In this document: positions 1 through 64,000 of the stretch, piece by piece | Position numbering within the stretch: position 1 is the stretch's first letter | How the letters are laid out: the number at the start of each line of letters is the position of its first letter | Assembly: GCA_051313645.2 (NCBI GenBank) | Contig: JBNRSN020000020.1 | Location: 106,454,001-106,518,000 of the forward strand | Origin: Centroscyllium fabricii | Taxonomy: Eukaryota | Length of the DNA stretch: 64,000 bases | Direction: 5' to 3' | The notes under the pieces: generated by a model | What the model was told of the DNA's origin: nothing | Database searches by the model: none | Seen by the model: only the letters and a program-made list of their open reading frames with translations | Position numbers and translations under genes: made by a program

Positions 1-448
1 TGAATGTCAGGACTGAAAGGTAAACAGACTGGCCCTCGTGACTCCCATGTTTTCTGTGTTGCCATGGAGCAGTGGCTAACACTGCACTGTCATTTGTTAA
101 GTAGCCTCGCAGGGTAATTCAGCAGTTGAGCAAGTGGGACAATAAGGCGATTCTGTCAACAATTACGATTTTTCCCTTCCTGAATTTTCTCCCTTTCTCC
201 TGGAGGTGCTGACTCCTGCTCGATTCCAGCTCCATGGCAACCATCCAGCGCCTCGGCCCAAGTCCCCCACTGAGTTTTTAGGCACTGGGGATCAGCAGGC
301 CATTTGTCCATACATGGCATCACAGCCAAGCTTCTTCCTGTTCCTACCCAACGTCAAATGGTCTTTTTCTGGACACTTTTCTCATGTTGAGGGCTAGTCT
401 CCATTCGTAGATGAGGGAGGCCCTTTATGAACCAAAGCCCAAGTCTTT

Positions 449-848
449 ATAGACATAGAAGATAGGAACAGGAGTAGGCTATTCGGCCCCTCGAGCCTGC
501 TCCGCCATTCAATGAGATCATGGCTGATCATCCAAACTCACTACCCCGTCCCTGCCTTCTCCCCACATCCCTCGATCCCTATCGAGCCTGCACCGACACA
601 TATCCCACCCTATCCCCGTAACCCCACATATTCAATCCCCCTAACACTAAGGGTCAATTTATCCTGGCCAATCAACCTAACCCGCACATCTTTGGACTGT
701 GGGAGGAAACCGGAGCACCCGGAGGAAACCCACGCAGACACGGGAAGAATGTGCAAACTCCACACAGACAGTACCCGAGGCTGGATTTGAACCCGGGTCT
801 CCAGTGCTGTAAGGCAACAGTGCTAACCACTATGCCACCGTGCCGCCC
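449..848 (-). mobile_element. HE1-like tRNA-derived V-SINE with CR1-derived 3' tail, full length
   Basis: Minus strand reads GGGCGGCACGGTGGCATAGTGGTTAGCAC (A box) ... CCGGGTTCAAATCC (B box), then the V-domain GTGTGGAGTTTGCACATTCTTCCCGTGTCTGCGTGGGTTTCCTCCGGGTGCTCCGGTTTCCTCCCAC and a CR1-type tail ending in CTATGT repeats. Four more copies are in the window. Confidence 0.9.
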
Positions 849-1019
849 AAATGTACGGATTAGTGAGCCCAGATATTAACTATTAATCCCCAGTTGTGGT
901 AAACCTGGAAGAAGGAGGGTGAAAAGATTATTTTGATTTAATTACTAAACACAGAGGGAGGTGAATATATGGATTGGCCTGCCGTGGAGGCAGCGGGGCT
1001 GATTGTAGCAACAAATTGA

Positions 1020-1745
1020 AGAGAAATCAAGTAAATAAAGAGCAACTGTTGCCAGTGACTGAAGGGTCGATAACGAGTGGGCACAGATTTAAGGGGATTG
1101 GCAAAAGAACCCGAGGTGACAGGAGGAAAACCGTATTTACATAGTGAGTAGTCAGGATTAGGAATCCACTGCCTGATCGGGAGGTGGAGGTAGATTCAAT
1201 GCACAGAAACACAGAAGATAGGAACAGGAGTAGGCCATTCGGCCCTTCGAGCCTGCTCCGCCATTTTGATGAGATCATGGCTGATCATCCAAACCCAGCA
1301 GCCCCCCCTCCTACTCTCTCCCCATATCCCCCGAATCCCACCCTATCCCCGTAAACCCCACATATTTAATCCCCATAACACTAAGGGTCAGTTTATGCTG
1401 GCCAATCAACCTAACCCCGCACATCTTTGGACTGTGGGAGGAAACCGGAGCACCCGGGGGAAACCCACGCAGACACGGGGAGAATGTGCAAACTCCACAC
1501 AGATAGTCACCCGAGGCTGGATTTGAACCCGGGCCCCTAGCGCTGTGAGGCAACAGTGCTAACCACTATGCCACCTTCAAAGTAGTAGCCTTCAAAAGGC
1601 AATTGGATAAATACTTGAAGGAGAAAAAATTGCTGGGATATGGGGAAGAGCGGGAGAGTGGGACTAACTGGATCACTCTTCGACAGAGCCGGCGCAGACT
1701 GGATGGGCCGCATGGCCTCCTTCTGTGCTGTCCGATTCTATGATA
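1020..1745 (+). mobile_element. Degenerate CR1 LINE 3' fragment, split by the SINE at 1203-1575
   Basis: Decayed ORF2 C-terminus (TRGH-like and WN-LP-like segments), reading through the SINE as gattcaat|agtagccttcaaaagg. Tail GGGCCGCATGGCCTCCTTCTGTGCTG...TTCTATGAT. Confidence 0.75.
1203..1575 (-). mobile_element. HE1-like V-SINE, variant body/tail junction
   Basis: Same tRNA head and V-domain as 449-848; lacks the internal GGTGCAGGCTCGAT segment. Confidence 0.88.
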
Positions 1746-1833
1746 GTGCCTGGAGGAAAATTTAATCAGAGGGGAATGAGAGGAATCAGCTGGCACTGGC
1801 CCGATGAACAACAATGGTGCTTTTCAGTATTGT

Positions 1834-2681
1834 ACATAGAATCATAGAATCATCGAGTTATACAGCACAGAAAGAGGCCCTTCGGCCCATCGTGTCCGCG
1901 CCGCCCATCAAGCCCTATCTAATCTAATCCCATTTTCCAGCACTTGGTGTGCTTGTATGCTATGGTGTTTCAAGTGCTCATCTAAATGCTTCTTGAATGT
2001 TGTGAGGGTTCCTGCCTCTACCACCCTTTCAGGCAGTGAGTTCCAGATTCCAACCACCCTCTGGGTGAAAAGGTTTCTCCTCAAATCCCCTCTAAACCTC
2101 CCGCCCCTTACCTTGAAACTATGTCCCCCTGGTTATTGACCCCTCTACCTTGGGAAAAAGTTCCTTTCTATCTACCCTATCTATGCCCCTCATAATTTTG
2201 TACACCTCAATTTTGTTCCCCCCTCAGCCTTCTCTGCTCTAAGGAAAACAACCCTGGCCTGTCCAGTCTCTCTTCATAGCTGAAGCGCTCCAGCCCAGGT
2301 AACATCCTGGTGAATCTCCTCTGCACCCTCTCCAAAGCAATCACATCCTTCCAAGAGTGTGGCGACCAGAATTGCACACCGTACTCCAGCTGTGGCCTTC
2401 CCAGCGTTTTGTACAGCTCCATCATAACCTCCCTGCTCTTATATTCTATGCCTCGGCTAATGAAGGCAAGTATCCCATATGTCTTTTTAACCACCTTATC
2501 CACCTGTCCTGCTGCCTTCAGGGATCTATGTACCTGCACACCAAGGTCCATCCGATCCTCTGTCTTTCCTAAGGTCCTACCATTCATTGTGTATTCACTT
2601 GCCTGTTAGTCCTCCCAAAATACATCACCTCACACTTTTCAGGGTTAAATTCCATCTGCCACTGTTCTGCCCATCTGACCT
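1834..2681 (-). mobile_element. 5'-truncated CR1 LINE (ORF2 C-terminal region plus 3' UTR)
   Basis: ORF 2207-2587 reads DLGVQVH...LYKTL.RPQLEY.VQFWSP...LERVQRRFTRM, typical of CR1 ORF2. (GATTCTAT)n tail at about 1835-1852. Confidence 0.92.
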
Positions 2682-2763
2682 ATATTTCTAAATCACCTGC
2701 TATGGAATTTAGACGATGCCCAACATGCACCACAGGAAGTAGACAATTAACACGCTTGTAGAA

Positions 2764-3140
2764 TTCTTTTTCATTCACAGGATGTGGGCATCACTGGCAA
2801 GGCCGGCATTTATTGCCCATCCCTAATCGCCTTTGAGAAGGTGGTAGTGAGCCGCCTTCCTGCACCACTGCAGTCTGTGTGGTGAAGGTGCTCCCACAGT
2901 GCCGACTTTGTCATAGCGGTTTGGTACAACAGAGTGGCTCGCTGGGCCACTTCAGAGGGCAGTTACGAGTCAATTGCATCGCTGTGTGACTGGCGTCGCG
3001 TGTAGGTCAGACGGGGTAAGGACGGCAGATTTCCTTCCCGAAAGGACATTGGTGAGCCAGACAGGTTTTTATGACAATCCGACAGATTCATGGTCACCGT
3101 TACTGATACCAGCTCTTATAAACTAATTGAATTTAAATTA
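2764..3140 (-). mobile_element. SINE of a second family (head missing), with LINE-derived tail
   Basis: Homologous to 11576-12627 (GGCAGATTTCCTTCCC...GGACATT.GTGA.CC core). The tail matches the LINE 3' end at 18470-18690. Confidence 0.75.
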
Positions 3141-3361
3141 AAACCCTACAGTGAAGCAAAAAGACATGGCAAGATACTAATACAGTCCGATGACCTAACC
3201 TACATGAGACCGTTCTGACCGATTAGAGCGTGAAAAGGGAATTCAAACCTCACGCAGCTTTTTCAGCAAGTTCTTGATAACTTAATCTTTGGCATTGCTT
3301 TATGTGAACGGATTACTCAAGGCATTACTGTTCCACGCTGCTTGTAGAGAGCAGGTGAATG

Positions 3362-3700
3362 AATGATCAGGAGCACAGGTGCAGTCGTAAACCATTCAGC
3401 CCCCCGCGCCTGCCCTGCCAAACAAATGAGATCATGTCTCATCTGTGCCTGAACCCCATTTTCCCTCCTTTGCTCCATGTCCCTCGACACCCTTACCCAA
3501 CAAAAATCTTTCCATCTCAATCTTGAAAGCTTCATTTGACTCTCAGCATCCACCATCTTTTCGGGGGAGAGAGTTTCAGATTTCCGCCACTCTTTGTGTG
3601 AATTGGTGTTTCCTGATTTCATTCCTGAACAAAGTAGCTCTGATTTTATGATTACGCTCCCTTGTGCTGGACTCCCCAACCGGAGGAATTTCTCTGTAAC
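3362..3700 (-). mobile_element. Degenerate CR1 3' fragment
   Basis: Decayed homology to the other CR1 tails (aggagcacaggtgcagtcgtaaaccattcagcccc...agagtttcagatttccgccactctttgtgtgaa). Confidence 0.65.
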
Positions 3701-3865
3701 TACTCCCTCATGGTACTGTAGTGCCGACCGTGGCTCATTGGGCAGCACTCTTGCCCCTGCGTCAGACGGTTGCGGGTTCAAATCCCACTCCAGAAACTGG
3801 AGCACTAAAACCTAGGCTGACACTCCCAGTACAGTCCTGAGAGAACGCTGCACTGTTGGATAAGG

Positions 3866-4265
3866 ACATAGAAACATAGAAGATAGGAGCCTGAGTAGGC
3901 CATTCGGCCCTTCTAGCCTGCTCCGCCATTCAATGAGATCATGGCTGATCATCCAAACCCAGCACCCCATCCCTGCCTTGTCCCCATATCCCTCGATCCC
4001 TATCGAGCCTGCATCGACACATATCCCACCCTATCCCCATAACCCCACACATTCAATCCCCCTAACACTAAGGGTCAATTTATCATGGCCAATCAACCTA
4101 ACCCGCACATCTTTGGACTGTGGGAGGAAACCGGAGCACCCGGAGGAAACCCACGCAGACACGGGGAGAATGTGCAAACTCCACACAGATAGTACCCGAG
4201 GCTGGATTTGAACCCGGGTCTCTAGTGCTGTAAGGCAACAGTGCTAGCCACTATGCCACCATGCT
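3866..4265 (-). mobile_element. HE1-like V-SINE
   Basis: Near-identical to 449-848. Confidence 0.9.
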
Positions 4266-4266
4266 G

Positions 4267-4691
4267 ACATAAGAAATAGGAACAGGAGTCGGCCATTTGG
4301 CCCTTTGAGCCAGCTCCACCATTCAGTGAGATCATGGCTGATCTTCTATTGATCTCTGTCTTGAATATACTCAACGACTGAGCCTCCACAGCCCTCTGCG
4401 GTAGAGAATTCCAAAGATTCACCACCCTCTGAGTGAAGAAATTTCTCCTCATCTCAGCCCTAAATGGCTGACTCCTTATTCTGAGACTGTGACCCCTGGT
4501 TCTAGACTCCCCAGCCAGGGGAAACATCCTCCCTGTCAAGCCCTGTAAGAATTTTATATGTTTCAATGAGATCACATCTCATTCTTCTAAACTCACGAGA
4601 ATATAGGCCTAGTCTACTCAATCTGTCCTCATAGGGCAACCCTCCCTATCCCAGGAACCAGTCGGGTGAACCTTCATTGCACTCCCTCTAT
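4267..4691 (-). mobile_element. CR1 (HER1-like) 3' fragment with internal deletions
   Basis: Translates to TRGHSLRI...MRRNFFTQRVVNLWNSLPQRAVEA; same family as 7611-11450. Confidence 0.88.
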
Positions 4692-4737
4692 GGTGCTGTC
4701 TTTCAGATGAGATGTTAAACTGAGGAGATGTTAAACT

Positions 4738-5164
4738 TATATAGTGCCCTTTCATGACCTCAGGATGTCCCAAAGAACCTTACAGTCACTGTTGTAATGT
4801 AGGAAAAGCAGCAACCAATTTGAGCACAGCAAGGTCCCACAAACAGCAATGTGATAATGACCAGACAATCTGTTTTAGTGATGTTGATTGAGGGATAAAT
4901 ATTGGCCAGGACACCGGGGAGAACTCACCCTGCTCTTCTTCGAAATAGTGGCCGTGGGATATTTTACATCCACATGAGAGGGCAGACGGGACCTTGGTTT
5001 AACGTCTTATCCAAAAGATGACACCTCCGACAGTGCAGCTTTCCCTCAGCACTGCACTGGGAGTGTTAGCCTAGATTTTTGTGCTCAAGTCTCTGGAGTG
5101 GGACTTGAACCCACAACCTTCTGACCTTAAAGTGAGAGTGCTACCCACTGAGCCACAGCTGACA
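4738..5164 (-). mobile_element. SacSINE1-like Deu-SINE, near full length
   Basis: tRNA head at 5100-5164, Deu-like core (GAAGAAGAGCAGGG...CCGGTGTCCTGGCCAATATTTATCCCTCAA), and L2-type tail ending GAAAGGGCACTATATAA. Confidence 0.8.
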
Positions 5165-5576
5165 TAACTCTTTGGAGTGTGAGGAAGTCCTTCTTTTGAG
5201 ATAAAGCAGACCCATTGAAAATTGTCCCTGACATTGAATTGGCTCCCCTCGTGGTAAACTGGTGTATGAATGGATCAGTCACAGTCACAGCGACCCAGAA
5301 AGCCCTGGGCGACACAGCCATATCCTTTCTGTTTGAATATCATGGGCCTGGAGATTTGGGAAAGGGCCGTTGTTCGACTGGTGGGAAAATCTTAAACCTG
5401 AACTGCTCGAATCCGCAGCTTGTGGTATTTGCCAGTTTCTGGGGATGGGGACTTAAAACTTCAGCCTCAGTGTTCCTGGTCCGTGCAGGAAGCGCATCTG
5501 AAAAAATCCTGCCCCCGCTGCCTGTGATTTTCAGACTGTTTTACATTTTAACGGTGTGGAAATGTCGGGCTGGGAG

Positions 5577-6270
5577 TAGAAACATAGAAACATAGAAAAT
5601 AAGTGCAGGAGTAGACCATTCGGTCCTTCGAGCCTGCACCGCCATTTAATGCGTTCATGGCTGAACATGCTACCTCAGTACCCCATTCCTGCTTTCTCGC
5701 CATACCCCTTGATCCCCCTAGTTGTGAGTATTATATCTAACTCCCTTTTGAATATATTTAGCGAATTGGCCTCAACAACCTTCTGTGGCAGAGAATTCCA
5801 CAGATTCACCACCCTCTGGGTGAAGAAGTTCCTCCTCATCTCAGTCTTAAATGGCCTCCCCTTTATCCTTAGACTGTGACCCCTGGTTCTAGTCTTCCAT
5901 AACATTGGAACCATTCTGCCCGCATCTAACTTGTCTAAACCAGTCAGGATTTTAAACATCTCTATAAGATCCCCTCTCATTCTTCTGAACTCCAGAGGAT
6001 ACAAGTTCAGTTGATCCAGTCTTTCTTGATATGTCAGTCCGGCCATCCCAGGAATCAATCTAGTGAACCTTCGCTGCACTCCCTCAATAGCAAGAATGTC
6101 CTTCCTCAAGTTAGGAGAACAAAACTGCACACAATACTCCAGATGTGGCCTCACCAAGGCCCTGTACAACTGTAGCATCACCTCCCTACTCCTGTACTCA
6201 AATCCCCTTGCTATGAAGGTCATCATGCCATTTGCTTTCTTGACTGCCTGCTGCACTTGCATTCCCACCT
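5577..6270 (-). mobile_element. 5'-truncated CR1 LINE with an uninterrupted 197-codon ORF2 C-terminus
   Basis: ORF 5675-6268 (LYRALVRPHLEYCVQF...EGVQRRFTRLIP...RGDLIE...FFTQRVVNLWNSLP); (TTTCTATG)n tail. Confidence 0.93.
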
Positions 6271-8860
6271 GCAGCAGTTCCGACTGAGGGGCGGCGGCCT
6301 TTGGGAACTGAGTGGTATTGGGTAGCAGATACGACCATCTGGTACGATTAGGACCTGCCGTTCACTGAGACTCCGCCGACGAAAGCAGATTAATGCGAGC
6401 AGGGACTGGATAGTTAAATGAGTGGCTTCTCATTCTGTGATGAAAGGGAAAGCAGATGCAAGTGTCCAGAGACGGGCAGCATAGAGAAACACAATTACCC
6501 TGTACAGCATGTTGAAAGTACTAAGCGAGGACAGACTTCCATGCAGCTCAGTTTGACCTTTCCGAATCATTGATTCATGATTTTCATGAAATATTCTGAA
6601 GCCGAAAGCCCTGTTGTGAATTCCTTTGGCAGACTGAAAAGAATTCTTATGCTCTCAAAGTAGGAATAGGAACCATTGATTGGACAGATTCCCCTTTGAA
6701 TTAGTCTTTCTCCCCTGAATATATATATTTAAAAATTTCCTTTGGTTCTTCTCTGCATTAGAAAGTTGGAAGCACAAGCCCCGCTCTCAAACTTGAGCAC
6801 ATAATGTAGGCTTACACTTGAGTGCAGATGAGAGAGTGTTGAGTGAAGAAGTGTTGCTGAGTGAGGACAAGCTTAGTGAGGGAATGTGTTATACTGAGTG
6901 AGGGATAATAGACAAATAGACCCAGATGGGAATGTTTCCCATTGTGCACTGTACATGTACATGAGCTGACATGGAGACACTCAATACCAGACAGGATGTT
7001 TCTCATTGTGTCCAGTTAGTCGTCACTGCTTGAACAGCGGTGATGACCCATTTACTTTCTCTGTTGAAGAACAGAACTCCCCAGCTACCCCACAAAAAAA
7101 TGAAAAGACTTTCTAAACATGATTGAAGTGAAACTACAGCGAATGAGTCTATGCCTAGATAAATTCCTGAAGTGACAAGTGCAGTGGGACATATGGGTGT
7201 TGAGTAGAGTTTCACTGTGAAATTCTCACAGAAAGCAGCTTCAAATATATTCTTTCATTTCTTTTTTTCTTTGGCTGGGAGTTACGTTGTGGCACAAAAG
7301 CGATTCTAGGACAATGCAGCTTTATAAGTGTTAGAGCCAGTGCTAGATTTTCCGGAGACATGCAGTGATAGCTATTGATTTCTGTATTTTTAAAGATTTA
7401 TGATAGAAACAAGCATTTATTTGACAAATCAAATTCTTGTGAAAAGCCTGTTGGCGTTTTCATTTCACCATTGAAGAATTTGACACATTAATCTAAATCA
7501 GAGAGAGAGAGCTCTGAATTAATATTTGTATTATATTTATTTCTTTTATCTTTGGATAGTTGATTGATTCCTGGGACGAGAGGGTTGTTCTATGAGGAGA
7601 GATTGAGTAGAACATAAGAACATAGTAAATAGGAGCAGGAGTCGGACATTCGGCCTCTCCAGTCTGCTCCGCCATTCGATAAGATCATGGCTGATCTTCC
7701 ACCTCAGATCCACTTACCAGCCCGATCCCCATATCCCCGATTCCCTTAGCATCCAAATATCTATCGCTCTCTGTCTTGAATATACTCAACGACTGAGCCT
7801 CCACAGCCATCTGGGGTAGAGAATTCCAAAGATTCACAACCCTCTGAGTGAAGAAATGTCTCCTCATCTCAGTCCTGAATGGCCAACCCTTATTCGGAGA
7901 CTGTGACCCCTGGTTCTAGACTCCCCAGCCAGGGGAAACATCCTCCCTGCATCTACCCTGTCAAGCCTTGTAAGAATTTTATATGGTTCAATGAGATCAC
8001 CTCTCATTCTTCTAAACTCTAGAGATTATAGGCCTAGTCTACTCAATCTCTCCTCATAGGAATCAGTCTGGTGAACCTTCGTTGTACTCACTCTATGGCA
8101 AGTATATCCTTCCTTAGGTAAGGAGACCAAAACTGTGCACAATACTCCAGGTGTGGTCTCACCAGGGCCCTATATAATTGCAGTAAGACGTTTTTACTCT
8201 TATACTCAAATCCTCTTGTAATAAAGGCCAACATTCCATTTGCTTTCCTAATTGCTTGCTGTACCTGCAGGTTAACTTTCAGTGATTCGTGTACAAGGAC
8301 ACCCAGGTCCCTCTGAACACCAACATTTCCCAATCTCGCACCATTTAAAAAATATTCTATTTTTCCTACCAAAGTGGATAACTTCACATTTCTCCACGTT
8401 ATATTCCATTTGCCATGTTCTTGCCCAATCACTTAGCCTGTCTATATCCCCTTGAAGCCTCCTTGCATCCTCCTCACAACTTACATTCCCACCTAGTTTT
8501 GTATCATCAGCAAACTTCGATATATTACATTTGGTTCCCTCATGAAAATGATGTAGATTGAGAGTAGCTGAGGCCCAAGCACTGATCCTAGTCGTACTCC
8601 ACTAGTTACAGCCTGCCAACCTGAAAATGACCCGTTTATTCCTACTGTCTGTTTTCTGTCCATTAATCAATCCTCAATCAATGCTAGTATATTACCCCCA
8701 TCCCATGAGCCCTAATTTTGTTTAATAACCTCTTGTGTGGCACCTTATCGAATGCCTTCTGAAAATCCAAATACACCACATCCACTGGTTCCCCCTTATC
8801 TATTCTAATAGTTACAACCTCGAAAAACTCTAACAGATTCGTCAAACATGATTTCCCTTT

Positions 8861-9271
8861 CATAGAAACATAGAAACATAGAAGATAGGAGCAGGAGTAG
8901 GCCATTCGGCCCTTCGAGCCTGCTCCGCCATTCAATGAGATCATGGCTGATCATCCAAACCCAGTACCCTGTCCCTACCTTGTCCCCATATCCCTTGACC
9001 CCTATCGAGCCTGCACTGACACATATCCCACCCTATCCCCGTAACCCCACATATTCAATCCCCCTAATACTAAGGGCCAATTTATTCTGGCCAATCAACC
9101 TAACCCGCACATCTTTGGACTGTGGGAGGAAACCGGAGCACCCGGAGGAAACCCACGCAGACACGGGGTGAATGTGCAAACTCCACACTGATAGTACCCG
9201 AGGCTGGATTTGAACCCGGGTCTCTAGTGCTGTAAGGCAACAGTGCTAACCACTGTGCCACCATGCCGCCC
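8861..9271 (-). mobile_element. HE1-like V-SINE inserted in the CR1 RT region
   Basis: Near-identical to 449-848; probable TSD TTTCATA (8858-8864 / 9278-9284). Confidence 0.9.
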
Positions 9272-9459
9272 ACAAAATTTCATAAATCCGTATTTACTCT
9301 GCCCAATCCTATTATTATTTTCTAAGTGCCCTGTTAACACGTCCTTAATAATAGATTCTAGCCTTTTCCCTACTACTGATGTCAGTAGTTCCCTGTTTTC
9401 TCTCTCCCTCCTTTCGTAAATAGTGGGGTTACATTTGTTACCTTCCAGTCTGTGGGAAC

Positions 9460-9720
9460 TGATGTAATAAAGACTTACCAAGCTTTTAGTGAACATAAAG
9501 CAAGGCTTTATTCAACTTATAACATAAAGACAGAGAGCTAGTTCACAGTCACCAGCCTCCTAGTTCCAGAGTGTCTCTGTTTAAACTGGTGCTTAGGCCC
9601 CAGTATTTATATTCCCTGTCCAGGTGCCCTCAGCTGGCCAACCAGTAACTGTTCCTAGGTTGTTTGGAAGTCCAATCAGTAACTCTTCCTAGGTTATTTA
9701 GGAAGTCATGTTTTATGACA
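9460..9720 (-). mobile_element. Solo LTR, 261 bp (Gypsy or BEL type)
   Basis: TG...CA termini and perfect 5-bp TSD GGAAC (9455-9459 / 9721-9725). Minus-strand TATAAAT near 9605-9611 and AATAAA at 9507-9512. The CR1 host is collinear once it is removed. Confidence 0.85.
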
Positions 9721-10847
9721 GGAACCATTCGAGAATCTATGGAATTTTGGAAAATGACAACCAATGTATCCACTATCTCTATAGCCACCTCTTTTAAAAT
9801 CCTAGGATGCAGGCCATCAGTTCCTGGAGATTTATTAACTTTCAGTCCCATTAATTTCTCCAGCACTTTTTTTATGAATACTAATTTTTTTCAGTTCCTT
9901 ATTCTCACAAGACCCTCGGTTCTCCACTATTTCCAGGATGTTGTTTTGCATCTTCTTCTGTGAAGACAGACACAAAGTATTTATTTAATTTCTCTGCCAT
10001 TTCCTTATTCCCCATTATAATTTCTCCTGTCTCAGCCTGTGAAGACCCCACATTTACTTTCACTAGTCTTTCACTTTTTACATACATATAGAAGCTTTTA
10101 CAGTCTGTTTTTATGTCTCTTGCTAGTTTACTCTCATTCTATTTTCCATTTCTTTATCAATTTCTTGGTTCTCCTTTGCTGAATTCTAAAATCCTCCCAA
10201 TCCTCAGGCTTACTACTCTTATTGGCAACATTATAAGCCTCTTCCTTTAATCTAATACTATCTTTAATTTCTCTTGTTAGCCATGATTGGACCATTTTTC
10301 CTGTTGTGTTTTTACTCCATAATGGAATGTATATTCATTGCGAATTATGAATTATTTCTTTAAATGTTTGACATTGCTTTTCTACTGTCACATCTTTTAA
10401 TCTAGTTTCCCAACCTACCTTAGCTAACATACCTCTAATACCTATGTAGTTTGCTTTTTTCGGGTTTCAGACCCGAGTTTTGTACTTAACTAAATCACTC
10501 TCAAACTCAACCACTCTCAAACTCAACATAAAATTCTATCATATTATGATCACTGCTCCCCAGAGGCTCTTTTACTGCAAGGTTATTAATTAACCCTGTC
10601 TCATTGTACAGTACTAGATCTAAAATATCCAATTTCCTTGTCGGTTCCTTGACATACTGATCTAGAAAACTACCTTGAATGCATTCCATGAACGCTTCCT
10701 CTGCACGATTTCTGTAAATTTGGTTTGCCCAGTCTATATGAAAGTTAAAGTCCCCCATGATTACTGTATTACCCTTGTATCTCTAATTTCCTGATTTATA
10801 CTCTGCCCGACACTACAAACCACTGTTAGGGGGCCTATAGATTACTC

Positions 10848-11426
10848 ATAAGAACATAAGAACATAAGAAATAGGAGCAGGAGTAGGCCAATCGGCCCCT
10901 CGAGCCTGCTCCGCCATTCAATAAGATCATGGCTGATCCTACCCTAACCTTCTTCCCACTATCACCCTTCATCCCACCCGAAAAACCATGTGATCTCCTG
11001 GGAGAGGCGAAAAACCGGATAAAAACCCAGGCTAATTTGGGAAAAAAATCTGGGAAATTCCTCTCCGACCCCAATCTAGGCGATCGAAACTTGTCCAGGA
11101 GATCACTCAGGTCTTACTATACTAACAATAGCTCAGGTCCACTTCCCTGCCCGCTCCCCGTAACCCCTAATTCCCTTGTCTGCTAAAAAACAGTCTATTT
11201 CCGTTTTAAATTTATTTAACGTTCCCGCTTCCACAGCTCTCTGAGGCAGCAAATTCCATAGATTAACCACCCTCTGAGTGAAGAAGTTTCTCCTCATCTC
11301 AGTTTTAAAAGAGCCCCCCCTTATTCTAAGACTATGCCCCCTAGTTCTAGTCTCCCCGATCATTGGAAACATCTTTAGCGCATCCACCCGATCAAGGCCC
11401 CTCACGATCTTATACGTTTCAATAAC
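10848..11426 (-). mobile_element. Well-preserved CR1 3' fragment with a structured 3' UTR module
   Basis: ORF 11133-11405 is the ORF2 C-terminus; (TTCTTATG)n tail; possible TSD ACTC. Confidence 0.88.
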
Positions 11427-11770
11427 ACTCCCACTAGTGTTTTCTGCCCCATAACTGTGTTAGACTGGGCCTGTGTTCTCTGAAGTTTAGAATAATGAGA
11501 CGATCCCATTGAAACATATAAAATTATAAGTTAGATTCCAAGAGGCAGTATCCCCTGACTGGAAAGTCTAGAAATTAAAAAAAATAAAAAAATTATTCAT
11601 TGATGGGGTGTGGGCGTCTCTGGCTGGCTAGGCCTGCATTTAGTGCCCATCCCTAATTGCTCTTGAGAAAATGGCGGTGAGCCACCTTCTTGAACCACTG
11701 CAGTCTTATTGTTTTTCGTAGCAGTTGTTTACAACTGAGTGGCTTGCTGGGCTATTTCAGAGGGCATTAA

Positions 11771-12164
11771 GGGCGGCACGGTGACATAGTGGTTAGCACT
11801 GTTGCCTTACAGCTCTGGAGACCCGGGTTCAAATCCAGCCTCGGGTACTATCTGTGTGGAGTTTGCACATTCTCCCCGTGTCTGCGTGGGTTTCCTCCGG
11901 GTGCTCCGGTTTCCTCCCACAGTTCAAAGATGTGCGGGTTAGGTTGATTGGCCAGGATAAATTGACGCCTAGTGTTAGGGGGATTAAATATGTGGGGTTA
12001 CTGGGATATGTGTCAGTGCAGGCTCGATAGGGATCGAGGGATATGAGGAGAAGGCAGGGACAGGGCACTGAATTTGGATGTTCAGCCATGATCTCATTGA
12101 ATAGCGGGGCAGGCTCGAAGGGCCGAGTGGCCTACTCCTGCTCCTATCTTCTATGTTTATATGT
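11771..12164 (+). mobile_element. HE1-like V-SINE
   Basis: GGGCGGCACGGTGACATAGTGGTTAGCAC head, V-domain, CR1 tail. Confidence 0.9.
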
Positions 12165-12438
12165 TTAACCACATTGCTGTGGGTCTGGAGTCACCTGTAG
12201 GCCAGACCAGCAAAGGATGGCAGATTTCCTTCCCTAAAGGACATTAGTGAACCCGATGGGCTTTTGCAACAATCGCCAATGGTATCATGGTCGTCATTAC
12301 TAAGACTAACATTTAATTCCAGAATTGAACTGAATTGAATTTAAATTCCACCAGCTTCCGTGGTGGGATTTGAACCCATATCCTCAAAGCATTTGACTGA
12401 GCCTCTTGATTACTATTCTAGTGACATAACCAGTACAC

Positions 12439-12616
12439 CAGTGGTCCCCAACCAATTCTCAGAACCTTCCGGCAAAAAATCTCTGGCAGCACCCCCCCCC
12501 CCCCCCCCCACCCCCCCGCTGAGACTAAAAATCTCCGTCAGAACCCCCCCACTGGTCCGCGAAGAAATTGACAACCCCAAAACGGGCCGCAAACGCACAA
12601 AGGTTGGGGACCCCTG
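12439..12616. mobile_element. hAT (Charlie-like) MITE, 178 bp
   Basis: TIRs CAGTGGTCCCCAACC / GGTTGGGGACCCCTG (14/15 match); 8-bp TSD CAGTACAC / CACTACAC. Confidence 0.85.
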
Positions 12617-13173
12617 CACTACACCACTAGGGGTTATAGTCTCAGGATAAGAGGTTGGTCATTTAGGACTGAGATGAGGAGAAATGTCTTCACTCAGAGG
12701 GTTGTGAATCTTTGGAATTCTCTGCCCCAGGGGGCTGTGGATGCTCAGTCTTTGAGTGTATTCAAGGCTGTGATCGATAGACTTTTGGACACAAAGGAAA
12801 TCAAGGGATCTGGAGATCGGGCGGGAAAGTGGAGTTGAGGTCAAAGATCACCGTAATTCTATTGAATGACGAAGCAGGCCCGAGGGGGCGAATGGCCGAC
12901 TCCTGCTCCTCTTTCCTATGTCCTTGTCTTATTTCTTCGCACCCTGCTCACGTGTTCTCAATGCAGAAGTGATGTATTTGCAAGGGTTGCATTGATCTAT
13001 TTGTAAATACTGTCACTGCTCTATATTGCTGGAGAACTGTGCTGTCAGTTCAGAGTGATGGTGGATCCATTATCCCCCTCCCTCCTTACCCCTACAATAC
13101 CAATGTGGATGGATTCCTCTCGTTGATAAGGTAACGACACACAGCAGCACTGACTGCTGATACAATGGAACTT

Positions 13174-13621
13174 CATTCAATTCAATTCAATTTATTGTCA
13201 TTGCAAAGTGAACAGGCACAATGCAATGAAATGCAAACTTGCAAACTCCCAAGAAGATGCAGATATTAAAACGTCCTCTCCTATAAGTCCCCGTCCCATC
13301 CATTCCATCTGCCCCTGGCCGGGTGACGCTAGCGACGCCGACCTCAGTACTCCGACCACGACGGCTCCGGTGCTCCGATGACGCCGACCCCGGTGCTCCG
13401 ATCACGCGGACCCCGGTGCTCTGACCACGCCGACCTCTGTGCTCCGACCACGCCGACCCCGGTGCTCCGACCACGCCGACCTCTGTGCTCCAACCACGCA
13501 GGCCCCGGCGCGCCGACCTGGCGCTCCGACCACGAAGGCTGCGGAGCTCCAACCACGCCAACCTCGGTGCTCCGACCATGCCAGCCTCGGTGCGCCGACC
13601 CGAGTGCTCCAGTCAAAAGAA
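13174..13621 (-). mobile_element. Short retroposon with (TTGAA)n tail (Rex1/Babar- or L2-type end) carrying a GC-rich minisatellite
   Basis: Minus-strand end ...GCAATGACAATAAATTGAATTGAATTGAATGAA; candidate TSD AATGGAAcTT / AATGGAAgTT. Confidence 0.6.
13335..13612. repeat. 23-bp CpG-rich minisatellite, about 12 copies (ACGCCGACCCCGGTGCTCCGACC)
   Basis: Directly visible tandem units with substitutions. Confidence 0.9.
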
Positions 13622-14104
13622 AATGGAAGTTACACTCATCATTTAATTGGTTATTTCTTCCTTGACATCCATTGGCAGTTCAGAGAATCCTTCAAATAAT
13701 TTCTATGGTGGGATCTCACTTATGCCCTAGTTTCACTGGAGGCTAAGAATGCCAAGTATCCCAAGAATCGTCAAGAATCGAAATTCTTGGCGATTCTTGG
13801 TGATTCTGCAAGAAATGCGAAAAATACTTGGTTGAATCTTGGCGATTCTTGGTGAATTCTTGGCGATTCTGGACAAGGTTACGAATCTATCACGAATTAT
13901 TTTACGAATGAGGTACGAATCACTCACGAATCCACCACGAATTGCAAGAATTAATTAAGAATCCACTACGAACTCCACGAATTAGTTACGAATTCTAAGA
14001 ATCATCTAAGAATTGATTTTGATAGTTGACATTTCTGTTGATATTCCGGCATATTCCAGCATTTAAAAAAACCCTGAACCCCTGCTGAACCTGTCATTTG
14101 TACA

Positions 14105-14428
14105 ATGGGTGTTCGATGGAAAGCATGTGTGGCTCTGGCTGCGGAGTTGGAGCACTATCACGACCTGCTGTTCTTGGAACCCCCAAGAAGACAGAGAAGA
14201 CGCAAGCGCTGGTGGGTTCGACCATGGATGACACCGGCTAGAAGGCTAGAGTTTGGGCACTACCACAGACTGCTGCAGGAACTGAGGCTGGAAGATCAGA
14301 ACTCCTTCGTCAACTATGTGAGAATGCCACAGCAGATGTTCGATGAGCTCCTCCAAAGGATCACCCCTTTCATCCAGAGGCAGCACACCCGGCTGAGACC
14401 ACCCCTAAGTGCTGGACTGAAGCTGTGA
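14105..14428 (+). pseudogene. N-terminal fragment of a PIF/Harbinger (HARBI1-family) transposase, truncated before the DDE domain
   Basis: RRKRWWVRPW...GHYHRLLQELRLED..SFVNYVRM...FDELL..I.P.I.RQ.T..R..LS, the typical Harbinger transposase N-terminus; lies between TTA-flanked TIRs. Confidence 0.85.
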
Positions 14429-14462
14429 TTTCATGTGTGATGTTTGACTTCAGTCTGTCTGT

Positions 14463-14502
14463 GTTACCTGACGAAGGGGCAGAAGCTCCGAAAGCTTGTG
14501 AT
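14463..14502 (+). ncRNA. Minimal type-I hammerhead ribozyme motif in a Penelope-like pLTR fragment (about 14430-14550)
   Basis: Stem I GTTAC/GTGAT; core CTGACGA(A); stem II GGGGC-AGAA-GCTCC; GAAA; loopless palindromic stem III AGCT; AATAAA at 14507. Confidence 0.75.
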
Positions 14503-15333
14503 TTTAAATAAAACCGTTGGACTAAGAAACTGGTGTTGTGTGACTTCTTTGATAAATTGAGACAAATTTTATCTGAAAGTTATTTTTATTGTGGGAAAAA
14601 AATAAAGTGTTATGCAACAAAAGAAAACCAGGATTTAAACAGCAAGCAAGGTATAATGGTAATTTTTATAATAAATAACATATAACCACAATTTTGTTAA
14701 AACTATTACTATAACCACAAAATTTTATAACATAACCATAACTTTTTATAACTAATATTATATACAAAAACTTTTATAACTAAAACATTTAACCACTCAT
14801 TTTTACAACTATTTTTATAAACACAACTTTTTGGAAATAATTTTGAAAAAATCAAGAATGCCCAAGAATAGCCAAGAATGCACTACGAATCCACTACGAA
14901 TCAGTTACGAACGGTAAGAAAGGGTCACGAACGGTAAGAATGGGTCACGAATTGTTTACGAATCTACCACGAATTGGAAAATCGTGAACCCTCCTACGAA
15001 ATTTTTTGACAAACAAAAACTTTCTTTAAAACTCAAAGAACTCCCGCGAACTACCGCGAACTCTACGATTGCGCTACGAATCCACTACGAATCTACTACG
15101 AATCTACTACGAATCCACTACGAATTGCAAGAATGACCCACGAATCGGCCAAATTTCACAATCGGCACGATTCGGGAATTCGTAGCCTCCAGTGAAACTA
15201 GGGCATTAGAGTTTTCACACAGACTGAGGAGCTCCTCACCTCCCTCATTATTCCCTTTCTCTTGCAATCTGCTGGCTTCCAAAGCATAAATTTGGTGTGA
15301 CCTGACCATTACTCCTTGATTTATTTGGCCAGG

Positions 15334-16660
15334 CATGACTGAACAATGACAGACAGGTAAAGACCCCCTAGTCCATCCAGCCTGTCCCTCTCAATTGCGA
15401 TACCCTGTGTATCACAACACTCCCCACCTCACCCCACCCCACCCCACCCGAAACCTTGCGATCTCCTGGGAGAGGCAAAAAAAAGATAAAACCCTAGGCC
15501 AATTTGGGGGAAAAGATCTGGGAACTTCTTCTCCGACCCATCTAGGTGATGGAAACTAGTCCAGGAGATCACTCCGGCCCTGAATTCCCTGCAGTGCCCG
15601 CCTTATGTAAGAGGTGATCTCCGCCCCAGCCAGAAACAGGTCCAGATCTCACTTGAAGGAATTCAGCGAATCAGCGTCCAACACATGACACGCAGCCTGT
15701 TCCAGAGGTCCACTATTCTCTGGGAAAAGAACCACCTCCTGGCATTGAACCTAGATCTGGCCTTGTACAACTTAAATTTGTGACCACAGGTCCTTCCTAA
15801 AGGCCCTGTCACACCTAGACGTTTTAGCCAGCGTATGCAAATTTGGCTAAAACGCTGGGTTACGCTGAACTTTGGGCGTTTAATAGCGTATTCATAACGA
15901 GTTGGACGATAACGTATTATACGGTAGCAAACACGTTCAGTAAGTTCTGTGGTCGTAAATATGCGTTGGAGATACGTTACACATAGGTTCAAAGCACGTT
16001 ACTCATAGGTTAGAAATAAGTTCCGGGTACGCTTAGAAATTATCTCGACGTCTTTTGACTTATGAATAACTTACAAGTAACGTGTGTCGACGTGTGTCAA
16101 CGATCGCCTAACGTGCCTACAACGTATGGCCAGCGTATGCGGAACGTGTGAATCATACGCAAGATACGTGGAGAAATTTTGTGCATGCTCAAAATTTCTC
16201 GACTTACTCGAAGTACAACGACGTATGCAACTTATGGCCAGCGTATGCCAGCGTGCTCTTAACGTATGCATAACGTACCCATAACGTATCCGACGTAACC
16301 CAGCGTTTTAGCCAAATTTGCATATGCTGGCTAAAACGTCTAGGTGTGACAGGGCCTTAACATGTTTAGTTGAAACAAACTGTCAACTGGAACACAATCA
16401 ATTCCCTTCATTACCTTAGAAACCTCAATCAGATCACCTCTAAGTCTACGCTTCTCTAAAGTGCAGAGTCCCAACTCTTTTAGCCGATCTTGATAACTGA
16501 GATGCTTTAGACTGGGAATTATGCCAGTGGCTCCTCCTCTGCAGCCTCTCCAAGGCCTCAATATCACCCACCATGTGAGGGGACCAAAACTCGACACAGT
16601 ATTCCAAGTGCAACCTGGCCAAGGTCTTGTACAAGAACAAAATAGTATGCCTCATTTTAT
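15334..16660 (-). mobile_element. CR1 3' fragment of a distinct family, interrupted by a MITE
   Basis: LYKTLARLHLEYCVEFWSP...EKRRLRGDLIE...QLNML|GRTCGHKFKL...FFSQRIVDLWNRL; shares the 3' UTR module with 10848-11426. Confidence 0.88.
15801..16357. mobile_element. PIF/Harbinger (Tourist-like) MITE, 557 bp
   Basis: 64-bp TIRs with one mismatch (AGGCCCTGTCACACCTAGACG...); TAA TSD (15798-15800 / 16358-16360); removing it restores the CR1 reading frame. Confidence 0.95.
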
Positions 16661-16774
16661 AATCAATTGTCCTAATTTGCTGTCAAAATAATGGCAAGGC
16701 GAATGGTTCTCGCTGCTATTTAAGCATACAGCATCTTCAAGCAAGGGGCAGATGCGCGGTAAAATGTGAATACC

Positions 16775-17128
16775 CACAAAATTAATAGAGAGGATAGATA
16801 GAAAAGCAACTTTTTCTCTTAGAAGAGGAGTCAATAACAAGGGGGCATAGTTTCAAGGTGAGGGGCAGGAGGTTTAGAAGAGATTTGAGGAGGAACTTTT
16901 CACCCGGAGGATGTTTGGAATCTGGAACTCACTGCCTGAAAGGGTGGTGGAGGCAGGAACCCTCACAACATTCAAGAAGCATTTAGATGAGCACTTGAAA
17001 CACCATTGCATACAAGGCTATGGACCAAGTGCTGGAAAATGGGATTAGAATAGACAGGGCTTGATGGTCGGCACAGACACGATGGGCCGAAGGGTCTCTT
17101 TCTGTGCTGTATAACTCAATCATTCTAC
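16775..17128 (+). mobile_element. CR1 3' fragment, same family as 1834-2681
   Basis: Inverted homology to 1850-2200, including tggaactcactgcctgaaagggtggt and the tail. Confidence 0.88.
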
Positions 17129-17297
17129 ATAAGTTGCTGTCCGAGTTGCGCCACTCCACCTTGACCTCAGCCTTCCCATTTCTGTTGGACGTTGCCATAT
17201 TTACCCGTTAATTTCCCATTAAACTCGTCACAGAAAGTTAAGTCTTACAAGCGTCAAGTACTCTTGCTGCCAATCAACCTCTCTGGCACCAAAATAA

Positions 17298-18056
17298 ATG
17301 GCCAGAAATTGCAGTCTGCCCATATCGCGTTTGAGCTCTGGTGCGAGCGCACCAGAGCTTAAACGCGCAGGAAGCAGCCGTTTGCGCTGCTTCAGTCTTT
17401 CCTGTGGCAGCCAGCGGGGGGGCAGAGTTCCTGCGATGGCTCTCGCAGGAACCATCGAACTATGGGGTGCGTTCAGTCATTCCGTTAAGTTTTTCTACGG
17501 ACCAAGAGCAGAAGATTGTACGCTGGAAAAAAGGAGTCGTAAGTACCCGTTTTTATCTGGTAAGTGTGTATTTTATTGATTTTAAGTGTTGTTTTCTCAG
17601 GTTTTTAATTGTTGTTAACTTTAAAGACAGGTAAGTATTTTTTTAGGCCTGTTAGAAGATGAAAACATTTTCTGTAAATTTTTATTTTTTCTTTAAAATA
17701 GGTTATTTATGTTAGTTGGAGTAATGTTAAAAAAATGTGGTGTTTTTAAAATTTTATTTTTGAGTTTAGATGTCTTTTGAGCAATCTCTCCTTTCAAAAC
17801 TTACACAGATTTCTCATTGGAAGTTTTGAACGGAGGATTGCTTCCACTGATTGGCTCCCTGCCAATCACGTGGTCTCAAAAGCCATTGCGCACTAATTAC
17901 GCCCTTCAGTTGCCCATGAAGCTCGCACAGAGCTCTGACAAGCTGGGCTAACAGGAATGACTGAGTGCAAAAAAGCAAACTGGCAGATGCGCTGGGTAAG
18001 TGCAACTAGCAGGCACTGCACCCGCCCGAAGGGCTCCACTGCAATTTCTGGGCCGT
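17298..18056. mobile_element. Non-autonomous TIR element, probably Harbinger-type
   Basis: Ends ATGGCCAGAAATTGCAG ... CTGCAATTTCTGGGCCGT, flanked by TAA on both sides; homologous to 18826-19608. Confidence 0.75.
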
Positions 18057-18469
18057 TAACTAATGTCATGTGGAGTTTTGTTCCTTCAGGTTTAGAATAT
18101 TTTGGGTAGATTTTAAAAATATAACATTTTTTAATTTACATTTTTTAGTATTCCTTTCTGTCTCTTTTTTTTAATCTTCCTCTCTTAATACAATCTTTCT
18201 TTCCCTCTCTTTATTTCTCTTTCTGTACCTGATTTTAAATCGCCCCCTTTAATTCACTTTCCTCCTCAGTCCTTCCAGTGTTTATTTTGCTATCCTTAAA
18301 TCTGGTTGTTTAAGGAGAAACCCTGTTGGTTGCCCTGTTCACGCAGGTCCCAGATGCCCTGTTTTCCCTTGCTGTGCCATTATGAGTTCGCACTTTCAGC
18401 AACTTTCTGGGCAAGTTTCATTTTGAGCTGAAGGGTGCAGGGGCACGTCTAACAAATCCCCTCCAAGCC

Positions 18470-18690
18470 ACACACCATCCTGACTTGGAAATAATACCAG
18501 CCGTTCCTTCAGCGTCACTGGGTCAAAATCCTGGAACTCCCTCCCTAACAGCACTGTGGGAGCACCTTCACCACACGGGCTGCAGCGGTTCAAGAAGGCG
18601 GCGGCTCACCACCGTCTCGAGGGCAGTTAGGGATGGGCAATAAATGCTGGTCTTGCCGGCCATGCCCACAGCCCAGGAACGAATGAAAGA
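18470..18690 (+). mobile_element. LINE 3' end (CR1/L2 group), likely tail donor of the second SINE family
   Basis: Encodes GSKSWNSLPNSTVG.PSPHGLQRFKKAA; followed by GGGATGGGCAATAAATGC tail. Confidence 0.75.
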
Positions 18691-18825
18691 AATAACTACA
18701 GACGTCGTTAGATGTCCTGCTACAGCAAAATCTGGCCCATCGTATCTTCTCCTCCATGTTTTTCAACTCTGGTGGGTCTTGCCCTCTGGTCCTTCTGCCC
18801 TTTGCCTTGGGGTTTTTCTCAGAGA

Positions 18826-19608
18826 ATGGCCCAGTATTTCCGATGCTCGCACTTGGATTTGGAGGCGGGTGTAAGCGCACCCGAGCTCCAAATCGCATGA
18901 AACAGCCGTTTCCAGCTGCTCCATGCATTTCCAAAGGCAGCCAGCAAGGTGGGGGGGGGGGGGGCGGGTGTAGAGCTGCTGCGAGGAGGATCGCACCTGC
19001 CTGCGCACCAGGGGGAGCGCAGTAAACTTCCATTTTTTTTCAGAGTTTTTCATCGGGGTAAGTACTGAAGATTTTACGCTTGAAAATACCAGACGTAAGC
19101 AGCCGTTTTTAGCAGGTAGGTCTTTATTTTATACAATTTAAGTATTGTTCTTACAGGGTTTAAATGTTTTTAAACTTTAAAGACAGGTAAGTATGCTTTT
19201 AGACCAGTTAAAGACTGTAAAAAAAAAAATCTACATTTTTATTTTTTATTTAAAATGAGTAATTTATGTTGGAGTATTGTTAAAAAAATGTGGTGTTTTT
19301 TAAATTTTGTTTTTGAGTTTAGATGTGTTTTGGAAGATCTCTCTTTTCAAAAGTTACACAGATTTCTCTGTGTATGTTTTGAATGGAGGATTGCTTCCAT
19401 TGATTGGCTCACTGCCGATCACATGGTCTTGTGCGAGATTTTGAATTAATTGCGCCCTTCAGTTGCACCAGAAGCTCGCATAAAGCTTTCAACAGCTGTA
19501 CAACTCGGGAGTTCACAGCGTAAAATTTCAAAACGGCAAAAGTGCTGGGTAAGTGCAAATAGGATCCCTACACTGGCACGAAGGCTCCAAGGCAAATTTC
19601 TGGGCCAA
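18826..19608. mobile_element. Second, diverged copy of the 17298-18056 TIR element
   Basis: Ends ATGGCCCAG ... ATTTCTGGGCCAA; shared internal blocks such as aactttaaagacaggtaagtat and ggaggattgcttcca.tgattggctc. No clean TSD. Confidence 0.7.
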
Positions 19609-19985
19609 TATGTTTCAGCATGACACAGAAAGAAAGATGTAACTTATATTAGAAACACAGCAAGCACTTCACAAACAAAAAATATACTTTGTAATGCAGT
19701 GAATGTTGCTACATAGAGGAAGACAGAACTCCTGATAAGCAGTCAGACCATGTTTCAGTTGTAAAGAGGATACATGTTGGGTGTAATTTCTGCCTAATAG
19801 CTGGATAAATCTTGCATTCACCTACATTACAGTGTCTGCACTTCAAAGCAATTCATTGCAAGCGAAACACTGTTTGTGGGCGAGCTGCAAACTATGCAAA
19901 AACAAGCCTTACATTATTTCTTTGTATTCCTGTCCTCTCGGTGTCATTATCCCTCTTCCCATGCTGCTAATTTCACCTGGGACTA

Positions 19986-22900
19986 TAATCTCGCCTACCT
20001 TGCTAGTAATCTCGCCTACCTTGCAAGTAATCTCTCCTCCCTTGTCAGCAATCTCTCCTCTTCATTTAGTAATCTCTCCTCTTCATTTAGTAATCTCTCC
20101 TCTTCAGTCAGTAATCTCCCCTCTTCAGTCAGTAATCTCTCCTCATCAGTCAGTAATCTCTCCTCTTCAGTCAGTAATCTCTCCTCTTCAGTCAGTAATC
20201 TCCCCTCTTCAGTCAGTAATCTCTCCTCTTCAGTCAGTAATCTCTCCTCTTCAGTCAGTAATCTCTCCTCTTCAGTCAGTAATCTCCCCTCCTCAGTCAG
20301 TAATCTCCCCTCTTCAGTCAGTAATCTCTCCTAATCAGTTAGTAATCTCTCCTCTTCAGTCAGTAATCTCTCCTCTTCAGTCAGTAATCTCCCCTCTTCA
20401 GTCAGTAATCTCTCCTCTTCAGTCAGTAATCTCTCCTCTTCAGTCAGTAATCTCCCCTCTTCAGTCAGTAATCTCCCCTCTTCAGTCAGTAATCTCCCCT
20501 CTTCAGTCAGTAATTTCCCCTCTTCAGTCAGTAATCTCTCTTCAGTCAGTAATCTCTCCTCTTCAGTCAGTAATCTCCCCTCTTCAGTCAGTAATCTCCC
20601 CTCTTCAGTCAGTAATCTCTCCTCTTCAGTCAGTAATCTCCCCTCTTCAGTCAGTAATCTCCCCTCTTCAGTCAGTAATCTCCCCTCTTCAGTCAGTAAT
20701 CTCCCCATTTCAGTCAGTAATCTCCCCTCTTCAGTCAGTAATCTCCCCTCTTCAGTCAGTCAGTAATCTCCTCTCTTCAGTCAGTAATCTCTCCTCTTCA
20801 GTCAGTAATCTCTCCTCTTCAGTCAGTAATCTCTCCTCTTCAGTCAGTAATCTCTCCTCTTCAGTCAGTAATCTCTCCTCTTCAGTCAGTAATCTCCCTT
20901 CTTCGGTCAGTAATCCCCACTCCAGTCAGTAATCTCCCCTCTTCAGTCAGTAATCTCCCCTCTTCAGTCAGTAATCTCTCCTCTTCAGTCAGTAATCTCT
21001 ACTCTTCAGTCAGTAATCTCCCCTCTTCAGTCAGTAATCTCCCCTCTTCAGTCAGTAATCTCCTCTCTTCAGTCAGTAAACTCCCTCTTCAGTCAGTAAT
21101 CTCTCCTCTTCAGTCAGTAATCTCTCCTCTTCAGTCAGTAATCTCCCCTCTTCAATCAGTAATCTCCCTCTTCAGTCAGTAATCTCTCCTCTTCAGTCAG
21201 TAATCTCCCCTCTTCAGTCAGTAATCTCTCCTCTTCAGTCAGTAATCTCTCCTCTTCAGTCAGTAATCTCCCCTCTTCAGTCAGTAATCTCTCCTCTTCA
21301 GGCAGTAATCTCTCCTCTTCAGTCAGTAATCTCTCCTCTACAGTCAGTAATCTCTCCTCTTCAGTCAGTAATCTCTCCTCTTCAGTCAGTAATCTCCCCT
21401 CTTCAGTCAGTAATCTCTCCTCTTCAGTCAGTAATCTACCCTCTTCAGTCAGTAATCCCCCCTCTTCAGTCAGTAATCTCTCCTCTTCAGTCAGTAATCT
21501 CCCCTCTTCAGTTAGTAATCTCCCCTCTTCAGTCAGTAATCTCCGCTCTTCAGTCAGTAATCTCCCCTCTTCAGTCAGTAATCTCTCCTCTTCAGTCAGT
21601 AATCACCCCTCTTCAGTCAGTAATCTCTCCTCTTCAGTCAGTAATCTCCCCTCTTCAGTCAGTAATCACTCCTCTTCAGTCAGTAATCGCCCCTCTTCAG
21701 TCAGTAATCTCCCCTCTACAGTCAGTAATCTCTCCTCTTCAGTCAGTAATCTCTCCTCTTCAGTCAGTAATGTCTCCTCTTCAGTCAGTAACCTCCCCTC
21801 TTCAGTCAGTAATCTCTCCTCTTCAGTCAGTAATCTCCCCTCTTCAGTCAGTAATCTCTCCTCTTCAGGCAGTAATCTCTCCTCTTCAGTCAGTAATCTC
21901 TCCTCTTCAGTCAGTAATCTCTCCTCTTCAGTCAGTAATCTCTCCTCTTCAGTCAGTAATCTCCCCTCTTCAGTCAGTAATCTCTCCTCTTCAGTCATTA
22001 ATCTCTCCTCTTCAGTCAGTAATCACCCCTCTTCAGTCAGTAATCTCTCCTCTTCAGTCAGTAATCTCCCCTCTTCAGTTAGTAATCTCCCCTCTTCAGT
22101 CAGTAATCTCCGCTCTTCAGTCAGTAATCTCCCCTCTTTAGTCAGTAATCTCTCCTCTTCAGTCAGTTATCACCCCTCTTCAGTCAGTAATCTCTCCTCT
22201 TCAGTCAGTAATCTCCCCTCTTCAGTCAGTAATCACTCCTCTTCAGTCAGTAATCTCCCCCTTCAGTCAGTAATCTCCCCTCTTCAGTCAGTAATCTCTC
22301 CTCTTCAGTCAGTAATCTCTCCTCTTCAGTCAGTAATCTCCCCTCTTCAGTCAGTAATCACTCCTCTTCAGTCAGTAATCTCCCCTCTTCAGTCAGTAAT
22401 CTCCCCACTTCAGTCAGTAATCTCTCCTCTTCAGTCAGTAATCTCCCCTCTTCAGTTAGTAATCTCCCCTCTTCAGTCAGTAATCTCCCCTTTTCAGTCA
22501 GTAATCTCTCCTCTTCAGTCAGTAATCTCCCCTCTTCAGTCAGTAATCTCTCCTCTTCTGTCAGTAATCTCCCCTCTTCAGTCAGTAATCTCTCCTCTTC
22601 AGACAGTAATCTCCCCTCTTCAGACAGTAAGCTCCCCTCTTCAGTCAGTAATCTCTCCACTTCAGACAGTAATCTACCCTCTTCAGTCAGTAACCTCTCC
22701 TCTTCAGTCAGTAATCTCCCCTCTTCAGTCAGTAATCTCTCCTCTTCAGTCAGTAATCTCTCCTATTCAGTCAGTAATCTCCCCTCTTCAGTTAGTAATC
22801 TCTCCTCTTCAGTCAGTAATCTCCCCTCTTCAGTCAGTAATCTCTCCTCTTCAGTCAGTAATCTCCCCTCTTCAGTCAGTAATCTCTCCTCTTCAGTCAG

Positions 22901-25900
22901 TAATCTCTCCTCTTCAGTCAGTAATCTCCCCTCTTCAGTTGGTAATCTCTCCTCTTCAGTCAGTAATCTCTCCTCTTCAGTCAGTAATCTCTCCTCTTCA
23001 GTCAGTAATCTCCCCTCTTCAGTCAGTAATCTCTCATCTTCAGTTAGTAATCTCCCCTCTTCAGTCAGTAATCTCTCCTCTTCAGTCAGTAATCTCCCCT
23101 CTTCCGTCAGTAATCTCCACTCTTCAGTCAGTAATCTCTCCTCTTCAGTCAGTAATCTCCCCTCTTCAGTCAGTAATCTCACCTCTTCAGTCAGTAATCT
23201 CTCCTCTTCAGTCAGTAATCTCCCCTCTTCAGTCAGTAATCTCTCCTATTCAGTCAGTAATCTCCCCTCTTCAGTCAGTAATCTCCCCTCTTCAGTTAGT
23301 AATCTCCCCTCTTCAGTCAGTAATCTCCCCTCTTCAGTCAGTAATCTCTCCTCTTCAGTCAGTAATCTCCCCTCTTCAGTCAGTAATCTCTCCTCTTCTG
23401 TCAGTAATCTCCCCTCTTCAGTCAGTAATCTCTACTCTTCAGACAGTAATCTCCCCTCTTCAGACAGTAATCTCCCCACTTCAGTCAGTAATCTCTCCAC
23501 TTCAGACAGTAATCTACCCTCTTCAGTCAGTAATCTCTCCTCTTCAGTCAGTAATCTCCCCTCTTCAGTCAGTAATCTCTCCTCTTCAGTCAGTAATCTC
23601 TCCTATTCAGTCAGTAATCTCCCCTCTTCAGTTAGTAATCTCTCCTCTTCAGTCAGTAATCTCCCCTCTTCAGTCAGTAATCTCTCCTCTTCAGTCAGTA
23701 ATCTCTCCTCTTCAGTCAGTAATCTCTCCTAATCAGTCAGTAATCTCCCCTCTTCAGTCAGTAATCTCTCCTCTTCAGTCAGTAATCTCCCCTCTTCAGT
23801 CAGTAATCTCTCCTATTCAGTCAGTAATCTCCCCTCTTCAGTCAGTAATCACACCTCTTCAGTCAGTAATCTCCACTCTTCAGTCAGTAATCTCTCCTCT
23901 TCAGTCAGTAATCTCTCCTCTTCAGTCAGTAATCTCCCCTCTTCAGTCAGTAATCTCTCCTCTTCAGGCAGTAATCTCTCCTCTTCAGTCAGTAATCTCT
24001 CCTCTTCAGTCATTAATCTCTCCTCTTCAGTCAGTAATCTCCCCTCTTCAGTCAGTAATCTCTCCTCTTCAGTCAGTAATCTACCCTCTTCAGTCAGTAA
24101 TCCCCCCTCTTCAGTCAGTAATCTCTCCTCTTCAGTCAGTAATCTCCCCTCTTCAGTTAGTAATCTACACTCTTCAGTCAGTAATCTCCGCTCTTCAGTC
24201 AGTAATCTCTCCTCTTCAGTCAGTAATCACCCCTCTTCAGTCAGTAATCTCTCCTCTTCAGTCAGTAATCTCCCCTCTTCAGTCAGTAATCACTCCTCTT
24301 CAGTCAGTAATCTCCCCTCTTCAGTCAGTAATCTCCCCTCTTCAGTCAGTAATCTCTCCTCTTCAGTCAGTAATCTCTCCTCTTCAGTCAGTAATGTCTC
24401 CTCTTCAGTCAGTAATCTCCCCTCTTCAGTCAGTAATCTCTCCTCTTCAGTCAGTAATCTCCCCTCTTCAGTCAGTAATCTCTCCTCTTCAGGCAGTAAT
24501 CTCTCCTCTTCAGTCAGTAATCTCTCCTCTTCAGTCAGTAATCTCTCCTCTTCAGTCAGTAATCTCTCCACTTCAGTCAGTAATCTCCCCTCTTCAGTCA
24601 GTAATCTCTCCTCTTCAGTCAGTAATCTCTCCTCTTCAGTCAGTAATCACCCCTCTTCAGTCAGTAATCTCTCCTCTTCAGTCAGTAATCTCCCCTCTTC
24701 AGTTAGTAATCTCCCCTCTTCAGTCAGTAATCTCCGCTCTTCAGTCAGTAATCTCCCCTCTTTAGTCAGTAATCTCTCCTCTTCAGTCAGTAATCACCCC
24801 TCTTCAGTCAGTAATCACTCCTCTTCAGTCAGTAATCTCCCCTCTTCAGTCAGTAATCACTCCTCTTCAGTCAGTAATCTCCCCTCTTCAGTCAGTAATC
24901 TCCCCTCTTCAGTCAGTAATCTCTCCTCTTCAGTCAGTAATCTCTCCTCTTCAGTCAGTAATCTCTCCTCTTCAGTCAGTAATCTCCCCTCTTCAGTTAG
25001 TAATCTCCCCTCTTCAGTCAGTAATCTCCCCTCTTCAGTCAGTAATCTCTCCTCTTCAGTCAGTAATCTCCCCTCTTCAGTCAGTAATCTCTCCTCTTCT
25101 GTCAGTAATCTCCCCTCTTCAGTCAGTAATCTCTCCTCTTTAGACAGTAATCTCCCCTCTTCAGACAGTAATCTCCCTTCTTCAGTCAGTAATCTCTCCA
25201 CTTCAGACAGTAATCTACCCTCTTCAGTCAGTAATCTCTCCTCTTCAGTCAGTAATCTCCCCTCTTCAGTCAGTAATCTCTCCTCTTCAGTCAGTAATCT
25301 CTCCTATTCAGTCAGTAATCTCCCTTCTTCAGTTAGTAATCTCTCCTCTTCAGTCAGTAATCTCCCCTCTTCAGTCAGTAATCTCTCCTCTTCAGTCAGT
25401 AATCTCCCCTCTTCAGTCAGTAATCTCTCCTCTTCAGTCAGTAATCTCTCCTCTTCAGTCAGTAATCTCCCCTCTTCAGTTGGTAATCTCTCCTCTTCAG
25501 TCAGTAATCTCTGCTCTTTAGTCAGTAATCTCTCCTCTTCAGTCAGTAATCTCCCCTCTTCAGTCAGTAATCTCTCATCTTCAGTTAGTAATCTCCCCTC
25601 TTCAGTCAGTAATCTCTCCTCTTCAGTCAGTAATCTCCCCTCTTCAGTCAGTAATCTCCCCTCTTCAGTCAGTAATCTCTCCTCTTCAGTCAGTAATCTC
25701 CCCTCTTCAGTCAGTAATCTCTCCTCTTCAGTCAGTAATCTCTCCTCTTCAGTCAGTAATCTCACCTCTTCAGTCAGTAATCTCTCCTCTTCAGTCAGTA
25801 ATCTCCCCTCTTCAGTCAGTAATCACCCCTCTTCAGTCAGTAATCTCCCCTCTTCAGTCAGTAATCTCCCCTCTTCAGTCAGTAATCTCTCCTCTTCAGT

Positions 25901-28900
25901 CAGTAATCTCCCTTCTTCAGTCAGTAATTTCTCCTCTTCAGTCAGTAATCTCTCCTCTTCAGTCAGTAATCTCCCCTCTTCAGTCAGTAATCTCTCCTCT
26001 TCAGTCAGTAATCTCCCCTCTTCAGTCAGTAATCTCCCCTCTTCAGTCAGTAATCTCTCCTCTTCAGTCAGTAATCTCCCCTCTTCAGTCAGTAATCTCT
26101 CCTCTTCAGTCAGTAATCTCTCCTCTTCAGTCAGTAATCTCACCTCTTCAGTCAGTAATCTCTCCTCTTCAGTCAGTAATCTCCCCTCTTCAGTCAGTAA
26201 TCACCCCTCTTCAGTCAGTAATCTCCCCTCTTCAGTCAGTAATCTCCCCTCTTCAGTCAGTAATCTCTCCTCTTCAGTCAGTAATCTCCCTTCTTCAGTC
26301 AGTAATTTCTCCTCTTCAGTCAGTAATCTCTCCTCTTCAGTCAGTAATCTCCCCTCTTCAGTCAGTAATCTCTCCTCTTCAGGCAGTAATCTCTCCTCTT
26401 CAGTCTGTAATCTCTCCTCTTCAGTCAGTAATCTTCCCTCTTCAGTCAGTAATCTTCCCTCTTCAGTCAGTAATCTCCCCTCTTCAGTCAGTAATCTCTC
26501 CTCTTCAGTCAGTAATCTCTCCTCTTCAGTCAGTAATCCCCCCTCTTCAGTCAGTAATCTCTCCTCTTCAGTCAGTAATATCCCCTCTTCAGTTAGTAAT
26601 CTCTCCTCTTCAGTCAGTAATCTCTGCTCTTCAGTCAGTAATCTCCCCTCTTCAGTCAGTAATCTCTCCTCTTCAGTCAGTAATCTCCCCTCTTCAGTCA
26701 GTAATCTCTCATCTTCAGTCAGTAATCTCCCCTCTTCAGTCAGTAATCACTCCTCCTCAGTCAGTAATCTCCCCTCTTCAGTCAGTAATCTCCCCTCTTC
26801 AGTCAGTAATCTCTCCTCTTCAGTCAGTAATCTCTCCTCTTCAGTCAGTAATCTCTCCTCTTCAGTCAGTAATCTCCCCTCTTCAGTTAGTAATCTCCCC
26901 TCTTCAGTCAGTAATCTCTCCTCTTCAGTCAGTAATCTCTCCTCTTCAGTCAGTAATCTCCCCTCTTCAGTCAGTAATCTCTCCTCTTCTGTCAGTAATC
27001 TCCCCTCTTCAGTCAGTAATCTCTCCTATTCAGTCAATAATCTCCCCTCTTCAGTCAGTAATCTCTCCTCTTCAGTCAGTAATCTCCCCTCTTCAGTCAG
27101 TAATCTCTCCTCTTCAGTCAGTAATCTCTCCTCTTCAGTCAGTAATCTCTCCTCTTCAGTCAGTAATCTCTCCTCTTCAGTCAGTAATCTCTCCTCTTCA
27201 GTCAGTAATCTCTCCTCTTCAGTCAGTAATCTCCCCTCTTCAGTCAGTAATCTCCCCTCTTCAGTCAGTAATCTCCCCTCTTCAGTTAGAAATCTCTCCT
27301 CTTCAGTCAGTAATTTCTCCTCTTCAGTCAGTAATCTCCCCTCTTCAGTCAGTAATCTCCCCTCTTCAGTCAGTAATCTCTCCTCTTCAGTCAGTAATCT
27401 CCCCTCTTCAGTCAGTAATCTCTCCTCTTCAGTCAGTAATCTCTCCTCTTCAGTCAGTAATCTCCCCTCTTCAGTCAGTAATCTCCCCTCTTCAGTCAGT
27501 AATCTCTCCTCTTCAGTCAGTAATCTCCCCTCTTCAATCAGTAATCTCCCTCTTCAGTCAGTGATCTCTCCTCTTCAGTCAGTAATCTCCCCTCTTCAGT
27601 CAGTAATCTCTCCTCTTCAGTCAGTAATCTCTCCTCTTCAGTCAGTAATCTCCCCTCTTCAGTCAGTAATCACTCCTCTTCAGGCAGTAATCTCTCCTCT
27701 TCAGTCAGTAATCTCACCTCTACAGTCAGTAATCTCTCCTCTTCAGTCAGTAATCTCTCCTCTTCAGTCAGTAATCTCCCCTCTTCAGTCAGTAATCTCT
27801 CCTCTTCAGTCAGTAATCTACCCTCTTCAGTCAGTAATCCCCCCTCTTCAGTCAGTAATCTCTCCTCTTCAGTCAGAAATCTCCCCTCTTCAGTTAGTAA
27901 TCTCCCCTCTTCAGTCAGTAATCTCCGCTCTTCAGTCAGTAATCTCCCCTCTTCAGTCAGTAATCGCTCCTCTTCAGTCAGTAATCACCCCTCTTCAGTC
28001 AGTAATCTCTCCTCTTCAGTCAGTAATCTCCCCTCTTCAGTCAGTAATCACTCCTCTTCAGTCAGTAATCTCCCCTCTTCAGTCAGTAATCTCCCCTCTA
28101 CAGTCAGTAATCTCTCCTCTTCAGTCAGTAATCTCTCCTCTTCAGTCAGTAATGTCTCCTCTTCAGTCAGTAACCTCCCCTCTTCAGTCAGTAATCTCTC
28201 CTCTTCAGTCAGTAATCTCCCCTCTTCAGTCAGTAATCTCTCCTCTTCAGTCAGTAATCTCTCCTCTTCAGTCAGTAATCTCTCCTCTTCAGTCAGTAAT
28301 CTCTCCTCTTCAGTCAGTAATCTCTCCTCTTCAGTCAGTAATCTCCCCTCTTCAGTCAGTAATCTCTCCTCTTCAGTCATTAATCTCTCCTCTTCAGTTA
28401 GTAATCACCCCTCTTCAGTCAGTAATCTCTCCTCTTCAGTCAGTAATCTCCCCTCTTCAGTTAGTAATCTCCCCTCTTCAGTCAGTAATCTCCGCTCTTC
28501 AGTCAGTAATCTCCCCTCTTTAGTCAGTAATCTCTCCTCTTCAGTCAGTTATCACCCCTCTTCAGTCAGTAATCTCTCCTCTTCAGTCAGTAATCTCCCC
28601 TCTTCAGTCAGTAATCACTCCTCTTCAGTCAGTAATCTCCCCTCTTCAGTCAGTAATCTCCCCTCTTCAGTCAGTAATCTCTCCTCTTCAGTCAGTAATC
28701 TCTCCTCTTCAGTCAGTAATCTCCCCTCTTCAGTCAGTAATCACTCCTCTTCAGTCAGTAATCTCCCCTCTTCAGTCAGTAATCTCCCCTCTTCAGTCAG
28801 TAATCTCTCCTCTTCAGTCAGTAATCTCCCCACTTCAGTTAGTAATCTCCCCTCTTCAGTCAGTAATCTCCCCTCTTCAGTCAGTAATCTCTCCTCTTCA

Positions 28901-31900
28901 GTCAGTAATCTCCCCTCTTCAGTCAGTAATCTCTCCTCTTCTGTCAGTAATCTCCCCTCTTCAGTCAGTAATCTCCCCTCTTCAGACAGTAATCTCCCCT
29001 CTTCAGACAGTAAGCTACCCTCTTCAGTCAGTAATCTCTCCACTTCAGACAGTAATCTAACCTCTTCAGTCAGTAATCCCTCCTCTTCAGTCAGTAATCT
29101 CCCCTCTTCAGTCAGTAATCTCTCCTCTTCAGTCAGTAATCTCTCCTATTCAGTCAGTAATCTCCCCTCTTCAGTTAGTAATCTCTCCTCTTCAGTCAGT
29201 AATCTCCCCTCTTCAGTCAGTAATCTCTCCTCTTCAGTCAGTAATCTCCCCTCTTCAGTCAGTAATCTCTCCTCTTCAGTCAGTAATCTCTCCTCTTCAG
29301 TCAGTAATCTCCCCTCTTCAGTTGGTAATCTCTCCTCTTCAGTCAGTAATCTCTCCTCTTCAGTCAGTAATCTCTCCTCTTCAGTCAGTAATCTCCCCTC
29401 TTCAGTCAGTAATCTCTCATCTTCAGTTAGTAATCTCCCCTCTTCAGTCAGTAATCTCTCCTCTTCAGTCAGTAATCTCCCCTCTTCAGTCAGTAATCTC
29501 CACTCTTCAGTCAGTAATCTCTCCTCTTCAGTCAGTAATCTCTCCTCTTCAGTCAGTAATCTCCCCTCTTCAGTCAGTAATCTCCCCTCTTCAGTCAGTA
29601 ATCTCCCCTCTTCAGTTAGAAATCTCTCCTCTTCAGTCAGTAATCTCTCCTCTTCAGTCAGTAATCTCCCCTCTTCAGTCAGTAATCTCCCCTCTTCAGT
29701 CAGTAATCTCTCCTCTTCAGTCAGTAATCTCCCCTCTTCAGTCAGTAATCTCTCCTCTTCAGTCAGTAATCTCTCCTCTTCAGTCAGTAATCTCCCCTCT
29801 TCAGTCAGTAATCCCCCCTCTTCAGTCAGTAATCTCTCCTCTTCAGTCAGAAATCTCCCCTCTTCAGTTAGTAATCTCCCCTCTTCAGTCAGTAATCTCC
29901 GCTCTTCAGTCAGTAATCTCCCCTCTTCAGTCAGTAATCGCTCCTCTTCAGTCAGTAATCACCCCTCTTCAGTCAGTAATCTCTCCTCTTCAGTCAGTAA
30001 TCTCCCCTCTTCAGTCAGTAATCACTCCTCTTCAGTCAGTAATCTCCCCTCTTCAGTCAGTAATCTCCCCTCTACAGTCAGTAATCTCTCCTCTTCAGTC
30101 AGTAATCTCTCCTCTTTAGTCAGTAATGTCTCCTCTTCAGTCAGTAACCTCCCCTCTTCAGTCAGTAATCTCTCCTCTTCAGTCAGTAATCTCCCCTCTT
30201 CAGTCAGTAATCTCTCCTCTTCAGGCAGTAATCTCTCCTCTTCAGTCAGTAATCTCTCCTCTTCAGTCAGTAATCTCTCCTCTTCAGTCAGTAATCTCTC
30301 CTCTTCAGTCAGTAATCTCCCCTCTTCAGTCAGTAATCTCTCCTCTTCAGTCATTAATCTCTCCTCTTCAGTTAGTAATCACCCCTCTTCAGTCAGTAAT
30401 CTCTCCTCTTCAGTCAGTAATCTCCCCTCTTCAGTTAGTAATCTCCCCTCTTCAGTCAGTAATCTCCGCTCTTCAGTCAGTAATCTCCCCTCTTTAGTCA
30501 GTAATCTCTCCTCTTCAGTCAGTTATCACCCCTCTTCAGTCAGTAATCTCTCCTCTTCAATCAGTAATCTCCCCTCTTCAGTCAGTAATCACTCCTCTTC
30601 AGTCAGTAATCTCCCCTCTTCAGTCAGTAATCTCCCCTCTTCAGTCAGTAATCTCTCCTCTTCAGTCAGTAATCTCTCCTCTTCAGTCAGTAATCTCCCC
30701 TCTTCAGTCAGTAATCACTCCTCTTCAGTCAGTAATCTCCCCTCTTCAGTCAGTAATCTCCCCTCTTCAGTCAGTAATCTCTCCTCTTCAGTCAGTAATC
30801 TCCCCTCTTCAGTTAGTAATCTCCCCTCTTCAGTCAGTAATCTCCCCTCTTCAGTCAGTAATCTCTCCTCTTCAGTCAGTAATCTCCCCTCTTCAGTCAG
30901 TAATCTCTCCTCTTCTGTCAGTAATCTCCCCTCTTCAGTCAGTAATCTCCCCTCTTCAGACAGTAATCTCCCCTCTTCAGACAGTAAGCTCCCCTCTTCA
31001 GTCAGTAATCTCTCCACTTCAGACAGTAATCTACCCTCTTCAGTCAGTAATCTCTCCTCTTCAGTCAGTAATCTCCCCTCTTCAGTCAGTAATCTCTCCT
31101 CTTCAGTCAGTAATCTCTCCTATTCAGTCAGTAATCTCCCCTCTTCAGTTAGTAATCTCTCCTCTTCAGTCAGTAACCTCCCCTCTTCAGTCAGTAATCT
31201 CTCCTCTTCAGTCAGTAATCTCCCCTCTTCAGTCAGTAATCTCTCCTCTTCAGTCAGTAATCTCTCCTCTTCAGTCAGTAATCTCCCCTCTTCAGTTGGT
31301 AATCTCTCCTCTTCAGTCAGTAATCTCTCCTCTTCAGTCAGTAATCTCTCCTCTTCAGTCAGTAATCTCCCCTCTTCAGTCAGTAATCTCTCATCTTCAG
31401 TTAGTAATCTCCCCTCTTCAGTCAGTAATCTCTCCTCTTCAGTCAGTAATCTCCCCTCTTCAGTCAGTAATCTCCACTCTTCAGTCAGTAATCTCTCCTC
31501 TTCAGTCAGTAATCTCCCCTCTTCAGTCAGTAATCTCACCTCTTCAGTCAGTAATCTCTCCTCTTCAGTCAGTAATCTCCCCTCTTCAGTCACTAATCTC
31601 TCCTATTCAGTCAGTAATCTCCCCTCTTCAGTCAGTAATCTCCCCTCTTCAGTTAGTAATCTCCCCTCTTCAGTCAGTAATCTCCCCTCTTCAGTCAGTA
31701 ATCTCTCCTCTTCAGTCAGTAATCTCCCCTCTTCAGTCAGTAATCTCTCCTCTTCTGTCAGTAATCTCCCCTCTTCAGTCAGTAATCTCTCCTCTTCAGA
31801 CAGTAATCTCCCCTCTTCAGACAGTAATCTCCCCACTTCAGTCAGTAATCTCTCCACTTCAGACAATAATCTACCCTCTTCAGTCAGTAATCTCTCCTCT

Positions 31901-34900
31901 TCAGTCAGTAATCTCCCCTCTTCAGTCAGTAATCTCTCCTCTTCAGTCAGTAATCTCTCCTATTCAGTCAGTAATCTCCCCTCTTCAGTTAGTAATCTCT
32001 CCTCTTCAGTCAGTAATCTCCCCTCTTCAGTCAGTAATCTCTCCTCTTCAGTCAGTAATCTCTCCTCTTCAGTCAGTAATCTCTCCTAATCAGTCAGTAA
32101 TCTCCCCTCTTCAGTCAGTAATCTCTCCTCTTCAGTCAGTAATCTCCCCTCTTCAGTCAGTAATCTCTCCTATTCAGTCAGTAATCTCCCCTCTTCAGTC
32201 AGTAATCACTCCTCTTCAGTCAGTAATCTCCCCTCTTCAGTCAGTAATCTCTCCTCTTCAGTCAGTAATCTCTCCTCTTCAGTCAGTAATCTCCCCTCCT
32301 CAGTCAGTAATCTCTCCTCTTCAGGCAGTAATCTCTCCTCTTCAGTCAGTAATCTCTCCTCTTCAGTCAGTAATCTCTCCTCTTCAGTCAGTAATCTCCC
32401 CTCTTCAGTCAGTAATCTCTCCTCTTCAGTCAGTAATCTACCCTCTTCAGTCAGTAATCCCCCCTCTTCAGTCAGTAATCTCTCTTCTTCAGTCAGTAAT
32501 CTCCCCTCTTCAGTTAGTAATCTCCCCTCTTCAGTCAGTAATCTCCGCTCTTCAGTCAGTAATCTCCCCTCTTCAGTCAGTAATCTCTCCTCTTCAGTCA
32601 GTAATCACCCCTCTTCAGTCAGTAATCTCTCCTCTTCAGTCAGTAATCTCCCCTCTTCAGTCAGTAATCACTCCTCTTCAGTCAGTAATCTCCCCTCTTC
32701 AGTCAGTAATCTCCCCTCTTCAGTCAGTAATCTCTCCTCTTCAGTCAGTAATCTCCCCTCTTCAGTCAGTAATCTCTCCTCTTCAGGCAGTAATCTCTCC
32801 TCTTCAGTCAGTAATCTCTCCTCTTCAGTCAGTAATCTCTCCTCTTCAGTCAGTAATCTCTCCTCTTCAGTCAGTAATCTCCCCTCTTCAGTCAGTAATC
32901 TCTCCTCTTCAGTCAGTAATCTCTCCTCTTCAGTCAGTAATCACCCCTCTTCAGTCAGTAATCTCTCCTCCTCAGTCAGTAATCTCCCCTCTTCAGTTAG
33001 TAATCTCCCCTCTTCAGTCAGTAATCTCCGCTCTTCAGTCAGTAATCTCCCCTCTTTAGTCAGTAATCTCTCCTCTTCAGTCAGTAATCACCCCTCTTCA
33101 GTCAGTAATCTCTCCTCTTCAGTCAGTAATCACCCCTCTTCAGTCAGTAATCACTCCTCTTCAGTCAGTAATCTCCCCTCTTCAGTCAGTAATCTCCCCT
33201 CTTCAGTCAGTAATCTCTCCTCTTCAGTCAGTAATCTCCCCTCTTCAGTCAGTAATCTCTCCTCTTCAGTCAGTAATCTCCCCTCTTCAGTCAGTAATCT
33301 CCCCTCTTCAGTCAGTAATCTCTCCTCTTCAGTCAGTAATCTCCCCTCTTCAGTCAGTAATCTCTCCTCTTCTGTCAGTAATCTCCCCACTTCAGTCAGT
33401 AATCTCTCCTCTTTAGACAGTAATCTCCCCTCTTCAGACAGTAATCTCCCTTCTTCAGTCAGTAATCTCTCCACTTCAGACAGTAATCTACCCTCTTCAG
33501 TCAGTAATCTCTCCTCTTCAGTCAGTAATCTCCCCTCTTCAGTCAGTAATCTCTCCTCTTCAGTCAGTAATCTCTCCTATTCAGTCAGTAATCTCCCCTC
33601 TTCAGTTAGTAATCTCTCCTCTTCAGTCAGTAATCTCCCCTCTTCAGTCAGTAATCTCTCCTCTTCAGTCAGTAATCTCTCCTATTCAGTCAGTAATCTC
33701 CCCTCTTCAGTTAGTAATCTCTCCTCTTCAGTCAGTAATCTCCCCTCTTCAGTCAGTAATCTCTCCTCTTCAGTCAGTAATCTCCCCTCTTCAGTCAGTA
33801 ATCTCTCCTCTTCAGTCAGTAATCTCTCCTCTTCAGTCAGTAATCTCCCCTCTTCAGTTGGTAATCTCTCCTCTTCAGTCAGTAATCTCTCCTCTTCAGT
33901 CAGTAATCTCTCCTCTTCAGTCAGTAATCTCCCCTCTTCAGTCAGTAATCTCTCATCTTCAGTTAGTAATCTCCCCTCTTCAGTCAGTAATCTCTCCTCT
34001 TCAGTCAGTAATCTCCCCTCTTCAGTCAGTAATCTCCACTCTTCAGTCAGTAATCTCTCCTCTTCAGTCAGTAATCTCTCCTCTTCAGTCAGTAATCTCC
34101 CCTCTTCAGTCAGTAATCTCCCCTCTTCAGTCAGTAATCTCCCCTCTTCAGTTAGAAATCTCTCCTCTTCAGTCAGTAATCTCTCCTCTTCAGTCAGTAA
34201 TCTCCCCTCTTCAGTCAGTAATCTCCCCTCTTCAGTCAGTAATCTCTCCTCTTCAGTCAGTAATCTCCCCTCTTCAGTCAGTAATCTCTCCTCTTCAGTC
34301 AGTAATCTCTCCTCTTCAGTCAGTAATCTCCCCTCTTCAGTCAGTAATCCCCCCTCTTCAGTCAGTAATCTCTCCTCTTCAGTCAGAAATCTCCCCTCTT
34401 CAGTTAGTAATCTCCCCTCTTCAGTCAGTAATCTCCGCTCTTCAGTCAGTAATCTCCCCTCTTCAGTCAGTAATCGCTCCTCTTCAGTCAGTAATCACCC
34501 CTCTTCAGTCAGTAATCTCTCCTCTTCAGTCAGTAATCTCCACTCTTCAGTCAGTAATCACTCCTCTTCAGTCAGTAATCTCCCCTCTTCAGTCAGTAAT
34601 CTCCCCTCTACAGTCAGTAATCTCTCCTCTTCAGTCAGTAATCTCTCCTCTTTAGTCAGTAATGTCTCCTCTTCAGTCAGTAACCTCCCCTCTTCAGTCA
34701 GTAATCTCTCCTCTTCAGTCAGTAATCTCCCCTCTTCAGTCAGTAATCTCTCCTCTTCAGGCAGTAATCTCTCCTCTTCAGTCAGTAATCTCTCCTCTTC
34801 AGTCAGTAATCTCTCCTCTTCAGTCAGTAATCTCTCCTCTTCAGTCAGTAATCTCCCCTCTTCAGTCAGTAATCTCTCCTCTTCAGTCATTAATCTCTCC

Positions 34901-37900
34901 TCTTCAGTTAGTAATCACCCCTCTTCAGTCAGTAATCTCTCCTCTTCAGTCAGTAATCTCCCCTCTTCAGTTAGTAATCTCCCCTCTTCAGTCAGTAATC
35001 TCCGCTCTTCAGTCAGTAATCTCCCCTCTTTAGTCAGTAATCTCTCCTCTTCAGTCAGTTATCACCCCTCTTCAGTCAGTAATCTCTCCTCTTCAATCAG
35101 TAATCTCCCCTCTTCAGTCAGTAATCACTCCTCTTCAGTCAGTAATCTCCCCTCTTCAGTCAGTAATCTCCCCTCTTCAGTCAGTAATCTCTCCTCTTCA
35201 GTCAGTAATCTCTCCTCTTCAGTCAGTAATCTCCCCTCTTCAGTCAGTAATCACTCCTCTTCAGTCAGTAATCTCCCCTCTTCAGTCAGTAATCTCCCCT
35301 CTTCAGTCAGTAATCTCTCCTCTTCAGTCAGTAATCTCCCCTCTTCAGTTAGTAATCTCCCCTCTTCAGTCAGTAATCTCCCCTCTTCAGTCAGTAATCT
35401 CTCCTCTTCAGTCAGTAATCTCCCCTCTTCAGTCAGTAATCTCTCCTCTTCTGTCAGTAATCTCCCCTCTTCAGTCAGTAATCTCCCCTCTTCAGACAGT
35501 AATCTCCCCTCTTCAAACAGTAAGCTCCCCTCTTCAGTCAGTAATCTCTCCACTTCAGACAGTAATCTACCCTCTTCAGTCAGTAATCTCTCCTCTTCAG
35601 TCAGTAATCTCCCCTCTTCAGTCAGTAATCTCTCCTCTTCAGTCAGTAATCTCTCCTATTCAGTCAGTAATCTCCCCTCTTCAGTTAGTAATCTCTCCTC
35701 TTCAGTCAGTAACCTCCCCTCTTCAGTCAGTAATCTCTCCTCTTCAGTCAGTAATCTCCCCTCTTCAGTCAGTAATCTCTCCTCTTCAGTCAGTAATCTC
35801 TCCTCTTCAGTCAGTAATCTCCCCTCTTCAGTTGGTAATCTCTCCTCTTCAGTCAGTAATCTCTCCTCTTCAGTCAGTAATCTCTCCTCTTCAGTCAGTA
35901 ATCTCCCCTCTTCAGTCAGTAATCTCTCATCTTCAGTTAGTAATCTCCCCTCTTCAGTCAGTAATCTCTCCTCTTCAGTCAGTAATCTCCCCTCTTCAGT
36001 CAGTAATCTCCACTCTTCAGTCAGTAATCTCTCCTCTTCAGTCAGTAATCTCCCCTCTTCAGTCAGTAATCTCACCTCTTCAGTCAGTAATCTCTCCTCT
36101 TCAGTCAGTAATCTCCCCTCTTCAGTCACTAATCTCTCCTATTCAGTCAGTAATCTCCCCTCTTCAGTCAGTAATCTCCCCTCTTCAGTTAGTAATCTCC
36201 CCTCTTCAGTCAGTAATCTCCCCTCTTCAGTCAGTAATCTCTCCTCTTCAGTCAGTAATCTCCCCTCTTCAGTCAGTAATCTCTCCTCTTCTGTCAGTAA
36301 TCTCCCCTCTTCAGTCAGTAATCTCTCCTCTTCAGACAGTAATCTCCCCTCTTCAGACAGTAATCTCCCCACTTCAGTCAGTAATCTCTCCACTTCAGAC
36401 AATAATCTACCCTCTTCAGTCAGTAATCTCTCCTCTTCAGTCAGTAATCTCCCCTCTTCAGTCAGTAATCTCTCCTCTTCAGTCAGTAATCTCTCCTATT
36501 CAGTCAGTAATCTCCCCTCTTCAGTTAGTAATCTCTCCTCTTCAGTCAGTAATCTCCCCTCTTCAGTCAGTAATCTCTCCTCTTCAGTCAGTAATCTCTC
36601 CTCTTCAGTCAGTAATCTCTCCTAATCAGTCAGTAATCTCCCCTCTTCAGTCAGTAATCTCTCCTCTTCAGTCAGTAATCTCCCCTCTTCAGTCAGTAAT
36701 CTCTCCTATTCAGTCAGTAATCTCCCCTCTTCAGTCAGTAATCACTCCTCTTCAGTCAGTAATCTCCCCTCTTCAGTCAGTAATCTCTCCTCTTCAGTCA
36801 GTAATCTCTCCTCTTCAGTCAGTAATCTCCCCTCCTCAGTCAGTAATCTCTCCTCTTCAGGCAGTAATCTCTCCTCTTCAGTCAGTAATCTCTCCTCTTC
36901 AGTCAGTAATCTCTCCTCTTCAGTCAGTAATCTCCCCTCTTCAGTCAGTAATCTCTCCTCTTCAGTCAGTAATCTACCCTCTTCAGTCAGTAATCCCCCC
37001 TCTTCAGTCAGTAATCTCTCTTCTTCAGTCAGTAATCTCCCCTCTTCAGTTAGTAATCTCCCCTCTTCAGTCAGTAATCTCCGCTCTTCAGTCAGTAATC
37101 TCCCCTCTTCAGTCAGTAATCTCTCCTCTTCAGTCAGTAATCACCCCTCTTCAGTCAGTAATCTCTCCTCTTCAGTCAGTAATCTCCCCTCTTCAGTCAG
37201 TAATCACTCCTCTTCAGTCAGTAATCTCCCCTCTTCAGTCAGTAATCTCCCCTCTTCAGTCAGTAATCTCTCCTCTTCAGTCAGTAATCTCCCCTCTTCA
37301 GTCAGTAATCTCTCCTCTTCAGGCAGTAATCTCTCCTCTTCAGTCAGTAATCTCTCCTCTTCAGTCAGTAATCTCTCCTCTTCAGTCAGTAATCTCTCCT
37401 CTTCAGTCAGTAATCTCCCCTCTTCAGTCAGTAATCTCTCCTCTTCAGTCAGTAATCTCTCCTCTTCAGTCAGTAATCACCCCTCTTCAGTCAGTAATCT
37501 CTCCTCCTCAGTCAGTAATCTCCCCTCTTCAGTTAGTAATCTCCCCTCTTCAGTCAGTAATCTCCGCTCTTCAGTCAGTAATCTCCCCTCTTTAGTCAGT
37601 AATCTCTCCTCTTCAGTCAGTAATCACCCCTCTTCAGTCAGTAATCTCTCCTCTTCAGTCAGTAATCACCCCTCTTCAGTCAGTAATCACTCCTCTTCAG
37701 TCAGTAATCTCCCCTCTTCAGTCAGTAATCTCCCCTCTTCAGTCAGTAATCTCTCCTCTTCAGTCAGTAATCTCCCCTCTTCAGTCAGTAATCTCTCCTC
37801 TTCAGTCAGTAATCTCCCCTCTTCAGTCAGTAATCTCCCCTCTTCAGTCAGTAATCTCTCCTCTTCAGTCAGTAATCTCCCCTCTTCAGTCAGTAATCTC

Positions 37901-40900
37901 TCCTCTTCTGTCAGTAATCTCCCCACTTCAGTCAGTAATCTCTCCTCTTTAGACAGTAATCTCCCCTCTTCAGACAGTAATCTCCCTTCTTCAGTCAGTA
38001 ATCTCTCCACTTCAGACAGTAATCTACCCTCTTCAGTCAGTAATCTCTCCTCTTCAGTCAGTAATCTCCCCTCTTCAGTCAGTAATCTCTCCTCTTCAGT
38101 CAGTAATCTCTCCTATTCAGTCAGTAATCTCCCCTCTTCAGTTAGTAATCTCTCCTCTTCAGTCAGTAATCTCCCCTCTTCAGTCAGTAATCTCTCCTCT
38201 TCAGTCAGTAATCTCCCCTCTTCAGTCAGTAATCTCTCCTCTTCAGTCAGTAATCTCTCCTCTTCAGTCAGTAATCTCCCCTCTTCAGTTGGTAATCTCT
38301 CCTCTTCAGTCAGTAATCTCTGCTCTTCAGTCAGTAATCTCTCCTCTTCAGTCAGTAATCTCCCCTCTTCAGTCAGTAATCTCTCATCTTCAGTTAGTAA
38401 TCTCCCCTCTTCAGTCAGTAATCTCTCCTCTTCAGTCAGTAATCTCCCCTCTTCAGTCAGTAATCTCCCCTCTTCAGTCAGTAATCTCTCCTCTTCAGTC
38501 AGTAATCTCCCCTCTTCAGTCAGTAATCTCTCCTCTTCAGTCAGTAATCTCTCCTCTTCAGTCAGTAATCTCACCTCTTCAGTCAGTAATCTCTCCTCTT
38601 CAGTCAGTAATCTCCCCTCTTCAGTCAGTAATCACCCCTCTTCAGTCAGTAATCTCCCCTCTTCAGTCAGTAATCTCCCCTCTTCAGTCAGTAATCTCTC
38701 CTCTTCAGTCAGTAATCTCCCCTCTTCAGTCAGTAATTTCTCCTCTTCAGTCAGTAATCTCTCCTCTTCAGTCAGTAATCTCCCCTCTTCAGTCAGTAAT
38801 CTCTCCTCTTCAGGCAGTAATCTCTCCTCTTCAGTCTGTAATCTCTCCTCTTCAGTCAGTAATCTTCCCTCTTCAGTCAGTAATCTCCCCTCTTCAGTCA
38901 GTAATCTCTCCTATTCAGTCAGTAATCTCCCCTCTTCAGTCAGTAATCACTCCTCTTCAGTCAGTAATCTCCCCTCTTCAGTCAGTAATCTCTCCTCTTC
39001 AGTCAGTAATCTCTCCTCTTCAGTCAGTAATCTCCCCTCTTCAGTCAGTAATCTCTCCTCTTCAGGCAGTAATCTCTCCTCTTCAGTCAGTAATCTCTCC
39101 TCTTCAGTCAGTAATCTCTCCTCTTCAGTCAGTAATCTCTCCTCTTCAGTCAGTAATCTCTCCTATTCAGTCAGTAATCTCCCCTCTTCAGTTAGTAATC
39201 TCTCCTCTTCAGTCAGTAATCTCCCCTCTTCAGTCAGTAATCTCTCCTCTTCAGTCAGTAATCTCTCCTCTTCAGTCAGTAATCTCTCCTAATCAGTCAG
39301 TAATCTCCCCTCTTCAGTCAGTAATCTCTCCTCTTCAGTCAGTAATCTCCCCTCTTCAGTCAGTAATCTCTCCTATTCAGTCAGTAATCTCCCCTCTTCA
39401 GTCAGTAATCACTCCTCTTCAGTCAGTAATCTCCCCTCTTCAGTCAGTAATCTCTCCTCTTCAGTCAGTAATCTCTCCTCTTCAGTCAGTAATCTCCCCT
39501 CTTCAGTCAGTAATCTCTCCTCTTCAGGCAGTAATCTCTCCTCTTCAGTCAGTAATCTCTCCTCTTCAGTCAGTAATCTCTCCTCTTCAGTCAGTAATCT
39601 CCCCTCTTCAGTCAGTAATCTCTCCTCTTCAGTCAGTAATCTACCCTCTTCAGTCAGTAATCCCCCCTCTTCAGTCAGTAATCTCTCCTCTTCAGTCAGT
39701 AATCTCCCCTCTTCAGTTAGTAATCTCCCCTCTTCAGTCAGTAATCTCCGCTCTTCAGTCAGTAATCTCCCCTCTTCAGTCAGTAATCTCTCCTCTTCAG
39801 TCAGTAATCACCCCTCTTCAGTCAGTAATCTCTCCTCTTCAGTCAGTAATCTCCCCTCTTCAGTCAGTAATCACTCCTCTTCAGTCAGTAATCTCCCCTC
39901 TTCAGTCAGTAATCTCCCCTCTTCAGTCAGTAATCTCTCCTCTTCAGTCAGTAATCTCTCCTCTTCAGTCAGTAATGTCTCCTCTTCAGTCAGTAATCTC
40001 CCCTCTTCAGTCAGTAATCTCTCCTCTTCAGTCAGTAATCTCCCCTCTTCAGTCAGTAATCTCTCCTCTTCAGGCAGTAATCTCTCCTCTTCAGTCAGTA
40101 ATCTCTCCTCTTCAGTCAGTAATCTCTCCTCTTCAGTCAGTAATCTCTCCTCTTCAGTCAGTAATCTCCCCTCTTCAGTCAGTAATCTCTCCTCTTCAGT
40201 CAGTAATCTCTCCTCTTCAGTCAGTAATCACCCCTCTTCAGTCAGTAATCTCTCCTCTTCAGTCAGTAATCTCCCCTCTTCAGTTAGTAATCTCCCCTCT
40301 TCAGTCAGTAATCTCCGCTCTTCAGTCAGTAATCTCCCCTCTTTAGTCAGTAATCTCTCCTCTTCAGTCAGTAATCACCCCTCTTCAGTCAGTAATCTCT
40401 CCTCTTCAGTCAGTAATCTCCCCTCTTCAGTCAGTAATCACTCCTCTTCAGTCAGTAATCTCCCCTCTTCAGTCAGTAATCTCCCCTCTTCAGTCAGTAA
40501 TCTCTCCTCTTCAGTCAGTAATCTCTCCTCTTCAGTCAGTAATCTCTCCTCTTCAGTCAGTAATCTCCCCTCTTCAGTTAGTAATCTCCCCTCTTCAGTC
40601 AGTAATCTCCCCTCTTCAGTCAGTAATCTCTCCTCTTCAGTCAGTAATCTCCCCTCTTCAGTCAGTAATCTCTCCTCTTCTGTCAGTAATCTCCCCTCTT
40701 CAGTCAGTAATCTCTCCTCTTTAGACAGTAATCTCCCCTCTTCAGACAGAAATCTCCCTTCTTCAGTCAGTAATCTCTCCACTTCAGACAGTAATCTACC
40801 CTCTTCAGTCAGTAATCTCTCCTCTTCAGTCAGTAATCTCCCCTCTTCAGTCAGTAATCTCTCCTCTTCAGTCAGTAATCTCTCCTATTCAGTCAGTAAT

Positions 40901-43900
40901 CTCCCCTCTGCAGTTAGTAATCTCTCCTCTTCAGTCAGTAATCTCCCCTCTTCAGTCAGTAATCTCTCCTCTTCAGTCAGTAATCTCCCCTCTTCAGTCA
41001 GTAATCTCTCCTCTTCAGTCAGTAATCTCTCCTCTTCAGTCAGTAATCTCCCCTCTTCAGTTGGTAATCTCTCCTCTTCAGTCAGTAATCTCTGCTCTTC
41101 AGTCAGTAATCTCTCCTCTTCAGTCAGTAATCTCCCCTCTTCAGTCAGTAATCTCTCATCTTCAGTTAGTAATCTCCCCTCTTCAGTCAGTAATCTCTCC
41201 TCTTCAGTCAGTAATCTCCCCTCTTCAGTCAGTAATCTCCCCTCTTCAGTCAGTAATCTCTCCTCTTCAGTCAGTAATCTCCCCTCTTCAGTCAGTAATC
41301 TCTCCTCTTCAGTCAGTAATCTCTCCTCTTCAGTCAGTAATCTCACCTCTTCAGTCCGTAATCTCTCCTCTTCAGTCAGTAATCTCCCCTCTTCAGTCAG
41401 TAATCACCCCTCTTCAGTCAGTAATCTCCCCTCTTCAGTCAGTAATCTCCCCTCTTCAGTCAGTAATCTCTCCTCTTCAGTCAGTAATCTCCCCTCTTCA
41501 GTCAGTAATTTCTCCTCTTCAGTCAGTAATCTCTCCTCTTCAGTCAGTAATCTCCCCTCTTCAGTCAGTAATCTCTCCTCTTCAGGCAGTAATCTCTCCT
41601 CTTCAGTCTGTAATCTCTCCTCTTCAGTCAGTAATCTTCCCTCTTCAGTCAGTAATCTCCCCTCTTCAGTCAGTAATCTCTCCTATTCAGTCAGTAATCT
41701 CCCCTCTTCAGTCAGTAATCACTCCTCTTCAGTCAGTAATCTCCCCTCTTCAGTCAGTAATCTCTCCTCTTCAGTCAGTAATCTCTCCTCTTCAGTCAGT
41801 AATCTCCCCTCTTCAGTCAGTAATCTCTCCTCTTCAGGCAGTAATCTCTCCTCTTCAGTCAGTAATCTCTCCTCTTCAGTCAGTAATCTCTCCTCTTCAG
41901 TCAGTAATCTCTCCTATTCAGTCAGTAATCTCCCCTCTTCAGTTAGTAATCTCTCCTCGTCAGTCAGTAATCTTCCCTCTTCAGTCAGTAATCTCTCCTC
42001 TTCAGTCAGTAATTTCTCCTCTTCAGTCAGTAATCTCTCCTAATCAGTCAGTAATCTCCCCTCTTCAGTCAGTAATCTCTCCTCTTCAGTCAGTAGTCTC
42101 CCCTCTTCAGTCAGTAATCCCTCCTATTCAGTCAGTAATCTGCCCTCTTCAGTCAGTAATCACTCCTCTTCAGTCAGTAATCTCCCCTCTTCAGTCAGTA
42201 ATCTCTCCTCTTCAGTCAGTAATCTCTCCTCTTCAGTCAGTAATCTCCCCTCTTCAGTCAGTAATCTCTCCTCTTCAGGCAGTAATCTCTCCTCTTCAGT
42301 CAGTAATCTCTCCTCTTCAGTCAGTAATCTCTCCTCTTCAGTCAGTAATCTCCCCTCTTCAGTCAGTAATCTCTCCTCTTCAGTCAGTAATCTACCCTCT
42401 TCAGTCAGTAATCCCCCCTCTTCAGTCAGTAATCTCTCCTCTTCAGTCAGTAATCTCCCCTCTTCAGTTAGTAATCTCCCCTCTTCAGTCAGTAATCTCC
42501 GCTCTTCAGTCAGTAATCTCCCCTCTTCCGTCAGTAATCTCTCCTCTTCAGTCAGTAATCACCCCTCTTCAGTCAGTAATCTCTCCTCTTCAGTCAGTAA
42601 TCTCCCCTCTTCAGTCAGTAATCACTCCTCTTCAGTCAGTAATCTCCCCTCTTCAGTCAGTAATCTCCCCTCTTCAGTCAGTAATCTCTCCTCTTCAGTC
42701 AGTAATCTCTCCTCTTCAGTCAGTAATGTCTCCTCTTCAGTCAGTAATCTCCCCTCTTCAGTCAGTAATCTCTCCTCTTCAGTCAGTAATCTCCCCTCTT
42801 CAGTCAGTAATCTCTCCTCTTCAGGCAGTAATCTCTCCTCTTCAGTCAGTAATCTCTCCTCTTCAGTCAGTAATCTCTCCTCTTCAGTCAGTAATCTCTC
42901 CTCTTCAGTCAGTAATCTCCCCTCTTCAGTCAGTAATCTCTCCTCTTCAGTCAGTAATCTCTCCTCTTCAGTCAGTAATCACCCCTCTTCAGTCAGTAAT
43001 CTCTCCTCTTCAGTCAGTAATCTCCCCTCTTCAGTTAGTAATCTCCCCTCTTCAGTCAGTAATCTCCGCTCTTCAGTCAGTAATCTCCCCTCTTTAGTCA
43101 GTAATCTCTCCTCTTCAGTCAGTAATCACCCCTCTTCAGTCAGTAATCTCTCCTCTTCAGTCAGTAATCTCCCCTCTTCAGTCAGTAATCACTCCTCTTC
43201 AGTCAGTAATCTCCCCTCTTCAGTCAGTAATCTCCCCTCTTCAGTCAGTAATCTCTCCTCTTCAGTCAGTAATCTCTCCTCTTCAGTCAGTAATCTCTCC
43301 TCTTCAGTCAGTAATCTCCCCTCTTCAGTTAGTAATCTCCCCTCTTCAGTCAGTAATCTCCCCTCTTCAGTCAGTAATCTCTCCTCTTCAGTCAGTAATC
43401 TCCCCTCTTCAGTCAGTAATCTCTCCTCTTCTGTCAGTAATCTCCCCTCTTCAGTCAGTAATCTCTCCTCTTTAGACAGTAATCTCCCCTCTTCAGACAG
43501 TAATCTCCCTTCTTCAGTCAGTAATCTCTCCACTTCAGACAGTAATCTACCCTCTTCAGTCAGTAATCTCTCCTCTTCAGTCAGTAATCTCCCCTCTTCA
43601 GTCAGTAATCTCTCCTCTTCAGTCAGTAATCTCTCCTATTCAGTCAGTAATCTCCCCTCTTCAGTTAGTAATCTCTCCTCTTCAGTCAGTAATCTCCCCT
43701 CTTCAGTCAGTAATCTCTCCTCTTCAGTCAGTTATCTCCCCTCTTCAGTCAGTAATCTCTCCTCTTCAGTCAGTAATCTCTCCTCTTCAGTAAGTAATCT
43801 CCCCTCTTCAGTTGGTAATCTCTCCTCTTCAGTCAGTAATCTCTGCTCTTCAGTCAGTAATCTCTCCTCTTCAGTCAGTAATCTCCCCTCTTCAGTCAGT

Positions 43901-46900
43901 AATCTCTCATCTTCAGTTAGTAATCTCCCCTCTTCAGTCAGTAATCTCTCCTCTTCAGTCAGTAATCTCCCCTCTTCAGTCAGTAATCTCCCCTCTTCAG
44001 TCAGTAATCTCTCCTCTTCAGTCAGTAATCTCCCCTCTTCAGTCAGTAATCTCTCCTCTTCAGTCAGTAATCTCTCCTCTTCAGTCAGTAATCTCACCTC
44101 TTCAGTCAGTAATCTCTCCTCTTCAGTCAGTAATCTCCCCTCTTCAGTCAGTAATCACCCCTCTTCAGTCAGTAATCTCCCCTCTTCAGTCAGTAATCTC
44201 CCCTCTTCAGTCAGTAATCTCTCCTCTTCAGTTAGTAATCTCCCCTCTTCAGTCAGTAATTTCTCCTCTTCAGTCAGTAATCTCTCCTCTTCAGTCAGTA
44301 ATCTCCCCTCTTCAGTCAGTAATCTCTCCTCTTCAGGCAGTAATCTCTCCTCTTCAGTCTGTAATCTCTCCTCTTCAGTCAGTAATCTTCCCTCTTCAGT
44401 CAGTAATCTTCCCTCTTCAGTCAGTAATCTCCCCTCTTCAGTCAGTAATCTCTCCTCTTCAGTCAGTAATCTCTCCTCTTCAGTCAGTAATCCCCCCTCT
44501 TCAGTCAGTAATCTCTCCTCTTCAGTCAGTAATATCCCCTCTTCAGTTAGTAATCGCTCCTCTTCAGTCAGTAATCTCTGCTCTTCAGTCAGTAATCTCC
44601 CCTCTTCAGTCAGTAATCTCTCCTCTTCAGTCAGTAATCTCCCCTCTTCAGTCAGTAATCTCTCATCTTCAGTCAGTAATCTCCCCTCTTCAGTCAGTAA
44701 TCACTCCTCCTCAGTCAGTAATTTCCCCTCTTCAGTCAGTAATCTCCCCTCTTCAGTCAGTAATCTCTCCTCTTCAGTCAGTAATCTCTCCTCTTCAGTC
44801 AGTAATCTCTCCTCTTCAGTCAGTAATCTCCCCTCTTCAGTTAGTAATCTCCCCTCTTCAGTCAGTAATCTCTCCTCTTCAGTCAGTAATCTCTCCTCTT
44901 CAGTCAGTAATCTCTCCTCTTCAGTCAGTAATCTCTCCTAATCAGTCAGTAATCTCCCCTCTTCAGTCAGTAATCTCTCCTCTTCAGTCAGTAATCTCCC
45001 CTCTTCAGTCAGTAATCTCTCCTATTCAGTCAGTAATCTCCCCTCTTCAGTCAGTAATCACTCCTCTTCAGTCAGTAATCTCCCCTCTTCAGTCAGTAAT
45101 CTCTCCTCTTCAGTCAGTAATCTCTCCTCTTCAGTCAGTAATCTCCCCTCTTCAGTCAGTAATCTCTCCTCTTCAGGCAGTAATCTCTCCTCTTCAGTCA
45201 GTAATCTCTCCTCTTCAGTCAGTAATCTCTCCTCTTCAGTCAGTAATCTCCCCTCTTCAGTCAGTAATCTCTCCTCTTCAGTCAGTAATCTACCCTCTTC
45301 AGTCAGTAATCCCCCCTCTTCAGTCAGTAATCTCTCCTCTTCAGTCAGTAATCTCCCCTCTTCAGTTAGTAATCTCCCCTCTTCAGTCAGTAATCTCCGC
45401 TCTTCAGTCAGTAATCTCCCCTCTTCAGTCAGTAATCTCTCCTCTTCAGTCAGTAATCACCCCTCTTCAGTCAGTAATCTCTCCTCTTCAGTCAGTAATC
45501 TCCCCTCTTCAGTCAGTAATCACTCCTCTTCAGTCAGTAATCTCCCCTCTTCAGTCAGTAATCTCCCCTCTTCAGTCAGTAATCTCTCCTCTTCAGTCAG
45601 TAATCTCTCCTCTTCAGTCAGTAATGTCTCCTCTTCAGTCAGTAATCTCCCCTCTTCAGTCAGTAATCTCTCCTCTTCAGTCAGTAATCTCCCCTCTTCA
45701 GTCAGTAATCTCTCCTCTTCAGGCAGTAATCTCTCCTCTTCAGTCAGTAATCTCTCCTCTTCAGTCAGTAATCTCTCCTCTTCAGTCAGTAATCTCTCCT
45801 CTTCAGTCAGTAATCTCCCCTCTTCAGTCAGTAATCTCTCCTCTTCAGTCAGTAATCTCTCCTCTTCAGTCAGTAATCACCCCTCTTCAGTCAGTAATCT
45901 CTCCTCTTCAGTCAGTAATCTCCCCTCTTCAGTTAGTAATCTCCCCTCTTCAGTCAGTAATCTCCGCTCTTCAGTCAGTAATCTCCCCTCTTTAGTCAGT
46001 AATCTCTCCTCTTCAGTCAGTAATCACCCCTCTTCAGTCAGTAATCTCTCCTCTTCAGTCAGTAATCTCCCCTCTTCAGTCAGTAATCACTCCTCTTCAG
46101 TCAGTAATCTCCCCTCTTCAGTCAGTAATCTCCCCTCTTCAGTCAGTAATCTCTCCTCTTCAGTCAGTAATCTCTCCTCTTCAGTCAGTAATCTCTCCTC
46201 TTCAGTCAGTAATCTCCCCTCTTCAGTTAGTAATCTCCCCTCTTCAGTCAGTAATCTCCCCTCTTCAGTCAGTAATCTCTCCTCTTCAGTCAGTAATCTC
46301 CCCTCTTCAGTCAGTAATCTCTCCTCTTCTGTCAGTAATCTCCCCTCTTCAGTCAGTAATCTCTCCTCTTTAGACAGTAATCTCCCCTCTTCAGACAGTA
46401 ATCTCCCTTCTTCAGTCAGTAATCTCTCCACTTCAGACAGTAATCTACCCTCTTCAGTCAGTAATCTCTCCGCTTCAGTCAGTAATCTCCCCTCTTCAGT
46501 CAGTAATCTCTCCTCTTCAGTCAGTAATCTCTCCTATTCAGTCAGTAATCTCCCCTCTTCAGTTAGTAATCTCTCCTCTTCAGTCAGTAATCTCCCCTCT
46601 TCAGTCAGTGATCTCTCCTCTTCAGTCAGTAATCTCCCCTCTTCAGTCAGTAATCTCTCCTCTTCAGTCAGTAATCTCTCCTCTTCAGTCAGTAATCTCC
46701 CCTCTTCAGTTGGTAATCTCTCCTCTTCAGTCAGTAATCTCTGCTCTTCAGTCAGTAATCTCTCCTCTTCAGTCAGTAATCTCCCCTCTTCAGTCAGTAA
46801 TCTCTCATCTTCAGTTAGTAATCTCCCCTCTTCAGTCAGTAATCTCTCCTCTTCAGTCAGTAATCTCCCCTCTTCAGTCAGTAATCTCCCCTCTTCAGTC

Positions 46901-49900
46901 AGTAATCTCTCCTCTTCAGTCAGTAATCTCCCCTCTTCAGTCAGTAATCTCTCCTCTTCAGTCAGTAATCTCTCCTCTTCAGTCAGTAATCTCACCTCTT
47001 CAGTCAGTAATCTCTCCTCTTCAGTCAGTAATCTCCCCTCTTCAGTCAGTAATCACCCCTCTTCAGTCAGTAATCTCCCCTCTTCAGTCAGTAATCTCCC
47101 CTCTTCAGTCAGTAATCTCTCCTCTTCAGTCAGTAATCTCCCCTCTTCAGTCAGTAATTTCTCCTCTTCAGTCAGTAATCTCTCCTCTTCAGTCAGTAAT
47201 CTCCCCTCTTCAGTCAGTAATCTCTCCTCTTCAGGCAGTAATCTCTCCTCTTCAGTCTGTAATCTCTCCTCTTCAGTCAGTAATCTTCCCTCTTCAGTCA
47301 GTAATCTTCCCTCTTCAGTCAGTAATCTCCCCTCTTGAGTCAGTAATCTCTCCTCTTCAGTCAGTAATCTCTCCTCTTCAGTCAGTAATCCCCCCTCTTC
47401 AGTCAGTAATCTCTCCTCTTCAGTCAGTAATATCCCCTCTTCAGTTAGTAATCTCTCCTCTTCAGTCAGTAATCTCTGCTCTTCAGTCAGTAATCTCCCC
47501 TCTTCAGTCAGTAATCTCTCCTCTTCAGTCAGTAATCTCCTCTCTTCAGTCAGTAATCTCTCATCTTCAGTCAGTAATCTCCCCTCTTCAGTCAGTAATC
47601 ACTCCTCCTCAGTCAGTAATCTCCCCTCTTCAGTCAGTAATCTCCCCTCTTCAGTCAGTAATCTCTCCTCTTCAGTCAGTAATCTCCCCTCTTCAGTCAG
47701 TAATCTCTCCTATTCAGTCAGTAATCTCCCCTCTTCAGTCAGTAATCACTCCTCTTCAGTCAGTAATCTCCCCTCTTCAGTCAGTAATCTCTCCTCTTCA
47801 GTCAGTAATCTCTCCTCTTCAGTCAGTAATCTCCCCTCTTCAGTCAGTAATCTCTCCTCTTCAGGCAGTAATCTCTCCTCTTCAGTCAGTAATCTCTCCT
47901 CTTCAGTCAGTAATCTCTCCTCTTCAGTCAGTAATCTCCCCTCTTCAGTCAGTAATCTCTCCTCTTCAGTCAGTAATCTACCCTCTTCAGTCAGTAATCC
48001 CCCCTCTTCAGTCAGTAATCTCTCCTCTTCAGTCAGTAATCTCCCCTCTTCAGTTAGTAATCTCCCCTCTTCAGTCAGTAATCTCCGCTCTTCAGTCAGT
48101 AATCTCCCCTCTTCAGTCAGTAATCTCTCCTCTTCAGTCAGTAATCACCCCTCTTCAGTCAGTAATCTCTCCTCTTCAGTCAGTAATCTCCCCTCTTCAG
48201 TCAGTAATCACTCCTCTTCAGTCAGTAATCTCCCCTCTTCAGTCAGTAATCTCCCCTCTTCAGTCAGTAATCTCTCCTCTTCAGTCAGTAATCTCTCCTC
48301 TTCAGTCAGTAATGTCTCCTCTTCAGTCAGTAATCTCCCCTCTTCAGTCAGTAATCTCTCCTCTTCAGTCAGTAATCTCCCCTCTTCAGTCAGTAATCTC
48401 TCCTCTTCAGGCAGTAATCTCTCCTCTTCAGTCAGTAATCTCTCCTCTTCAGTCAGTAATCTCTCCTCTTCAGTCAGTAATCTCTCCTCTTCAGTCAGTA
48501 ATCTCCCCTCTTCAGTCAGTAATCTCTCCTCTTCAGTCAGTAATCTCTCCTCTTCAGTCAGTAATCACCCCTCTTCAGTCAGTAATCTCTCCTCTTCAGT
48601 CAGTAATCTCCCCTCTTCAGTTAGTAATCTCCCCTCTTCAGTCAGTAATCTCCGCTCTTCAGTCAGTAATCTCCCCTCTTTAGTCAGTAATCTCTCCTCT
48701 TCAGTCAGTAATCACCCCTCTTCAGTCAGTAATCTCTCCTCTTCAGTCAGTAATCTCCCCTCTTCAGTCAGTAATCACTCCTCTTCAGTCAGTAATCTCC
48801 CCTCTTCAGTCAGTAATCTCCCCTCTTCAGTCAGTAATCTCTCCTCTTCAGTCAGTAATCTCTCCTCTTCAGTCAGTAATCTCTCCTCTTCAGTCAGTAA
48901 TCTCCCCTCTTCAGTTAGTAATCTCCCCTCTTCAGTCAGTAATCTCCCCTCTTCAGTCAGTAATCTCTCCTCTTCAGTCAGTAATCTCCCCTCTTCAGTC
49001 AGTAATCTCTCCTCTTCTGTCAGTAATCTCCCCTCTTCAGTCAGTAATCTCTCCTCTTTAGACAGTAATCTCCCCTCTTCAGACAGTAATCTCCCTTCTT
49101 CAGTCAGTAATCTCTCCACTTCAGACAGTAATCTACCCTCTTCAGTCAGTAATCTCTCCGCTTCAGTCAGTAATCTCCCCTCTTCAGTCAGTAATCTCTC
49201 CTCTTCAGTCAGTAATCTCTCCTATTCAGTCAGTAATCTCCCCTCTTCAGTTAGTAATCTCTCCTCTTCAGTCAGTAATCTCCCCTCTTCAGTCAGTGAT
49301 CTCTCCTCTTCAGTCAGTAATCTCCCCTCTTCAGTCAGTAATCTCTCCTCTTCAGTCAGTAATCTCTCCTCTTCAGTCAGTAATCTCCCCTCTTCAGTTG
49401 GTAATCTCTCCTCTTCAGTCAGTAATCTCTGCTCTTCAGTCAGTAATCTCTCCTCTTCAGTCAGTAATCTCCCCTCTTCAGTCAGTAATCTCTCATCTTC
49501 AGTTAGTAATCTCCCCTCTTCAGTCAGTAATCTCTCCTCTTCAGTCAGTAATCTCCCCTCTTCAGTCAGTAATCTCCCCTCTTCAGTCAGTAATCTCTCC
49601 TCTTCAGTCAGTAATCTCCCCTCTTCAGTCAGTAATCTCTCCTCTTCAGTCAGTAATCTCTCCTCTTCAGTCAGTAATCTCACCTCTTCAGTCAGTAATC
49701 TCTCCTCTTCAGTCAGTAATCTCCCCTCTTCAGTCAGTAATCACCCCTCTTCAGTCAGTAATCTCCCCTCTTCAGTCAGTAATCTCCCCTCTTCAGTCAG
49801 TAATCTCTCCTCTTCAGTCAGTAATCTCCCCTCTTCAGTCAGTAATTTCTCCTCTTCAGTCAGTAATCTCTCCTCTTCAGTCAGTAATCTCCCCTCTTCA

Positions 49901-52900
49901 GTCAGTAATCTCTCCTCTTCAGGCAGTAATCTCTCCTCTTCAGTCTGTAATCTCTCCTCTTCAGTCAGTAATCTTCCCTCTTCAGTCAGTAATCTTCCCT
50001 CTTCAGTCAGTAATCTCCCCTCTTGAGTCAGTAATCTCTCCTCTTCAGTCAGTAATCTCTCCTCTTCAGTCAGTAATCCCCCCTCTTCAGTCAGTAATCT
50101 CTCCTCTTCAGTCAGTAATATCCCCTCTTCAGTTAGTAATCTCTCCTCTTCAGTCAGTAATCTCTGCTCTTCAGTCAGTAATCTCCCCTCTTCAGTCAGT
50201 AATCTCTCCTCTTCAGTCAGTAATCTCCTCTCTTCAGTCAGTAATCTCTCATCTTCAGTCAGTAATCTCCCCTCTTCAGTCAGTAATCACTCCTCCTCAG
50301 TCAGTAATCTCCCCTCTTCAGTCAGTAATCTCCCCTCTTCAGTCAGTAATCTCTCCTCTTCAGTCAGTAATCTCTCCTCTTCAGTCAGTAATCTCTCCTC
50401 TTCAGTCATTAATCTCCCCTCTTCAGTTAGTAATCTCCCCTCTTCAGTCAGTAATCTCTCCTCTTCAGTCAGTAATCTCTCCTCTTCAGTCAGTAATCTC
50501 CCCTCTTCAGTCAGTAATCTCTCCTCTTCTGTCAGTAATCTCCCCTCTTCAGTCAGTAATCTCTCCTATTCAGTCAATAATCTCCCCTCTTCAGTCAGTA
50601 ATCTCTCCTCTTCAGTCAGTAATCTCCCCTCTTCAGTCAGTAATCTCTCCTCTTCAGTCAGTAATCTCTCCTCTTCTGTCAGTAATCTCTCCTCTTCAGT
50701 CAGTAATCTCTCCTCTTCAGTCAGTAATCTCTCCTCTTCAGTCAGTAATCTCTCCTCTTCAGTCAGTAATCTCCCCTCTTCAGTCAGTAATCTCCCCTCT
50801 TCAGTCAGTAATCTCGCCTCTTCAGTTAGAAATCTCTCCTCTTCAGTCAGTAATCTCTCCTTTTCAGTCAGTAATCTCCCCTCTTCAGTCAGTAATCTCC
50901 CCTCTTCAGTCAGTAATCTCTCCTCTTCAGTCAGTAATCTCCCCTCTTCAGTCAGTAATCTCTCCTCTTCAGTCAGTAATCTCTCCTCTTCAGTCAGTAA
51001 TCTCCCCTCTTCAGTCAGTAATCTCCCCTCTTCAGTCAGTAATCTCTCCTCTTCAGTCAGTAATCTCCCCTCTTCAGTTAGTAATCTCTGCTCTTCAGTC
51101 AGTAATCTCCCCTCTTCAGTCAGTAATCACCCCTCTTCAGTCAGTAATCTCCACTCTTCAGTCAGTAATCTCCTCTCTTCAGTCAGTAAACTCGCCCTGC
51201 AGTCAGTAATCTCTCCTCTTCAGTCAGTAATCTCTCCTCTTCAGTCAGTAATCTCCCCTCTTCAGTCAATAATCTCCCTCTTCAGTCAGTAATCTCTCCT
51301 CTTCAGTCAGTAATCTCTCTTCAGTCAGTAATCTCCCCATTTCAGTCAGTAATCTCTCCTCTTCAGTCAGTAATCTCCACTCTTCAGTCAGTAATCTCAC
51401 CTCTTCAGTCAGTAATCTCTCCTCTTCAGTCAGTAATCTCTCCTCTTCTGTCAGTAATCTCTCCTCTTCAGTCAGTAATCTCTCCTCTTCAGTCAGTAAT
51501 CTCTCCTCTTCAGTTAGTAATCTCTCATCTTCAGTCAGTAATCTCTCCTCTTCAGTCAGTAATCTCCCCTCTTCAGTCAGTAATCTCTCCTCTTCAGTCA
51601 GTAATATTTTCTCTTCAGTCAGTAATCTCCCCTCTTCAGTCAGTAATCTCTCATCTTCAGTCAGTAATCTCTCCTCTTCAGTCAGTAATCTCTCCTCTTC
51701 AGTCAGTAATCTCTCCTCTTCAGTTAGTAATCTCCCCTCTTCAGTCAGTAATCTCTCCTCTTCAGTCAGTAATCTCCCCTCTTCAGTCAGTAATCTCCTC
51801 TCTTCAGTCAGTAAACTCCCTCTTCAGTCAGTAATCTGTCCTCTTCAGTCAGTAATCTCTCCTCTTCAGTCAGTAATCTCCCCTCTTCAGTCAGTAACCT
51901 CCCTCTTCTGTCAGTAATCTCTCCTCTTCAGTCAGTAATGTCCCCTCTTCAGTCAGTAATCACTCCTCTTCAGTCAGTAATCTCCCCTCTTCAGTCAGTA
52001 ATCTCTGCTCTTCAGTCAGTAATCTCTCCTCTTCAGTCAGTAATCTCCCCTCTTCAGTCAGTAATCTCCCCTCTTCAGTCAGTAATCTCCCCTCTTCAGT
52101 CAGTAATCTCCCCTCTTCAGTCTGTAATCTCCCCTCTTCAGTCTGTAATCTCTCCTCTTCAGTCAATAATCTCCCCTCTTCAGTCAGTAATCTCTCCTCT
52201 TCAGTCAGTAATCTCCCCTCTTCAGTCAGTAATGTCTCCTCTTCAGTCAGTAATCTCCCACTTCAGTCATTAAGATCCCCTCTTCAGTCTGTAATCTCTC
52301 CTCTTCAGTCAGTAATCTCCCCTCTTCAGTTAGTAATCGCTCCTCTTCAGTCATTAATTTCCCCTCTTCAGTCAGTAATCTCTCCTCTTCAGTCAGTAAT
52401 CTCCCCTCTTCAGTCAGTAATCTCTCCTCTCTTCAGTCAGTAATCTCCCCTCTTCAGTCAGTAATCTCCCCTCTTCAGTTAGTAATCTCCCCTCTTCTGT
52501 CAGTAATCTCTCCTCTTCAGTCAGTAATCTCTCCTCTTCAGTCAGTAATCTCTCCTCTTCAGTCAGTAATCTCTCCTCTTCACTCAGTAATCTCTCCTCT
52601 TCAGTCAGTAATCTCTCCTCTTCAGTCAGTAATCTCTCCTCTTCAGTCAGTAATCTCCCTTCTTCGGTCAGTAATCCCCCCTCTAGTCAGTAATCTCCCC
52701 TCTTCAGTCAGTAATCTCCCCTCTTCAGTTATTAATCTCTCCTCTTCAGTCAGTAATCTCTCTTCTTCAGTCAGTAATCTCTCTTCTTCAGTCAGTAATC
52801 TCCCCTCTTCAGTCAGTAATCTCCCTCTTCTGTCAGTAATCTCTCCTCTTCAGTCAGTAATCTCCCCTCTTCAGTCAGTAATCTCCCCTCTTCAGTCAGT

Positions 52901-55900
52901 AATCTCCCTTCTTCGGTCAGTAATCCCCACTCCAGTCAGTAATCTCCCCCCTTCAGTCAGTAATCTCCCCTCTTCAGTTAGTAATCTCTCCTCTTCAGTC
53001 AGTAATCTCTACTCTTCAGTCAGTAATCTCCCCTCTTCAGTCAGTAATCTCCCCTCTTCAGTCAGTAATCTCCTCTCTTCAGTCAGTAAACTCCCTCTTC
53101 AGTCAGTAATCTCTCCTCTTCAGTCAGTAATCTCTCCTCTTCAGTCAGTAATCTCCCCTCTTCAATCAGTAATCTCCCTCTTCAGTCAGTAATCTCTCCT
53201 CTTCAGTCAGTAATCTCTCCTCTTCAGTCAGTAATCTCTCCTCTTCAGTCAGTAATCTCTCCTCTTCAGTTAGTAATCTCTCCTCTTCAGTCAGTAATCT
53301 CCTCTCTTCAGTCAGTAATCTCTCCTCTTCAGTCAGTAATCTCCCCTCTTCAGTCAGTAATCTCCTCCTTCCGTCAGTAATCTCCCCTCTTCAGTCAGTA
53401 ATCGCTCCTCTTCAGTCAGTAATCTCCCCTCTTCAGTCAGTAATCTCACCTCTTCAGTCGGTTATCTCTCCTCTTCAGTCAGTAATCTCCCCTCTTCAGT
53501 CAGAAATCTCCCCTCTTCAGTCAGTAATCTCCCCTCTTCAGTCAGTGATCTCCCTCTTCAGTCAGTAATCTCTCCTCTTCAGTCAGTAATCTCTCCTCTT
53601 CAGTCAGTAATCTCCCCTCTTCAGTCAGTAACCTCCCTCTTCTGTCAGTAATCTCTCCTCTTCAGTCAGTAATCTCCCCTCTTCAGTCAGTAATCTCCCC
53701 TCTTCAGTCAGTAATCTCCCCTCTTCATTCAGTAATCTCCACTCTTCAGTCAGTGATCTCCCTCTTAAGTCAGTAATCTCTCCTCTTCAGTCAGTAATCT
53801 CTCCTCTTCAGTCAGTAATCTCTCCTCTTCAGTTAGTAAGCTCTCCTCTTCAGTCAGTAATCTCCTCTCTTCAGTCAGTAATCTCTCCTTTTCAGTCAGT
53901 AATCTCTCCTCTTCAGTCAGTAATCTCTCCACTTCAGTCAGTAATCTCTCCTCTTCAGTCAGTAATCTCCCTTCTTCGGTCAGTAATCCCCACTCCAGTC
54001 AGTAATCTCCCCCCTTCAGTCAGTAATCTCCCCTCTTCTGTTAGTAATCTCTCCTCTTCAGTCAGTAATCTCTACTCTTCAGTCAGTAATCTCCCCTCTT
54101 CAGTCAGTAATCTCTCCTCTTCAGTCAGTAATCTCTCCTCTTCAGTCAGTAATCTCCCCTCTTCAGTCAGTAATCTCTCCTCTTCAGTCAGTCATCTCCC
54201 TCTTCAGTCAGTAATCTCTCCACTTCAGTCAGTAATCTCTCCTCTTCAGTCAGTTATCTCCCTTCTTCGGTCAGTAATCCCCACTCCAGTCAGTAATCTC
54301 CCCCCCTCAGTCAGTAATCTCTCCTCTTCAGTCAGTAATCTCCCCTCTTCAGTTAGTAATCTCTGCTCTTCAGTCAGTAATCTCCCCTCTTCAGTCAGTA
54401 ATCACCCCTCTTCAGTCAGTAATCTCCACTCTTCAGTCAGTAATCTCCTCTCTTCAGTCAGTAAACTCGCCCTGCAGTCAGTAATCTCTCCTCTTCAGTC
54501 AGTAATCTCTCCTCTTCAGTCAGTAATCTCCCCTCTTCAGTCAATAATCTCCCTCTTCAGTCAGTAATCTCTCCTCTTCAGTCAGTAATCTCTCTTCAGT
54601 CAGTAATCTCCCCATTTCAGTCAGTAATCTCTCCTCTTCAGTCAGTAATCTCCACTCTTCAGTCAGTAATCTCACCTCTTCAGTCAGTAATCTCTCCTCC
54701 TCAGACAGTAATCTCTCCTCTTCTGTCAGTAATCTCTCCTCTTCAGTCAGTAATCTCTCCTCTTCAGTCAGTAATCTCTCCTCTTCAGTTAGTAATCTCT
54801 CATCTTCAGTCAGTAATCTCTCCTCTTCAGTCAGTAATCTCCCCTCTTCAGTCAGTAATCTCTCCTCTTCAGTCAGTAATATCTTCTCTTCAGTCAGTAA
54901 TCTCCCCTCTTCAGTCAGTAATCTCTCATCTTCAGTCAGTAATCTCTCCTCTTCAGTCAGTAATCTCTCCTCTTCAGTCAGTAATCTCTCCTCTTCAGTT
55001 AGTAATCTCCCCTCTTCAGTCAGTAATCTCTCCTCTTCAGTCAGTAATCTCCCCTCTTCAGTCAGTAATCTCCTCTCTTCAGTCAGTAAACTCCCTCTTC
55101 AGTCAGTAATCTGTCCTCTTCAGTCAGTAATCTCTCCTCTTCAGTCAGTAATCTCCCCTCTTCAGTCAGTAACCTCCCTCTTCTGTCAGTAATCTCTCCT
55201 CTTCAGTCAGTAATGTCCCCTCTTCAGTCAGTAATCACTCCTCTTCAGTCAGTAATCTCCCCTCTTCAGTCAGTAATCTCTGCTCTTCAGTCAGTAATCT
55301 CTCCTCTTCAGTCAGTAATCTCCCCTCTTCAGTCAGTAATCTCCCCTCTTCAGTCGGTAATCTCCCCTCTTCAGTCAGTAATCTCCCCTCTTCAGTCAGT
55401 AATCTCCCCTCTTCAGTCTGTAATCTCTCCTCTTCAGTCAATAATCTCCCCTCTTCAGTCAGTAATCTCTCCTCTTCAGTCAGTAATCTCCCCTCTTCAG
55501 TCAGTAATCTCTCCTCTTCAGTCAGTAATCTCCCTCTTCAGTCATTAAGATCCCCTCTTCAGTCTGTAATCTCTCCTCTTCAGTCAGTAATCTCCCCTCT
55601 TCAGTTAGTAATCGCTCCTCTTCAGTCAGTAATTTCCCCTCTTCAGTCAGTAATGTCTCCTCTTCAGTCAGTAATCTCCCCTCTTCAGTCAGTAATCTCT
55701 CCTCTCTTCAGTCAGTAATCTCCCCTCTTCAGTCAGTAATCTCCCCTCTTCAGTTAGTAATCTCCCCTCTTCAGTCAGTAATCTCTCCTCTTCAGTCAGT
55801 AATCTCTCCTCTTCAGTCAGTAATCTCTCCTCTTCAGTCAGTAATCTCTCCTCTTCAGTCAGTAATCTCTCCTCTTCACTCAGTAATCTCTCCTCTTCAG

Positions 55901-58900
55901 TCAATAATCTCTCCTCTTCAGTCAGTAATCTCTCCTCTTCAGTCAGTAATCTCCCTTCTTCGGTCAGTAATCCCCCCTCTAGTCAGTAATCTCCCCTCTT
56001 CAGTCAGTAATCTCCCCTCTTCAGTTATTAATCTCTCCTCTTCAGTCAGTAATCTCTCTTCTTCAGTCAGTAATCTCTCTTCTTCAGTCAGTAATCTCCC
56101 CTCTTCAGTCAGTAATCTCCCTCTTCTGTCAGTAATCTCTCCTCTTCAGTCAGTAATCTCCCCTCTTCAGTCAGTAATCTCCCCTCTTCAGTCAGTAATC
56201 TCCCTTCTTCGGTCAGTAATCCCCACTCCAGTCAGTAATCTCCCCCCTTCAGTCAGTAATCTCCCCTCTTCAGTTAGTAATGTCTCCTCTTCAGTCAGTA
56301 ATCTCTACTCTTCAGTCAGTAATCTCCCCTCTTCAGTCAGTAATCTCCCCTCTTCAGTCAGTAATCTCCTCTCTTCAGTCAGTAAACTCCCTCTTCAGTC
56401 AGTAATCTCTCCTCTTCAGTCAGTAATCTCTCCTCTTCAGTCAGTAATCTCCCCTCTTCAATCAGTAATCTCCCTCTTCAGTCAGTAATCTCTCCTCTTC
56501 AGTCAGTAATCTCTCCTCTTCAGTCAGTAATCTCTTCTCTTCAGTCAGTAATCTCTCCTCTTCAGTTAGTAATCTCTCCTCTTCAGTCAGTAATCTCCTC
56601 TCTTCAGTCAGTAATCTCTCCTCTTCAGTCAGTAATCTCCCCTCTTCAGTCAGTAATCTCCTCCTTCCGTCAGTAATCTCCCCTCTTCAGTCAGTAATCG
56701 CTCCTCTTCAGTCAGTAATCTCCCCTCTTCAGTCAGTAATCTCACCTCTTCATTCGGTTATCTCTCCTCTTCAGTCAGTAATCTCCCCTCTTCAGTCAGA
56801 AATCTCCCCTCTTCAGTCAGTAATCTCCCCTCTTCAGTCAGTGATCTCCCTCTTCAGTCAGTAATCTCTCCTCTTCAGTCAGTAATCTCTCCTCTTCAGT
56901 CAGTAATCTCCCCTCTTCAGTCAGTAACCTCCCTCTTCTGTCAGTAATCTCTCCTCTTCAGTCAGTAATCTCCCCTCTTCAGTCAGTAATCTCCCCTCTT
57001 CAGTCAGTAATCTCCCCTCTTCATTCAGTAATCTACACTCTTCAGTCAGTGATCTCCCTCTTAAGTCAGTAATCTCTCCTCTTCAGTCAGTAATCTCTCC
57101 TCTTCAGTCAGTAATCTCTCCTCTTCAGTTAGTAAGCTCTCCTCTTCAGTCAGTAATCTCCTCTCTTCAGTCAGTAATCTCTCCTTTTCAGTCAGTAATC
57201 TCTCCTCTTCAGTCAGTAATCTCTCCACTTCAGTCAGTAATCTCTCCTCTTCAGTCAGTAATCTCCCTTCTTCGGTCAGTAATCCACACTCCAGTCAGTA
57301 ATCTCCCCCCTTCAGTCAGTAATCTCCCCTCTTCAGTTAGTAATCTCTCCTCTTCAGTCAGTAATCTCTACTCTTCAGTCAGTAATCTCCCCTCTTCAGT
57401 CAGTAATCTCTCCTCTTCAGTCAGTAATCTCTCCTCTTCAGTCAGTAATCTCCCCTCTTCAGTCAGTAATCTCTCCTCTTCAGTCAGTCATCTCCCTCTT
57501 CAGTCAGTAATCTCTCCACTTCAGTCAGTAATCTCTCCTCTTCAGTCAGTTATCTCCCTTCTTCGGTCAGTAATCCCCACTCCAGTCAGTAATCTCCCCC
57601 CTTCAGTCAGTAATCTCCCCTCTTCAGTTAGTTATCTCTCCTCTTCAGTCAGTAATCTCTACTCTTCAGTCAGTAATCTCCCCTCTTCAGTCAGTAATCT
57701 CTCCTCTTCAGTCAGTAATCTCTACTCTTCAGTCAGTAATCTCCCCTCTTCAGTCAGTAATCTCTCCTCTTCAGTCAGTCATCTCCCTCTTCAGTCAGTA
57801 AGATCCCCTCTTCAGTCAGTAATCTCCCCTCTTCAGTCAGTAATCTCCCTCTTCAGTCAGTAATCTCCCCTCCTCAGTCAGTAATCTCTCCTCTTCAGTC
57901 AGTAATCTCTCCTCTTCAGTCAGTAATCCCCCCTCTTCAGTCAGTAATCTCTCCTCTTCAGTCAGTAATCTCCCCTCTTCAGTCAGTAATCTCTCCTCTC
58001 TTCAGTCAGTAATCTCCCCTCTTCAGTCAGTAATCTCCCCTCTTCAGTTAGTAATCTCCCCTCTTCAGTCAGTAATCTCTCCTCTTCAGTCAGTAATCTC
58101 TCCTCTTCAGTCAGTAATCTCTCCTCTTCAGTCAGTAATCTCTCCTCTTCAGTCAGTAATCTCTCCTCTTCACTCAGTAATCTCTCCTCTTCAGTCAGTA
58201 ATCTCTCCTCTTCAGTCAGTAATCTCTCCTCTTCAGTCAGTAATCTCCCTTCTTCGGTCAGTAATCCCCCCTCTAGTCAGTAATCTCCCCTCTTCAGTCA
58301 GTAATCTCCCCTCTTCAGTTATTAATCTCTCCTCTTCAGTCAGTAATCTCTCTTCTTCAGTCAGTAATCTCTCTTCTTCAGTCAGTAATCTCCCCTCTTC
58401 AGTCAGTAATCTCCCTCTTCTGTCAGTAATCTCTCCTCTTCAGTCAGTAATCTCCCCTCTTCAGTCAGTAATCTCCCCTCTTCAGTCAGTAATCTCCCTT
58501 CTTCGGTCAGTAATCCCCACTCCAGTCAGTAATCTCCCCCCTTCAGTCAGTAATCTCCCCTCTTCAGTTAGTAATCTCTCCTCTTCAGTCAGTAATCTCT
58601 ACTCTTCAGTCAGTAATCTCCCCTCTTCAGTCAGTAATCTCCCCTCTTCAGTCAGTAATCTCCTCTCTTCAGTCAGTAAACTCCCTCTTCAGTCAGTAAT
58701 CTCTCCTCTTCAGTCAGTAATCTCTCCTCTTCAGTCAGTAATCTCCCCTCTTCAATCAGTAATCTCCCTCTTCAGTCAGTAATCTCTCCTCTTCAGTCAG
58801 TAATCTCTCCTCTTCAGTCAGTAATCTCTCCTCTTCAGTCAGTAATCTCTCCTCTTCAGTTAGTAATCTCTCCTCTTCAGTCAGTAATCTCCTCTCTTCA

Positions 58901-61900
58901 GTCAGTAATCTCTCCTCTTCAGTCAGTAATCTCCCCTCTTCAGTCAGTAATCTCCTCCTTCCGTCAGTAATCTCCCCTCTTCAGTCAGTAATCGCTCCTC
59001 TTCAGTCAGTAATCTCCCCTCTTCAGTCAGTAATCTCACCTCTTCATTCGGTTATCTCTCCTCTTCAGTCAGTAATCTCCCCTCTTCAGTCAGAAATCTC
59101 CCCTCTTCAGTCAGTAATCTCCCCTCTTCAGTCACTGATCTCCCTCTTCAGTCAGTAATCTCTCCTCTTCAGTCAGTAATCTCTCCTCTTCAGTCAGTAA
59201 TCTCCCCTCTTCAGTCAGTAACCTCCCTCTTCTGTCAGTAATCTCTCCTCTTCAGTCAGTAATCTCCCCTCTTCAGTCAGTAATCTCCCCTCTTCAGTCA
59301 GTAATCTCCCCTCTTCATTCAGTAATCTACACTCTTCAGTCAGTGATCTCCCTCTTAAGTCAGTAATCTCTCCTCTTCAGTCAGTAATCTCTCCTCTTCA
59401 GTCAGTAATCTCTCCTCTTCAGTTAGTAAGCTCTCCTCTTCAGTCAGTAATCTCCTCTCTTCAGTCAGTAATCTCTCCTTTTCAGTCAGTAATCTCTCCT
59501 CTTCAGTCAGTAATCTCTCCACTTCAGTCAGTAATCTCTCCTCTTCAGTCAGTAATCTCCCTTCTTCGGTCAGTAATCCACACTCCAGTCAGTAATCTCC
59601 CCCCTTCAGTCAGTAATCTCCCCTCTTCAGTTAGTAATCTCTCCTCTTCAGTCAGTAATCTCTACTCTTCAGTCAGTAATCTCCCCTCTTCAGTCAGTAA
59701 TCTCTCCTCTTCAGTCAGTAATCTCTCCTCTTCAGTCAGTAATCTCCCCTCTTCAGTCAGTAATCTCTCCTCTTCAGTCAGTCATCTCCCTCTTCAGTCA
59801 GTAATCTCTCCACTTCAGTCAGTAATCTCTCCTCTTCAGTCAGTTATCTCCCTTCTTCGGTCAGTAATCCCCACTCCAGTCAGTAATCTCCCCCCTTCAG
59901 TCAGTAATCTCCCCTCTTCAGTTAGTTATCTCTCCTCTTCAGTCAGTAATCTCTACTCTTCAGTCAGTAATCTCCCCTCTTCAGTCAGTAATCTCTCCTC
60001 TTCAGTCAGTAATCTCTACCCTTCAGTCAGTAATCTCCCCTCTTCAGTCAGTAATCTCTCCTCTTCAGTCAGTCATCTCCCTCTTCAGTCAGTAAGATCC
60101 CCTCTTCAGTCAGTAATCTCCCCTCTTCAGTCAGTAATCTCCCTCTTCAGTCAGTAATCTCCCCTCCTCAGACAGTAATCTCTCCTCTTCAGTCAGTAAT
60201 CTCTCCTCTTCAGTCAGTAATCCCCCCTCTTCAGTCAGTAATCTCTCCTCTTCAGTCAGTAATATCCCCTCTTCAGTTAGTAATCTCCCCATTTCAGTCA
60301 GTAATCTCTGCTCTTCAGTCAGTAATCTCCCCTCTTCAGTCAGTAATCTCTCCTCTTCAGTCAGTAATCTCCCCTCTTCAGTCAGTAATCTCTCATCTTC
60401 AGTCAGTAAGCTCCCCTATTCAGTCAGTAATCACTCCTCCTCAGTCAGTAATCTCCCCTCTTCAGTCAGTAATCTCCCCTCTTCAGTCAGTAATCTCTAC
60501 TCTTCAGTCAGTAATCTCTCCTCTTCAGTCAGTAATCTCTCCTCTTCAGTCAGTAATCTCCCCTCTTCAGTCAGTAATCTCCCCTCTTCAGTCTGTAATC
60601 TCTCCTCTTCAGTCAATAATCTCCCCTCTTCAGTCAGTAATCTCTCCTCTTCAGTCAGTAATCACTCCTCTTCAGTCAGTAATCTCCCCTCTTCAGTCAG
60701 TAATCTCCCCTCTTCAGTCAGTAATCTCCCCTGTTCAGTCAGTAATCTCCCCTCTTCAGTCGGTAATCTCTCCTCTTCAGTCAGTAATCTCTCCTCTTCA
60801 GTCTGTAATCTCTCCTCTTCAGTCAGTAATCTCCCCTCTTCAGTCAGTAATCTCCCATCTTCTGTCAGTAATCTCTCCTCTTCAGTCAGTAATCTCCCCT
60901 CTTCAGTCAGTAATCTCCCCTCTTCAGTCAGTAATCTCTCCTCTTCAGTCAGTAATCTCCCCTCTTCAGTCAGTAATCTCCCCTCTTCAGTTAGTAATCG
61001 CTCCTCTTCAGTCAGTAATTTCCCCTCTTCAGTCAGTAATCTCTCCTCTTCAGTCAGTAATCTCCCCTCTTCAGTCAGTAATCTCTCCTCTCTTCAGTCA
61101 GTAATCTCCCCTCTTCAGTCAGTAATCTCCCCTCTTCAGTTAGTAATCTCCCCTCTTCAGTCAGTAATCTCTCCTCTTCAGTCAGTAATCTCTCCTCTTC
61201 AGTCAGTAATCTCTCCTCTTCAGTCAGTAATCTCTCCTCTTCAGTCAGTAATCTCTCCTCTTCAGTCAGTAATCTCTCCTCTTCAGTCAGTAATCTCTCC
61301 TCTTCAGTCAGTGATCTCTCCTCTTCAGTCAGTAATCTCTCTTCAGTCAGTAATCTCCCTTCTTCGGTCAGTAATCCGCCCTCTAGTCAGTAATCTCCCC
61401 TCTTCAGTCAGTAATCTCCCCTCTTCAGTTATTAATCTCTCCTCTTCAGTCAGTAATCTCTACTTTTCAGTCAGTAATCTCCCCTCTTCAGTCAGTAATC
61501 TCCCCTCTTCAGTCAGTAATCTCCTCTCTTCAGTCAGTAAACTCCCTCTTCAGTCAGTAATCTCTCCTCTTCAGTCAGTAATCTCCCCTCTTCAGTCAGT
61601 AATCTCCCCTCTTCAGTCAGTAATCTCCCCTCTTCAGTCAGTAATATCCCCTCTTCAGTCAGTAATCTCCCCTCTTCAGTCAGTGATCTCCCCTCTTCAG
61701 TCAGTAATCTCTCCTCTTCAGTCAGTAATCTCTCATCTTCAGTCAGTAATCTCTCATCTTCAGTCAGTAATCTCTCCTCTTCAGTTAGTAATCTCTCCTC
61801 TTCAGTCAGTAATCTCCTCTCTTCAGTCAGTAATCTCTCCTCTTCAGTCAGTAATCTCTCCTCTTCAGTCAGTAATCTCTCCTCTTCAGTCATTAATCTC

Positions 61901-64000
61901 TCCTCTTCAGTCAGTAATCTCTCCTCTTCAGTCAGTAATCTCCCCTCTTCAGTCAGTAATCACCCCTCTTCAGTCAGTAATATCCCCTCTTCAGTGAGTA
62001 ATCTCCCCTCTTCAGTCAGTGATCTCCCTGTTAAGTCAGTAATCTCTCCTCTTCAGTCAGTAATCTCTCATCTTCAGTCAGTAATCTCTCCTCTTCAGTC
62101 AGTATTCTCCTCTCTTCAGTCAGTAAACTCCCTCTTCAGTCAGTAATCTCTCCTCTTCAGTCAGTAAACTCTCCTCTTCAGTCAGTAATCTCCCCTCTTC
62201 AATCAGTAATCTCCCTCTTCAGTCAGTAATCTCTCCTCTTCAGTCAGTAATCTCCCCTCTTCAGTTAGTAATCTCCCCTCTTCAGTCAGTAATCTCCCTT
62301 CTTCAGTCAGTAATCTCCCCTCTTCTGTCAGTGATCTCCCTCTTCAGTCAGTAATCTTTCCTCTTCAGTCAGTAATCTCTCCACTTCAGTCAGTAATCTC
62401 CCCTCTTCAGTCAGTAATCTCCCCTCTTCAGTCAGTAATCTGCTCTCTTCAGTCAGTAATCTCCTCTCTTCAGTGAGTAATCACCACTCTTCAGTCAGTA
62501 ATCTCCCCTCATCAGTCAGTAATCACCCCTCTTCAGTCAGTAATCTCCCCTCTTCTGTCAGTAATCTCTCCTCTTCAGTCAGTAATCTCCCCTCTTCAGT
62601 TAGTAATCTCCCCTCTTCAGTCAGTAATCTCTCCTCTTCAGTCAGTAATCTCTCCTCTTCAGTCAGTAATCTCTCTTCAGTCTGTAATCTCCCCTCTTCA
62701 GTCAGTAATCTCTCCTCTTCAGTCAGTAATCTCTCATCTTCAGTCAGTAATCTCTCCTCTTCAGTCAGTAATCTCTCCTCCTCAGTCAGTAATCTCTCCT
62801 CTTCAGTTAGTAATCTCTCATCTTCAGTCAGCAATCTCTCCTCTTCGGTCAGTAATCTCCCCTCTTCAGTCAGTAATCTCTCCTCTTCAGTCAGTAATAT
62901 CTCCTCTTCAGTCATTAATCTCCCTCTTCAGTCAGTAATCTCTCCTCTTCAGTCAGTAATCTCTCCTCTTCAGTCAGTAATCTCTCCTCTTCAGTCAGTA
63001 ATCTCTCCTCTTCAGTTAGTAATCTCCCCTCTTCAGTCAGTAATCTCCCCTCTTCAGTCAGTAATCTCCCCTCTTCAGTCAGTAATCTCCCCTCTTCAGT
63101 CTGTAATCTCTCCTCTTCAGTCAATAATCTCCCCTCTTCAGTCAGTAATCTCTCCTCTTCAGTCAGTAATCTCCCCTCTTCAGTCAGTAATCACTCCTCT
63201 TCAGTCAGTAATCTCCCTTCTTCAGTCAGTATTCTCTGCTCTTCAGTCAGTAATCTCTCCTCTTCAATTAGTAATCTCCCCTCTTCAGTCAGTAATCTCC
63301 CCTCTTCAGTCAGTAATCTCCCCTCTTCAGTCAGTAACCTCCCCTCTTCAGTCTGTAATCTCTCCTCTTCAGTCAATAATCTCCCCTCTTCAGTCAGTAA
63401 TCTCTCCTCTTCAGTCAGTAATCTCCCCTCTTCAGTCAGTAATCTCTCCTCTTCAGTCAGTAATCTCCCTCTTCAGTCAGTAAGATCCCCTCTTCAGTCA
63501 GTAATCTCTCCTCTTCAGTCAGTAATCTCTCCTCTTCAGTCAGTAATCTCCCCTCTTCAGTCAGTAATCACCCTCTTCAGTCAGTAATCTCCCCTCTTCA
63601 GTCAGTAATCGCTCTTCTTCAGTCAGTAATCTCCCCTCTACAGTCAGTAATCTCTCCTCTTCAGTCAGTAATCTCTCCTCTTCAGTCAGTAATCTCCCCT
63701 CTTCAGTCAGTAATCCCCCCTCTTCAGTCAGTAATCTACCCTCTTCAGTCAGTGATCTCCCTCTTCAGTCAGTAACCTCTCCTCTTCAGTCAGTAATCTC
63801 TCCTCTTCTGTCAGTAATCTCCCCTCTTCGGTCAGTAATCTCCCCTCTTCAGTCAGTAATCTCCTCTCTTCAGTCAGTAATCTCCTCTCTTCAGTCAGTA
63901 AACACCCCTCTTCAGTCAGTAATCTCCCCTCTTCAGTCAGTAATCACCCCACTTCAGTCAGTAATCTCCCCTCTTCACTCATTAATCTCTCCTCTTCAGT
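19986..64000. repeat. 21-bp satellite array, consensus CAGTCAGTAATCTC(T/C)CCTCTT, about 2,100 copies, continuing past the window end
   Basis: Uninterrupted head-to-tail monomers with no TE insertion seen; pyrimidine-rich + strand; recurring diagnostic variants define higher-order repeats. Confidence 0.99.

What the first reader, a model, noticed from the sequence alone, without database searches (positions are those of the whole stretch)
14430..14550. Penelope-type hammerhead ribozyme inside a Harbinger DNA transposon, at the transposase breakpoint
Seen: 35 nt after the truncated transposase stops lies GTTAC-CTGACGAA-GGGGC AGAA GCTCC-GAAA-GCTT-GTGAT, then AATAAA. This has all hammerhead core nucleotides, stem I (with G-U pairs), stem II and a loopless palindromic stem III, with predicted cleavage after CUU at 14497. 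Known: Penelope-like elements carry such minimal hammerheads in their pLTRs, and these cleave best as dimers. Inference: a Penelope insertion replaced the DDE region and supplied a sense-strand 3' end (ribozyme plus polyA signal). If the chimera was then amplified, a DNA transposon is spreading a ribozyme together with a mini-ORF for a catalytically dead transposase fragment.
Basis: partly seen in the sequence, partly recalled or inferred. Interest (0 to 1): 0.75.

Follow-up and report, generated by a model that had tools for sequence, protein, structure and literature searches.

The report
Harbinger transposon carrying a Penelope hammerhead
A cut-and-paste DNA transposon family in this genome carries a piece of a retrotransposon with a minimal self-cutting RNA motif just behind its transposase gene and has copied it to about 2,900 places, most likely as a passenger rather than a working part.

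Summary
The motif is real: a minimal type I hammerhead at 14463-14502, inside a Penelope terminal-repeat fragment (14432-14549), inside a 1,483-bp Harbinger bounded by inverted repeats (13723-15205). Co-mobilisation is shown: 1,086 exact copies of this junction and 2,944 Harbinger copies bearing the Penelope piece. Full-length 4.2-kb two-gene Harbingers already carry the piece 70 nt behind an intact transposase stop. The window copy is a later 1.1-kb deletion derivative, so the ribozyme's place at the breakpoint is a by-product. The ribozyme is not needed for spread: 18 of 30 sampled elements lack it, a 71-copy derivative lost it, and a 192-copy lineage (all 3 whole copies examined are full-length) has a broken stem I pair. 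Each element has one motif, and a published Penelope minimal motif did not cleave as a monomer. Best reading: a fixed passenger whose AATAAA may serve the transposase mRNA. No Penelope-free ancestor and no RNA data were found. I found no paper describing this; an earlier scan note describes the reverse nesting in another genome. Side result: 34 of 106 insertions have mismatched 3-bp target duplications.

The parts
13723..15205 (+). 1,483-bp non-autonomous PIF/Harbinger element, an internal-deletion derivative of a 4.2-kb two-gene parent; TTA flanks at 13720-13722 and 15206-15208
   Evidence: 1,086 exact junction copies
13723..13745 (+). left terminal inverted repeat, 23 bp
15183..15205 (-). 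right terminal inverted repeat, 23 bp
14105..14428 (+). 107-codon N-terminal stub of the Harbinger transposase; it ends before the DDE domain, which lies at residues 188-352 of the parent's 433-aa frame
14426..14431 (+). 6-nt filler at the deletion junction; supplies the stop codon; similar letters occur twice in the parent (just after the native stop and at the ribozyme's 3' strand)
14432..14549 (+). Penelope pLTR 3' fragment; in the parent it starts ~60 nt further upstream, 70 nt after the transposase stop; 88-92% identical to the closest free Penelope copies
14463..14502 (+). minimal type I hammerhead motif (stem I 5 bp with two G-U pairs, extra A, stem II 5 bp, loopless palindromic stem III); predicted cut after 14497
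14507..14545 (+). Penelope-derived AATAAA (14507-14512) followed by a GU-rich run; in the full-length parent it is the first hexamer after the transposase stop
14601..14606 (+). second AATAAA in the Harbinger's own AT-rich intergenic DNA, a possible native poly(A) signal

Best explanation
This is a minimal Penelope-type hammerhead motif that a 5'-truncated Penelope copy likely deposited behind an intact Harbinger transposase gene; it now sits in about 2,900 Harbinger copies and is likely a mostly inactive passenger. Step 1 (inferred; no empty-site ancestor found): a Penelope reverse transcript inserted, in sense orientation, about 70 nt downstream of the transposase stop of an autonomous two-gene Harbinger. 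Step 2 (shown): every sampled element that keeps the transposase 3' end carries Penelope-derived sequence there, and that sequence has family-private changes, so it predates the current burst. Step 3 (shown): internal deletions produced many non-autonomous classes; the window's class lost 1,094 bp (DDE domain, native UTR and the first ~60 nt of the Penelope piece), which brought the ribozyme next to a transposase stub. Step 4 (shown by identical copies with TIRs and different flanks; the mobilising enzyme is inferred): transposase and MADF protein from full-length copies moved this class to over 1,000 sites. Step 5 (inferred): with one motif per transcript and no stem III, it cleaves poorly if at all; the Penelope AATAAA may be used as the mRNA's 3' end simply because it comes first.
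For: Full-length parents L072 and L145-L148 have an intact DDE_Tnp_4 ORF, a convergent MADF ORF and the hammerhead. 50 of 50 transposase-stop regions are followed by Penelope-derived sequence (30 were the first listed matches, and 20 I picked from further down the list, the first few because they looked atypical). The ribozyme is dispensable: of 30 left ends, 16 are 719-761-bp MITEs with no Penelope sequence and 2 belong to a class that lost the ribozyme but kept AATAAA (71 exact copies). 2 transposase-bearing copies with different flanks lack both ribozyme and AATAAA. A lineage of 192 copies has a stem I pair broken (GTGAT to GTGTT), and the 3 whole copies examined are 4.2 kb with both long ORFs. 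The one minimal PLE hammerhead tested as a single motif showed no detectable cleavage, and low cleavage as dimer or trimer (PMC4209133, sections read). The modelled active dimer (-18.3 kcal/mol) is less stable than two monomer folds (2 x -10.4) or the minimum-energy dimer (-24.9) (nearest-neighbour model only).
Against: The motif has 0 of the 8 Harbinger-private substitutions, all of which fall in the 141 flanking nt (P = 0.13; the 52 free copies were partly chosen by the motif). It is the least variable segment among 77 copies (0.0017 against 0.0033-0.0083; that sample is also biased toward intact motifs). 46 of 50 transposase-3'-end copies keep a motif matching the core pattern. No Penelope-free version of the family was found, so fixation by advantage is not excluded. 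There are no RNA data on where transcripts end.
Confidence: 0.7

Rival explanations
1. The Penelope piece was kept because its AATAAA and GU-rich run give the transposase mRNA a better 3' end; the ribozyme rides along unselected.
For: It is the first hexamer after the transposase stop in a full-length copy. It is kept in the 192-copy lineage and in the 71-copy class that lost the ribozyme. No Penelope-free relative was found.
Against: A second AATAAA lies about 94 nt further on in Harbinger DNA. 2 copies with an intact transposase frame lack the Penelope hexamer and have different flanks. Non-coding derivatives need no poly(A) signal.
Confidence: 0.17
2. The ribozyme is an active, retained regulator: it pairs in trans with a second transposase RNA or with abundant Penelope RNAs through the AGCU palindrome and stem I, and cuts the mRNA 10 nt before its poly(A) signal, which would limit transposase output.
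For: The core is intact and matches the pattern found 37,748 times genome-wide. The motif is in sense orientation just upstream of the hexamer. Most free Penelope motifs sampled share the 3' stem I strand and palindrome, so heterodimers are sequence-compatible. No private change in the motif (P = 0.13).
Against: Low in vitro activity of a minimal PLE motif even in tandem (PMC4209133); only 1 of 9 Xenopus retrozyme dimers cleaved (10.64898/2026.07.22.740005, passages). The modelled dimer is not favoured. A 192-copy lineage has a weakened stem I.
Confidence: 0.1
3. One reading: a Penelope insertion itself replaced the DDE region and created the chimera at this breakpoint.
For: In the window copy the transposase stub is directly followed by Penelope sequence, with a 6-nt filler.
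Against: The window's Penelope piece is 100% identical over the junction-spanning 291 nt among its class and carries the Harbinger-private variant found in full-length elements. It has the same downstream junction as elements with an intact transposase. Its 5' end lies inside the longer piece of the parent.
Confidence: 0.03

Closest known systems
Minimal type I hammerheads (min-HHR) of metazoan Penelope-like elements (Cervera and de la Pena 2014, PMC4209133; parts 1-2 of 4 read)
   Same: [quoted passage not shown]
   Different: Here the motif is propagated by a cut-and-paste DNA transposon, one per element, in a transposase 3' UTR, not by reverse transcription. Stem II is 5 bp, against 7-8 in Schistosoma.
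PIF/Harbinger group of the PHIS superfamily (Han et al. 2015, PMC4482050; passages read)
   Same: TWA 3-bp target duplication, TIRs, DDE transposase plus Myb/SANT (MADF) ORF in the parent, many deletion derivatives and MITEs.
   Different: A retrotransposon pLTR fragment with a ribozyme motif is fixed between the two convergent genes. About a third of insertions have a mismatched middle base in the duplication.
Non-LTR retrozymes (10.64898/2026.07.22.740005, passages read; PMC7229834, search listing only)
   Same: Non-autonomous repeats that spread a pLTR-related hammerhead.
   Different: Retrozymes are tandem hammerhead repeats proposed to be moved by Penelope enzymes through RNA. This element has one motif, TIRs and TWA flanks, and moves as DNA.
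Clec2 3' UTR hammerhead of mammals (as described in PMC6155905, passage read)
   Same: A hammerhead in a 3' UTR.
   Different: Clec2 has a discontinuous type III motif in a host gene, described as likely co-opted. Here the motif is a minimal type I in a transposon, with no sign of conservation beyond inheritance.

Membership tests
Minimal type I hammerhead of Penelope-like elements | Core CUGANGA ... GAAA ... UH with stems I and II | tested here: met
   0 chance hits in 200 shuffles of 20 kb
Minimal type I hammerhead of Penelope-like elements | Extra nucleotide between 9 and 10.1; G10.1-C11.1; palindromic 15.2-16.2 | tested here: met
   A14475; G14476-C14489; AGCU at 14493-14496, against the features listed in PMC4209133
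Minimal type I hammerhead of Penelope-like elements | Derived from the pLTR of an element with an RT and GIY-YIG ORF | tested here: met
   The segment aligns with the repeats that flank 919-codon open frames in L195 and L196. RVT_1 E = 9e-10. GIY-YIG was not hit by my Pfam scans; it rests on a VVYLIRC...WYIGET motif that I recognise from recall and on one relative with PF01541 among 15 hits.
Rfam hammerhead families | Match to a curated covariance model | tested here: not met
   No hammerhead hit at E<=10; the intact Penelope motif is missed too
Minimal type I hammerhead of Penelope-like elements | Self-cleavage (as dimer) | not testable with these tools
   Only energies were computed
PIF/Harbinger | TIRs and 3-bp TWA target duplication | tested here: met
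   23-bp TIRs; T and A invariant in 87 of 87 flanks on both sides; 3-bp overlap in 29 of 31 elements with a paralogous site, out of 88 examined; middle base matches in only 72 of 106
PIF/Harbinger | DDE transposase ORF and Myb/SANT ORF in autonomous copies | tested here: met
   Parent L072: DDE_Tnp_4 E = 4e-28; MADF_DNA_bdg E = 2e-4, at the curated cut-off. The window copy has neither and is non-autonomous.
Non-LTR retrozyme | Tandem units each with a hammerhead, no TIRs | tested here: not met
   One motif in the window; TIR-bounded dispersed copies

The most novel reading that the evidence does not exclude
An autonomous DNA transposon has co-opted a retrotransposon's terminal module as its transposase 3' end: a poly(A) signal gated by a dimer-dependent hammerhead that is switched on in trans by other transposase RNAs or by the tens of thousands of Penelope copies with the same palindrome. 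Transposase output would then be self-limiting and coupled to the activity of an unrelated retroelement.
Probability: 0.1. Interest if true: 0.75.

Novelty: new variant of a known kind. Interest (0 to 1): 0.35.

Why it matters
As it stands, it shows a route by which a ribozyme motif spreads without reverse transcription: about 2,900 copies moved as DNA, against 37,748 matches to the motif pattern genome-wide. Counts of dispersed minimal hammerheads therefore cannot all be read as truncated Penelope insertions. The family also offers a natural test set for whether minimal Penelope hammerheads cleave in vivo: the same young element exists with an intact motif, a weakened stem I, the ribozyme deleted, and the ribozyme plus AATAAA deleted. 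If the motif proved active on transposase mRNA, it would be a ribozyme-controlled DNA transposon, which I did not find in my searches. The mismatched target duplications, noticed on the way, may say more about Harbinger chemistry than the ribozyme does.

Tried and rejected
Rfam: no hammerhead match here or in an intact Penelope. Pfam on the 107-aa stub: nothing significant. Pfam on 4 Penelope ORF fragments: 0 families. A DNA search with 14428-14560 returned nothing because very common words are skipped; patterns were used instead. Folding: z = -1.2 for the 44-mer and +1.2 for 14430-14550, so stability is not evidence. Idea that a sister deletion joins the transposase exactly to the cleavage site: the guessed junction had 0 matches; the real junction lies 10 nt further into the transposase and 4 nt past the cut. 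Search for a Penelope-free empty site with a short gap: 0 matches; 0 of 50 stop regions were empty. Sequencing runs: no RNA holder listed. Four runs of other organisms hold the transposase region in pieces mostly 93-100% identical, but no contig joined across the Penelope segment, so presence or absence there is undecided. Contigs of two runs stop or diverge 38 nt after the stop codon, and one run has no cover over the segment; neither is taken as evidence. The selection test was not significant (P = 0.13). Literature: searches listed no paper on a hammerhead carried by a DNA transposon, and none on naturally mismatched Harbinger duplications. Most listings were judged by title and abstract start only, the library lacks most subscription journals and Repbase entries, and no supplements were read.

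Full report
OBSERVATION. The isolated 44-mer folds into stems I and II, with an unremarkable z of -1.2. A generic descriptor finds this one site in the 64-kb window and none in 200 shuffles of the first 20 kb. Rfam has no match but also misses the motif of an intact Penelope. The features match those listed for minimal Penelope hammerheads in PMC4209133 (parts 1 and 2 of 4 read): an extra base after position 9, G10.1-C11.1, a palindromic 15.2-16.2 and a short stem I.

PENELOPE ORIGIN. A 34-letter pattern of the motif matches 37,748 places in the 7.2-Gb genome, against 0 for the reversed control. Of the first 30 loci, 6 are Harbinger-borne and 24 are free copies with a shared 3' tail. Intact members have the motif in repeats that flank 919-codon open frames, and one locus is a tandem array with a period of 3,096 bp. 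The frame has an RVT_1 domain (E = 9e-10). My Pfam scans did not hit GIY-YIG; a C-terminal motif that I recognise from recall and one relative with PF01541 point to it. The Harbinger-borne piece is 88-92% identical to the closest free copies over 151-178 nt, lies in sense orientation, and ends where several free copies end.

AMPLIFICATION. A search with 14330-14620 gave 333 candidates; the 40 scored were all 100% identical. All 30 fetched loci align to the element at 97.6-100%, with both TIRs and, apart from one duplicated pair, different flanks. The exact junction occurs 1,086 times. The Penelope-to-Harbinger downstream junction occurs 2,944 times and the left terminus 5,280 times. These are exact-match counts, so they are lower bounds.

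THE HISTORY IS DIFFERENT. Two of those first 30 motif loci had a 433-437-codon transposase frame upstream. L072 is a 4,219-bp element with the same TIRs, a DDE_Tnp_4 transposase (E = 4e-28), a convergent MADF frame (E = 2e-4), and the Penelope piece between them, starting 70 nt after the stop. L145-L148 are further full-length copies with the motif. Against L071, the window element lacks positions 703-1796 and has a 6-nt filler that makes the stop codon. Other classes have other deletions: 1,770, 1,778, 1,890, 2,406 and 2,548-2,580 bp. Of 50 transposase-stop regions, out of 1,927, all carry Penelope sequence, 46 match the core pattern, 2 have a point change and 2 have a 124-bp deletion. A variant in the Penelope tail occurs 2,808 times, about the size of the Harbinger-borne set, so it is probably private to this family. 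The Penelope insertion therefore came first, into the 3' UTR of an intact gene, and the DDE loss came later. The insertion step itself is inferred, because no empty ancestor was found and other species' contigs did not decide it.

PASSENGER OR PART. In 30 left ends taken in genome order, 16 are MITEs without Penelope sequence, 2 lack the ribozyme but keep AATAAA, and 12 carry the segment, 2 of them with single changes in the motif (for 4 of the 12 the locus ended early and the motif was seen). The ribozyme-less class has 71 exact copies. Two copies with an intact transposase frame and different flanks lack ribozyme and hexamer. A 192-copy lineage has GTGTT for GTGAT, leaving 3 contiguous stem I pairs; its 3 whole copies examined are full-length with both long ORFs. 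Against this, the motif has 0 of 8 Harbinger-private substitutions (P = 0.13) and is the least variable segment among 77 copies, but both samples lean toward intact motifs. Each element has one motif. In PMC4209133 a single Schistosoma minimal motif showed no detectable cleavage and tandem copies cleaved weakly. In 10.64898/2026.07.22.740005 (passages) 1 of 9 retrozyme dimers cleaved. My model of the active dimer is less stable than the alternatives, which ignores tertiary contacts and proteins. The Penelope hexamer is the first after the stop in a full-length copy, with a second one about 94 nt on; which is used is unknown, and no RNA holder was listed.

COMPARISON AND NOVELTY. Both components are members of known kinds: a minimal Penelope hammerhead (sequence features met, cleavage untested) and a PIF/Harbinger with TWA duplications and two genes (PMC4482050, passages). 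Nested retroelement fragments riding in DNA transposons are, from my own knowledge, common. What is less usual is that this one is fixed in the autonomous element and carries a ribozyme motif in the transposase 3' UTR. Searches listed no such case, within the limits of the library. PMC6155905 (passages) names Clec2 as a 3' UTR hammerhead in host genes. Earlier scan notes describe the reverse nesting in another genome (Harbingers inserting into a Penelope hammerhead, e1-7805368) and a hammerhead in a dispersed repeat (e1-7624621); I tested neither, and nothing similar to this DNA was on file.

SIDE RESULT. Target duplications mismatch at the middle base in 34 of 106 insertions, although paralogous empty sites confirm a 3-bp duplication (29 of 31 informative elements among 88, two of them trivially from a tandem pair). 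Carry-over of the donor's flank is my inference. PMC4561436 (passages and section 8) proposes TSD-derived 5' overhangs at mPing excision sites but saw TTA or TAA in 45 of 46 insertions from a TCA/TCA donor.

VERDICT. A real feature, really amplified, with the origin story corrected. Most likely a passenger (0.7). Use as a poly(A) signal (0.17) or as a trans-activated ribozyme switch (0.1) is open and directly testable with natural variants. Interest 0.35; new variant of a known kind.

Noticed in passing
flanks of the Harbinger copies, e.g. L001, L006, L014, L024, L038, L100: The middle base of the 3-bp target duplication differs left and right in 34 of 106 distinct insertions (21 TAA/TTA, 11 TTA/TAA, 2 other), even in copies over 99.5% identical. 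Paralogous empty sites show a true 3-bp duplication, and in 8 mismatched cases they match one side only. The matched share, 0.68, is above 0.5 (P = 3e-4) and fits the 2/3 I derive for an element that carries its old flank as an overhang, with random repair at each end. That would resemble piggyBac (recalled). For mPing, 45 of 46 insertions from a TCA/TCA donor were in TTA or TAA (PMC4561436, section 8 read), which does not show such carry-over.
   Followed up: partly
G000-wide; L195 (tandem units of 3,096 bp), L196: A young, abundant Penelope family with intact 919-codon frames, tandem arrays and 37,748 matches to the hammerhead pattern. Closest named relatives are shark proteins. Many copies have inverted 5' parts with two motifs on opposite strands.
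   Followed up: partly
L072 element and runs X10, X11, X13, X17: The same Harbinger family, including the MITE junction, occurs in four other coded organisms with long pieces 93-100% identical. Its closest database protein is 83% identical, and named relatives are from marine invertebrates. Horizontal transfer is possible but untested.
   Followed up: partly
L011, L032, L072: Elements inserted into or next to members of their own family: inside the TIR's TAA, inside the subterminal repeats, and head to tail sharing one target.
   Followed up: no
window 15800-16358: A second small element with 65-nt inverted arms, 98% complementary; probably an unrelated MITE.
   Followed up: no
window 20026-64000: A 21-bp tandem array of at least 2,098 copies, 92% matches, no indels, running off the window.
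   Followed up: no
window 13335-13600: A GC-rich 23-bp minisatellite of about 8-11 copies just left of the element.
   Followed up: no
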